From: Atractiella rhizophila
Taxonomy: Eukaryota
DNA: 64,000 bases
Assembly: GCA_021432655.1 (NCBI GenBank)
Contig: MU271235.1
Location: 62,001-126,000, forward strand
Direction of reading: 5' to 3'
The notes beneath the pieces were generated by a model, which saw only the letters and a program-made list of their open reading frames with translations, searched no databases and was not told where the DNA came from. Both the position numbers and the translations under genes were made by a program. Of the stretch, positions 1 to 64,000 are shown one piece after another (within the stretch, counting starts at the first letter, position 1; every line of letters begins with the position of its first letter).

Positions 1-276
1 TCTACTTCGCACAGTTTCCGCACGCGGAGATGCTCAAACATATCGCTCTAATTTTTTCTCAACAACCGTTCTAATCGAAGATAGATGGAGAGGAAACTTA
101 CAGCATCGCTTGACCTGGCTGTCTTCCGTACCTTCCCACAATCTACATCTCCCGCGTTCCAACTGTGCTCACCAAGTCCGCTGCGAAGATGACCTCACGC
201 TCGACGGCGGGATACTTTGTCTGTATGCAAAATGATAAGATAACAGAGGAGCGAGAAGACAAACGTTTCTCTTGTC

Positions 277-380
277 AGGTCAATGGTACACGAGACGGTT
301 ATAAGGTATGTTGCTATGTTGCTATCCCTTTGACCACGGCTTCTACTGACAGCAACATAGTACCTTGCGTATTGTCTGAT

Positions 381-381
<1 letters not shown>
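277..381 (+). pseudogene. Duplicated 3' tip of the cullin gene (last two exon pieces plus intron)
   Basis: Near-identical to 5884-5989 (AGGTCAATGGTACACGAGACGGTTATAAG-intron-TACCTTGCG); stop TAG changed to TAT. Confidence 0.9.
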
Positions 382-887
<506 letters not shown>

Positions 888-1155
888 TTACGTCTCTCCC
901 CATTCACACTTAAAGTTGCTAGATCATTGGATAAAGTGCTTAATCGACTGTTTCAAGGAATTCAATAATAAAACCGTCCCGCCTTACGCGTATTTTACCG
1001 ACATTTTATACCATTTAACGTACTCTCTCCCTGCGCCTGTGCCTGTGTTGCCCTCTTATCAAATCAAACCGAACCGCCAGCTTTCTGTCCTCACCAAACC
1101 TGCTAGAAATGACTCTAATCGATTTCACACGAATGTTACTATATTCACTCTTGAA

Positions 1156-1630
1156 CTACGCAAATTTCACAAAGAAATTACGGGAGCTTCGATCGCAGTA
1201 GAACCACGTTGGTTCTCCTTCCACTCTCAAAGCCTTTTTAGCCGCCTCTACATAATCTTTGTCTCTCGCCCTTTCGAGCCCCTCGGGCGTGGAGTTTGTC
1301 GCGATGTACGCCACCCTTTCCATCGCGTAAGCTCTACCCTGGGAGGATGTTCCGTATTGCTCTTTCCTGTCCCCAAGATAATCCAATTAGCACTAGCAAG
1401 TGTGTTGGAATGGGAGAAAGTGCTTACGGCAAGCCCGCCTCCGCCCACCACCTAGGAAGGAGGTCCTCCATGACCCTGTTTTCAACATTGCCATTTCCAA
1501 AATGCTCTGTCGCGTATTTCTGGAGAACTTCACGAGGGATTTTCCAGCCGAAGCAATACTTGGGGTGAGAAGTGGAATCATAGAGCGGAGGCTCCTGGTC
1601 CAACTGCAGGGGAAACTTCAATTCCCACAT
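1156..1630 (-). CDS. Small hypothetical protein, at least two exons
   Basis: ORFs 1424-1654 and 1156-1386 can be joined by a GTAAG...CTAAT...CAG intron; ends ...LRVEGEPTWFYCD; start uncertain. Confidence 0.55.
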
Positions 1631-2199
1631 CGCTCCTTCCCTGCAAACATCCATCAGTCATGAGGCTCCAGTGGTAGAGATAAAACAGGTACATTGTTGT
1701 AGCTTCGGCCTTAAGCTCAGTTCAGTTTATCGGGATGTGTTGATAATTCAGTTTGGTTGTTTGTTTGTCTGATTCGCACGTGTCGCATTGGGGAACGCGC
1801 ATATGAAATTGATAACGGCACCAAAACGTCTCCCTTCCTCGCTCACTGCCCTAATTGCCAAGCAGACGTCATAACACCACTGCCAGTATCACAGCCGAAA
1901 TGATTCGACACTGCACCAGGTGAACGTGGTAACTGGTAAACCGAGAACCGAGAATCCAGGTTCCAGGCGGACGAAGGGACCCACCGCGCGGGCACATTGA
2001 CCTGACAGTTCTCCAGTTACCGCTCCATCACTGAACAAAGGTGCAAACTTAGGCAGCGGCCGAACGAGGGCGACGAGGAAGCGTCAGTTGCCGGGGTATG
2101 AAAGTCTTCTGATTCTCTCTGATATCTCTTGTCATCTCCTTCCCAGCTACATATTCTTCTAAGCTGCATCTACTATACGCCACGGCCAGCAACTGAGAC

Positions 2200-5100
2200 A
2201 TGCCCTCTCTATCCTGGAACGACTGGTACCACGACGACACGATCGCTCCTCGTGGAGCGCGAAAGAAGCGTCGATTCTACTTGACAGGCATCCGCAATCC
2301 CTATCCACCAGGCACCCGTGCCGACTCAACCAGCAAAGCCAAGACCAAGACTCCAAAACCTCCCAAAGCGCCCAAAGCGAAAAGGTTGAAGAGCAGCAGC
2401 GCGTCGACGGATGGCGGGGGACGTCTTCGCACTCTGCCCACGTTTCTGCTGCATGCACTGAAACGTAAACCCAAGCCCGTCAATGTCGCCGCTACTACGC
2501 CTGCGACGAAGAATGACGCGAAGACGAAGGAGCAGAAGGGTGTCGATACAAAAGGAACCCCCTTGCCTCCGCCAACGGTCGTCAAACCCGATCCGATCGT
2601 GGCTAAAGTGGGAAATGTGGGAGAAGTGAAGGCTAAAGATAGAGTGAGGGGAGAGAAGAAGAGGGCGGAGAGTGCTAAGACTGTTTGGGAACGGTTGGAG
2701 GGATGGTTGGAAGATCGCGAGGCTGTGGTTGACGAAGATATGATCAAAAGGTGCATTCATCCTGTGTCTTTTTCCTTCTCATCTTCCTTACCCTGCGTTC
2801 TGAAGAGAGCTAATGGATACATTAGTTGGGTGAAAGAATACATATCCAAGTCCCCAGCGTCCCCAGAACTTTCCCATCGTGTGTTCTCCATTCCTCACTC
2901 GCACATTCGCTGATCGAATCAAAAGTGACCGACAGATATGGAACACATGGTGGACCGCTCCACCTCCTCACACACATTGAGACCTGCCTCTCTTCCTTCC
3001 TCACCCTCAGCCTCACCACCCTCCTCACCCTTTCCTCCCCGGTCCAGATCTTCACCACTTACTCTTCCGCCTATCGTCAAGTCTTCGAGAAGGCGAACGC
3101 TCTTGATAGGGTCATTGCGCAGAGCAATGCTGAGTTGCGGGATGAGACTGCAGCCGACGCAGTGGGGGGTATACCCCAGATATTGTTTCCTGACGACACA
3201 TCCAGGCAGAGTACACTCCGACCAGTATTCAAGGATTATGGATACGAAGCTCCTCGTTCGATCTTGCAGGTATGTCTCTAGCTCTAATGGCACAGATGAT
3301 GGATCTGACGGACGGAATGGAACACACAGATGATGACCAACCTCTGGCGAGAAGACCTGCACTCTGCCATCTCTGGCAAACTCGAAGAGTCCGTCCTCGA
3401 ATTCGTCCGCGCAAATGACGGAGAGATCATCTTTCCCTCGACTGGTAAATTGGTCCTTCCTCCTTGGAAGGATGGGAAAACACCAAGCTCCTCCATACGA
3501 GAATCAGCCTTGAATGTAAATGGAGGAAATAGGTTGGAGAGGTTGGAGGAGTTGGAGGCGCTGAAAGATTTCATCGAATGTCTCTGTCAGTTCCTCTCCT
3601 TCACACACGAAGACTGTGGAGAACAGCTCCCAGGGAAGCTAGGCTGACGTTATAGAACAGATGAACTGGACCCCGAAATTTATTCGGACACATTCGAACG
3701 TCCCCTCCTCAGGCACCTCTACGGAACTTACCGCAGCTCCATCTCATCCATTTACCCTTCATCCTCCTCACCCTCCACATCCACATCTGGGCCAGCGCTA
3801 ACCACTTTGCGTTCCTACCTCGAAGATGGCGAGCGCTCACTCACATCAGAAGAAAAGAACCTCAGGCTCTCGTTCCTCGGTTCTTTCCAGGGTGTCCGGA
3901 GGAAGATTGGGGATTTCCTCTCTGCACTGATCGTTCTAGGTGCTGTAGAAATACCTGGTTTTGACGACATGGTTTGGCCTTTGGAGGGAAGACTAAAGAG
4001 CGAAGAAGGGGAAGGAATAATAAGTACGTTTCTACATTTTCTTTCTCCCAATGAAGCGAGCCTGGCATGAATGACGACGGTATGGCTGGGTGTAGGATTG
4101 AAGGACATGACTAACGCTTGGATGAAGGCCGACGACGGAGGCGGGAAGGAGATGGCAACGGATTTGGAGAATTTGGTGGTTGCAGTAGGGAACAAGGAAG
4201 GGAAGGAGAGAAAAGGAGGGGAGAGGATGAAGTACTTCCTCGCATTGAGAGGGAGCTGTTTGCAATTAGCCAAGGAGTTCTTCAACGGTTCGTCACCACG
4301 TGGTCTCTCAGAACTACAAGAACTGATTTATGAAATGGATAGATGATATTCGCGTGGGAATGGCCGTCGAGAAGGCCTTCCATAAATTGGTCAATACCAA
4401 AGAAACCGCAGGGGAGATGTCGCCTTCCTATCTCCTGGCGGTTTATGTCGATGGACTCCTCTCAACCAATCTCGCTGCAAGTCCTTCCTCTCCGCAATCC
4501 CAGGGTGAGACAGTCAACTTTGAAGGCGTCGTGAGTCTCTACGCTCCCTATTCACGCAACGGGGAGAAACGAGGTGTTGATGATGTCATGGCGGGATAGA
4601 TGCGCTTTTTCAATGCTCTTGAAGACAAAGATGCCTTCCTTGCTTATCATGCTAGGTTTTACATCCGCCGAGTAGTGAAAGGGCAGAGCATCTCGCATGA
4701 AGAGGAGGACAGACTCGTGAACACTCTTTCGACAGTAGGAGAAACTAGGAAGCTAAGCCAGTTAGTTCGAGGTCCGTCGTTGATTTTCAACGCGCTATAG
4801 ATCCACTGATGCGGTAATACAGACTCGAAGGTATCTGAAGATTTAACGAGCACCTTTCAGAATCGGCAGAAGGGACTGTCTATCCTTGCGTCCCCATCTG
4901 AGTGGAACACGTCCCCGATCGTGAGAATGACAGGCCTGAGCATGCACGTCTTCTCCTCCTGGACCTACGCTCTGAAACAATGCGAATGGCAATTGGTGCT
5001 TCCACCAGAGCTGTTGGAGACATGTCAGGCGTTCACGGCCTTTTATAAGACGAAATTCAAGTGACTATTTCTTCTCTCCTTTTGCAGTAGAGCTGAATGC

Positions 5101-5980
5101 TGATGCTGGTCTTTGTCCCCCGAAGCAATCGGACCCTACTTTGGCAATGGAACGTCTCAGCAGTGGAGCTTCAGACTTTGTATACCAAAGGGAAGAAATA
5201 CCTCTACTCTCTTTCGCTCCTACAGGCTACGATCCTTCTCCAATTCAACAACGAATCGACGACCACCTTTTCCCGCGCCGAGGTAAAGGACAAGATCGGA
5301 ATGAATCGAAACAGCGAAGGTGAAAATGAATCTGTCGAGACCGCGTTAGATAGACTGGTTAACGCTCGGGTTCTCATTTTGACGGAAGACAACTACAAAC
5401 TGAATCTCGGTCTGCTTCTTGTCTTTCTCCATCGAAACAATCTAATTCATGAAACGTTCATGCAGATGCAAGGTTCAAGAATGTGAAAGTACAGCTTGAT
5501 CGAGCAATCAAAGCACCTGCAGGAAACGGAAAGGAGAAAGAGGTGCAGAAGGAGAAGAACGACGATGATGATGTCGAAGAAGCCATCTGGAGGGACCGTT
5601 CACTTACCATTCAAGCGAGTATTGTTCGGTGGGTCTCTTCCCACTCTGAATGGATGAGTATCGCTGATGATCACATTCAACGTCAGATCGATGAAAAAGC
5701 ATCAGACAATGGAGTATCAGGCTCTCGTTCTCGTTCGCAGCTCTCTACTCCTTTTTAAAGAGGTCTATTGAAACCTGATGTAGGAAACCATTGAATCCCT
5801 CAAGGACAGATTTAGGCCACAACCCAAAGATATCAAACGAGCCTTGGAAACGCTGTTAGAAAAGGAATATGTTGAGAGGACAAAGGTCAATGGTACACGA
5901 GACGGTTATAAGGTATGTTGCTATGTTGCTATCCCTTTGACCACGGCGTGCTCTGACAGTGACAATAGTACCTTGCGTAG
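2200..5980 (+). CDS. Divergent cullin-family protein, multi-exon
   Basis: Cullin motifs LLAVYVDGLL, LEDKDAFLAYHARF, LLWQW..S.VEL, SLLQATILLQFN; spliced C-terminus IQASIVRSMKK...IKRALETLLEKEYVER...YKYLA*; 5' start approximate. Confidence 0.85.
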
Positions 5981-6085
5981 TGTCTGATACCTGTTTCTCG
6001 CGATTGTTTATATCTTCATCTCCATATCCTTAAGTATGTGTCGTCGCCTCCGATGGTTTGTATTTTTCTTAGCCTTTCTCAAGCA

Positions 6086-7260
6086 TCATCGCAATGTAAC
6101 ATTACTCGTTTGGATAACCCCTAACGCGTTTCTGAATCCTCCAGTAGTTCTTGTCGAAGGAGATATGGAGGACTTGGATCTGTTGTGCAGATAAGTTGTG
6201 CTCCTCGATAGACGCTTGAATTCTTCCGGTTTGGTTGCCTCGAGGACGTATTGGATTGCTTCCACTACGTTCTGCTCTTCCTCCTCTGGTTCCTCCTCCC
6301 TCTCCTCTTCCCATCTCACATCCTCTATCACTTCCCTCTTTACTTCTAGGCCCAGTTCTTCCAGTGTATGGTAGGTGTAGAACACTGGCATGCCAAATTC
6401 TGTCCATCCTGCTTGAGCCGTTTTCACCACTGGTGGTTTAAAGTTGACTCTTTTGTGGGGTTGCTGTGCCAACATGAGCTGCTGTAGAACGGGCAGTCAG
6501 TGGAGGGGGAGGCACCACATGTCAATAGCTTGCAATATGAGTTGAGGACGGAACTTTGAGGTGCGTGCCAGTCCTGTGAGCCACAAAGGTTAGGATGTGT
6601 CCCCCTTGCTCCTCAATGTGGAGTGGAGGATAAACATTGTCTCCGAACTTGGAGGCAACTGAAAGGTCAGAGAGAATGTCGGCAAACTTATAATGTAGAG
6701 AGCGAAGTATGGCGTCGCAAAGTCTTTCTGATTCCACCACTTTGCACTAACAATCCCCAATCACTTGTTAGTGAGTGCAAATGATATAAACGAATATGTG
6801 ATTGGGAGAAAGAAAAGGAAAGAAAACACATCAAGCATACTTATAAGTCCGGACTAGCGGTGAAGTGCACATGTTTGGCACGGCATCCGGAACGCAATGC
6901 AAATAGAACAAACAAGCGACATCCACGGATCTCCAACACTGATTCAGACTGGAGAAAGGTTTCCAAAGTTTGTCAAAGGTTTCGAAGAAAAGTGTTGTTT
7001 TGGCCAGGTTCACCTCCACACCGTCCCTTTCCACCACCTCTATGAGACCCTTGTGGCAAGTATCCATAAGAGATCTGGGTTCAGCAGAATACAGTAAGTT
7101 GGCCAAGTCTGAAAGCTCGTAGAGAAAATGAGTATGTGGATTGGAAGTTTCCGGAATGAAGAAAGAGAGACCCAAGTTCATGTCTAGCAAGGCGTTGTTA
7201 CTCATCAGATTGCCCTCTGGTGCCATCTCCTTCAAGGTCACATATTTATCTTGGTGGGTG
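6086..7260 (-). CDS. Hypothetical multi-exon gene, 5' end cut by an LTR (possibly a pseudogene)
   Basis: Three consecutive minus-strand ORFs (6831-7277, 6522-6740, 6086-6475) separated by intron-sized gaps; no recognised domain. Confidence 0.4.
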
Positions 7261-7262
7261 TG

Positions 7263-7685
7263 CGTTAGGGCTGACACTATGTGCGGTCGCCGATAGGCGA
7301 TGCGTCTGTAGTGGAGATAAACCTAAGTGCATGATATGACATGAAGACTAACCTGTAGTGGAGATAAACCTAAGAGAATACTCTAAGGTCACCTCCACTA
7401 CTCTCTGATCTATATATACAAGCGGAATAACACTGCCATAAAGCGTAGAGGAGAGCAGATGAAACATGTAAGAGAACTAAAAGGGGAAGTGACAGTGGGA
7501 TTACGCGGAGTTAATAAGAGGAGGATAGGCACAATTGGGCTAAGTGGTGATGTAGGTGCAAATGGGCGAACGGGCGACGGGAGACGCAGTGGCGAACGGG
7601 CGCCGATTCGCAGGGAACGCAAATGGGCGATAGGAGACGCAATCCGGCGAACGGGCACCGATTTGCATCTTACGCAAACCTGACA
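7263..7685 (-). repeat. 3' LTR of the Gypsy element
   Basis: Ends (C)GTTAGG...CCTGACA; G-rich PPT-like tract immediately upstream on the minus strand (7686-7695); homologous to LTR 19313-19753; internal repeat CTGTAGTGGAGATAAACCTAAG occurs twice. Confidence 0.8.
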
Positions 7686-8164
7686 ACACCCCCCAGTTTC
7701 TGTGGTGCTTGCAGTAAGCAGAAACTTCTACTTCGTGAGGTTTGCCAATTTTGCGAAACGTGCCTGAAGTACCAGCCGCCGCTCAGACAGAGATGAAATT
7801 GTTGGAGCAAAGAGACATTGTGTGCCTCGCAATTTGAGGAATTTTTCGAAGTTGACCAGGTGTTGTTTTGGTGTAATAAGTGTCCATTCTGCGAAAACAG
7901 GCTGGACAACTCACCAACGACCAAGTCGCCGACTTGTCCGTTGAGGAACAAGTCGGCGCCTTGCCTTGACCTAAGTATCAAAGACTAGGATTTCACCCGG
8001 CAAGGCTTATAGGGGTGTTGGACCCCTTAAAGTAAGGAGGACCCTTCAGCGCGTTTTCGTCGAAGGTTACGAAAACGCGCATTTGGGCGATTTTTGGCGG
8101 AGTTCGGTATGGAATCGGGACGAACTGCGAGAGGGTGTGCAGTGTGATAGTTTTTTATAGCATC

Positions 8165-11100
8165 CTACGAATTTTCTAGATCTGCGATGTTGATCCACTC
8201 GTCCTCAGATGGTGGATACCCTTTGTATCGAACGCGATATTTGAAAACTCTATTTCGGGTACCGAACCATTTCCCATCAACAATTGTTTCTACTTCCCAT
8301 TCCTCAATTCCATTCACCAATTCCGGTGGTGGTTTGGGCAACTGGACTCTGCCAGGGATGGAGTTACGCCCGTCGCTGAACTGACATGATTGTTGAGCGC
8401 AAATTCTGCGTTGGGGAGTCCTGAGTCCTTCCACCCAATTATCCTGAAGGTGATTACAGAAAATGCGCAAATATTGCTCAACTTCTTGGTTCATACGTTC
8501 AGTCTGGCCATCACTTTGTAGATGATAGGCTGTTGATGGTAAGCCTTTGATACCCAATAGGCGAAAAAGCGCAGATGTGAATTTAGACACAAACTCTTTT
8601 CCTCGATCGAAAATTGCGACATCGAAAAGTCCATGTAGCTTCCATACGTGGTCGCGAAAAAGTCTTGCAAGGCCCTCTGCATCCATCGTCAAATGGGTGG
8701 GGATGAGATGGGTGCGGAGTCTGTCAACTATGACAAAAATCGTGTCAAACCCCCCAGATTCTGGGAGTGGTCCAACCAAGTCCATGCTGACAATTTGCCA
8801 GCGACGTGTGGGAATGTCATTTGGTTGCAAAAACCCGACAGGTGGGGAAGGAAAGTTTTTCGTTCTGTGGCAAGTGTGACAGGCGCCGACATAGCAGCGC
8901 ACGTAATGTGCTAAACCTGGCCACCAGTAGTACCTTTTTATGAGAGCAGTCATCGATTTTACGCCTGGATGACCAGCGATTTGCGAATCATGCAGGTCTT
9001 GCAAAATCGAGCGGCAAATTTCGTCGTCGCGGGGAATGTAGAGTTTTCTGCGAAAATAGACAGCGCCATCGACTTCTTGCCACTCCCGTCGGCGAATTGT
9101 GTCGACTGGTTCGCCTAGGATCTCTCTCAAGGCTTTGACTACTTGTTCTTCCCGTTCAGGTACCTTTTCACGCGTTCCAGTATACTCAACTCCGACATTT
9201 GTCTTGTAAGCGCAACCGCGCTCCCAGTCGCGTTGATCGTGATACGATCCGTCTCGAAAAAACGTTCTGGGAGTAATACTACGTCGAAGTTGTCATAAGT
9301 CGCCGGTTTGAGATCCGGTCGCCGACTGAGCGCATCTGGTTTTGCAGAGTTTTGTCCAGGACGGTGTAAAAGAGTGGAGTTGAAGGATGCAAGTTCGGTG
9401 ATCCAGCGTGCCTGTCGCCGATTCAACTTTTGTGGCATTCTAAAACACTCAAGTTTTTTGTGATCGATCAAGATCAGAAATGGCTCATCAGTACCTTGAA
9501 GGTGTCTCCATTCATGCAGTCCACACATAATCGCGAGCATTTCTTTGTCGTAGGTGTCATAGTCAGCGTCGAGCGATTTTGACACGAGACCAAGAGGATG
9601 AAACTTCCCATCTGGCTTCATTTGCGAACAAAACAGCGCCTGTCGCGAAATTTGACACGTCAACTTTGAGCAAGAATTGTCCTATCTGTTCGGGATGTGC
9701 CAAAACAGGTGCCGAAGTCATGAGCTGTTCAAAGCGGCGAACGAACGTTGCCGATCTACCCCCCAGACCCAGGAAACCTCCATTTTCGTCAGTTCATATG
9801 AAGGTCGTGTGATGTGACTGAATCTGTCGCAAAAGCGGCAATAGAAATTAGCGAAACAGAGGAACATTTGGACTTCCTTCATTTTTTTGGTTGTGGCCAA
9901 TCCATCACTCCTGCAACTTTTACTGGATCTGGTTCAATCCCTCTGCTGGAAATGATCAAACCTAGATACTCCACCTCTTCTTCACACCAAACGCATTTCG
10001 GCAAATTTACATAAAGCCCATTTTCGGGCAAATTTGACAAACTTGTCGAACACGTTCCCAATGTTCTTCTTCAGTCTCTATCACAATCAGGATATTGTTG
10101 ACATATATGAAGATGAACGCAGCAGCGATCATCGCGAGAAAAATAGAGTTCAGGAAAGCCTGAAAAGTTGCCGGTAAGTTGCAGAGACCGAAATACATCA
10201 CCAATGGTTTGAAAAGCCCGCGATTTGTGCGAAACGCCGCTTTGTGCTCGTCTCCTTCTTTGATGCAAATGTTGTTGAAACCCTTTCTCAGGTCAATCTT
10301 GCGAAAAATTTCTTACCAGAGACCATAGAGAAAAGGTCAGCTTGGACAGGGAGTGGAGTTTTGTCCTTGATTGTGGCTTCATTCAACTTATGATAGCCGA
10401 AAAGAGGACGAAGTTCAGGTGAGTCTTTTTTGTGTGTAAAAAAGACGGAAGCACCATGTTCACCTGTGCTGGGACATATACGACCAGCACTCAGTTCAGC
10501 GTCAATGAATTGGTTGAGCACCACTTGTTCGTCTCTTTTCAAGGGGTAGATGGGACTAGCATATGGTTGAGCTTCTGGTTTGAGGTTGATAGCATGGTCC
10601 CAAGGCTGTCACGGAGGAAGCGAGGTTTTGAATTTTTCGTCGTCGAAAATATCTGAAAAATCGGCGATTTGCGTCGGTATTTCGACAACACTCTTTGGTC
10701 TCATCGCCGCTGCGTCTTTTGCCGGTTTCTGCGATTTTGTCATAGCAGCTCGTATTGAGGTAGACAATGGCGGGAAGTGTTCGCGAGTGGTAGACACGTC
10801 ATCTGCATTGCAACTGGTAGGGCAACGAGAGAACTCAACTTTCCCTGAATCCCAGTTGATCTCTGGATTGTGGTGTCTTAGCCATCATGACCTAAAATCA
10901 TGTTGACAGTCCCCAACTCCGCCACAGTGAATTGCCAAACTTCGTGATGGGCAGCGATCGAAATGGGTAAATAAGCGACAGAATGGTTGGAACCCCCCTG
11001 ATTGAGGGATCCGTCGTCGATGTTGTAAACGGGCACTGGGAAAGGGAGTTGAGTGACCGGTAGGTTGTATTCAGAAACGAGTTTTGGAGAAATGAAGGAA

Positions 11101-11450
11101 GTGGTTGCCCCGCTGTCGACGAGTGCCGATGTGGTGTGTCGGCGATGGGAGTGTGGGTGATGGAAAGCGGTTCTGAGCTTTGTCTTCGAACTGACAAGGG
11201 ATGCTGTTGTCAAGCGTAAGTGGACTTTGTCGTACATTTTGCGACTTCTGCGCATCTTTGTCTCCAGGAGGGAAAACATAATTTCGGGAATGGGGAGTCT
11301 TGTTTAGATGAGGGGAATAGTGTGCTGGACGGCGTTTTGTTGGATGTGATTTTAGATGACGTAAATGAATTGCAAGTCGGTGACGGGACTCTTCTTTCAC
11401 CCACCGCCGTCCTAAAAATCCTCCTCAAGATCTTTCGATTGGGTAACACT
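8165..11450 (-). pseudogene. pol: Gypsy pol pseudogene (protease, RT, RNase H, integrase, chromodomain)
   Basis: LVDSGATTSFIS; MYFGLCNLPATFQ; YVNN in place of YxDD; YDKEMLAI; HDSQIAGHPG..CHTC; SMDLV; DGQTERMNQEVEQYLR; EEWEVETI..YRVRYKGYPPSEDEW. Confidence 0.92.
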
Positions 11451-11770
11451 CGTTTTCAGTGACTGGTCGCCGAATTGCCCAAATTGTCATTCTTGGTGCA
11501 TCATTTTTGGATCAAAATATTCCCCTTGAGCTTGGAGATATTGTTCCTTGTTCATAGTCGTTCTACACTCTCTTTCCAGAACCCTATCTTTTGGCATCGT
11601 CTGCAACGGGGAGGTCTAGATTTTGTCGCATCGACTTCCATGTCATCGGGGTCCTTGGCCCTATGAGCATGTGTAGGGGCGTTTGGGGACAGATCGGCAA
11701 CCGTCGGCAAAGCGGCGCTCGGTCGATACGATACAGGTGTTCTGCTCTCTCTGTGCTTTGATGATTTTGA

Positions 11771-11860
11771 CACCCCAGTCGGCTCTCATTGAGGCTTACG
11801 AGACCGAGAATTGAAGACCAGATTCACAGCCTTCGAGACCGTGCCCCAGCCAATTCTTAA
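11771..11860 (+). repeat. Left TIR of the KDZ element
   Basis: Reverse complement aligns with 18648-18737 (shared core GTGAATCTGGTCTTCA.TTCTCGGTCTCGT). Confidence 0.9.
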
Positions 11861-12554
11861 AGCAGCTCTGAATTCGTGAATTGGCAGTGTGGTCTTGGGA
11901 AAGGCGAATTCCAAAATAGGAAAGCACTGAAGGCGGGAAGGCACCTCTATATCTGCCTCAATATTCGTCGTATCCCTCTGCTGCTATCCCCTGAATTGTA
12001 CACTAAGTTGAAAATGCACGCCATCCCACGTCTCCCCTTCTCTCCCCTTTAGATTTCACTGCTGTGGTCATGCGAAGAAGAGAAGAAGCCAGCTGCAGCG
12101 TAAGACAGAGCACACAGATGGTAAGCCAGTAAATCTTTCATTTGTGTTTGTGTGGAAATGTCTTCTATTGCAATAGTATATATAACGTTCGTCTCTTCCT
12201 GATGGTCTCTGAGACTACTAGGAAGTAGAAAAGACACCTCGTCTAGCATTGGTAGGCATGAGACATATCCCCTTTCAAGCACGGGCCTCCGAAGGTTTGT
12301 GGCCTCTTCGAGCAGCAACAGTGCCTTTCCCAAAACATGACTTACATTTCTTTCATCACTGATGCCGTGTTATCAGTACTCAGTACTTAACTCTGTCAAT
12401 TGAGCCGTAACATGCCGTTGCATGATATCAATTCAATGTGATTTACTTCCTGAAAGCAGAAATAGACAGAATATGGCACGGCGTCGATTTGGACTGGATC
12501 TTCAAAGCCGTCATCAGTTCCATTCGGTAGGAAATGAGAGAAGACATACCTTTA

Positions 12555-13770
12555 CTATCCCTCCAACCGTTGTTTCTTCCTACTACGTCCTGGTTTCTCC
12601 TGAAGGATGACATTACCTTGTTCTAGCTGCTCAATCAACACTTTTAGCCAGTTCTCATCTGCTCTTCGCAAACCGGCTTGCATGTGATGTACGAAGTCCT
12701 CCGCACTAAGCACGTCTGATTTTTTACAGTGGAAGCTCCATCCCTTGAAGATTTTGTCAAACTTTGCAACCGGCCATTCCTTGAAGTCTTGCTGCAATGC
12801 ATTACCTGTATTTTGAATTTCCTAAGGTCACATTTGTAACCAAATGGGGACAAAGCGCAACTCACTGGCAAGCCGTTTCAACAACTTTTTTGCATAAGTT
12901 TCTTTTTCATCCCGATACTGGCAATCGTCTAACGAGTGGAGTTGATCTACACAATAAATCAGATGTCTGGTGGTGAGATAGAATTGTCAACTGACCTTCG
13001 TGCTTCCGCAAGTGGTACACCGGCTCTCTCTTGTTTACTGCCTCAGATCGTGCAATCCTGCTAGGGAGGGTGTGTGGAGACTGTATATACGCTGCCATGT
13101 AGTTTAAAATTGAGAGACCGTGGGTCATGCCCTTGGTTTGAATACAATTTTCCGTCAGGAGTGTGTTGACAAAGCTACTTGCATTGTCAGATGACGCTTC
13201 CATCTTGAATGCCCCATTTCGAGCCTGCGATGAAACGCAGAAAATGACGAATTCACAGTGGGCAGCAGCAGACACATTGTTGATCTAGAGACATTCATGA
13301 ACTGAGTGCAGTCATAATGGTGGCAGCAAATAGACTGACCTCTCTTTTTGCCTTCTGCATGTAGGCTCTAGCTGTGCTCTCATCATCGGCATGTGACACC
13401 TTGAAGCTGTGGAAGCTGCTTTCCGAAGCCGCTTTGATCTTCTCAGCCTGTAGAAACAGATGTTCTTCCCCCGCCTCAATTGCAGCAGCTTTCAACTCTT
13501 CATACTTCTTGCCCAACATCTTCCCCCTATCGCCACCTCTGCGCATAGATCTGAGACAAAAAAAGGATTGCCCACAACTGAATTAAAGAGGTGATTTGAA
13601 TATTGATGAGTGACATTTTGTGTAGCATATGCTAGCAATTGTATCCGTTGACTTTTAGGATAGCCCTTCAGCAAATGAGAAAAATACGCACAAAGTCTCT
13701 GATTATTAGTGTTAAATCCATTTATACCTCCATTATTAGGCTCTGGACGATTACGTTCTCCCACTAACCG
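12555..13770 (-). CDS. KDZ-borne accessory gene of unknown function, multi-exon
   Basis: ORF pieces 13492-13911, 13295-13546, 12907-13275 and 12555-12797 in the same orientation inside the TIRs; boundaries approximate. Confidence 0.5.
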
Positions 13771-14947
13771 CTCAAATCCTTGACAGCTTTCAGTAACAGG
13801 CCAGCAGTGATCATTCGATGTATTGTCCATGAATTTGAATATCTGAAGGATTGTCGTATCTAGATTGCATCTCAATATGCTGAAAGCTTGAGAGGATAGG
13901 GAATAACTCACTAGATATTAGAGACACGAAAAAAATATGCTGAGGTTGCTGTAGTCAGCACGGAACGAAAAGAAAGGGGTAGCTCACGTGATTATGACAC
14001 GTCTAGGAGTTCGTGTTTTCAAAGATGTTTAGCTTCTTAAAGATAATCAGATATTCATATGTGAATGCTAATATGGTACGCTTTACTTTGCATGAGTTAA
14101 TAGCTACGGCTGGAATGATATCCGATTGCCAGATGCTATATAAATCTCTCACTGATTCCATCGTGGTAATGAAAATCATAAGGAAGTAAAGTGAACACTC
14201 AAATGGTATTAATCAATAGAAGAAGGAGTCATCCTTACTTTAATATCTAACAATCTTAGCCGTAGCTAAAAAGAGCATTAAGAGAAGTCGGACAAGGCAG
14301 TTGTCATCGCTTGCTTGTTGCCCTTTAAGTACTGCCAAGCTATTGCTTTCAAGTTTTCAATGCGCTTTTGTGTGATACGAGATTTGGGTAAGGTGAATAG
14401 GAAGAAATGAAACGTATTGTCAAAGGATTATTCATCAAACTTAAGCGAAAAATATTTATTCTTGGTAATTGAATGAGATTGTGTATGGTAGCCAGCAATA
14501 TCGAAGCAATAGGCAATATCCAAGAACATGTTGATGGCTGCGGCATGTTTCTTTCTGCTAGTGGGATCATAGGCATATTGATAATATTTATTGATTGAAT
14601 GATAGTATCTTTAAGAAAAGTATAGCGAGACAAGTTTTGACAACAAACTCACGAGTTCTAAGCAGTACATTAAACGCATCAATACTTATATCCGTATTGC
14701 AATGTCAGCATTCCTGCATCACTGCTACCATGGGTTTCCACCATAACCCACATCGTTGTTTGTGACAGCTCAATGCTCAGCCAGCTCGAGTAAATGAATC
14801 TTACCAATTGGGGAATTTGGTCCGTGTCCAATGCGTTCAATCAAGAATTCGAACACCAACTCAAAACAACTCTCTTCTGATATCAAAGGAGCACGATGTT
14901 AAGGAGAAAGAATGGAATTTATTCTAAAGTGCTATCATCAAAAAAAT

Positions 14948-17900
14948 TTACAGTACATTCTGCTTCCTGCAACTCTTCTGCAAAGTCAACTTCTTCGATA
15001 CCCTCTTCGAATGCATCTTCATCTTCCACTCTTGCTCAAAATCTTCAGTGGAACTTCCTACAACCTCTGATCCTGTCCGAAGACTGCCCAACCAGGCATG
15101 TACACCTTCCTCTTCGCTCCTTGTTTCTTCCCAAACCCAAGAGAGATCATTAAACCATACTTGTTCAAGGAATTGTAAACGACTCAATTCCTTCTGAAGG
15201 AGATGGAGTGTGGACCATGCACGTTTGAGTGGTGAGATGGACGGGTTCTGGGTCAACTGAATATATGCTGACGGTTGACAGAACGGTGGGGAGGTTGCTG
15301 TAGCGGAAGGGTTATGACGGGAAGAAGAGTCTATCACTACCATTCCAAAGCATTAGCACAGAAAAATCGTCACAAGGAGAAAAAGACACACATGTAGAAA
15401 GATAATCTATGCTCCGAGTAAACTCCAACCTTCTCTCGTTTGCCCAAGCCATCGCACGACGCACTTCCCACCCTACACGCCTTAGCTCCTCCACTGCACG
15501 ATCCCGCTCCATGACCGTTCGTATCCCTGCCTGGATGATCACATCTGTTTGCCACAGCCCTCAGGCACACGTCATGAAGCCATCATTCCAGAAAGGGTCA
15601 TCGAGGGAAAGGGACTTGAGTTCGTCATAAGTTGACAATTTTTTCGGGAGTGCTTCGTCAGGAAAGTCTTGTTCGTACTTCGCAACATGCCGAAGGTAGG
15701 CATTGAAGGTTGTTTTGGCAGCAGGGTGATGTTTGGATACAGAGGCAAGGATACGTTCACGCTTCTTGTATCCTACAAGAATTAGTCTTGATAATGATTC
15801 CTGAGGTTGACAAACCTGTCAAATAACCCCCACGTCGTTCTTTGGCAAGAGTGATCGGACGCAGTTCTTCCTTAATACGAAGGTGACGCCGTTGCAATTC
15901 TAGTTTTGCATACCGAAGAAGGAGAAGCTGTTTTCTCCTCTCTTCTGTTATTTAACACATTGCACATAAGCATCCGGCCTAGAGAGCAAGAAGCACCTTA
16001 CTTTCAGCAGGACAGAGGTCACGAAATGCACCTCCCAACTCCTGTGCGAGTAGTTCCAATTCCGCACTATATTTGTCCATTGCGGCAAGCGCCTTTGCGG
16101 CTGTTTCTGGAAGGATCTGGCGTGTGGACTCAAGTGTTCTTCTACCCTGATGGATCAGCAATGCGACAAAGACTGAAGGAGAGCATCCATACGCAGTTTG
16201 TTCTAGTCGATACTGCAGGCCAAAGAATGCACCTAGTTTCTCCTCTTCCTCCTTTTGTCGAGTTTTTTTGGACTCTTGACCAAGGTCTCTCTTCTCCTGT
16301 CTCCATTGTTCGTAGAAAAACGCTTCAGTGTATTTTGACCCTGGGTGGTGAATGTTGTCGATGGATTTGAGAAAGTCGAGTCGCTTGGACGCCTGCCGCA
16401 AAGAGGTTGTAGCATTAGCATACTTTCAACGAAGGGTTACAGCTATAGACGCACCTGTGAGCGTGCTGAATATAATTGGAACAAGTGGACGACATACCGA
16501 GACCCACAAGTCCTTCTTCAACAATGTGCTGAGCTCGAAACTCAATGGTGAGGAGGCGGTTGTTACGCATCATGTAACGGCATCCTCCAATGATGGAGGA
16601 CATCTTGCTCCATGTCCGCTCCGTTCCTTCGCCCTCTGACTGGCCAAATCCAGTGGAGTACTTGGAGTTGTAATTGATCTGGCAGTCCCAACCATGAGCA
16701 TAGCCATGAAAGGTCGGAAGACGGGCTTGAATTCGCTCTCGGATGTCAGTGGGGAGGAGGTTACGCTGACAATACATTCTCAATGACATTCCACGATTGG
16801 GGTACTACGCACTTTGTCCACATGCTTTTCGAAATTGCAGGCGATATCATATTGGGCTCCAAATCGTCGGTCCACGAAAGCTTGAGCAAGGTATTTAACA
16901 ACCACGACGGAATAGCAAAGTCTGAAGACAGTCAATAAGGTACAAATTCATATGCAAGACTCTGTACTTCTCTCCCGATTTGAAGATGTTTGCAAAGATC
17001 AATGGTTGATCATGGCGGCAAATAGCAGCAAAGAGCCCCGTGTCATCTGAGTTCCTAAAGCTTTACTGGCTCCGTTTGTCGTCTGCAGCTTTGAAAGACT
17101 CCGTACAAGCGTCCTGGTGACATCTAATACTTCAGTCTTGATATAGCGGAAGTACATACCTTGTCATGGGACTTATACTTGCCAGTAGCTGTTTCATTCG
17201 TTTCTCTTGCGTCATCAATGGCCTCCTGAGGGATGAATGATGGAGGATGGCGAAGAGGAATGGCATTGATGGTGCTATTTGCTTGATGCCGCTGAACGAA
17301 GTTGCCATCCATACTGAAGATGTTGTCCGGCACTTTGTCTTCTTTTCGCTCGTTCTCCATTGGTCCGAAGCAGGGGGGGCAGATCATCGCGAGCCGATCA
17401 GAGTTGCGATGATTCAATGTCTCTTCAAGCAGTTGTTGCACTCCTAGGAGGATGCACCGGAACACAGAGACCGTCTTCCCAAATGGAATGCGAAACGACC
17501 GTGCCTGGTCCCAAAGTGAACACTTAGCACACAACCCTAACATGGAGCAGGAACATATGAAGGCGCTTGGGCGAGAGGTGTGGAAGACGAGCAAGGGATG
17601 GCGGACATACTTGATCAGTCCCGCGTCCTTTCAAAGCAGTCGATTTGCCAGGTAGCAGATGAAGATATTTCTGCCATCCCTCAATCCAGCTTTGGATTGA
17701 AATTCCGGAAGGCGCCCACATAGAATGATGAAAGCGAAGGAAGCGGATAGAGAAGGCGGTTCGAGGGGAGTGGGGAGAGGCGGGGAGATATCCCATGCAG
17801 AGAAGTCGGACTGGCTCTGGAGTACATCTGCAGAAAGACACCGTCGCACGGCGTTCACCTTCCCAACAACCCCATGACCTCGTGTTCAACGTAAGGAGAG

Positions 17901-18452
17901 GCAGCATACCTAGGATATCCAGCAAATCTACTTCTTTCTCACTCCTATCGCCCTGCTCGCAGCGACAAAGAAAGACCTCCCCAACCCGATCCTTGAAAGC
18001 TTCCTCGCCATCCGCCCAACCTCCACTCCAACCTTCTAGCAATAAATAATGCGCCACCATCTCTGGCATCAGTTCAGTCCAGCGTCTATCCTCTTCGACA
18101 AGCTTGCTAACATAACGTTCTGATCGATAGCTCTTGCGAAGGAATTGTCGAGCGCGATCCAAACTGGACTGGCTTGGGTCAGAGTGGGTGTACCGTCCTC
18201 CCATTCCCAATCAAATGGTTGTGCACCTTCTGAAATATTCGTGAGAGGGATGGCTGAGGAGTTTGGTGATGGAGGGGAGGAAGGAGAGGAATGCAAGAAG
18301 TCGATGGCATCCATAATCACGTCCTGGGTTCGAGATTTGGCGAGAAATACGTCTGCTCTTCTGCCTGACAGACGACCTGAGCTGGTGAACAACGTTGTCT
18401 TTCCATTATCCTTGAGCGGTCTGACACGCCGGCCGTCTCGTGAACGCTTCAT
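14948..18452 (-). CDS. KDZ transposase with N-terminal CxC1-like cysteine cluster (intron-containing, probable frameshift near 18200)
   Basis: CRC...FCRC..EPVRLLCMGYLPASPHSPRTAFS; ICPPCFG; SMDGNF; GLFAAICRHD; YDIAC; FHGYAHGWDCQ; GQSEGEGTERTWS. Confidence 0.88.
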
Positions 18453-18647
18453 TGGAGCGAGGTTGTCGAGGCTATGGAGGGTGGATTGGGGATGGGCTGG
18501 TCGGTTCGGTTTAGACGCTCAAGGTGGTTCACGAGCGTACGCGTCTTAAAGCTTGAAGGAGGGAGGATGGGAGCAGAAGTTGTTATGATGTGGTCAGAGT
18601 TGTCATTTTCCCAACCACACTGCCAACTCACAAGTTGTGAATCGTTT

Positions 18648-18737
18648 TGAGAATTGGCTGGCGTGCTGGTCTCAAAGACCGTGAATCTGGTCTTCATTTC
18701 TCGGTCTCGTTGTCCTCTAGAACAGCTGACTGGGGTG
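18648..18737 (-). repeat. Right TIR of the KDZ element
   Basis: Inverted copy of 11771-11860, followed by the TSD GATTTTGA. Confidence 0.9.
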
Positions 18738-18745
18738 GATTTTGA

Positions 18746-20159
18746 GCTGTCTCTTTTGGCAGAAAATATATTTTTGGGGTCCGTCTTTCGCCGATGAGAT
18801 GTTTCGAAAGAAGGTTGAATGAGCAGATTCTTCTGCATCAATTCACTGAGATTTTTTCTTTCCAGTCTTCCAGTGATTTTGGGAACTCTCCTTGGGTTAC
18901 TTTGAGATGTAGTGCAGGATTGAGTCCTCGTTTGAAGAAAAAATAAGGGCTTCATCATCAAAGTCAGTCTGATTTGCCAATTCTTCAAATTTGATGATGT
19001 AGGACTCTAGGGTCCCTTTTGTTGGAGTGAAGACAATTTTTCTGCGCAATAAGCTTGTGGTCTGTTTTGTAAAAGCGCGATTTGAACTCCGACAAAAATT
19101 GTTCCCACGAAATTTGTTCCTCATTTTCGACAAGTTGACACAAAATCCCAGCAGTGAATTTTTCCGCATCGCCTTCTTTCATGTAAGAGAGGGTAAATAG
19201 GATTTTTGATTTTTCGGTCGGGAATTGGCCTGGAACGGTAGGGGTGTAGACGTAAATTTCGCGTAAAAATGTCGGAGCTGTGTTAGGCACTCCTTTGAAG
19301 ATTGAAGGTGGATGTTAGGGCAAACACCATGTGCGGTCGCCGATAGGCGATGCGTCTGTAGTGGAGGTAAACCTAAGAGAATACTCTGAGGTCACCACCA
19401 CTACATCTCGATGTATATATACATATGTAAGGGCACTGCCATGAACCGTAACATACTTTGCTTGAAACGTGTAAGATAGCTAAATCAGGAAAGTATTAAA
19501 GGGAATACTTGGAAATAAGATATACTGGGTCGTACTAATGAGAAAGGACAATAAGGTGAAAATGGTGACAGTGCAGACCGGCGAAATGTATAAGGTTTGC
19601 TGAGCGGCGATTTGTGTGAGAAATGGGAAAGCGGCGAACAGCACAGACATGTGCAGAGCGGCGATGGGTAGGCACGTGATCTCATGACATGATAAGGTGG
19701 GTCACATGACCTCGGGTGGTGCATTTCGGTAATGCGTAGGGGCAAGCCTGACAGTGGAGCAAGCTTCATACCTGCATATGGTGCTACTTGGGTAGTCTGA
19801 GGTATAGATGGAGGAGAGTAAGTTTGAGGTATTGGGTCTGTTCATGATAAAAAGGGAGAGGTGATTCCACTGTCTCTAGGAGGGGGCAGTCTGGAGTCCA
19901 ATAATTGCAAAATTCGGTCGTTTGTGTTTTGGACATTGGACCTCAGTTGCGCAATTTCGTTCGCATTCTGGGAGGTCTGCACATTTTGCTGGTTGAAACT
20001 TGTTATGAGGTCTTGTTCGAGTTTTCTGAACTGTTTTTCCGTTGTGAGGTGCAGAGTTTGGAACATTCTTTCTAAGTGCAAGATGTGTTCTTCGCTCGTC
20101 GGCGTGTTTCCATATCTCCCCAAACCTCCGACATTTTTACGTTTTTTGCTGTTTTGCAT
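18746..20159 (-). pseudogene. gag: Gypsy gag N-terminal part, split by a solo LTR; the C-terminal part continues at 11770-11450
   Basis: KLAP|PSIFKG..TFLREI..EKSKILFTLSYMKEGDA..SWEQFLSEFKSRF..YIIKFEELA; beyond the KDZ, PDDMEVDA and degenerate knuckle CRRCQKIG. Confidence 0.8.
19313..19753 (-). mobile_element. Solo LTR, 441 bp
   Basis: TGTTAGG...CCTGACA termini; 5-bp TSD GTGGA at 19308-19312 and 19754-19758. Confidence 0.9.
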
Positions 20160-20412
20160 GTAAGATAACTAAATCTGGAAAGCAATAAAGGGAATACTCG
20201 GAAATAAGAGATACAGAGCAGTACTAGTGAGAAAGGACAATAAGGCGAAAATGGTGAAGGCACAGACCGGCGAAATGTATAAGGTTTGCTGAGCAGCGAT
20301 TGATGTGAGAAAGGAGAAAGCGGCGAACAGCGTGGGCATGAGCAAAGCGGCGACGAGTAGACACGTGCTCCCATGACGCAGTAAAGTGGGTCACGTGACT
20401 TCAGATGGTGCA
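20160..20412 (-). repeat. Truncated LTR copy (probable 5' LTR remnant)
   Basis: Aligns with ~19469-19723; both termini missing. Confidence 0.8.
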
Positions 20413-21240
20413 GTCTCCCTAGAAAAGCTGAAGTTGGTGAGGTTGTTTGATAGTCTGGGCGAGAAGCGATAGCAGTGAGTTAGTTGCAAGAATAAGAAAA
20501 TGTGCAATCCTTATATAAAAAGCACAACGGGTTTTGACCATGACTCATGCATGTACTTTTGAGCTCTTATATCACTGCTTACAACAACCCTTTTAGAATT
20601 CTGGGTATACCACCAGAATACGCATGTCAGCACCTTCCGAACCGTATACAGCAAAGACTATTTGAAACACGAAAAAAATGTTTTCACTACGGAGTCAGGT
20701 GACTTCCCCCCGAGGTACGAGTGGCCGCTCAGTCCTGGCTCGGCCAATTTAAAAAAAATTTTGTTTGTGACCGGACCGGAACGAACAGCATCATGACGCC
20801 ACCAAGAGCACTGCAATGTTTGCTTTGTGCGCGGTGCAGACGCAATAGATGTCTAATGTACAGCATACATACTTCAAGCTTCAAGTTAACATTGACTTCC
20901 AATCCGGAGTATCTGAATGAGATGAATAGCGAAAGCTTCCCAGTTCGTCCAAGTGATACACTGCACCTTTGGCCGAATGAGAATGCATGTGCACTCGATA
21001 GACAACTCGGAGTGACAGGTTGGGACAAGAGGTAAGAATTACTAGATGGGAAGATTGTAGGAAACTGAGTATTTATTTGACTCATGTGTCGTTTCAACGA
21101 AATGGTGTGCAATTTGTAGGGAGAAAGCATGCTAGATTCATTTCACACTATACGAGTTCGGCGGGCAACAAAATAGATCTGTCTTAAATGATACTGACAG
21201 GAAGTCAACATTCGCGATCGCGTCATAGGCGGTATTGACT

Positions 21241-22155
21241 TCAAAGGATAGAATGATCTAGCAGTGACGAATCGTGAAGGGAATGATCTGGCTGAAGATA
21301 TGATTGCTCAGTAAAGAGTCTAGGGAGAGTCAAGGACTGACCTGTACTGTGATACCCTTTTTTTAACACGTCGGCTACTCCTTTCGTGCGCTCTTCTTCA
21401 ATCCTTTGGTTTCTGGCCAACTGGTTTCTTCTAGCGCGGTCCCAAAACCCCTGAACGAACCGAGCCGTCTCCGGTTTCAAAGCGGCTAGGAATGAGCCTT
21501 TATCGTCTCCGATTTCACGCGCGTAATACAGCAAGCAGTAAGTAAACAAGCCACAGACCTGGAAGCGATGTTGCCTGGAATAATAATCATTAGGCTCTCG
21601 TAACTCATCCTGGAGCCTGTAAACCATTGAATCGAAGAAAGCTGCAAACGTGGGGAAAAAGACGCCTTCATCGAATTCGCATGAGGATATTTTCATCGTT
21701 GTTTCTGGAGATGCGATGAAATCGAAAGGAGACGAAGGTAACAAGCGAACCCATTGAGGAGCTTTTCCATCCGTTCGTTCGAAGCGAATTGGACGGGGGG
21801 CACGGTCTCGAGAATAGTTGAAACCTTCCTCAGGATGAAAGTTCAGAGGGCATTCCACCTCTTTGAAGGGCGATCCAGAGGCTCGGAGGGCATCGGCAGC
21901 TGTTGAAAGCATATCGTCCGATACAAGCAGGTAGAGGTCCCACGTCCCTGTCGGAATGAAGTGTGCGTAACCCAAAGCGTGCTCCATGAATACGACGACT
22001 GGCTTCACACCAAAATTGGCGATTATCCGAGCGGGTTCCAATTCTTCTCTTTGCCCTTCGACTGGGTAAAAGTCTAACTTGCTTGGGATTTCATCGGCGA
22101 ACGGCTTCACAAAATCATCTTCCAACTCTTGCAATCGTCTCCACTTTTTGTCCAT
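21241..22155 (-). CDS. 304-aa hypothetical protein, probable degenerate nucleotidyltransferase fold
   Basis: Intact intronless ORF; VVVFMEHALGYAHFIPTGTWDLYLLVSDDMLSTAADALR resembles the NTase N-terminal strand-helix-strand pattern but lacks GG and the second Asp. Confidence 0.6.
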   Translation of the reverse strand: MDKKWRRLQELEDDFVKPFADEIPSKLDFYPVEGQREELEPARIIANFGVKPVVVFMEHALGYAHFIPTGTWDLYLLVSDDMLSTAADALRASGSPFKEVECPLNFHPEEGFNYSRDRAPRPIRFERTDGKAPQWVRLLPSSPFDFIASPETTMKISSCEFDEGVFFPTFAAFFDSMVYRLQDELREPNDYYSRQHRFQVCGLFTYCLLYYAREIGDDKGSFLAALKPETARFVQGFWDRARRNQLARNQRIEEERTKGVADVLKKGYHSTGQSLTLPRLFTEQSYLQPDHSLHDSSLLDHSIL

Positions 22156-22599
22156 GGTATTTCAAGTAGGGATGTAAGACGTTCGTATGGTCGAGCTTAA
22201 AGTGATCGATATCGGGTGGTAGACCAGTCGGAATAATCAAGATTAATGCGCTGTCGTCACATATATATGAGCGCCTGTGAGACAGTTAAGAGCAAGTTTG
22301 CTCCACAAAGGGAAGGTGGTTAACAAAAAAGAGAGACTGGATTTGAAAGGTCAAAAACAAGGTTCCGATAGATTGACCTTATGGCCTCGACGTTCTCTTG
22401 TTGAGGGCCATAAATGCTTTGTTCAACGCAAGGGGCAAGTCTTCATCCACAAAGAAAACGAAACTGAAGGAAGGACAAGGTCCGATCATTACTTTCATGA
22501 TCTGGGTACCTTGTTGTATAACGGTTTACATAAAAGGCTTCAAACGCTGGCATCCATGATCCCCAGTCTCAACCAAGCAATCAGTAAGAATAGCATAAA
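22156..22599. promoter_or_regulatory. Putative bidirectional promoter (444 bp)
   Basis: Lies between divergent ATGs at 22155 and 22600; TATA-like ATATATAT at 22261 and TGTATAA near 22515. Confidence 0.4.
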
Positions 22600-23508
22600 A
22601 TGTCTTCGCTCAGTTCACAGCTAAGCTCTCGGCTCAGTATGGATTCCCGATATATATCTTTCATAGTGGCTCTTGTATGCCACCAGCAAAACATTCGCTA
22701 CTTCATTACCGGTGGTACGGCGATGAATCTTAATGGGCTATCAAGAACGACGATTGTGAGTATGAAATGGAAATAATTCAAGCCGTTGATGATCTAATTG
22801 CAGGATGCTGATGCTCAACTAGAGCTACATGCTGCAGGAGAATTGGCGAGTCATATCTCGAATCTACAGTTCAAGATGCTTCCTCGATCCATTTCGGCCA
22901 TCGAAACGAAATTCCATGCGTACAAGAACTTGATAAAGCCGCAGTCTGGTATGACAGAGTTCATTCAAGACTTACCGAAGCGAAAGGATCCGCTGGTCAT
23001 CGACACTACCAAAGTGACGCAGCTGCTTTTGGATGGCCAGGAGTTTTCAAACAGCCTGAAGCAACTGCCAGGTCTTCTTCGAGATGAAGAATTAACTATA
23101 GACCTGCGCGTACAGACGATGCTCTTTGCTCGTTTCGTTGGAAAAGTGGAAGTGGATCAGATTCCGATATACTTCGCGAAACCTCCACTCCTAATTCTCC
23201 AAAAAATTATCAGTGCTCCGAAAAGAACCGAACGAACGACAGCGAAAACAGATGATAAAGTCGTGGACATGAGACTGACGAAACGTTTGAAAGATATTAC
23301 CGATGTCTTGAGTCTCACCCATAGGATGATAGCCGATGGGGCTTCTTTGGAGGACCTGAGACATTGTATTGACGAGTACTCCGGTCCGGTTGACTGGCAG
23401 CTAGTCTACGACGATTTCACTGCAGCTTGGAAAGACACGGTCGGAGACAGTGTGACAGCTAGTGTAGACTGGGCAAGATTCAAGAGAGTTTTTGGAGCAC
23501 TTTATTGA
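22600..23508 (+). CDS. AbiEii/MenT-like nucleotidyltransferase, 286 aa, exons 22600-22755 and 22804-23508
   Basis: 48-nt intron GTGAGT...CTAAT.GCAG; spliced product has YFITGGTAMNLNGLSRTTIDAD, then PPLLILQKIISAPKR and KRLKDITD. Confidence 0.8.
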
Positions 23509-24358
23509 GATCTCCTATATAAGCATGCTTCGAATATGGTTTTGTTTTCAAGTTCGCAAAGCGCCTCAATGTATTTAGCATGGTCATTACATCTGGAAAG
23601 GAGAAATGAAAGCTTCTCGAGTTGATGTAGGTGGATGGGCCCGATAAACCAGTAAATAGCAACCAGCTTGCTAAGAGAGGCGAGAGCATGGAAAGTTGGG
23701 GGGGGGGGACGCGCAAGCTGATTTATTTATGATTGCCTCGCACTGACCCAACCCCTTTCTCATGCACATTCCATCAACGGCCCACACCAACACCAAAGAC
23801 GGAACAAGTGCAAGGAGAACGAGCTTACCAGAAGACCCAGGTTCAACGTTCAACCCTTACCAGCCTTACCCTAGGTCAGTTGAAGACAAGGCCAAAACTT
23901 GAAGTGGCAGTTGATTGAGTGTCGCCCTCGGGCCACAAGTTCCGACCGCTGCTCTTCGTCCTTTTGCTGTTCGTTCCAACAAATCTGTTCTTCAGCTTTG
24001 GAACAGCACGCACTGGCCAGGTTGGGTGGAGACGAGCCGAGCGGTCGGAGGTCGGGAGCACGTGCCTGATATTGTGGCAGAATGGAGCCACCCAGCCGAA
24101 ATTTTGGTGCCTGTTCGATTTTCAAATTTTAGCCAGACACAAGAGAGATGTTCAGTTGTCAGTGTAGAGGCTATTTCTTCATCGTACTAGTTTGAAAGTG
24201 ACTCGATTTGTGGCCCTGCTTTTATGCCTTTATAAATCCATGAACATGCAACCAGTTGGGTATCCATCAGAGGTGGGGGCATTCGCGCAATGGCGTCTCT
24301 GCATTTCAATGTATGTCTTTCACTCAAATCCACGTACTCTTAATGATATTGTCATAAA

Positions 24359-30438
<6,080 letters not shown>

Positions 30439-30753
30439 TTACCTCTCTCCCCGTTCTCACTTAAAGTTGCTAGATCATTGGATAAAGTACTTATGATTGA
30501 TTGTTTCAAGGAATTCAATAATAAAACTGGCCCGTACGGGTATTTTACCGACATTTAATACCATTTAAAGTAGTCTAGCCGTGCGCCTGTGTTGCCCTCT
30601 TTTAAATCAAACCGCCAACTTTCTGTCCTCACCAATACCTGCCAGAGAAGACCTTGAATAACTCTAGTCGATTTCACGCAAAAGATTATAGTTATATTCA
30701 CTCTCGGACTACGTACATTTCACATCTGGATTATGCGCGCTTCGATCACAGTA

Positions 30754-33700
30754 GGGGGTGTCAAAGTTGAATCAATAAAATTAATATGCGGCTTGCAAAT
30801 CTGCGTGCAATGATGAATAAAAAAAATAACCAGCTTGCTGGGGTTTGAGTCCCTGACCAAAACCTGCTTTTCAGGGTGCATTATTGCCACTTGCGGCACA
30901 TACGTCAGTCCTCACCAAATGGGCCAAACTATGTTCCTGCCCTTGGCGCCGCATCAGCTGTCTGCCTTTCCTGATTTGCCATGACCCGCCAGACAGATCG
31001 GCAGGTTGCTGCAGAGCAGGTTGAGCATCATAAACTACTTCAACAACTGCTTGCGCTCATCAACCCAGATGATGATTCGGATCATGGCTCAGGCTCAGAT
31101 GGTGCTCCAGGCTCAGAACCCGCTCAATACAATGACAGCGATGACTTTTTGTCCAGCCACAGCAGTAGTGAAGAATCCTCAGATAGCAGTGATAGCTCTA
31201 CTGCAATCAAGGATGATTACTCCAGTATTGAATCTGACTCTGAAGGCTCCAATTTCGACCATGTTACTCAAGTTCTCAAGATTCTCAATTCTCAGAGATA
31301 TCTGAGCCTCCGCACTGACGTCCAGGATGAAGCAACATTCAGTACCAGTTATGTCACCAAGCTTTTTGGCCCCTATTACTCCAAGAAGCCAGAAAAGTTT
31401 CACATAGCTGTTTGCATTGATTCAATCAGCTTCCAGAAGCTTCTAAAGCAATCAAGCAACATCCTATCTTTCAGAACAAGTCTTACAATTCTCAGTCTCC
31501 AGCTCGATATCAGCTTGCTCTTCTCCTCCACCATCTAGGACAAAATATGCAATGCAGAATCACTTGTTTCCCTATCCTTCATTTTTAACTGCAGCACCGG
31601 AATAATAGAGCTATGTTGTTTTCATGTGATCATGGCCATCCTCCTAATGTCCTCCCTTGCCAAACTGTCTGTCATGGTTAGGCCTCATACATATAGGAGA
31701 TACCGGAACCTTCTGGAACCTCTTAAAATAGTCTAGAACATTACTCGGGAATATGGTTGAACAGTCTAGAACATTCTCTGAATAACCTTAACTGCCATCA
31801 CCTAGAGTGTCTGGAATATTGTGGAACAATTCCATAACCACCTAAAAGGAGCTCAAACGAGTAAGGATTCTAGACATTCCAACGACCCTACTTCTTCAGT
31901 ACATTCCAGAGACTGGCTCAACACCTCCACAACCAATCCTTCGAACCTCTTGTATATATTTCATCTTATAGCACTTCTTTGGAATAATATAAGGATTACC
32001 GACAACCAATGACGTCGAGTCTTGTGCCTAGCTTACGAAAGGATTGTTGTTTAAACCTAGTGTGAAAGAGATCAAAGGACATATACTTTGTAAAGTCTAG
32101 TCGTGAAACCTTCTAACCTTTACACTGTCCATTTTTTGGCCTAGACAGTCCATCAGCAAATTCCCTGGTGCTATAGCATCTATCCTGGGAACACCATATA
32201 GATCTTTCCTAGGAGATCCTAGCAGCCCCTAGGGACCTTTAGGACCCTATAGCAAACTTCAAAAACCGACCTTCAACAAACTTTAACACCATTCATGACT
32301 CCAGAATGGCTCACTGCATTTCCCTATTGCCTAAGGGGTCAACACGCATCAGGGGCTCTTTGCTCGTCCCATTTTTTTTTCATAAGTTCATTCAGTTTGA
32401 ATCTCATTCATCCTCATTCTCAAGATCTGCCTGCAATCTGCCTGCACAGATTTTCTCAAACTGTCTCCTCTCTCCCTTCCTGTAAGCCTTCTCTCCCTCT
32501 TCAACCCTCCCAGACATGATGCCCTCCAAGCTACTGGCCACGTCACCCCATCTCATACTCTGACCTGGTGTCTCAATGCCAACAAAGACAGGAGTCTGGA
32601 TCAATCTGAAGGGAGCTGGATTATGAAGAGTGATAAGAGCAGTGATGGTACTGAGAAAGGTAAAGCGGTTGATTTTTTCGGCATACCATCATGGATGGGA
32701 TTTGTGATGCTCTCAATCAATCCTACACTAATACTTCATTTAGCTCACATTTCCTGCCCATCCTCCCTGTTACAGATCCTTCCTCACTACCCCTCAATTA
32801 CCTGCAGTATTCTTGTTGTGCCACTACCCTATTGCAGCTTACGACCTTGCCCGTTCCTCACTTGGATTCATGGTATTGTTCTGTTGCACTTCACGATGTG
32901 AAGGACTGGTTGGCTTTCACTTCTCCATTTTGAGTTGAATGTGCACAGGTCAGGAAGGAGTCCAGGAAGTCAACAGACAGTCATCAAGTGAATTCAACTG
33001 TTCAAGCGGCAGTGACAGAGTTTGGTATACTATTGGCAGTCCTAATGTGAGTTGAGAGGAGAAAGTGACATAAAGAGGGCTCCACCTGTGGCTGAAGTAG
33101 ATCTGTGCAACCAAGATTGTGAGTCCCTATGTCTTCTGAAGTCTTTTTCTCAAAGATGTCAGTCACAGGCACTTCTTCGGTGATGAAGGTTCATCTTGTA
33201 TCAACCTGCCTTATTCGGTATCAATTGAGTCCACACAACTATCTACATTCCTCTTAACTCACACTTACCTCTAAGCAATAAGGTTCTCTTAGGCATTAAA
33301 GTAGTCATCTGTAGGCTTGCTAGCAGTGATTGTATGTGATAAGATAGAGCAGACAAGTGATCTGGTTCCTGCAGTGCATGATAGTGTATGCTATCATAGT
33401 TTTGTTGATTAATATAGTTGGGTTTATTGCATTATATTTACGTCACAAAGCATGGGAAGGCAGCCTACAAATGAAATGAGAGAGCAAACAGGTGACTCAC
33501 CCATAGCGCGATAGCCCCATAGTGCGATAGCAGCACTCCTAGCTGTCTAGGATAGATCCCAGGTGACAAAAACCCTATGAGCTCCTATGAGCTATCTTAA
33601 GGCCTATAGTTCCATAGGCAACCATCCGAAAAGTGCTGATGTCATCTTGGAGGAAGTATAAGGAGATAGCAAAGAAATTGTAGGAGGTTGTAAAGAATGG

Positions 33701-35456
33701 CAGGACGGATGGAACATTGATTAATATGTTCCAAAACCGCATATGGTATAAATAAATACAGAGCAAAATGTAGGTTAAATGAGAACTGAGGCAAACTGAC
33801 CACCATGCTTTCACAATAAGTAGATTTTCTTTTCTTCACACCTGATGGAGGATTATTGAATATACGGTTGGTCATATTGGAAGCAAAACTGATGGCACAG
33901 TTCTAAAGTTAATAGGTTTCGATTTCTTATGGTATCACCAGTGTGCTAATACCGCAAACAGGATTCTTTACTCTGGGGAGAGAAGATGGACAGAGTGCTT
34001 CCTCATAATCATCACTCTGCACTGCTTGCAGATGATGAATGGTGTTGGGCAGACTCAGGATACCCAATTGGACTGGTTGATTATTCCCTAGGATCAAGCA
34101 ACTGTGCAACACGATAGTAATACAACGGAACTTCTTTTCAATATTCACCTTTCACAAATTGGCATCGTCACAGAACATGCCATCAGATACCTCAAAGGTC
34201 GCTTCCAATCACTCAAAAAATTGTGCCTTCTCCTTAATGACCAACAGCGGATCACAATGGATCAAGATTGGATCCGAATGTCAGGTTTGCATCTTATGCA
34301 AATCAGCGCCTGTTCGCCAGATTGCGTCTCCTAACAGTCACAGGCACTTCTTCGGTGATGAAGGTTCATCTTGTATCAACCTGCCTTATTCGGTATCAAT
34401 TGAGTCCACACAACTATCTACATTCCTCTTAACTCACACTTACCTCTAAGCAATAAGGTTCTCTTAGGCATTAAAGTAGTCATCTGTAGGCTTGCTAGCA
34501 GTGATTGTATGTGATAAGATAGAGCAGACAAGTGATCTGGTTCCTGCAGTGCATGATAGTGTATGCTATCATAGTTTTGTTGATTAACATAGTTGGGTTT
34601 ATTGCATTATATTTATGTCACAAAGCATGGGAAGGCAGCCTACAAATGAAATGAGAGAGCAAACAGGTGACTCACCCATAGCACGATAGCCCCATAGTGC
34701 GATAGCAGCACTCCTAGCTGTCTAGGATAGATCCCAGGTGACAAAAACCCTATGAGCTCCTATAAGCTATCATAAGGCCTATAGTTCCATAGACAACCAT
34801 CCGAAAAGTGCTGATGTCATCTTGGAGGAAGTATAAGGAGATGGCAAAAGAAATTGTAGGAGGTTGTGAAGAATTGCAGGACGGATGGAACATTGATTAA
34901 TATGTTCCAAAACTGCATATGGTATAAATAAATACAGAGCAAAATGCAGGTTCAATGAGAACTGAGGCAAACTGACCACCATGCTTTCACAATAAGTAGA
35001 TTTTCTTTTCTTCACACCTGATGTGAGGATTATTGAATATACGGTTGGTCATATTGGAAGCAAAACCGATGGCACAGTTCTAAAGTTAATAGGTTTTGAT
35101 TTCTTATGGTATCACCAGTGTGCTAATGCCGCAAACAGGATTCTTTACTCTGGGGAGAGAAGATGGACAGAGTGCTTCCTCATAATCATCACTCTGCACT
35201 GCTTGCAGATGATGAATGGTGTTGGGCAGACTCAGGATACCCAATTGGACTGGTTGATTATTCCCTAGGATCATGCAACTGTGCAACATGATAGTAATAC
35301 AACGGAACATCTTTTCAATATTCACCTTTCACAAATTGGCATCGTCACAGAACATGCCATCAGATACCTCAAAGGTCACTTCCAATCACTCAAAGAATTG
35401 TGCCCTTCTCCTTAACAATCAACAGCAGATCACAATGGGTCAAGATTGGATCCGAA
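30754..35456 (+). mobile_element. Decayed PIF/Harbinger DNA transposon (right end lost)
   Basis: Begins GGGGGTGTCAAA exactly where homology with the empty paralogous site (~1201) stops; transposase remnants DGTLI, IIEYTVGHIGSKTD, DSGYP, FNIHLSQIGIVTEHAIRYLKGRFQSL; acidic N-terminal ORF at 30981. Confidence 0.75.
31670..32124. mobile_element. Solo LTR, 455 bp, of a second family
   Basis: Termini TGTCATGGTTAG...CTAACCTTTACA; 5-bp TSD CTGTC at 31665-31669 and 32125-32129. Confidence 0.88.
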
Positions 35457-35511
35457 TGTCAGGTTTGCATCTTATGCAAATCGGCGCCTGTTCGCCAGAT
35501 TGCGTCTCCTA
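33160..35511 (+). repeat. Tandem duplication, ~1175-bp unit (33160-34333 and 34335-35511)
   Basis: Both copies start CAGTCACAGGCACTTCTTCGG and are near-identical. Confidence 0.95.
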
Positions 35512-35544
35512 TTGCCAATTTGCATTCTCTGCGAATCGGCACCC
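35457..35544 (+). repeat. 5'-terminal fragment of the Gypsy LTR family (shorter copy at 34279-34333)
   Basis: Reverse complement of ~7598-7685; starts TGTCAGGTTTGC. Confidence 0.8.
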
Positions 35545-35545
35545 T

Positions 35546-35739
35546 GTCAATGGTACACGAGACGGTTATAAGGTATGTTGCTATCCCTTTGACCACGGCT
35601 TCTTCTGACAGCGACAATAGTACCTCATCTCCATACCCTTAAGTCTGTGTCATCGCCTCCGATCTGTTTATATTTTATTAGCTTTTCTCAACCATCATCA
35701 CAATGTAAATTTACTCGTTTGGATAGCCACTATCGCGTT
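35546..35739 (+). pseudogene. Third copy of the cullin 3' tip and downstream flank
   Basis: Aligns with 5886-6130 with small deletions. Confidence 0.88.
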
Positions 35740-37161
35740 GCATTGCTACAACTTCAACCACCAACCGGAACTCCTTCTCTCACTACCAACCACTTATTAC
35801 CTTATCACGGATATACTAGCGAGAGCTGGTAACTAACATCTGCTATGGGTGGGAATGAAATGGGAAAGAAAGAGAACAGTAGAAAATGTTGCTTGAGCCT
35901 TGAACTCCCTCGTCCCAAGTTTCACGAAGTGGAAAAAAACTGATGAACAACAGGACAGGAAAAAGAACCTCAAAACGAAGAGGTGCCAGCAAAGTGGGTT
36001 GAAATATTGAAAAGGAATGAGTCCACGACTTTTAATATACAGTAGGTATCGGATGATCGGACGGCGGTGGTATGAGATTGGAGGATGATAGATGGAATGC
36101 GGAGTAGTGATGGTAGGAAATCTAGCAGATTTTCTTCGGAACGAATGTTGAACCTAATGAATGAGCAGCGAAAAACAGCACTGAATCGTACCACCGCACT
36201 CATTGAAACCGAGCACTTAAACGTCGTCGTGAATTGACAGCTAGCGAGAATGGGAAATCGTGTATATGTCGTTTCTGTCGTCCACCCCATTTCCGAACGA
36301 AAGTCTCTCTCAGAGTTGACGAAAATGTTAGAGAGAGGGTCCTCGTTGTTTCACTTTCTCAACGAGAGTACTTGTCCTCCCCAACAGTTCAAACCAGCCC
36401 GTTCCTAACTTCTGCGCGGCATCCCACCCGAACCCTGTGCCGAAAGATCCTGCTATCGCGACTGCGTTCTCAATAATTTCGGGAACAGAGAGGTACACAA
36501 AGACGTCCACCGTTTGAGCCGGTGGTGGATTGTGTGGGGGCAGGATATGGATTCCCTGTCGATGTCGACAATTAGATCAACGTCATGCGGCAGAGAATGA
36601 AAAACAAACGAGGTAAGACAGGGGATGCGTCAGCTTCTTCGTCCCATCCTTATCATCGTAGGTCCGTGAGACGATATCTTCCCAAAATCCAACACCGATG
36701 AAATCTGCGCGCACTTCGAAATCTCTCAAGTAAGGAAAGAGCTAATAAATACGAAGGTCAGTTCCTACTGCTATCCTGAGCTGCAGAAAAAATACCTTCA
36801 ACACTTTATCGCAGTTTCCCTTCCAGCCTCCCTGAGATCCCCAGACATCGCTGAGTCCCCAGCCGATTGTGAGACCAGTAAGATGAAGTGAGCTTAGCCG
36901 ATCAAGCAAGAGACCTTAGGAATTCAAATATCAGCATACCAATAGGTTATGGCGAAATAGGAGATGCATACCAACATCAAGTGTTTTATCTTTGAGGAAT
37001 GAATACTTCAATGTTGCAGCTTGATATTTTCCCACGTTAAAGCCGCAATCTTTCATCTCCGGTGGCTTGTTTCCAGCAGATGAAGGATAGAGGATGGACC
37101 AAGCGTCAAGGTGGAGTCTGCATCCACACTTCAGCACGAAGGTCTGCGCAGACAGAACAAC

Positions 37162-38091
37162 TCACTCTTTCAATCCCGGGGCTAACTCTGGAAGATCCCA
37201 AAGGAAACCAGCACTTAATTCGCAAGCTGTCCCAAAGAACAGATCCCGTAAACCAAGGTCATCTGTGTCCTTTGCTTCCCGCCTGATCTTCATCTTCTTT
37301 CCTGTCTTCGGTGGCGTTGTGACTTCGGGCTTTCCCTTCATTGGCTTTCCATCCCCCAAATCAAAATCCATGAGCGATTCCTCAATGTCAAAAGCGAGAG
37401 AATCCCAGTCAATATTTTGCTTGAAACTGGGCCCACACTTCCTCTGCAGCTCCAACACACGCCTGAACCTCTGCTCCATCGCTCCATTCGGCACCAAAAC
37501 CAGACCTGCGCAAGATATGCGCTTCAAATTCTCGCATTTGCCTATGAGGTCGAAACAGAATTCCGTCCGTTTCACGAGCGCTGCAGTGTGAGATGTCGAT
37601 TCTGTATGACTCGAAGGCGGAGCGCCACGAGCCAACATGGCTAGGGGAGCAAGGTCCAACACGTCGAGCAGCTCGATTCCTTTCCCGTACTGACGCGGTC
37701 CTCGACCCGCCTTGCCAATTGCTTCGGCAAGCGCGTCCAGACGGTCAAGACTAGCACGATAAACCAAGTCGCCCAATGCTAGACGACGGAGACTGGGAAG
37801 GGAAGGGAGGATGTCGGGTAGATTATCCGTCCTGGGTTGGACGTCAGTAAATTTCACGAAGAGGAAGGAGTCGGGTGCATACCAGAATTTTGCCATGGTG
37901 CTTGGGCAGTAAGGTGATGGTCGCGAAGAAGACGGGAGAGCTGAACTTGTGAGACCTATTGTTGAGGTGGATAGAAATGTGACGAATTGACCATACGGTT
38001 GTTGAAATGCTGCAGTTGTGGAATTGGAGTGATTCGATAGCGGCTTCTTGGTAAGAGCTTTCAGAAACCTTTTTCCATGCTCGAGAGACAC
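37162..38091 (-). CDS. Hypothetical protein exon, possibly the Leu-rich part of an F-box gene
   Basis: 309-codon ORF with LPSLRRLAL and CENLKRI segments; true exon limits unclear. Confidence 0.4.
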   Translation of the reverse strand: MSLEHGKRFLKALTKKPLSNHSNSTTAAFQQPYGQFVTFLSTSTIGLTSSALPSSSRPSPYCPSTMAKFWYAPDSFLFVKFTDVQPRTDNLPDILPSLPSLRRLALGDLVYRASLDRLDALAEAIGKAGRGPRQYGKGIELLDVLDLAPLAMLARGAPPSSHTESTSHTAALVKRTEFCFDLIGKCENLKRISCAGLVLVPNGAMEQRFRRVLELQRKCGPSFKQNIDWDSLAFDIEESLMDFDLGDGKPMKGKPEVTTPPKTGKKMKIRREAKDTDDLGLRDLFFGTACELSAGFLWDLPELAPGLKE

Positions 38092-39649
38092 GATAGTCGG
38101 TGCCTCCCATAGTCTTCATTCGATTACACAGTGAGCGATAGTCCGTACAATAGAAAATACACATGCTAATTCGAGGCAGAGCAATACTTACTTCGGTAGT
38201 AGGATCTCGTAAAACAATCGACAGACTGGCAGTAGCAGTTTGATACCTGAGTGCCAGGTGAGCGTTGATCTGTTTCCAATAATTCATCTATCAGTCGAGT
38301 CCACAAAAAGAATTGGGGTTAATAATCCCAACTCCCTCCCCCGCATTCTCATTGGCAGTAAGGCCAATGTCAGTCGCCTAGACAATTTGGTTAATCAATC
38401 CAGATCAGAGCTTAAAAGTTGTTTGTCCACAGCACAAGGTGTGAATACATCTTGTGCACAGGCCACACCGCAGCTCTGTTTGGACGTCTTCATTTACGGC
38501 AAGCAAAAGAGTTTTGATAGGATTGTCAGACGACGAGATGAGGGTAATGAAGGAAGAGGTACCGATGACTCTTCTCTCATTGGCACTCCTCTCCTCACAT
38601 CTATAACCATCGAATGACATATTATGACATACCATACACCACCAGGTTAGAAACACAATAAGGGAGGATAAGGAGACTATCAGGTAGAATCAGTCTTATT
38701 ACTTCCATAAACGATAGCATCTTTCTCGCACCCCAAATAATGGCATTCATCTCCAATACTTCTAAATAGTGCAGTCAACTAGTGCTCATCGTAAAGATAG
38801 GCACATTCATTAAGTGACACAGGGTTAGGGTAGGAGAAGTATTGAATAATCCCTTAAGGTTAACAACGGCTCCTGTTACGGAGGCTTAAGTGGTCCTTCC
38901 CACCACTCTAATTCACGTAATTCACGTTCCTACGCCAACACCTTGGTTGTAGTGGTTCTCACCACAAACAAGAATTGACGCTCTCTCTCGTTCGTCTATT
39001 TTAAGCAGCTCATTGCTGCTTTCTCTTTAGCGCCTCATAGTGACTACAACCAAGGAAAAGGTCGATTATCGTCGAGCGGACACTTCATCTACTTGCGCCA
39101 TCGTCGGTATGGCTACCATCCTTGCCCCGACATAGCCGCGAGCCCAAGTCCGGGGCAGAGGCATGTAGGCGCAGAGAGGTCGGGGAACGAAGGAGTAGAC
39201 GATATATCCTCCACGCAAACAGCTGCCTTCCTTCCTCTGAACATCTCCGCTATTCCACTCCAGGCTAATGGTTTCTTGGCATAATGCCAATTAATTACTG
39301 AGCAAGAAAAGTGCAAGACGAAAGCAGCAGGAAGTCTCGTGAGACGGACATTTAGCTCTGCTCAAACGAGTAACATTCCCATCACTACAAGATCCTGTGA
39401 CCCTGCTTCTTGTTCCCTCACTAAACAGAAAGAGAGGCTGAGGACAGGCGTCACGATAATTCAATTGTGACGTCCCGTATCAAATGGAACCGACTAAGGC
39501 TCAAAATTCATGGTAAAGTAAGAGGGAAGTGAGGAGACAACTCTCTGCCACTTCAAGTTTCATGGAGTAACGAGAAACGGTCCAGAAATTGGGCACATCT
39601 TTCTTTCGCTCCTACCCGACTCAACAAATCCCCAAAGCAAAAAAAGAGA

Positions 39650-39947
39650 AGAACAGAACGCACCCAACCCTCCTCCCCTCCTCCCTCTCTCCGACCCATC
39701 CAGTCCTCCGTGGATCCTCCACACCGCCCCAACCCGCCCAGCCCTCCTCCACGCCCTCCTCCGACAGCCTCTCCAGCCCCTTCGACCTTCCCAGTGCGAG
39801 GTCGAGTATGTGGCCGAGCAGCTCGGGAGGGAAGTTCGTTAGCGTGCGTTGTTGGTGTTTGGAGGCTTCAGAGGACGAGGTCGATGGGCGGGGAGTGCTG
39901 CTGGTGGGAAGGGGCGGTACGTAGCGCGAGACGGTGTTGGGAGGCAT
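39650..39947 (-). CDS. First exon of a gene with an F-box-like motif
   Basis: TLTNFPPELLGHILDLAL after a Ser/Pro-rich N-terminus; may continue into 37162-38091. Confidence 0.4.
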
Positions 39948-40449
39948 GCTTGTGGCTGGAGTGAGTCAGTTGAGCAGACGTTGGAAGTGGAAATGGGTAT
40001 TATTGCTCCTGGTTTTGGATGGACGACGTTGGATGTTGGATGACTGGTGCGCTGTGTGCGGAGGACTCAGCGTGTACGTACCGCTTGATAAGAAGCGACC
40101 AACAAAAGCTACCGAAAGGACAAGGAGACTGTGCTATGCAGAGTGGATTTGGGAGATAGATATGATGGCTGGAGATATGCTGATGCTGATATGCGGGCGA
40201 GAGAGAGAAATCGGGAGTTTGGATGATTTTGCACTGTTTGGAGCTTTGCAAGATCCGTTCCTTTACTCTATAAGTTTTGCCATTCGGGAGCACTGAAGGT
40301 CAAGCATTTGGGGCCTTAAAAGTTGAGTGTTTGCTCCCTTTCAAGTTAGAACCCACTTTCTTGCATCCGCAGGGATACTTGGTACTTGTACTTGTACTTG
40401 TGCGCTTGTTCGCTCAGCAAGGGAGGAGTGCAACAATGGAGCCTTTGTG

Positions 40450-41400
40450 CAAAGGATTATTAATTGCCTCTACGATTAGGATTCCTCCATAGAACATCGT
40501 TCGCTTTTTGGACGGGGCTGTTTCGAGGTTCATTGAGTCTGGTCTGCCCCGTCTCAAAGTGCAAATCTTGCATTGATGGTACACCTCGGCGTGAAACTGA
40601 CGCAATCCTGTCAGAACGAGTCGAATAAGACGGGGAAACTTTTGCTTGCTGCAAATAACCACATCCTTTTTACACCATGTTCATGGATCCGACATGAAGA
40701 AAGTAAAGCTTATTTGTCTCTCCGACGTCTTACAAGTGGGTTGGATGCTGAAGTCTGCTGCTGTTTTCTTTCAAATTGAAGGAGTTGATATCGGCCTCAG
40801 AGCGATTAAGAAATCATGTCTTTCCTGCCATGTTTCATTTCAAGTCCCATTGAACCCCAACTCATGACCCTCATAACTACTGCGCCGAAAATCGAAAGCC
40901 TGTCATTCGAAGCACGGGTGTTCATGACGCAAGGTTCGACGAACGAGATTGCAAATGTGGCTGAATACCAGCCGTCTTCTCGCTACTCGACAAGAAAGGG
41001 AACAAGTGTGCCTTCACCTCGTTCTGCATCATCTGATGGCCTAACTTTGCAAGTGATTGGGAGTACTCTGCAGAACTAGTTGGCGATGTCAGTACATCAG
41101 CAAGTGCCGACCACCTGTTCCGGCTGTTTCTCAGGATTCGACATGACAAACGCAGACACTATCTTTCCGTCGTTGGTGATCGCGTGCTCACGTAATTTTC
41201 TTCATGAGAGAAGATAGCCTTGTCTGACTGGTTATTGCCGTTATCATCAGCAGTCATTCGTTTCCGGGGATCAAGGCATACTCTGTTGGGTTGGACACAG
41301 AGGTTAAGACCAGGTTAGGGAGGGTAGGGATTCGTGCTCTACAGCTCGCGATGGAGGAGCAAAATGTATCGTTCCAGTTTTTTGTGGACTTCAAGGAGGA
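40450..41400 (+). pseudogene. Heavily decayed paralog of the F-box family at 53497-55053
   Basis: 41205-41290 encodes ..ISSHSFPGIKAYSVG, matching INRHSFPGIQGYSIG; SNLKEL-like segment near 40775; many disruptions. Confidence 0.65.
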
Positions 41401-42226
41401 GAGGGAGGCCTATAAGGAATGTCGATTTGTTGGTTTGGATGCTTGCTGATCAACTGGCATGAATGGCAACAATGCTTGTACAGCTTTTACGGAGAGAATC
41501 AAAGGCACCAGTAGACATTGCTGAATCCATTGACTACTGTATCAAGCTCATTTCTGTTCGTTTCCCCCTCCAACACCATCCTGCCACGACCACCAGTGAA
41601 ACACTATCCCGTACCATCTCTTTTTTTCCCATGGCGTCAACCATGACTACTAGTCTAAATGGAAGCTTCAAGAACTCAACAGGTTGTAATTCAGGACATG
41701 TGCATTCAACAGTGCAACATCAACCTCAGACTTAGGTGAGAAGAAACTCCAGGCCGATGTCTCTGTCTCCGGCATTGGAACCCAGTCAGGGGTTTATTCA
41801 ACCCTCAACTGAACGCTTCTCCCAATCAATCAGCCACAGGATAGCTTTTTTGCTTGTCCTTTGTGTTGAGATTTTGACTGGTGCGGAATTGCTGTCTTCG
41901 ATGGTGTCAGAAGGCGACAGGGGCTGGGTTAAGCATGAGAGCATGGGATCAGACTCTCTATCAGCTCATATTGGCAAGGCTGCTTGAGCAAGCAGTATCA
42001 TCCCATGTGCCAGTGGTCCGCTTCGTGGTGTATTTGTTGTTTACATTACTCTTCGCCAGTATTAAAGCCTTTGTGATCCTGTCCAGAAATGGCTTATTGT
42101 CAATAATGTCTCTCGTTCATAAGGCCCACCTATCGACTCTTCGTTTGCTGTGTATTCAGTTAGCAGTACTCAAACTTATCAATATTCCAGCTAGGTCAAC
42201 ATATTACAGATTGAGGAAAGTCCTAT

Positions 42227-43879
42227 TCAAAATCCGCATGCTAACGCCATTACCATGTACTCATCGTCATGTTTATGATGGATCTCATAAAAGCAAAATG
42301 TTTCATCTAATTCATCATTTCCACACACCAGTTCAAAGCCAACATCCCGCTGATTGGCTATCCCCTTTAACTCCTGTAAATTTTCTTCCGTCCATGCACC
42401 GTAGAAGAGGCTAAGATATATCTTCAAGTGTCCTTCTCGTTGGTAGAAGTAAGGGATACAAGTGAGAAAATCTGAGAAATGCACAATACAAAACCTCACG
42501 TCAAGCTGACAAACATCCGTGTGAATCATCAACTGATAGAAGAAATTGCTTGGTAAGATATTGCTGGTTTCGTGGCCACCATCTACTTGGACTGACCTAA
42601 GGATGAAACAATCGAATAACTCAATTGGTTTCTTAAAGACAATTTGACTAGCATCAAACTGGAGACTGGGTCTGTAGATTAAGCGAAGTGTAGAAAGTGT
42701 CTGTGCTTGTTGAGAAGATAGTGATGGAAGGCCAGCATCTAATGACCATAGTGAACAATTGGAAACAGTTTGCACTACTGAAGTCACGGTCTTCATGAAC
42801 TGAGCACTTCCATTCTCGATCTCTATCACTTTCAAGTGTAATAGTGGGACCTCATCAGACATGTCAAGATTTACTGTGAGGGGGGAGTGCAGCTGTAGCA
42901 AGTAAACAAAAGACAACACCAAGTAAGATTTACTGTGGAGCAAAAAGTAGATGACTCTAGTTTCATCCCAACCAATGAGATGAAGACATTCTATCGTGTC
43001 CAAGTCTGCCAATTGGATCAAAACGGATCTGAGTGCTTCTGTGGACGGATATGACAGCTTGACCTCAGAAATTTGAGGTTGAAACAGCTTGATAGTAGCC
43101 AAGAGTTGAAGGGGATTAATTCCGGCCTTGTGATCATCAGAATCGTAGTTAAACCGATACCACAACCTTTGAAAAACTGGAGACTGAGCAAACAAGCAGA
43201 GCTTGCTCCCCCCACTTTCTGGCTCATTTGCATACCCCAACAGTTGCTGACACCACTTTCGACAAACCAATCGATATGTCCAGAAGTTTCTGTATGATGA
43301 ATGCAGATACAGACACCGGAAGATCCAGTCCATAATTTCCAGAGGTAACAGAGAAATTGGAGAAAAGGTGCCAGCTCTTAATGGTCGATCTGAAGAAGGG
43401 TAGTGACTCGAAGCAACAACATGATGGACAGCTTCTGGATGAGTAAAATAAGGGCGGTGTCCTATATCGTATGTTGACTGCCAGTGACCATTAAGACTGA
43501 GTGATATGTCCCCAGAAAAGGAGGAGAAAAACTTTGCTTCGTCAAAATCTGGCTGAACCGAACTTGGCCTGAACCCCGTGCCAACAATGCCGAGACAAAC
43601 TTCAGAGTGACAGAAACCTATAAAAACATCAATGGAGTAAGATGTGGGACTGTCAGCAGCATCTGATCCGACATGAAAATATGATCCTTTCGCTTTTAGC
43701 ACTCGAACTTGCTCGAAGGTCAAAAATTCATGAAAAAGACTTTGCGATGGAGCTGATATATCACGGAAGAGAAAGATGTGTAACATGCGAGCATTGGTTA
43801 GCGCTACAAAAGATTTGCTTAAAAATATAGTCAGAGGAATTCTACAACCTGTCCCTCCTGCCATTGTGCTTGGTGTCAC
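42227..43879 (-). CDS. F-box protein with internal F-box and Leu-rich C-terminus
   Basis: 550-codon ORF; ISLLPLEIMDWIF...YRLVCRKW about 175 aa in; start may be 43787. Confidence 0.7.
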   Translation of the reverse strand: MTPSTMAGGTGCRIPLTIFLSKSFVALTNARMLHIFLFRDISAPSQSLFHEFLTFEQVRVLKAKGSYFHVGSDAADSPTSYSIDVFIGFCHSEVCLGIVGTGFRPSSVQPDFDEAKFFSSFSGDISLSLNGHWQSTYDIGHRPYFTHPEAVHHVVASSHYPSSDRPLRAGTFSPISLLPLEIMDWIFRCLYLHSSYRNFWTYRLVCRKWCQQLLGYANEPESGGSKLCLFAQSPVFQRLWYRFNYDSDDHKAGINPLQLLATIKLFQPQISEVKLSYPSTEALRSVLIQLADLDTIECLHLIGWDETRVIYFLLHSKSYLVLSFVYLLQLHSPLTVNLDMSDEVPLLHLKVIEIENGSAQFMKTVTSVVQTVSNCSLWSLDAGLPSLSSQQAQTLSTLRLIYRPSLQFDASQIVFKKPIELFDCFILRSVQVDGGHETSNILPSNFFYQLMIHTDVCQLDVRFCIVHFSDFLTCIPYFYQREGHLKIYLSLFYGAWTEENLQELKGIANQRDVGFELVCGNDELDETFCFYEIHHKHDDEYMVMALACGF

Positions 43880-43889
43880 AGCTGATGAA

Positions 43890-44790
43890 ACAATTTAGCT
43901 TCATCCCAGTTGGCTGGAAATCAACGCACATCTCTTCCCATCCTGCTCTTGGTTATCTGAAAACAAGGCATCTGTTGCAAAAGTCTGATCTATCTGATCG
44001 TGCATCTCTGCCTCTACTCAATCGGTGGACTAACAGGAAGCGTCAATATCGAGAGGAAGAGGTTTTGGTTGACGGGTACGTACAATCAATTCGACTTGCT
44101 CCAATAAGCGAACGTCCTTCGGCTTCCCCCATACTGCGTTTTCTAGTTTGTGGATTGCCTCTCATTCCACATGAGCACAGGTATCTCTCCCGATTCCCCT
44201 TCGTGTTCAAATCGCTTGAACACCTTGCGCTCTCCTGGGAACCTGTTCCAACGAATATGCCATGATGTTTTTGATGTTCTACCTCTGCTCCCATATTTCG
44301 AGTCTATGGAAGCTATGGCCTTTGCAGCTAGTGCGCTGAATATACAAACCCCGTCATTCGAACCTGGCGTGTTTAAGCCAATAACGTTCCATGTACAAGA
44401 TTGCGATTTTAGCTTACCGGCGTTATCCTCTCTACTCAAAGGGAACACGAGGTTTCTTCACCTCGATCTTTATCCTTTGAAGGCGACACCGTCCGCCGTG
44501 TATCTCTTGCGCTTTTCAAGGGATGACCAGACCTTTGTAGCTGACACTGACGAAGGTGATTCAGCAGCGAGTTTATTGTAAGGTCGCGTACTCTGTTTCC
44601 ATGGAAAGGAAGGTGGTTCAATACGGTGGCCTTTTACCAGTGCCATCACCCATCATTCCTTTCCACGCGTCAAGGCATACACTATTGGGTTAGATACAAA
44701 AGGTTTCAAGAGAAACATTGAAGCTATACGACTCGCGACGGAGGTGCAAAATGTATCTCTGTTGCCATCCTCGAAATCCACAAGGATGGC
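43890..44790 (+). pseudogene. 5'-truncated, frameshifted paralog of the F-box family at 53497-55053
   Basis: RFPFVFKSLEHLALS, LPLLPYF..PSFEPGVFKPI..QDCDFS and HSFPRVKAYTIG match the intact paralog. Confidence 0.85.
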
Positions 44791-46518
44791 AACAAAGCGT
44801 GAGATTGGGACTGTTCAATGTGACATCCGTCTTCAATTGCGGCAACGTTTTCTGTTTCCGTCAAGTTGAACCCATAGTTAGCGATGTCTGCTGGACACTG
44901 AGAACAGAATACATGATATTACTGGATAATACAGCAATAACGATCTAGTAGCAAAACATTTGACCTCCCTTTCAGCTGCTCCACGAAAACTCACTTATCT
45001 ACGTCCTCAACCCCCCAGCTACTTTCTTCGCAATATAGCCAGTCATTTACTGTATTTGAAGGAGGGGAGTGTACTATGACAACCAAGGTTCGAAATGCGA
45101 AAACAAAACCGTTCGATTCATACTTTCATACGTTGTCCCAAGGCACGAAGACGACAATAGTCTCACCCTCTGCTCTTCCAGTCACCATGATATTGTTGAC
45201 GCTTTGTAAACTACCCAACTTGACTTCTGTAACAAGGCAGGGAAAGCTTCCTGCCCCATTTGATCGTTTCTTTTGGTGGAAAATCCAACAACAAAATGCC
45301 GAAAGGAAGCAAGCCTCCCCCCGGGAAGAACCAAACAACAAAGAACCCGAACCCCAAAACCCGAACGGGCCGCAAGCCGGAACTTTGCCAAATTCCCCTC
45401 CAAGTTCAACAAAACAAAACCCAAAAAAGCCCCCGGTGGGGCCAAAAAGGCCGTCGAAAGGCCAAAAAATTGTCTCCTCAACAAATTTTATTCAACCGCC
45501 TCAAAATTTTTAACCCCGAAACAACACAAAAAACACACAAGAAAGTAACCAGTGAAAGGCCGCGTAATAAGTTCTAGTACATCAGAAACATCACGTACGT
45601 TTCTAAACGTCTGCGATCTATTGGCATTCCCCATGAATTCCTCTCACGATTTCAGCAAAGCTGAAGATGTCTCTATGAATGTAACTCGGTTCGTAGACGA
45701 CAGTTCAGGCTCTCGATTAGAGGTAAATACGAAGCTCGCTGAATTTTGGATCGACATCTCCACTTTGTAAAGAGTGTCACAGCAGGAGGCAAAAGGTTGA
45801 TGACACTAATGGACAGAAACCGTGTGCCAATCTGCACACGAAGTCCTTCAAGGAATGATCCAACATGAACGACTACGCAAGTTTCATAACAGCTCGGTGA
45901 AGAGGTAAATACGTTGGCACGCAGGATTGGCTTACTTCGGCTACGAGCAGACTAAACGCCATCGATCGAATCCTTCGGATTCTTCCACTGCCCTCTCATA
46001 TCCCTCTCCGTCCTCCCATTCATGCCGCTCGCTCGAAGGGAACACTTGAATGGCTGGGCACCGGACACCTTGATCCATGGAGGAAAGAGTGAATGGGGTC
46101 ACATTATCTGTGGCATTAGACCGTGAAAGGGACTGGCTGCAAAGATCAAAAGTCATGAAGCTAGCTTTATCCAAATCGATGTGCCTGATGAGCAGATTGA
46201 TCACACGACAATGCTGTATTTCGGGAAGGAGAACATCGAAAGCCAAACAAAAAACAACGCACCAAAAGCTCGAAAACTGGTTTTGGCAGGTGATTTTGTT
46301 TATTTTTAGCTCAATTGACTAAGTCGTGCCAAGACAAATCCAAAATCTGCGTTTTCCGCATTGTTTCGTTGCCCTCACTCAAAACGACACTCCTTTATCG
46401 ACATCATTCTTTCCTCACCAGCCTCACCCATTCATATCAATATCATCGAGGCCCCACAACGTCGCTCCTTTCACAATCACAAACTCTACTAGTAACGTCG
46501 ACACAACCATAACCACCC

Positions 46519-48742
46519 ATGTCCTCCCCCCAGTCCACCATGTCCACCGCAACAGCAGCAGCCCCCTCTCCCGAGCCATCCAACGAGACCGCGACCACCG
46601 ATGGGCCTCGCAAGCGCCTTCCCGCGCTCCAGACGGGCGGGCTGGAGCCTGAGAGCAAGGAGGAGAGGAAGCTGCGGTTCACGCCTGCGGGAGTGAAGGC
46701 GATGTGGGAGGAGAGGAAGGAGAAGAAGGCGAAGATGAAGAGGCCGCCGACGATGAGGGAGATGGTCCGTTTCTTCCTTCATATCTGCCTTGATTTAGCG
46801 CGTTTGGAGGTGGGAGTTGGAGTAGCTAATGCTTTTGTTGGATGGTTTTGTGGAGCAGATGAGGAGTCTGACCGAGGTTAATACCTTTTCGAAGGAGCCA
46901 ACAGTCAGAGAATCCATTCGAGCCTGCGTCACAGTTTCATGGCTCAACCTCTTATTGGTCTTCATTCCCATCTCCTGGTTCGTCTCTTCACTTTCCGTTC
47001 CACTGTAAAGTAATCGATAAATCCAGGGCACTCCATTTTGCCTTCGAAGGCGTTAAGCCTGAGGACTCGAGCTACGTCGGAAAGAATGTGGCCGTCTTCA
47101 CAACCGCTTTTCTCGCCATCATCCCTCTCGCCAAGTTGTTGGGATTCGGGACGGAGGAGCTCAGTTTGAGGGTTGGTCAGACACTTGGTGCGTTCTAATT
47201 TGTGGTTAACAAACTGCAGAGAGATGTACTTGAAAGAATGGAGAGGACGTTTTGGTCGCTTTGATGGAGTACCAGAGATGATGGCCGAGATGCCAAGAGA
47301 ATCCCTCTCTGCTTTCGCTACTATATACTGCTTTGACATGTAGAAAGGTAACATTTGCTAACTGCGCACACGTGGAATAGGGGGTTTAATGAACGCGACA
47401 CTGGGCAACGCCGTCGAATTGATCATTGCCATTCTCGCGCTCGTAAAATGCGAACTCCAAGTCGTCCAGTCCTCCCTCCTCGGCTCCATCCTATCCAATC
47501 TCCTCCTCGTGCTCGGAATGACATTCTTCCTCGGTGGACTCCGTTTTTCGAACAGGGGTTCAAAGAGACCGCAAGTCAGCTCAACACGAGCTTGCTCATC
47601 ATGGCCGTCGTCGCTGTACGCCTTCTTCCTCCATTTTCTTTGCATCTGTTGAGCAAGGGAGACGAATTGTATTGAATGCCGAAACAGGTTCTCATCCCCG
47701 CCGGTTTCCACGCAGCCTTCTCGGATATTCCAGACNNNNNNNNNNNNNNNNNNNNNNNNNNNNNNNNNNNNNNNNNNNNNNNNNNNNNNNNNNNNNNNNN
47801 NNNNNNNNNNNNNNNNNNNNNNNNNNNNNNNNNNNNNNNNNNNNNNNNNNNNNNNNNNNNNNNNNNNNNNNNNNNNNNNNNNNNNNNNNNNNNNNNNNNN
47901 NNNNNNNNNNNNNNNNNNNNNNNNNNNNNNNCCGAAGGCCCCGGCGGACTTGGAGGATGGAGAGGAGCCGGAGGAGGAGGAGGAGGAAGAGGTCCCTACC
48001 CTTAATTGGCCCGTGGCTTCTCACCATGTTGGTCGGTGTCACGGTCTTGGTCGGCGCGTGACGAGCGAGTGGCTCGTCGATTCGATCAATGGTGTGACCT
48101 CCACAGGCGCTATCAGTGAGCAATGGGTCGGTCTCATCCTGCTTCCCATCGTTGGTAACGCAGCCGAACATCTCACGGTGCGTTGATTCTACTCACTCCT
48201 CATGATGATTTACTGATGAAATGAGAATAGGCTGTAACGGTGGGAATGCACGACAAACTCGACCTCTCCATCTCCGTCGCCGTCGGTTCCTCCATCCAAA
48301 TCTCTCTCTTCGTCATTCCCCTCCTCGTCGTCCTCGGTTGGATCATCGGGAAACCGCTCTCTCTGCTTTTTGACCCGTTTGAGAGCATCGTGTTGTTCCT
48401 GAGCGTGTTGATTGTTGGGTACGCGACTCAAGATGGAAAAAGTAACGTACGTCCTGTTCTCCTCTTGCAACCTGCTTGTTGTGCTTTGTGCTGATGCTGT
48501 GAGTAGTGGCTCGAAGGGTTTCTTCTGTTCAATGTTTATGTCATTATTGCTGTTGCTTTCTGTGAGACTTGACACTTCCCTCAGCTGTGTCTTCTGAACT
48601 AATGAGCGAAAACAGGGTTTTATCCCGGTGGAGAGACTGTCGAGGCTATGTTCAACTCGGTGCGTTCCAGATTCCATCTCTCAAATTCCATAACCACAAT
48701 GCTCACGACCACAAACAGTGCGAAGCCCTGCCATCGTCCTAA
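46519..48742 (+). CDS. VCX1: Vacuolar Ca2+/H+ exchanger (CAX family), multi-exon, interrupted by a gap
   Basis: [53 protein letters not shown]. Confidence 0.9.
47736..47931. other. Assembly gap (196 N)
   Basis: Run of N. Confidence 1.
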
Positions 48743-49383
48743 CAGAAAGTCCCGACAAAATTCAGTGTACTGTTCCTACCTTTTAGTAATATCAGGCGCA
48801 TGCTTGAACCTTCGCCTCAAATTTGAGAACTTGGAGTGTCCATGGGATTCTAGGTTTCGACATCCACGATATGGTAGACCATGTTGTGGTGGCTTTGCTC
48901 TCCGGTGTATAGTTTTGGGAAAGGCTTTGACAATGCATACACGGATATTGATTTGGCCTGCGATCCCCTCTGATTCCCATGAAAAGTTTATAACGTTACA
49001 AGAGCTCTCAATCAACAACGAGAAAGTTGATGCTAGAAATATGGAGTTATTTATGCCCTGCCGTAGTCTATGATTTGGTTTGTAGTCGTAGTCGGAAAGC
49101 ACCGATAATATTTCAGCGGCACAATTTTTGGCGAACGACAAGAAACGACATTTACAACAATTTAGAGTCAGGAGCGTGTGGGCGAATTTGTTGTGCTCAT
49201 CTACGTTTTGCATAGCACAATACTGAGTGCACAGTACGTGACGGTGTATATCGCCTGTACAGTTTTCAGCCTTCTCAAGAGCACGAAGAGTTGACAAGCT
49301 GGCAGCAGCTTCGCCAATTGGGGTCACGGTCATCGCATTAAGTGACGATTCACATCCAGGTAATACTCGCAACAAGCACCATC

Positions 49384-49839
49384 ATGACAGCCTCGTCCCT
49401 TCCTCAAGCGTTACGTCACTTCATGCGCTCCGTCCCCCAGCCCATCTTCACGCTCACCTCTCCCCTGCTGCCGACACACAAAGTCCTCCTCTCCTCCTTC
49501 TCCTCCATCTCCCTCTCTCCACCCCTTGTCTCCTTCGCCATCCTCACCGGAGGACGTATGGACACAGCGCTGCAGCAGAACCCAAGAGCGGAGGTAGCAC
49601 TGCTGGAGAAAGAGGGTGGGAAACGGCGGTGGATGGACCTAGAGATGAGGACGCGGACGGAGTTGAAGCATGTCGTGGATGGCAGCATACCCGTTACCCA
49701 TGGGGCGGAAGAGGAGAAGGAAAGCACGCTCTGGATCGCGAGAGTTGTGCGGTTACACGAACCTTCAGATGGAGGGATGTGTGAACCGCTCGTCACGTTC
49801 AAACGGGGGTATTGGGAGTTGGGAACAAAAGTACGGTAG
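49384..49839 (+). CDS. Flavin-reductase-like domain protein (short, divergent)
   Basis: LRHFMRSVPQPIFTLT, SSFSSISLSPPLVSF, LWIARV, PLVTFKRGY. Confidence 0.7.
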   Translation: MTASSLPQALRHFMRSVPQPIFTLTSPLLPTHKVLLSSFSSISLSPPLVSFAILTGGRMDTALQQNPRAEVALLEKEGGKRRWMDLEMRTRTELKHVVDGSIPVTHGAEEEKESTLWIARVVRLHEPSDGGMCEPLVTFKRGYWELGTKVR

Positions 49840-50241
49840 CTGGAGGAAGTATGAGGAAGTAGATAAGTGAGTTCTCGGGACTTCGCGTTGTCGGAGCTGA
49901 AATGCAGGATTCAGGACATAAAAGTAGCTACTAGAGCTTTATTGCTATTTATTCAGTAATACCATGGATTCTGTTATCAGTGTTCAGCAAACATTGTGGG
50001 AACCCGACTCGCTAACTATTTGTTCAACTTGACAGAAACACAAACGATGCCGCAACTGAAGATGAGATGGCCGGCCAAGAATCCCATTCGGAAGCCTGGC
50101 TGTCATCCACGAAGTCCACAAAAAGCCAGACTCTGCCATCCGGTGTAGAAGGAAGGAAGAAAACCGCATTGTTACATGGTTTTGTTTGATCAAGTTGGAT
50201 CACCTCCGCCATCAAATATCAGATGCTGTCGTGCCGTCACC

Positions 50242-51800
50242 TCAAGCAGCATCATCCTCCTTGAATTCCACAAAAAGCTCCAACTGCACATCTCGCTTCT
50301 CTACCTCACGTCGCAGAGCTTGAATTGCATTCCTGCCTTCTTGCGTCTTAACCTCCAACATTTCCGCATTCGATCCGATAGAGTATCTCTTGATCCGTGG
50401 AAACGAATGACGGCCAATAATATCGGCAAAAGCCAACCAGACTCGTCCATCTTCCTTTCCGTTAAAGGAAAGAGAGCAACCGTCCGACACCCCGAGGATG
50501 GAAAGACAGCTAGTGCATTTTTGGTGTTGAAACAGGGAAAGAACCGACGACGGGAGATCGAGGAGTGCGTTGTTGGTTGACGCTAGATCGGATAACGACA
50601 AATAACCCTCAAAATCACTGGCAAAGCGCAAGAGGTCCATGGGCTCAACTGTTGAGACTGGATTGACATGAAGAACGATCAGGCTTCGTTTCGTCTTGAA
50701 CAGGGTCGATAGCCCGCCGTAACTGAAGTCGCAACCTTGCAAGTAGACGGCTTTCGATTTAGACACACGAGGTTCGCTTGAAGGAATGTTGAGTTTCAGT
50801 GCACAAGCTATGATGGTGACAGTGTCTATAGACGGGAAGTCTGGAAGTGAAGGCAAGACTTCCAAAATGTCGTAGCGATCTTCCATTTCCACCGAAGACC
50901 CGGAAACGGTCAACTGACGCAAGCGATGGAATATGAAAGGGAACTGGAGCAGATTTCTGTGTTCAGGTCGAGTCGGAGGGAGCAAAAGATCAAGGTCATG
51001 CAGTGTAGGAGAAGCCAGCTGAAGGAGATTCGTGATGTTTCCCAACTCTGATGGGGTCCATGCTGCAGGGTGCAGACAAAGACTCTTGAGATTTGAAAGA
51101 GAAGGAAGCTTTGCTGGAACAACCGTATTGATCAAGGAAAGACTTCGCAGCTCGAAATTATGTTCGGTCACATCAAAATCTATCGTCCCAAAGGAGCATT
51201 CCAAGGATTTGAGGTGAGTCGACGTTCCGAGCAGCGGAAATACCTCAGATATGGGTTGACCAGGAACATAATGGATAGTGAGGCCTGTCAAGCTGGTAAA
51301 GAAGGAAAGGTCCAATTCGCCAAGGTTCGGAAGGAGAAAAATCCAAAGAAGTCGAGTTCAAATGTCAGAGAAGTGATGTAAGGAGCTGCCTTCGAGATGA
51401 ACAAGCCGACATAGTGGCTAGCCAAAATCGATCCTTCACAGAACCATTCCTGGCACCATTCTGCGAGGTTGTTCTTCCCGTCCTTATCACACGGCTCCGA
51501 TGGTTCTTTACACAAAGGCTTGTGGAATGTGAACGAGGCTCCGTTTACAGAAATGCTTCGTACGTATCGAAAATTAGATTGGTTTTCGAAAAATCGTTGC
51601 AATCGAAATAGGTAACGTTCAAAACGGATAGCCTTGAGCGGATCATGCGGAAAGTGGAGGACGATAGGTGTGTTTGAGATAAGCAAAGGACGAGCGATCG
51701 ATTTCCATTCTGCGCACACCAAGTGGCATTGAAGCAAGTCATGTGTAGGAAGGAAGGCGAGAATGGCGCCAATGATCTCAACGGGTGCAGTGGACCTCAT
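50242..51800 (-). pseudogene. F-box protein paralog with a single 1-bp frameshift near 51290
   Basis: PVEIIGAILAFLPTHDLLQCHLVCAEW; colinear with 53497-55053; GCTTTGACA in the paralog reads GCTTGACA here. Confidence 0.85.
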
Positions 51801-53496
51801 GGAGCACCCGATGCAGCGATTGAAAGCTCTTAAGGTAGATATGCCTAACAGAACACTATTAGCACTTGTCCGACGCAGGCACAGCTCACTGATATGTTGT
51901 CGGAGCGGTCAACCTTGAAGCTAAGCTTGAAGGCAGGTGGGGAAAGACTCTTGCGACGACCTGCGACATCCACCATCCTATAACCTCTCTTACATCCACT
52001 TGTGCCTCCTTGCGTCTATCCAGTTGAGGACGACCTCGTCAGTGCCCCCCTCTCATGTTACCTTCTACCCGACTCCACACATCATCATCCTAGGTTATAT
52101 AACTAGCAACCTTCCATCTGCTTAGTATCCGTCCAAATCTTGTTTAACTTCATGAATCTGTCTCAGTCTCCGCTACCATGAGTCTCGAATCTGTCTTGGT
52201 TGCAGAGGTGTATTGATGCTTTTTGTGGAGCGGGTGAGGATGAATCCGTCTGGTCTATGAGACGACTGCGGGCTTTGGTGACCACTGGCAAGTGCACAAG
52301 TAGATTCAACATGAATTCGCTCTGCTCCTACCTCCTCCTGCCGTGTCCGTCACTCCCTCCCACTGACGTTCATATCAAACTCGTTGTTGCCGAAAACACT
52401 AGAAGTGGACGACCTCCAAAGCCGCCAGGGCTCGAATCGGCCCTCCCTACTGTTTCTCGGATCACATCTCTCCCTCCATCCCAATTGGTGCCTCGACCGA
52501 CTACTGGAACGCTGGCTCCAAGTCTTGGGTCTAAATGGCAGACGATCCGGATTGTCACTGCTCACAAGCGCAACCAACAGCAACCTAACGTCCAATAGTT
52601 GACGTTTGTGGCTGCTGCAACCTGCGGGAAGGGTTATCATTGGAACTTGATGGGCAGGGGCATAGACGGAGGCGTTTGCTCGCTCCGTCCCTTCTCTCAT
52701 CCGCGGCCGCTCTAGCGCACCGTCCCGCTCACTCGAACGTCATTTCGGTGTCTCTGACTCTGACTCCTCGGGTAGCTGCTCTATTCTAGACGTTCCTCTG
52801 GGATTTGAACAATGCCGCCATTCATTCCACGACTAGACCAGGGGAAGTGACTCTCTGTCTTCAGCGATGCGATTGTTCGATAAGGACGATGAGAAGGAGG
52901 ACGAAGGAGATTAGAAGGACGATAAGTGGAAGCAGAAGATTGAGGAGTAGGTTTCTTTACTCGCCGCGTTTTTCGGACAATTGCTGATGCGATTGGGAAC
53001 TAGATTGCAAATATTTCCCGTAATAGTCGGCGCTGGCGCAGCTTTGTCGAAGAGATGGTACGTCTCTCATTCTCTTTTTGATGCTGTTAGACAAATGTAA
53101 TTCTTATAGGTCAGCACCAACATTTTGGTTGTCAATCTCGATGAACGAAGCACGATTTGAACTCGCTGGGCGTTTACGGTGGCATTATTAAGAGAAGGGG
53201 ACGGTAGAACCATCAGGGTGGTATAAACTGCGATCTGACAACAGTACGATGCGTACGAACTAAGTGAGCCTTTGACATGAAGCTGGATTTTCAGGCTAAG
53301 GGATAAAGTATTTTCATTGCTATTTGCTCAATAATATCGCTACACTCGATTTTGTTAACAATATTCTACAACGATAACCGCATTCTTGGTAAAAGAAAAG
53401 GAATAACAGATGAATACAACACATATTCGAAGCTACAGGACGGCGCATGCTAGCCAAGAGGGATCTCTAACAGCCAGATGCCATCGAGTCGTCATT

Positions 53497-55053
53497 TTAA
53501 GGTGCGTCATCCTCGATGTATTCCACAAAAGTGCTCAACGGCACAACATTCTGCTGCTCCACGGCTAAATCTAAGGCCCGAATCGCGTCTCTCCCTGCTT
53601 GAGTCCTAACCTCCACAGGCTCTCTTTCCGACCCAATAGAGTATCCCTGGATCCCCGGAAACGAGTGACGGTTGATAGTATCGGCAAAAGCCAACCAGAC
53701 TCCCGCATCTTCCTTCCCATTGAAAGAAAATAAGGCACCAGCCGAAAAACCAACGATGGAAAGACAGCATGTGCAATGTATGTGTGGAACGACGGAAAGG
53801 AGCTCCATATCACGTATGGGATCGCTGGCAGTTGTCGACTCGAAGAGCTGCAGAAATCCCTGGCAATCATTAGCAAAGCGCAAGATATCCATGGCGGACT
53901 GGGACCGGATCCCTTCGAGCGGAGCGACATGAAAGGAGATCATGTTTCGCTTTGTGGTAAATAGAGATGATAATCCGGTGTAGCTGAAGTCGCAATTTTG
54001 CAACAAGACGTTTATGGGTCTAAACACCCAAGGTTCGAATGAAGGAGCTTTAAGACATATTGCACTATGTTTGATGGCGACGATGTCCATAGTTGGGAAA
54101 TGTGGTAATAAAGGTAGGACTTCCAAAACGTCGAGGCGCCTTGGTTGGTCGGAAGGTCCGGAAACGCTCAACTGCCTCAAGCGAGGGAAAACAACGGGGA
54201 ATCGGACAAGATGCCTGTGCTCATTTTGAGTGTGGAGCAGTGCAAGATTGAGGGTTTGCACTGTAGGAGAAGCAAGTTGAAGCAGATTTGCGACATGACC
54301 GAGTTCTGCTGGAGTTCTTCCTATAGCGTGGACATGAAGATCCTTTAGATTTGAAAGGGAAGGAAGCTTTGCTGGAACAATTGCAGAATTCAAGGAAAGA
54401 CTTTGCAACTTGAAACTGTGTTCAGCTACATCGACGTCTGCAGTTCCAAAGGTGCATTCCAAGGATTTTAGTTGTCGTGACGCCCCAAGCAGGGGAAATA
54501 TGGCAGATATAGATCGGGTAGGAACATATTGGATCTTGATGTCTGTCAAAGCTGGCAGAGAAGGAAACGGCCATTTTTGCATGGACTCCCAACCGAAAAA
54601 GGCGAAAAAGTCAACTTCAAACGTCAAGGAGGTGATGTAAGGAGACGCGTTCTCGATGAACGAGCGAACATAATCGCGAGCCAAAATATTCGAACCATCG
54701 TCGCCGCACAATTTTCTATCCATCAGATCCTTCTCCTCGCCCTCGGGTTCTTTCCACAATGGCTGGTTGAATGTGAATGCAAACGCGTTCATCGAAATCC
54801 TTCGTACATATTGAAAGTTGAGCTCGTTGTCGAAAAATCGTTGCAATCGGAATAAATAACGCTGAAAACCGCCGTCTTTAAGAGGGTCGTGCGAAGTGTC
54901 AAAGACGATAGTCGTTTTCGAAATGAGCAAAGGACGAGCGAGCGACTTCCATTCTGCGCTCACCAAGTGGCATTGAAGCAAGTCGCAGGTAGGAAGGAAC
55001 GCAAGGATGACGCCAATAATCTCGAGAGGTATAGTAACGGAGCTGGACGTCAT
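53497..55053 (-). CDS. F-box protein with Leu-rich C-terminus, intronless CDS
   Basis: IPLEIIGVILAFLPTCDLLQCHLVSAEWKSLA; LKSLEC, LSNLKDLHV and LRQLSV repeats. Confidence 0.85.
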   Translation of the reverse strand: MTSSSVTIPLEIIGVILAFLPTCDLLQCHLVSAEWKSLARPLLISKTTIVFDTSHDPLKDGGFQRYLFRLQRFFDNELNFQYVRRISMNAFAFTFNQPLWKEPEGEEKDLMDRKLCGDDGSNILARDYVRSFIENASPYITSLTFEVDFFAFFGWESMQKWPFPSLPALTDIKIQYVPTRSISAIFPLLGASRQLKSLECTFGTADVDVAEHSFKLQSLSLNSAIVPAKLPSLSNLKDLHVHAIGRTPAELGHVANLLQLASPTVQTLNLALLHTQNEHRHLVRFPVVFPRLRQLSVSGPSDQPRRLDVLEVLPLLPHFPTMDIVAIKHSAICLKAPSFEPWVFRPINVLLQNCDFSYTGLSSLFTTKRNMISFHVAPLEGIRSQSAMDILRFANDCQGFLQLFESTTASDPIRDMELLSVVPHIHCTCCLSIVGFSAGALFSFNGKEDAGVWLAFADTINRHSFPGIQGYSIGSEREPVEVRTQAGRDAIRALDLAVEQQNVVPLSTFVEYIEDDAP

Positions 55054-55130
55054 CTTCACTCGATGTCTCAATTCAGAGATTGAAAGGTTGTAGCGCAGAT
55101 GTACCTGACAGAGGAACATCAGCAGTTATT

Positions 55131-55735
55131 CCCTGGGAACTTGCAGCTGCTGGTTTGACACCTTGTAGACACTGTTTAGACTGGACGCTGTCTCAGCAGC
55201 GTCTTCTGCCAAATCTAGCCGCTGGTTTGACACTGAAAAGACGCATTTATTGGCTTTTTAGACGCTTGCGCACTTTTGCGCAGGCGATCTTTAGACTCTT
55301 GATAAAAGTTGAGGTAACTGCGAAACAGACACTGTCGGGAACAGGTCTAGACTCTGTTTAGACGGTACTTCGACGTTTTTTTCGACGTTATTCCGTCGCC
55401 TGTTTGACACTCAATAAAAATTTTTTGTCACCGCTTAGACGCTCGCGAGACGCAGCTTCTCTAATTTGAATTCCTCCCTTCGACCCTCGCCAGACACTGA
55501 GCAAGGACATCTGGGACTCTGCTGGGATGCTCATCAGACAGTGTTTGAGCTGTTTCGACAATTATTTGACACTACAGAAACCCTTCGAGACGCTTGCAAA
55601 GGTTGTCTCAGACTCTTCCAGGTCGCTCATCAGATGCTCGTTAGACCCTCTGCCGACTCTGCTCGGACTTTGAAATATTCTTTTCAGACTTTGCTTAGAC
55701 ACTCGCAGGACTCCACTTAGACTTCCTTAGACCCT
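55131..55735 (+). repeat. Subterminal array of short degenerate TT(A/T/C)GAC(A/G/T)C motifs
   Basis: Numerous TTTGACAC, TTAGACGC, TTAGACTC and TTCGACGT copies within 600 bp. Confidence 0.75.
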
Positions 55736-58031
55736 TCTGGGTCCCTCTTCCAATTCCAGTTCCACTTCCATCCATTGCATGCATGCTTCGCTCTTCTACC
55801 TCAGAATCTTCTTTGTCCCCAATATCCCGCTATTTCGCGTGTTACCGCATCGATCGCGACTCGAATTCCGAAACAGGAAGTTGAAAGTTGGAAACCTGTA
55901 AGTAGTCAGCCTAAACATAAACTCGATATCTCGTGCTTACTTTCATAACCGGAAACTCCCAACAGATAGTTGAACGTGCTAATCATAGTGTTAGCAATGT
56001 ACCAACAAAAAAGTACAGACATTATAGAAGACTCACCATGTACGGCAACAACGCTGTAGATGTTGTTTAGAAATAGAATGGTCATTCTGCTGGTTCAAAA
56101 GCCAATTGTGTGTTAGTGTATCATCATGCAAACGGAAAGTAACGAACCTTCGACATTTGTCTGTGATGCGAAGAAAAGCTTCCTGACACCTCGTTAAACA
56201 GGGCATGCAAATGCAAACAAACAAATGAACAATTGCTCACCAGTACCGGACCTGTGGGTTCATCGGCGTACGATATCAACTTGCCATCGGTTTGGTTTGG
56301 TTTGGTTGATTGATTTCTTGCAAAGATGATGTGAGTGCCGAGAAGATGCACAGGGGAAGTGAATCTGTAGGGCATACCGTGTAGATCACGAAATCCATCC
56401 AGTCATGATTGCAGAATAGGTTTTGAACTGAAGAACCTTTGCATCAGCTAATGCTTATTGAATACTGCAGCCATGCTCTTTCAACTTGACCAGTATGACA
56501 ATGAGCAAGCTATTCACTGGTGCCCAATAGGATCTAGAGCAGAAATACTCACACGACTGTGCCTAAAAATCCTTCATTCCAAACCCCCTCCGGAAAGATC
56601 TTATCGATGAATAACCATTGAGATATCGCGCGGTTAGAATTGAACAGGTGTGGATAGCACGTGGACGGCAGGATGGAGCAGGTGGCGCAAGGTGGTGGTT
56701 GTGTTGGTGCGGTGATGTTAGCAAAAACAAAAGCCACATTAGCGGAACCGATTGATTGGACACTCTGTAGACGCTGATTGGATGAGATCACGACGCCCGT
56801 CTGTCGCGTCGAGACAGTTTTGGTTGCTGGCATGTTTCCACCAACAACATATCCTCCCGGAACAGAGCATGGAGCCTAAGGAGGAGTATCCATTTCGCAA
56901 TCAGTTTCGAATTTTGTAAGCGCCCCTTGTTCTCATCTACTCGGTTTTTGAGTGCTTTCCCTTACTCAGGCGCACACCTCCTCCCACCAAAGAGCTCCGC
57001 AACTACGAAAAAGTTATCTTAGAGACCCCCGAGCGCATCAATGTCATTACGGACGAAAAAGAAAGAGCGAATACCATCAGGAAGTGGGGTAGTACGTGTT
57101 TTTGTTTTCATGGACGCTTCGCCAACTGTGATGCAGACCGTCAGGTTCGATACATCCCCAAAAAACTCCTCAAGCCTCCTCACCACATGGAACGTAACTC
57201 GTTCGATGTCAATCAGGTTATTCAAGAGCTTATCGCAGAAGACAGCTTCGTCGTTCGAAAGGATAGGCGCGTCAGGATGTGTGAAAAATGGATTGACCGT
57301 GTGAGAATGAGTATGGATAAGATGGATAAGGTCCTGGCGCAAGAAGGAGAGCTTAATAAGGATGAGTGGGAACTATTGGAAACATGGGCAACCTATGCGA
57401 AGCATAGCATTGATGATTTGGAGGACTTTACCGGAAGACAAGTACGAAGACCGTTTCCTTTTGAAGATCCTTTCTGTGATTAAAGGTTGTACTTGTTTTC
57501 ATTACAAAAAAAACAACTTCTGATTCTGAGATTTGGCTCCGTGTAAATGTGATAATAAAACAAAGAAAATAAGATATTGCAATCAGTTTGTCACTATCCA
57601 CTTGAGGTACTGCTTTACTTTAAAAATGAACTCACGATATGCATGCTATTCGAACAATATTGATTTCATTTTATCTCGGAAGGTACAGACATGTTTGTAA
57701 CCGAACTGAGTGGCACTGAAATGACAAAACAATCATATGACAGATAGCGTTAAGAAGTGGAAAGCATTTTACAGAAACTTTGAAGGTGATGCGAGTACTG
57801 ACCTGAATTTTTCACTTTAAAGCGTTTTAAGTCTTGACAATCATACAAATGCAAAGAAAGACTTAATGGAAAGGATAAGTTTATAAAAATAACTTTTAGA
57901 ATATTCTTTATGCGGAAGATGTAGAAGCACAACGAGAGCTAAATATGCGAACTAGCTCTTTAATTCTGCTGTCGCGGGTTTTGAATTGGGAAACAGAGAC
58001 AGTTTCATATGGCTGTAACGCAATTCATTAG

Positions 58032-60314
58032 TTAGGATAGATGAGGAAGAGAAAAGATGCTCACGTTGTATTGTAACATGATCTTAAAATCCTCTGTGCC
58101 CCACTTTCGCTCGGGAGCTTGTGCGAATGCCTTGATTTCGTTTGCCACCATGCCTTCGATCATACTGATCCTACTTTTGGCAGTAGCAATTTCTTCTTCG
58201 GTGTGAGTGCTAACTTTGCGACCTACTGCTTTCTTTTCTTTCGTCTTTGAGAGTTGGCTATTGGCAGGCTCTTTGCGTGGAGCAGGGCGCTTCCTCGTTT
58301 TTGCTTCGATGTGGAGCTTTGTTGTAGGAGGAATGGATTCGGGAGGAGAGATTGGATTGGCTGGATCTTGAGATTGCGGATTGTCGGACGGATTTTGGTT
58401 CGTGTTTGGTTGGGACATCGACGTTGTGTAATCAGGGATGGATTTGGCCTGAACCTGCAAGTCATCATGTGGATCGTGGTATGACGACCTTGCAGGAAGT
58501 TTGTTTGCCTCATTGTACTCTCCTTTGATGAGTTGATCGAGGATGGTTGAGACTGATTGTGTCTGCTAGGCTATTCGGTTAGAGTTACACCATAGAAAGA
58601 GCAATAAACATACCGATGAAGTAGTTCCTCCTCCATCTGTCCATGCGAGACAAAGACTTTCCGCCAATCTTCCTAGATAATTGAAATCCAGAAGGAACGG
58701 CGTCGCCATGCCAGTGGAATCATTCGAATTCACTGCCGTGTTATATCGATCGCAAAAGCGCTGACTGACGTTGATTCCCTGCTTCACTGTCTCCAGAAGG
58801 CTTTGGATACTTGCCACAGATCCGACATTCTTCCACTCCCTCAGTTGCCAGAGCGTAGAAGCTCCTAACGAATTGTGACCAATCGAGTCTCCGCGAGGAC
58901 TTAATCGAAGGTCTTCAGACTGGAACAATTCTTCGTCGAAACCTTCTGGAGCGTCGAAATCATGGCAAGCTCCGGTCACAGAGGCACCCAGTTTTTCTGT
59001 AGCATTTTTCGCGACAAGACCATCAACTGAGGCGGAAGGAGGGGTCCCTCCCACGACAAAGAGGCTCAGACACGATAGGTTCGTTCGTATAGCATTGTCG
59101 TGTGGAACTTTGGATTTGAGGACATCTAAAATATAATATCAGCTCGATGCAAGCATCCTTTAAGAGAGGGAATACCAAGTACGTTCTTGAGCCTGTTTCC
59201 ATGGACCAAGTCTTGGCCAGTCTCGCTGGGTTTTTCTGTTGTTCTATCCCTTACTGTGAGACAGTGTTCTTGGAAAGGGTAACGAACATAATGGCGTGAA
59301 TTGAGTCGGATGGATTCACAGTTTTATCCTGTTCCAACAACTGTCAGATTCATCACATCAGTATTAAAACGAAGATGCCTGTCTTCACAGCGACTATGGC
59401 CTTTTGTACTCTCTTCGTCTTCGAAAAGCCCTCATCTGAGCACTATGTCAGCAACAGATATTGAGTAGAGGGTGTTACAAACCTGGACTTTGACCAGTTT
59501 TCTGTTTCTTCTGCTGGCCTCCTTCCTGCTCCTCCGCGCATCTCTTCTTCACCTTCTTCCTTTCTTCGCCCACTTTCAGCTTCTTGTTCTTTAAAGCTCT
59601 TTCGAAGAAGATCCTCCCCATCCAATCGCTCTGGCCCAGACACAGAACGGAGCGATACTTCTCCTCCAGCTTACGAAGACAGCGATTCAGAGTCTTCGGG
59701 TTTTGTCCTTTGATAGTTTCCGTTCTGTCGAGGTGTTGAGTGCACATTGTGGAAGCGGCTTGCTGAATAACTTCAGCCTCAGACTGTGAGAGCGGCGTGA
59801 TTTCGCTGATCTGTTCGTCTTCGATTTTGGCATGAAAGAGGCAGGTGGTGGGAGACAGAGAGTTGTTCTGATGCGCGCTCTTGGTGTTTTGGACGGCGTC
59901 TTGTCGTTTCCAGTAGATTCCTAGTTCCTTCGCTTGCTCTTCATCAATGATGGGGACGTAGACCTCATCATACTGTGGGCTCCAGGCCATCGTCTCCGTC
60001 ACGTAGCTTGGGGAGACTGTTGCGGTAGAGTTGGATAATGGGTTGCTCAGTGTGGGAGGAGGAGCTGTGAAATAAATCGTATTAGGAATAGACGGACCGC
60101 GAATCCGAAGTTTGTCCAGTTCTATCCGGACCCTTTCCACCTCCTCATTTCGCTCCCTGTACAGCGCTTTCCATTTTTCCACTTCCTCCACCTTGACCTC
60201 TAAATCAAAAATCCTATTCCTAAGCTCGACAACGTAGGGGTGATTCAAGAGTTGGTATTTGCTTGCCGTGTTGAGGCGTTCAATAAAAGCGGCTTCTGAC
60301 GTATCGTCCTCCAT
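58032..60314 (-). CDS. Multi-exon hypothetical gene(s) divergent from the transposase (candidate accessory gene)
   Basis: ORFs 59475-60314 (coiled coil, basic NLS-like tail), 58566-59054 and 58032-58460 with intron-sized gaps. Confidence 0.5.
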
Positions 60315-60636
60315 CGAGAAGAGAGCCTACATGTAGATATACAGTTTGAAACGGATGGGGAGTAGGGGAGGGGATTATCAACTGGAGGGGATTGTGTATT
60401 AGGAAATGTGACTTCCAAAATCAATGTCGTGACACGCTCTGCTAAGTCGGCGTTAAACACGTCAAATACGTCAAATAATAACGTTTCTATCTTACCCAAA
60501 TCACCTCAAGATGGCCTTGTTGCAGTGAGCTTATGATGCGACGTATTGTTATATCAAGCCCCATCTATTTCATCGCTCTCAGTTTCATTCTATTTCTTAT
60601 AAGCGAACTGGCCTTAACCTCCACCGGCGAAAGTGA

Positions 60637-63600
60637 ATGACGACCTCAAACCAGTCCGTTGACCACAAAACATCCCAGAAGCCCCGAGCCCGTGACCGTA
60701 ATACGGCTATTGCAAAAGCAAGGCGAGCGACGAAGGCAAATGCAATTTTTGAGAGGGATAATATCGCTCTTCAAAAGGTAGAGGGTCGCCGTGTTGGACG
60801 AGGGGAAACAACTATCCCGTTTGGAATCAAACTGAAGCTTCGTCCAACGGTCTTGAAACACACAAAGGCATCGGGGGCAGCTGGTGAGGATGTTGATATG
60901 GAGCTTGGAGCTGCAGATACAGTCCCCAGTAACGACATCTTCAACGTCGATGATATCCAAGAAGCTCCTCCTGACGATGATCTGATGGCTGCCGGTGGCT
61001 TGGATTTGAGCCGGGGATTCGAGGAGGGAGATGGCGAGAGAGACGATGCTGGGATGGAAGGGATCTTGGGCGAGGCGGACGGGGTGGAAGGTGACGAATA
61101 TGTATTCGACAAAGAGGAAGACAAAGAGGTCCCTGTCTACGACAGCGTTGGAGGACTAGCCATTGCAACTGAACTGAACAAGGACACTACTTTAGAGTAA
61201 GCTTGGATATGAGAATAGCATCGAAAAATACTCACAATGAGCAACAGGGACGTGCGAAAACTCCTTCTTCCGCAAATGGAAGTCGAAAGCGAAACACGGA
61301 GTCGACCTATAGGACCCGACGACATTCGCCCTCTGTCCGAAAAGGAGCGCAACACATTGTCTGAGTTCCGTGTGCATGTCAGCATAACGAAACTGTCCAA
61401 AGCTGGAAGGACCATCGCGAGAATTGGATCAACTCTGGCAAGGAAATGGGGACACTCACGGAGGCCAACCACATGCTTGAAGACCTCAGTGGGCTGAAAG
61501 GAGAATGGCTGCCCATGTGCGTCAACTCGCGTCTTTCCTAGACGCGAAATATTCCCATCTCGAAAAGTGTCCTCTTTCCCGCAAAGTCCAGAAAATTGAG
61601 AAAGCTTGCGAGCAACCTCGTAACGGTCCAACCACAAGTCGAACGGGCTTCCCCAACATCAGAGCCAAACTCCAGAGCAAGGCGCGCAAATTCTTCCTGT
61701 TCTGTAATCCAATCGCACGAATCAAGGCGATGTTTAAGGCGCCATCAACAGCGGAAGAAATGGGGAACTTTGCTCGGAGGATGGGGGAGACATTGGCCGC
61801 GACTGAAGCGCTCATGGACAAGCTAGGGAGGAAGTATCAATATGTCGATATCGAAAGCGGAACGGTCGCTCAATCCCTCGTCGAAAAAGAAGCGGGTTTC
61901 CTGGAAGATATGCGAGAATCAGTATTCATATCCTCAACAGACGGTGCGAGTATACACGCAACCAGAAACAGCAACATCTGGTTTGTTATCCTCTCATTCC
62001 TTTCCTTTAATCCCGCAGAACGATACAAGAGAGTTCGTACCTTCTTCACCCTAGGAATTCCTGGTCCAAACAACCCCGTCGATATCCTTTCTTTCTTCAG
62101 TACCTTCTATCGAGCAATGGCGTCGTTGAGCGGCGGTTTGTGGATGTGGGATGCTTCGAAGAGAGGGTGGTTCATTTGGAAAGGATGGCTGATTAACAAA
62201 CTTGGTGCGTATGGTTGTGACAACTAGACTGAGACTGAGCAAGGCATAGCTGATATGCTGGGGTCGGCTAAAGTGAATGGACTCACGGGACATCAAGGGA
62301 AGTGTGGGTGTCGGTTCTGTAGAATCATTGGTCAACTACTTGGTGGCCACTACTACTATCCACTCACACTGAGGCATCAAGCTGATGGAACGATTCCTTC
62401 CAATCGACAAACAAGCTACGACCCTGAAAACCTTCCTCTTCGAACGACCGACGATTATCTCCAGGCCCTCAAGGACCTGGCCCTTGCTCCCAGCCAAACG
62501 TCGAGAGGCGAGGTAGCGAGGGATACAGGGGTAATGATGGCTTCGATCGCCTCTGGTTTGAAGACTTTCCGAGATCCGTGGTCGTTCTTTCCGGGAGATC
62601 TCTCTCATCTTAACTGGAAGAACAATGCGGAATTAATCTGGGATTGTTTAATGGGAGCGAACAAGCAGAAGGACTTACCGGAACAATGGCATCCGTCTCC
62701 AAAGGTCCTGGAAGAGATCGGAACTCTGGTCGAAGCCGCCCGAAACGACATTCCTTACGCCTTCTCTCAGTCAGCTCCTCGCAACGTCGATAAGTTCCGA
62801 AACACTCAATACAAGATGCATGAGTGGTGGGACATCTTCGACTGGCTGCTGATTCCCCTGCTGTCATTGTTCGATAATTTTGGGGAGGATGTCAAGACGA
62901 CAATTGATGAATTTGTGTATGCGTCTCGGATGTCCTGGCAACATTCGATAACGGAGCAGGAGAGGCTGGACATAAAGGGGAGGTTCGCCAGGTTCGCGCA
63001 ACGGTTCGAGGACGTCTTTGTTTACGATCAGCATAATCGAATATCTCGTCTTCCCATGTGTATGCATCACTTGCTTCACGTCGCCGACTGGATAGAGTGG
63101 TGGGGACCTCCAATTCTCTACTCACAGTTTCCGATGGAGAGTACGATTGGATTCCTGAAGGATCGGATTAACCAGGATCGTTTGTATATGGAAAACTTAC
63201 TGAATCAAGCGCTGGAGCAGGAACGCCTTGCCATTGTCAACATCCTCTATCCCCCCAATTCTACGGCTACAACTTCCCGATTCCGAACCTTCAAGCCGGT
63301 AGGACGAAAGAACGGCGTGTGCTCACCTCGATACCCCTACATTCCGCTTACTAGGCTTAGGGGAGAACTCCGTGGGAGCCAATACTGGACAGAGTGGATT
63401 CAGGAGGTTCGCCTTGTTCGAGAGCTTTGTGCTTCACAAAACTGTGACTTGACGGGAGTCGACTTGGAAGGAGAGGTCGCGAAATGGGAGCATTGGGGCC
63501 GTTGTAAGTTGGAGAATGGTGACATGGTTCGTTGCCGAAGGCTCGAGAGGAATAGAGATCAAAACACGCGCCGTGCTCGGAGATTCGAGGTCTGTCATCT

Positions 63601-64000
63601 GCTATACACAAACATAAGTATCTGAAGGCAAGACAGGCAAGAGACGAAGCGGGACAGACAATTTTCGGAGAAGCCGTCCATTATCTGCGGATTCCCGCAC
63701 ATATTTTAGGCGAAAGCTGCATGGATAAATCTCGAGACCGTCTCTTCGTTCTTGCGCAGATGCTCCAACAGCTCGAGAGCGATTATCAGTCGGAAACCCT
63801 GTGCTATTGGACTACCCAATACCGACTGATACCTCTGGAGTGGCTTAGTAACTTGATAGGCATTTCCAAGCAAAAGATCAGAAAGAGGATACCTTTGTTT
63901 GGATCCTGCATCGTCACCACTCCGACAAACAAGAAACACACTTTTCGTGTGAGCCGGGAGCAGACGACGATCTCGTTGATGACAGTGAAGGAGTGGGTTT
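60637..64000 (+). CDS. En-Spm/CACTA Tnp2-family transposase (introns; apparent frameshift near 61530; runs to the window end)
   Basis: STDGA..IWFVILS..NPAERYK..IPGPNNPVD; DMLGSAKVNGLTGHQGKCGCRFC; DLSHL; YKMHEW; MHHLLHVADWIEWWGP..YSQFPMESTIG. Confidence 0.88.

Follow-up and report, generated by a model that had tools for sequence, protein, structure and literature searches.

A divergent gene pair in Atractiella rhizophila encoding a probable AbiEii-clan nucleotidyltransferase and a partner predicted to bind it

Gene structures and surroundings

The window analysed here is a 64,000-nucleotide stretch of the genome of Atractiella rhizophila, a root-associated fungus (contig MU271235.1, positions 62,001 to 126,000; all positions below are those of the window). 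Two genes, here called left and right, are transcribed divergently within it and have the following structures and neighbours:

8.2-9.7 kb: Ty3-type integrase, RNase H and chromo fragments
17.5-18.2 kb: KDZ-transposase CxC1 cluster
21241-22155, minus strand: left gene, a single exon and one open reading frame of 304 aa
22156-22599: 444-bp spacer between the divergent left and right genes
22600-23508, plus strand: right gene, with a spliced product of 286 aa after removal of a 48-nt intron
22600-22755, plus strand: right gene exon 1, residues 1-52, with an N-terminal helix, motif I and the first half of motif II (R49, T51)
22756-22803, plus strand: right gene intron of 48 nt, phase 0, spliceosomal GT..AG, with two in-frame TAA codons
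22804-23508, plus strand: right gene exon 2, residues 53-286 and a TGA stop
26.5-30.1 kb, plus strand: ABC transporter gene, with ABC_tran and ABC_membrane matches

The original prediction had described two intact genes of about 300 aa diverging from a 444-bp spacer and sitting between a transposon nest and an ABC gene, and both parts of this description were borne out, with the Ty3 and KDZ fragments on one side and the transporter on the other. The right gene starts with the ATG at 22600, and its intron falls between I52 and D53, thereby interrupting motif II. The splice junction, which joins RTTI to DADA, is matched by a database protein (P0003) that is 100% identical across exon 2, and the N-terminus encoded by exon 1 is backed by a full-length paralogue, P0004. 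The start of the left protein, MDKKWRRL, likewise agrees with the starts of two paralogues. Conservation at the protein level in these paralogues shows that both genes are more than chance open reading frames. The public gene models are shorter: the right gene is represented by a 245 aa model without the GG motif and the left gene by a partial model of 143 aa.

The 444-bp spacer is presumed to be a bidirectional promoter common to both genes. A scan of it for promoters and terminators returned nothing, the models used being bacterial and inapplicable to a fungus. We also considered whether the pair is carried by a delimited mobile element and dropped this idea, since the two genes are not flanked by inverted or long direct repeats (terminal and long direct repeats were checked within 14-30 kb).

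Motifs and family of the right protein

Using nucleotidyltransferase (NTase) motif definitions from the available text of PMC3985639 and PMC7205606, we located the following elements in the right gene, all on the plus strand:

22705-22716: motif I, ITGG (residues 36-39), exon 1
Across the junction of exons 1 and 2: motif II, R49-T-T51-I-D53-A-D55
22993-23007: candidate third carboxylate, LVIDT (residues 116-120), exon 2
23200-23226: motif III, QKIISAPKR (residues 185-193), exon 2
23290-23304: motif IV, KDITD (residues 215-219), exon 2

Motif I, of the form hG[G/S], is present both in the window protein (I36-T-G38-G39) and in P0004. In motif II an Arg precedes DhD and a Thr stands two residues before the first Asp, giving R-T-T-I-D-A-D in the window protein and R-K-T-N-D-A-D in its paralogue. 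Motif III, a Lys among hydrophobic residues in a KLxAaxxR-like context, reads Q-K186-IISAPK-R193, and motif IV, +DxxD, reads K215-D-I-T-D219 and aligns with the AbiEii consensus (hhalign P 0.034; also found by hmmsearch). All of these motifs are retained in both copies, the window protein and P0004, and the claim that the right gene bears an AbiEii/MenT-type pattern thus stands (ITGG, R49-T-T51-I-D53-A-D55, QKIISAPKR, KDITD).

Between G39 and D53 there are 13 residues, as opposed to 15 in DUF1814 (hG[G/S]x15DhD), and the same 13-residue spacing between motifs I and II occurs in a 28-sequence alignment of DUF6036 that we assembled, to which the right protein aligns without gaps. Profile comparison of the right family with this alignment by hhalign gave a probability of 94.4% (E 9.5e-8) over only 28 columns, and an HMM built from the same 28 sequences scored 28.2 bits with the spliced window protein and 33.8 bits with P0004. 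The Pfam model for this family (PF19502) aligned with residues 24-89 of P0004 at E 9.4e-4 and 19.5 bits, below its cut-off of 23.6, and the PADLOC AbiEii model reached E 0.016 (12.5 bits) with the same protein. The PF08843 model had no match to P0004 at E≤10 or to the window pieces at E≤1. No curated family threshold in Pfam or NCBIfam was passed by the right protein, NCBIfam yielding no match at all, and scans of the left open reading frame, exon 1, exon 2 and the intron read-through (with X at the two stops) against both collections found nothing at E≤1.

The ESM Atlas clusters nearest the right protein are of AbiEii/DUF6036 type, and two of them are from Basidiomycota, with scores of 0.96 and 0.95; the Atlas model has TM scores of 0.56-0.57 to bacterial clusters named AbiEii or AbiGii. 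When solved structures were searched by sequence, whether with single proteins or with profiles, the matches were at chance level only (E≥0.07), with no significant match of the right protein to any solved MenT or AbiEii chain, and an AlphaFold2 model of P0004 from a shallow alignment had a pLDDT of 37.5. Taken together, the motif and profile data support assignment of the right gene product to the AbiEii/MenT/DUF6036 clan with every catalytic motif intact, and the protein is probably active as a nucleotidyltransferase. By profile it is nearest to DUF6036, an uncharacterised prokaryotic family, from which it differs in being eukaryotic, in being some 100 residues longer from the core to motif III, and in the sub-threshold Pfam score given above. 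The term DUF6036 was not found in the literature searched for it; among the DUF6036 loci we inspected, 7 of 28 have an adjacent open reading frame of HTH or AbiEi type.

The left protein, its paralogues and the predicted complex

The left protein has a conserved core at about residues 36-235 and a C-terminal tail that is not conserved. Two stretches of it concern us here:

21763-21798, minus strand: the block PRPIRFERTDGK (residues 120-131), the most strongly conserved of the left family
21925-21990, minus strand: putative degenerate NTase motifs I/II, FMEHAL ... PTGTWDLYLL (residues 56-77), placed by hhalign registers

The block PRPIRFERTDGK is nearly invariant across all three left-family sequences. 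The second stretch bears on the proposal that the left protein has the same fold as the right one with its catalytic residues lost. In its favour, hhalign comparisons of the left alignment with AbiEii, DUF6036 and NTP_transf_5 all centre on motif II at one query position and in the same register; against it, P is only 0.047, 0.026 and 0.044, respectively. In the aligned register E58-H59 stands where G-G/S is expected, and of the two catalytic Asp positions the first is kept as D73 while the second is taken by Y75, which would fit an inactive protein since both G[GS] and the second motif II carboxylate are missing. When sequences were aligned singly, the paralogues P0001 and P0002 retained the register in all three families and the window left protein in only one of three; of 144 bacterial neighbour open reading frames put through the same procedure a single one retained it, and this was a true AbiEii member. 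The AlphaFold2 model of the left protein, made from a shallow alignment, has a pLDDT of 46.6 and is too poor to interpret; with it a wide VIA-align search gave helical-hairpin matches only (Z≤5.8) and no NTase, and Foldseek against the PDB gave nothing at E≤0.001. The left and right alignments have no detectable similarity to each other (hhalign probability 0.03%). These data lend weak support to the left protein being a degenerate NTase. Neither it nor its paralogues matched an HTH or AbiEi model in Pfam, NCBIfam or PADLOC.

The paralogues bear on the linkage of the two genes. P0001 and P0002 are 53% and 49% identical to the window left protein and share its start, and P0004 is 58% identical to the window right protein. 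P0002 (tag ..1338196) and P0004 (tag ..1338195) form a second left/right pair in the same genome; both are reported on a 51,569-bp contig other than that of the window, and we take their adjacency from the consecutive locus tags. Because of this second pair, the two genes appear to behave as a unit. The partners have diverged by similar amounts between the two pairs (49% identity on the left, 58% on the right), all four genes being intact. The third left-type copy, P0001, is without an annotated right-type partner. In the databases searched, neither family was found beyond A. rhizophila: a HMMER search with the right profile found nothing but the protein itself among 1.84 billion representatives, word-indexed searches with both proteins returned only paralogues from the same species, no relative of the right profile was present among 168 pattern matches in prokaryote genomes, no relative of either profile was present in metagenome contigs (136 matches for the left, 169 for the right), and tblastn of P0004 against plasmids gave no match at E≤10. 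With no relatives outside one species, the evidence for linkage comes from a single within-genome duplication.

For the complex between the two proteins, we ran ESMFold2 three times on the paralogous pair P0002 and P0004, with three controls. The pair gave ipSAE values of 0.76, 0.00 and 0.74 (median 0.74), with a partner pLDDT of at least 63 and agreement between runs of at least 0%; the controls gave 0.00 in three of three, so that the best control was 0.00. The pair thereby passed the mark used in this procedure, which 51 of 78 solved complexes attain, as do 2 of 108 mismatched pairs and 7 of 44 neighbouring gene pairs drawn blindly. The predicted interface comprises residues 48-52 and 199-227 on the right side and residues 62-77, 188-218 and 238-250 on the left, and within it lie P0002 residues 62, 65, 71-74 and 76-77, which are equivalent to the putative left motifs I/II. 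The model supports binding between the two proteins, with the left one docked at the cleft that holds the catalytic site of the right enzyme. Of the original suggestion that the left protein could bind and neutralise the right one, the binding half thus gained a prediction in its favour, placed at the cleft and made on the paralogous pair; the neutralising half is taken up below.

A sceptical account of the same observations is that left and right are unrelated lineage-specific genes, brought together by a chance bidirectional promoter or passively co-copied in a segmental or transposon-mediated duplication, and that the predicted complex is a false positive. Transposon fragments do lie next to the locus (KDZ CxC1 at 17.5-18.2 kb, and Ty3 at 8-10 kb), both families are multi-copy in one genome only, the two proteins lack mutual sequence similarity, and the complex prediction has both a run at 0.00 and the blind neighbour pairs to contend with. 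Set against this are the two runs at 0.74-0.76 with every control at 0.00, the rarity with which mismatched pairs reach the mark, an interface that is predicted to lie on catalytic motifs and not on arbitrary surfaces, the lack of terminal or long direct repeats around the pair within 14-30 kb, and partners that stayed intact while diverging similarly. We regard this account as unlikely.

The same predicted interface would also suit two proteins that form an obligate heterodimeric enzyme. Several Pol-beta-fold NTases act as dimers whose active sites lie where the subunits meet. The left protein might be a pseudo-enzyme subunit with a structural or activating role, needed to make the active site of the right NTase complete for a housekeeping or metabolic nucleotidyl transfer, with no toxin/antidote logic. 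An interface that takes in both motif II regions and C-terminal helices, the weak NTase-like features of the left protein and the two diverged copies with both genes intact in each all suit such an enzyme. A housekeeping enzyme would, however, be expected in other fungi, where neither family was detected, and the prokaryotic families closest to the right protein are found in two-gene modules of toxin-antitoxin-like type, as seen at the DUF6036 loci above and described in the available text of PMC3985639. A heterodimer of this kind therefore seems to us improbable.

The roles could also be reversed, with the right NTase a modifier or antidote that nucleotidylates a left effector. This is the arrangement of type VII HEPN-MNT modules, in which the NTase AMPylates its partner toxin, and the predicted interface does set left loop 71-77 against the NTase catalytic strand. 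Yet the motif III/IV signature of the right protein is that of AbiEii/DUF1814 toxins and not of minimal MNTs, and searches of Pfam, NCBIfam, PADLOC and PHROGs revealed no HEPN or other effector signature in the left protein, which makes this reading very unlikely.

Comparison with known systems and a proposed function

The AbiE system (AbiEi-AbiEii; Streptococcus agalactiae and Lactococcus; DUF1814, PF08843) is a two-gene module, as is the pair described here, and its NTase motifs, I hG[GS], II Arg plus DhD, III Lys/Arg and IV +DxxD, as given in the available text of PMC3985639, all have counterparts in the right protein. The AbiE partner binds its toxin directly, according to the accessible part of bioRxiv 10.64898/2026.01.19.700257. 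There are also clear differences: the right protein falls below the PF08843 model and has a G-to-D spacing of 13 and not 15, the left partner is not a wHTH AbiEi regulator of the COG5340/COG4861 type, and the genes are divergent eukaryotic genes, one of them intron-bearing, with neither an operon nor a phage context.

A second point of comparison is MenA3-MenT3 of Mycobacterium tuberculosis (TakA-TglT, Rv1044-Rv1045), whose R76-x-S78-x-D80-x-D82 matches R49-x-T51-x-D53-x-D55 of the right protein. Ser78 of MenT3 is a phospho-site position that may be Thr in family members (available text of PMC7205606), and the MenA3 antitoxin acts on the MenT3 catalytic cavity, just as the left protein is predicted to sit on the catalytic cleft of the right one. 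MenT3 extends tRNA 3'-CCA ends, as reported in the accessible portion of PMC7450476, and it is on this reaction that the activity suggested below for the right enzyme is modelled.

In fungi, DUF1814/AbiEii-like proteins are known from domain annotation (available text of PMC3985639, PMC13468701 and PMC13448219), and the consulted section of Dy et al. 2014 describes fungal DUF1814 homologues as unlinked to putative antitoxins (PMC3985639). That no characterised fungal system has the present layout, as had been supposed at the outset, is consistent with that section. What sets the present case apart from the annotated fungal AbiEii-domain proteins is that the NTase has been duplicated along with a partner, and that this partner is predicted to bind it. 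Among fungal killer/antidote and allorecognition genes, the wtf, Spok and het loci are selfish or conflict modules that are patchy, lineage-specific and near transposons. To our knowledge, none of these employs an NTase of the Pol-beta fold or pairs an enzyme with an inhibitor in a two-protein layout. The likeness of our pair to them lies in its lineage-specific distribution near transposons.

The explanation we favour starts from what is observed, namely the gene structures, the motifs, the clan assignment and the paralogous pairs: left and right would make up a lineage-specific, co-duplicated two-gene module of a probably active NTase and a non-catalytic partner that holds the enzyme in check. 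We put the probability of this at roughly 45%. The gene pair is best read as an NTase module under the control of a partner, similar to a toxin-antitoxin pair. The left gene would supply the non-catalytic partner, possibly a decayed NTase-like protein. In the predicted complex this partner docks across the catalytic cleft, contacting the Arg49/Thr51 strand beside DxD and the motif IV helix, and when docked it may restrain the enzyme. Were it to act like bacterial AbiE and MenAT, the enzyme without its partner would attach nucleotides to the 3' end of an RNA, for example that of the tRNA acceptor stem, and this addition would lead to growth arrest. Inhibition, substrate, toxicity and biological role are thus what we infer; since DUF6036, the closest family, is uncharacterised, the tRNA-toxin mechanism is an extrapolation. 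Among the points against a module of this type are the divergent and not operonic arrangement and a partner that is not an HTH/AbiEi-type antitoxin, together with the lack of relatives in the other species searched, the unpartnered P0001, the complex run at 0.00, the blind neighbour pairs that reach the mark, the poor AlphaFold2 models and the sub-threshold family scores given above.

A more far-reaching version would make the pair an equivalent, in a eukaryote, of type VII toxin-antitoxin systems. Here a decayed NTase-like protein, seated on the cleft at Arg49/Thr51, would keep the AbiEii-clan NTase inactive. It might do so by inducing the enzyme to phosphorylate itself at Thr51, in the way that AbiEi and MenA3 act on their toxins. 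If the partner were lost, the enzyme would be released as a translation blocker that extends tRNA 3' ends, and the pair would serve as a suicide or killer/antidote module in allorecognition, antiviral defence or drive. We consider this full version quite unlikely, and a true killer/antidote role is speculative.

AbiEii/MenT enzymes are established growth-arresting toxins of bacteria, and their fungal homologues have so far been listed merely as domain matches. The partner-regulated module proposed here offers a concrete two-gene candidate for asking whether a eukaryote uses toxin-antitoxin logic. If the left protein is indeed a decayed NTase, it would represent a novel type of antitoxin, in which an active enzyme is neutralised by a pseudo-enzyme related to it.

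Structure and surroundings of the divergent gene pair

Two intact genes transcribed divergently from a 444-bp spacer, lying between a nest of transposable elements and an ABC transporter gene, were described in the original prediction. That observation is right in every particular, because the gene structures, the spacer separating the left and right start codons and the flanks (Ty3 and KDZ remains on the left, the ABC transporter on the right) all match:

8165-9681 (−): Ty3/gypsy-type retrotransposon pol fragments (Integrase_H2C2, rve, chromodomain, RT_RNaseH)
17124-19006 (−): KDZ-transposase ORFs with CxC1/CxC2 cysteine clusters, the CxC1 cluster at 17.5-18.2 kb
21241-22155 (−): left gene, a single ORF of 304 aa
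22600 (ATG)-22755 (+): right gene, exon 1, ending in phase 0
22756-22803 (+): right gene, intron of 48 nt, GT..AG, with two in-frame TAA codons
22804-23508 (+): right gene, exon 2; spliced product 286 aa
24300-30140 (+): multi-exon ABC transporter gene with ABC_membrane and ABC_tran matches
28680-29102 (+): ABC_membrane matches in that gene
26564-27061, 29254-29610 and 29728-30135 (+): ABC_tran pieces in that gene

The public model of the right protein, P0003 (245 aa, named at its source a hypothetical protein of Atractiella rhizophila), is 100% identical over exon 2 and reads ...RTTI|DADA... over the junction, which confirms the splice. It begins at Met42 (22723), without the N-terminal helix, and therefore lacks the GG motif; the longer N-terminus is confirmed by a 298-aa paralogue, P0004. 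The sole public annotation of the left gene is P0005, a partial model of 143 aa whose 3′ end differs and whose spliced C-terminus is unrelated to the left ORF. The public models of 22600-23508 and 21241-22155 both look wrong.

The KDZ (Kyakuja-Dileera-Zisupton) ORFs lie about 3 kb away from the gene pair. A direct repeat of 254 nt with 84% identity (19470-19723 and 20159-20412, 689 nt apart) overlaps Cys/Pro/Ser-rich minus-strand ORFs and is probably a transposon remnant. Farther along the window, within 50245-55125 (−), two neighbouring ORFs (51291-51908 and 53500-55125) carry F-box domains.

Motifs and family of the right protein

AbiEii/DUF1814 toxins are defined by four motifs (Dy et al. 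2014, PMC3985639; Yu et al. 2020, PMC7205606). All four are present in the right protein, and every one of its motifs is kept in P0004:

residues 36-39: motif I, ITGG
R49-T-T51-I-D53-A-D55: motif II, family-specific Arg included
residues 116-120: candidate third carboxylate, LVIDT
residues 185-193: motif III, Q-K-IISAPK-R
residues 215-219: motif IV, the +DxxD pentad K-D-I-T-D

Thr51 stands at the position of Ser78 in MenT3, an enzyme switched off by phosphorylation of that serine, and some family members carry Thr there (PMC7205606).

Pieces of the right gene from the window had no match in Pfam or NCBIfam. Full-length P0004 gave E 9.4e-4 and 19.5 bits against PF19502 (DUF6036; Pfam), under the cut-off of 23.6, and E 0.016 against the AbiEii model of PADLOC. 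Neither protein reached the threshold of any curated model in Pfam, NCBIfam or PADLOC, and by the curated criteria of PF08843 the right protein is outside that family.

For profile comparison we gathered prokaryotic nucleotidyltransferases (NTases) of PF08843 (67 of 151 genomes), PF19502 (63 of 201) and PF14907 (74 of 121), the first two tallies counting 5 and 2 unpublished genomes whose sequences were left out. The alignments hold the matched domains from 30 of 32, 28 of 30 and 30 of 30 fetched loci, respectively, the excluded loci being L137 (unpublished genome) and L149, L156 and L175 (internal stops). As a positive control, the three family alignments match each other at 86-97% probability. 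The right-family alignment matched DUF6036 at 94.4% (E 9.5e-8) over 28 gap-free columns covering motifs I-II, had no more than a local match to AbiEii, at motif IV (P 0.034), and gave P 0.11 with NTP_transf_5. An HMM from the DUF6036 alignment gave 28.2 bits for the spliced right protein and 33.8 bits for P0004. A G-to-D spacing of 13 residues is common to DUF6036 and the right protein, whereas the spacing in AbiEii is 15. By features, the ESM Atlas clusters nearest to P0004 are two from Basidiomycota (scores 0.96 and 0.95; PF08843 in 11% and 16% of their members), with archaeal AbiEii/DUF6036 clusters ranking after them, and the Atlas model of P0004 gave TM 0.56-0.57 with bacterial clusters named AbiEii/AbiGii. 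From these comparisons we conclude that the right protein is an NTase of the AbiEii/DUF6036 clan with its catalytic set intact and DUF6036 closest, in agreement with the AbiEii/MenT-type enzyme originally proposed.

The left protein, the paralogous pair and a predicted complex

A search of 5.8 billion clustered proteins found relatives only as paralogues in the same species: P0001 (tag ..1341732) and P0002 (tag ..1338196) of the left type, and P0004 (tag ..1338195) as the only one of the right type. P0002 and P0004 have consecutive locus tags and are both reported on a 51,569-bp contig; we infer their adjacency and orientation. This second pair is 49% (left type) and 58% (right type) identical to the window proteins, values that fit a single duplication event, after which purifying selection would have maintained both genes. 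No right-type partner is annotated for P0001. In an hmmsearch of 1.84 billion representatives the right profile matched nothing but the protein itself, and neither family was found in the scanned prokaryote genomes (right profile) or metagenome contigs.

The left protein had no match in Pfam, NCBIfam, PADLOC or PHROGs, none among solved structures in sequence searches, and no similarity to the right protein. In the ESM Atlas it adjoins unnamed fungal clusters (score 0.97, 202 shared features), with a recognition value of 2173, which is under the level where such scores mean much. Its AlphaFold2 model is poor (pLDDT 46.6); the order of elements (helix, two short strands, strand, helix, four strands, helices) would fit an NTase core, and fold searches with this model gave nothing interpretable. 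The best local matches of the left alignment to the three NTase families (P 0.047, 0.026 and 0.044) all place D73 on the first catalytic Asp of motif II and Y75 on the second. In the aligned register E58-H59 occupy the G-G/S position, and the helix DDMLSTAADALRASG aligns with the helix after motif II. We then compared single sequences with the three families, using 144 neighbouring bacterial ORFs as the null. For P0001 and for P0002 (84.5% identical), the best alignments to all three families were centred on motif II at a single position; the window's left protein kept the register in one family of three, and a single null ORF kept it in all three, itself a genuine AbiEii protein. A degenerate NTase-like core in the left protein is thus plausible, at a little over even odds. 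For the proposal that this protein is an NTase fold with catalysis lost, the profile matches, with their replaced catalytic positions, give weak but consistent support.

We predicted the complex with the cognate paralogues P0002 and P0004, both full-length database proteins. ESMFold2 gave ipSAE values of 0.76, 0.00 and 0.74 (median 0.74), while all three controls gave 0.00. The partner pLDDT did not fall below 63; one of the three runs failed, so that the agreement between runs is given as at least 0% of contacts. For comparison, 51 of 78 solved complexes attain the passing score of this test, as do 2 of 108 mismatched pairs and, among neighbouring genes drawn blindly, 7 of 44. It seems unlikely that the two are unrelated genes, passively co-duplicated, and the complex a false positive. 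The model supports, but does not show, binding of the left-type to the right-type protein, as the original prediction had supposed.

On the enzyme side the predicted interface takes in residues 48-52 (the motif II Arg and Thr, directly before DxD) and 199-227 (carrying motif IV), and on the partner side residues 62-77 (the putative degenerate motif region) and helices 188-218 and 238-250. So placed, the partner would cover the catalytic cavity from either wall, as expected of an inhibitor, and its predicted placement recalls AbiEi (bioRxiv 10.64898/2026.01.19.700257) and MenA3 (PMC7205606), which act on the active sites of their toxins.

A candidate partner-regulated NTase and its prokaryotic relatives

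The reading that we prefer, with a probability of roughly 45%, is a partner-regulated NTase module that would operate in the manner of a toxin-antitoxin pair. In it the right gene would encode the active NTase, and its left neighbour a non-catalytic protein that would bind the NTase cleft and restrain the enzyme; the substrate and toxicity of the NTase are proposed by analogy with MenT3 only, which extends tRNA 3′-CCA ends (PMC7450476). The predicted interface could instead belong to an obligate heterodimeric enzyme with no role in conflict, which we consider improbable; an arrangement with the roles reversed, like that of HEPN-MNT, where the NTase would modify its partner, is far less probable still.

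Two-gene modules also tend to be the setting of DUF6036, the closest family among prokaryotes. An upstream ORF of 234-276 aa with an N-terminal HTH_3/HTH_31 domain is found in 5 of 28 DUF6036 loci (L154, L160, L162, L167 and L174), and an AbiEi_4 ORF and an HVO_A0114 ORF are neighbours in one locus each (L158 and L155), which suggests a previously undescribed AbiE-like two-gene module for DUF6036. Separately, two ORFs adjoining DUF6036/AbiEii genes (L179:2186-2959(−) and L132:590-1399(+)) have weak similarity to NTase profiles (at most 62% to AbiEii by hhalign) and may be second, diverged NTase genes of the same loci.

Two papers on comparative genomics list AbiEii-domain proteins for fungi with their function stated as unknown (PMC13468701, PMC13448219), and Dy et al. 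(2014, PMC3985639) report fungal homologues without linked putative antitoxins. The literature found on fungal AbiEii, PF08843 and fungal toxin-antitoxin NTases, supplements aside, describes no fungal NTase/partner pair, and no paper was found under the name DUF6036; the claim that no characterised fungal system has this layout fits the literature searched. The enzyme clan is already known, and what is new is the non-HTH, possibly pseudo-enzyme partner, predicted to bind the enzyme, and the eukaryotic setting.
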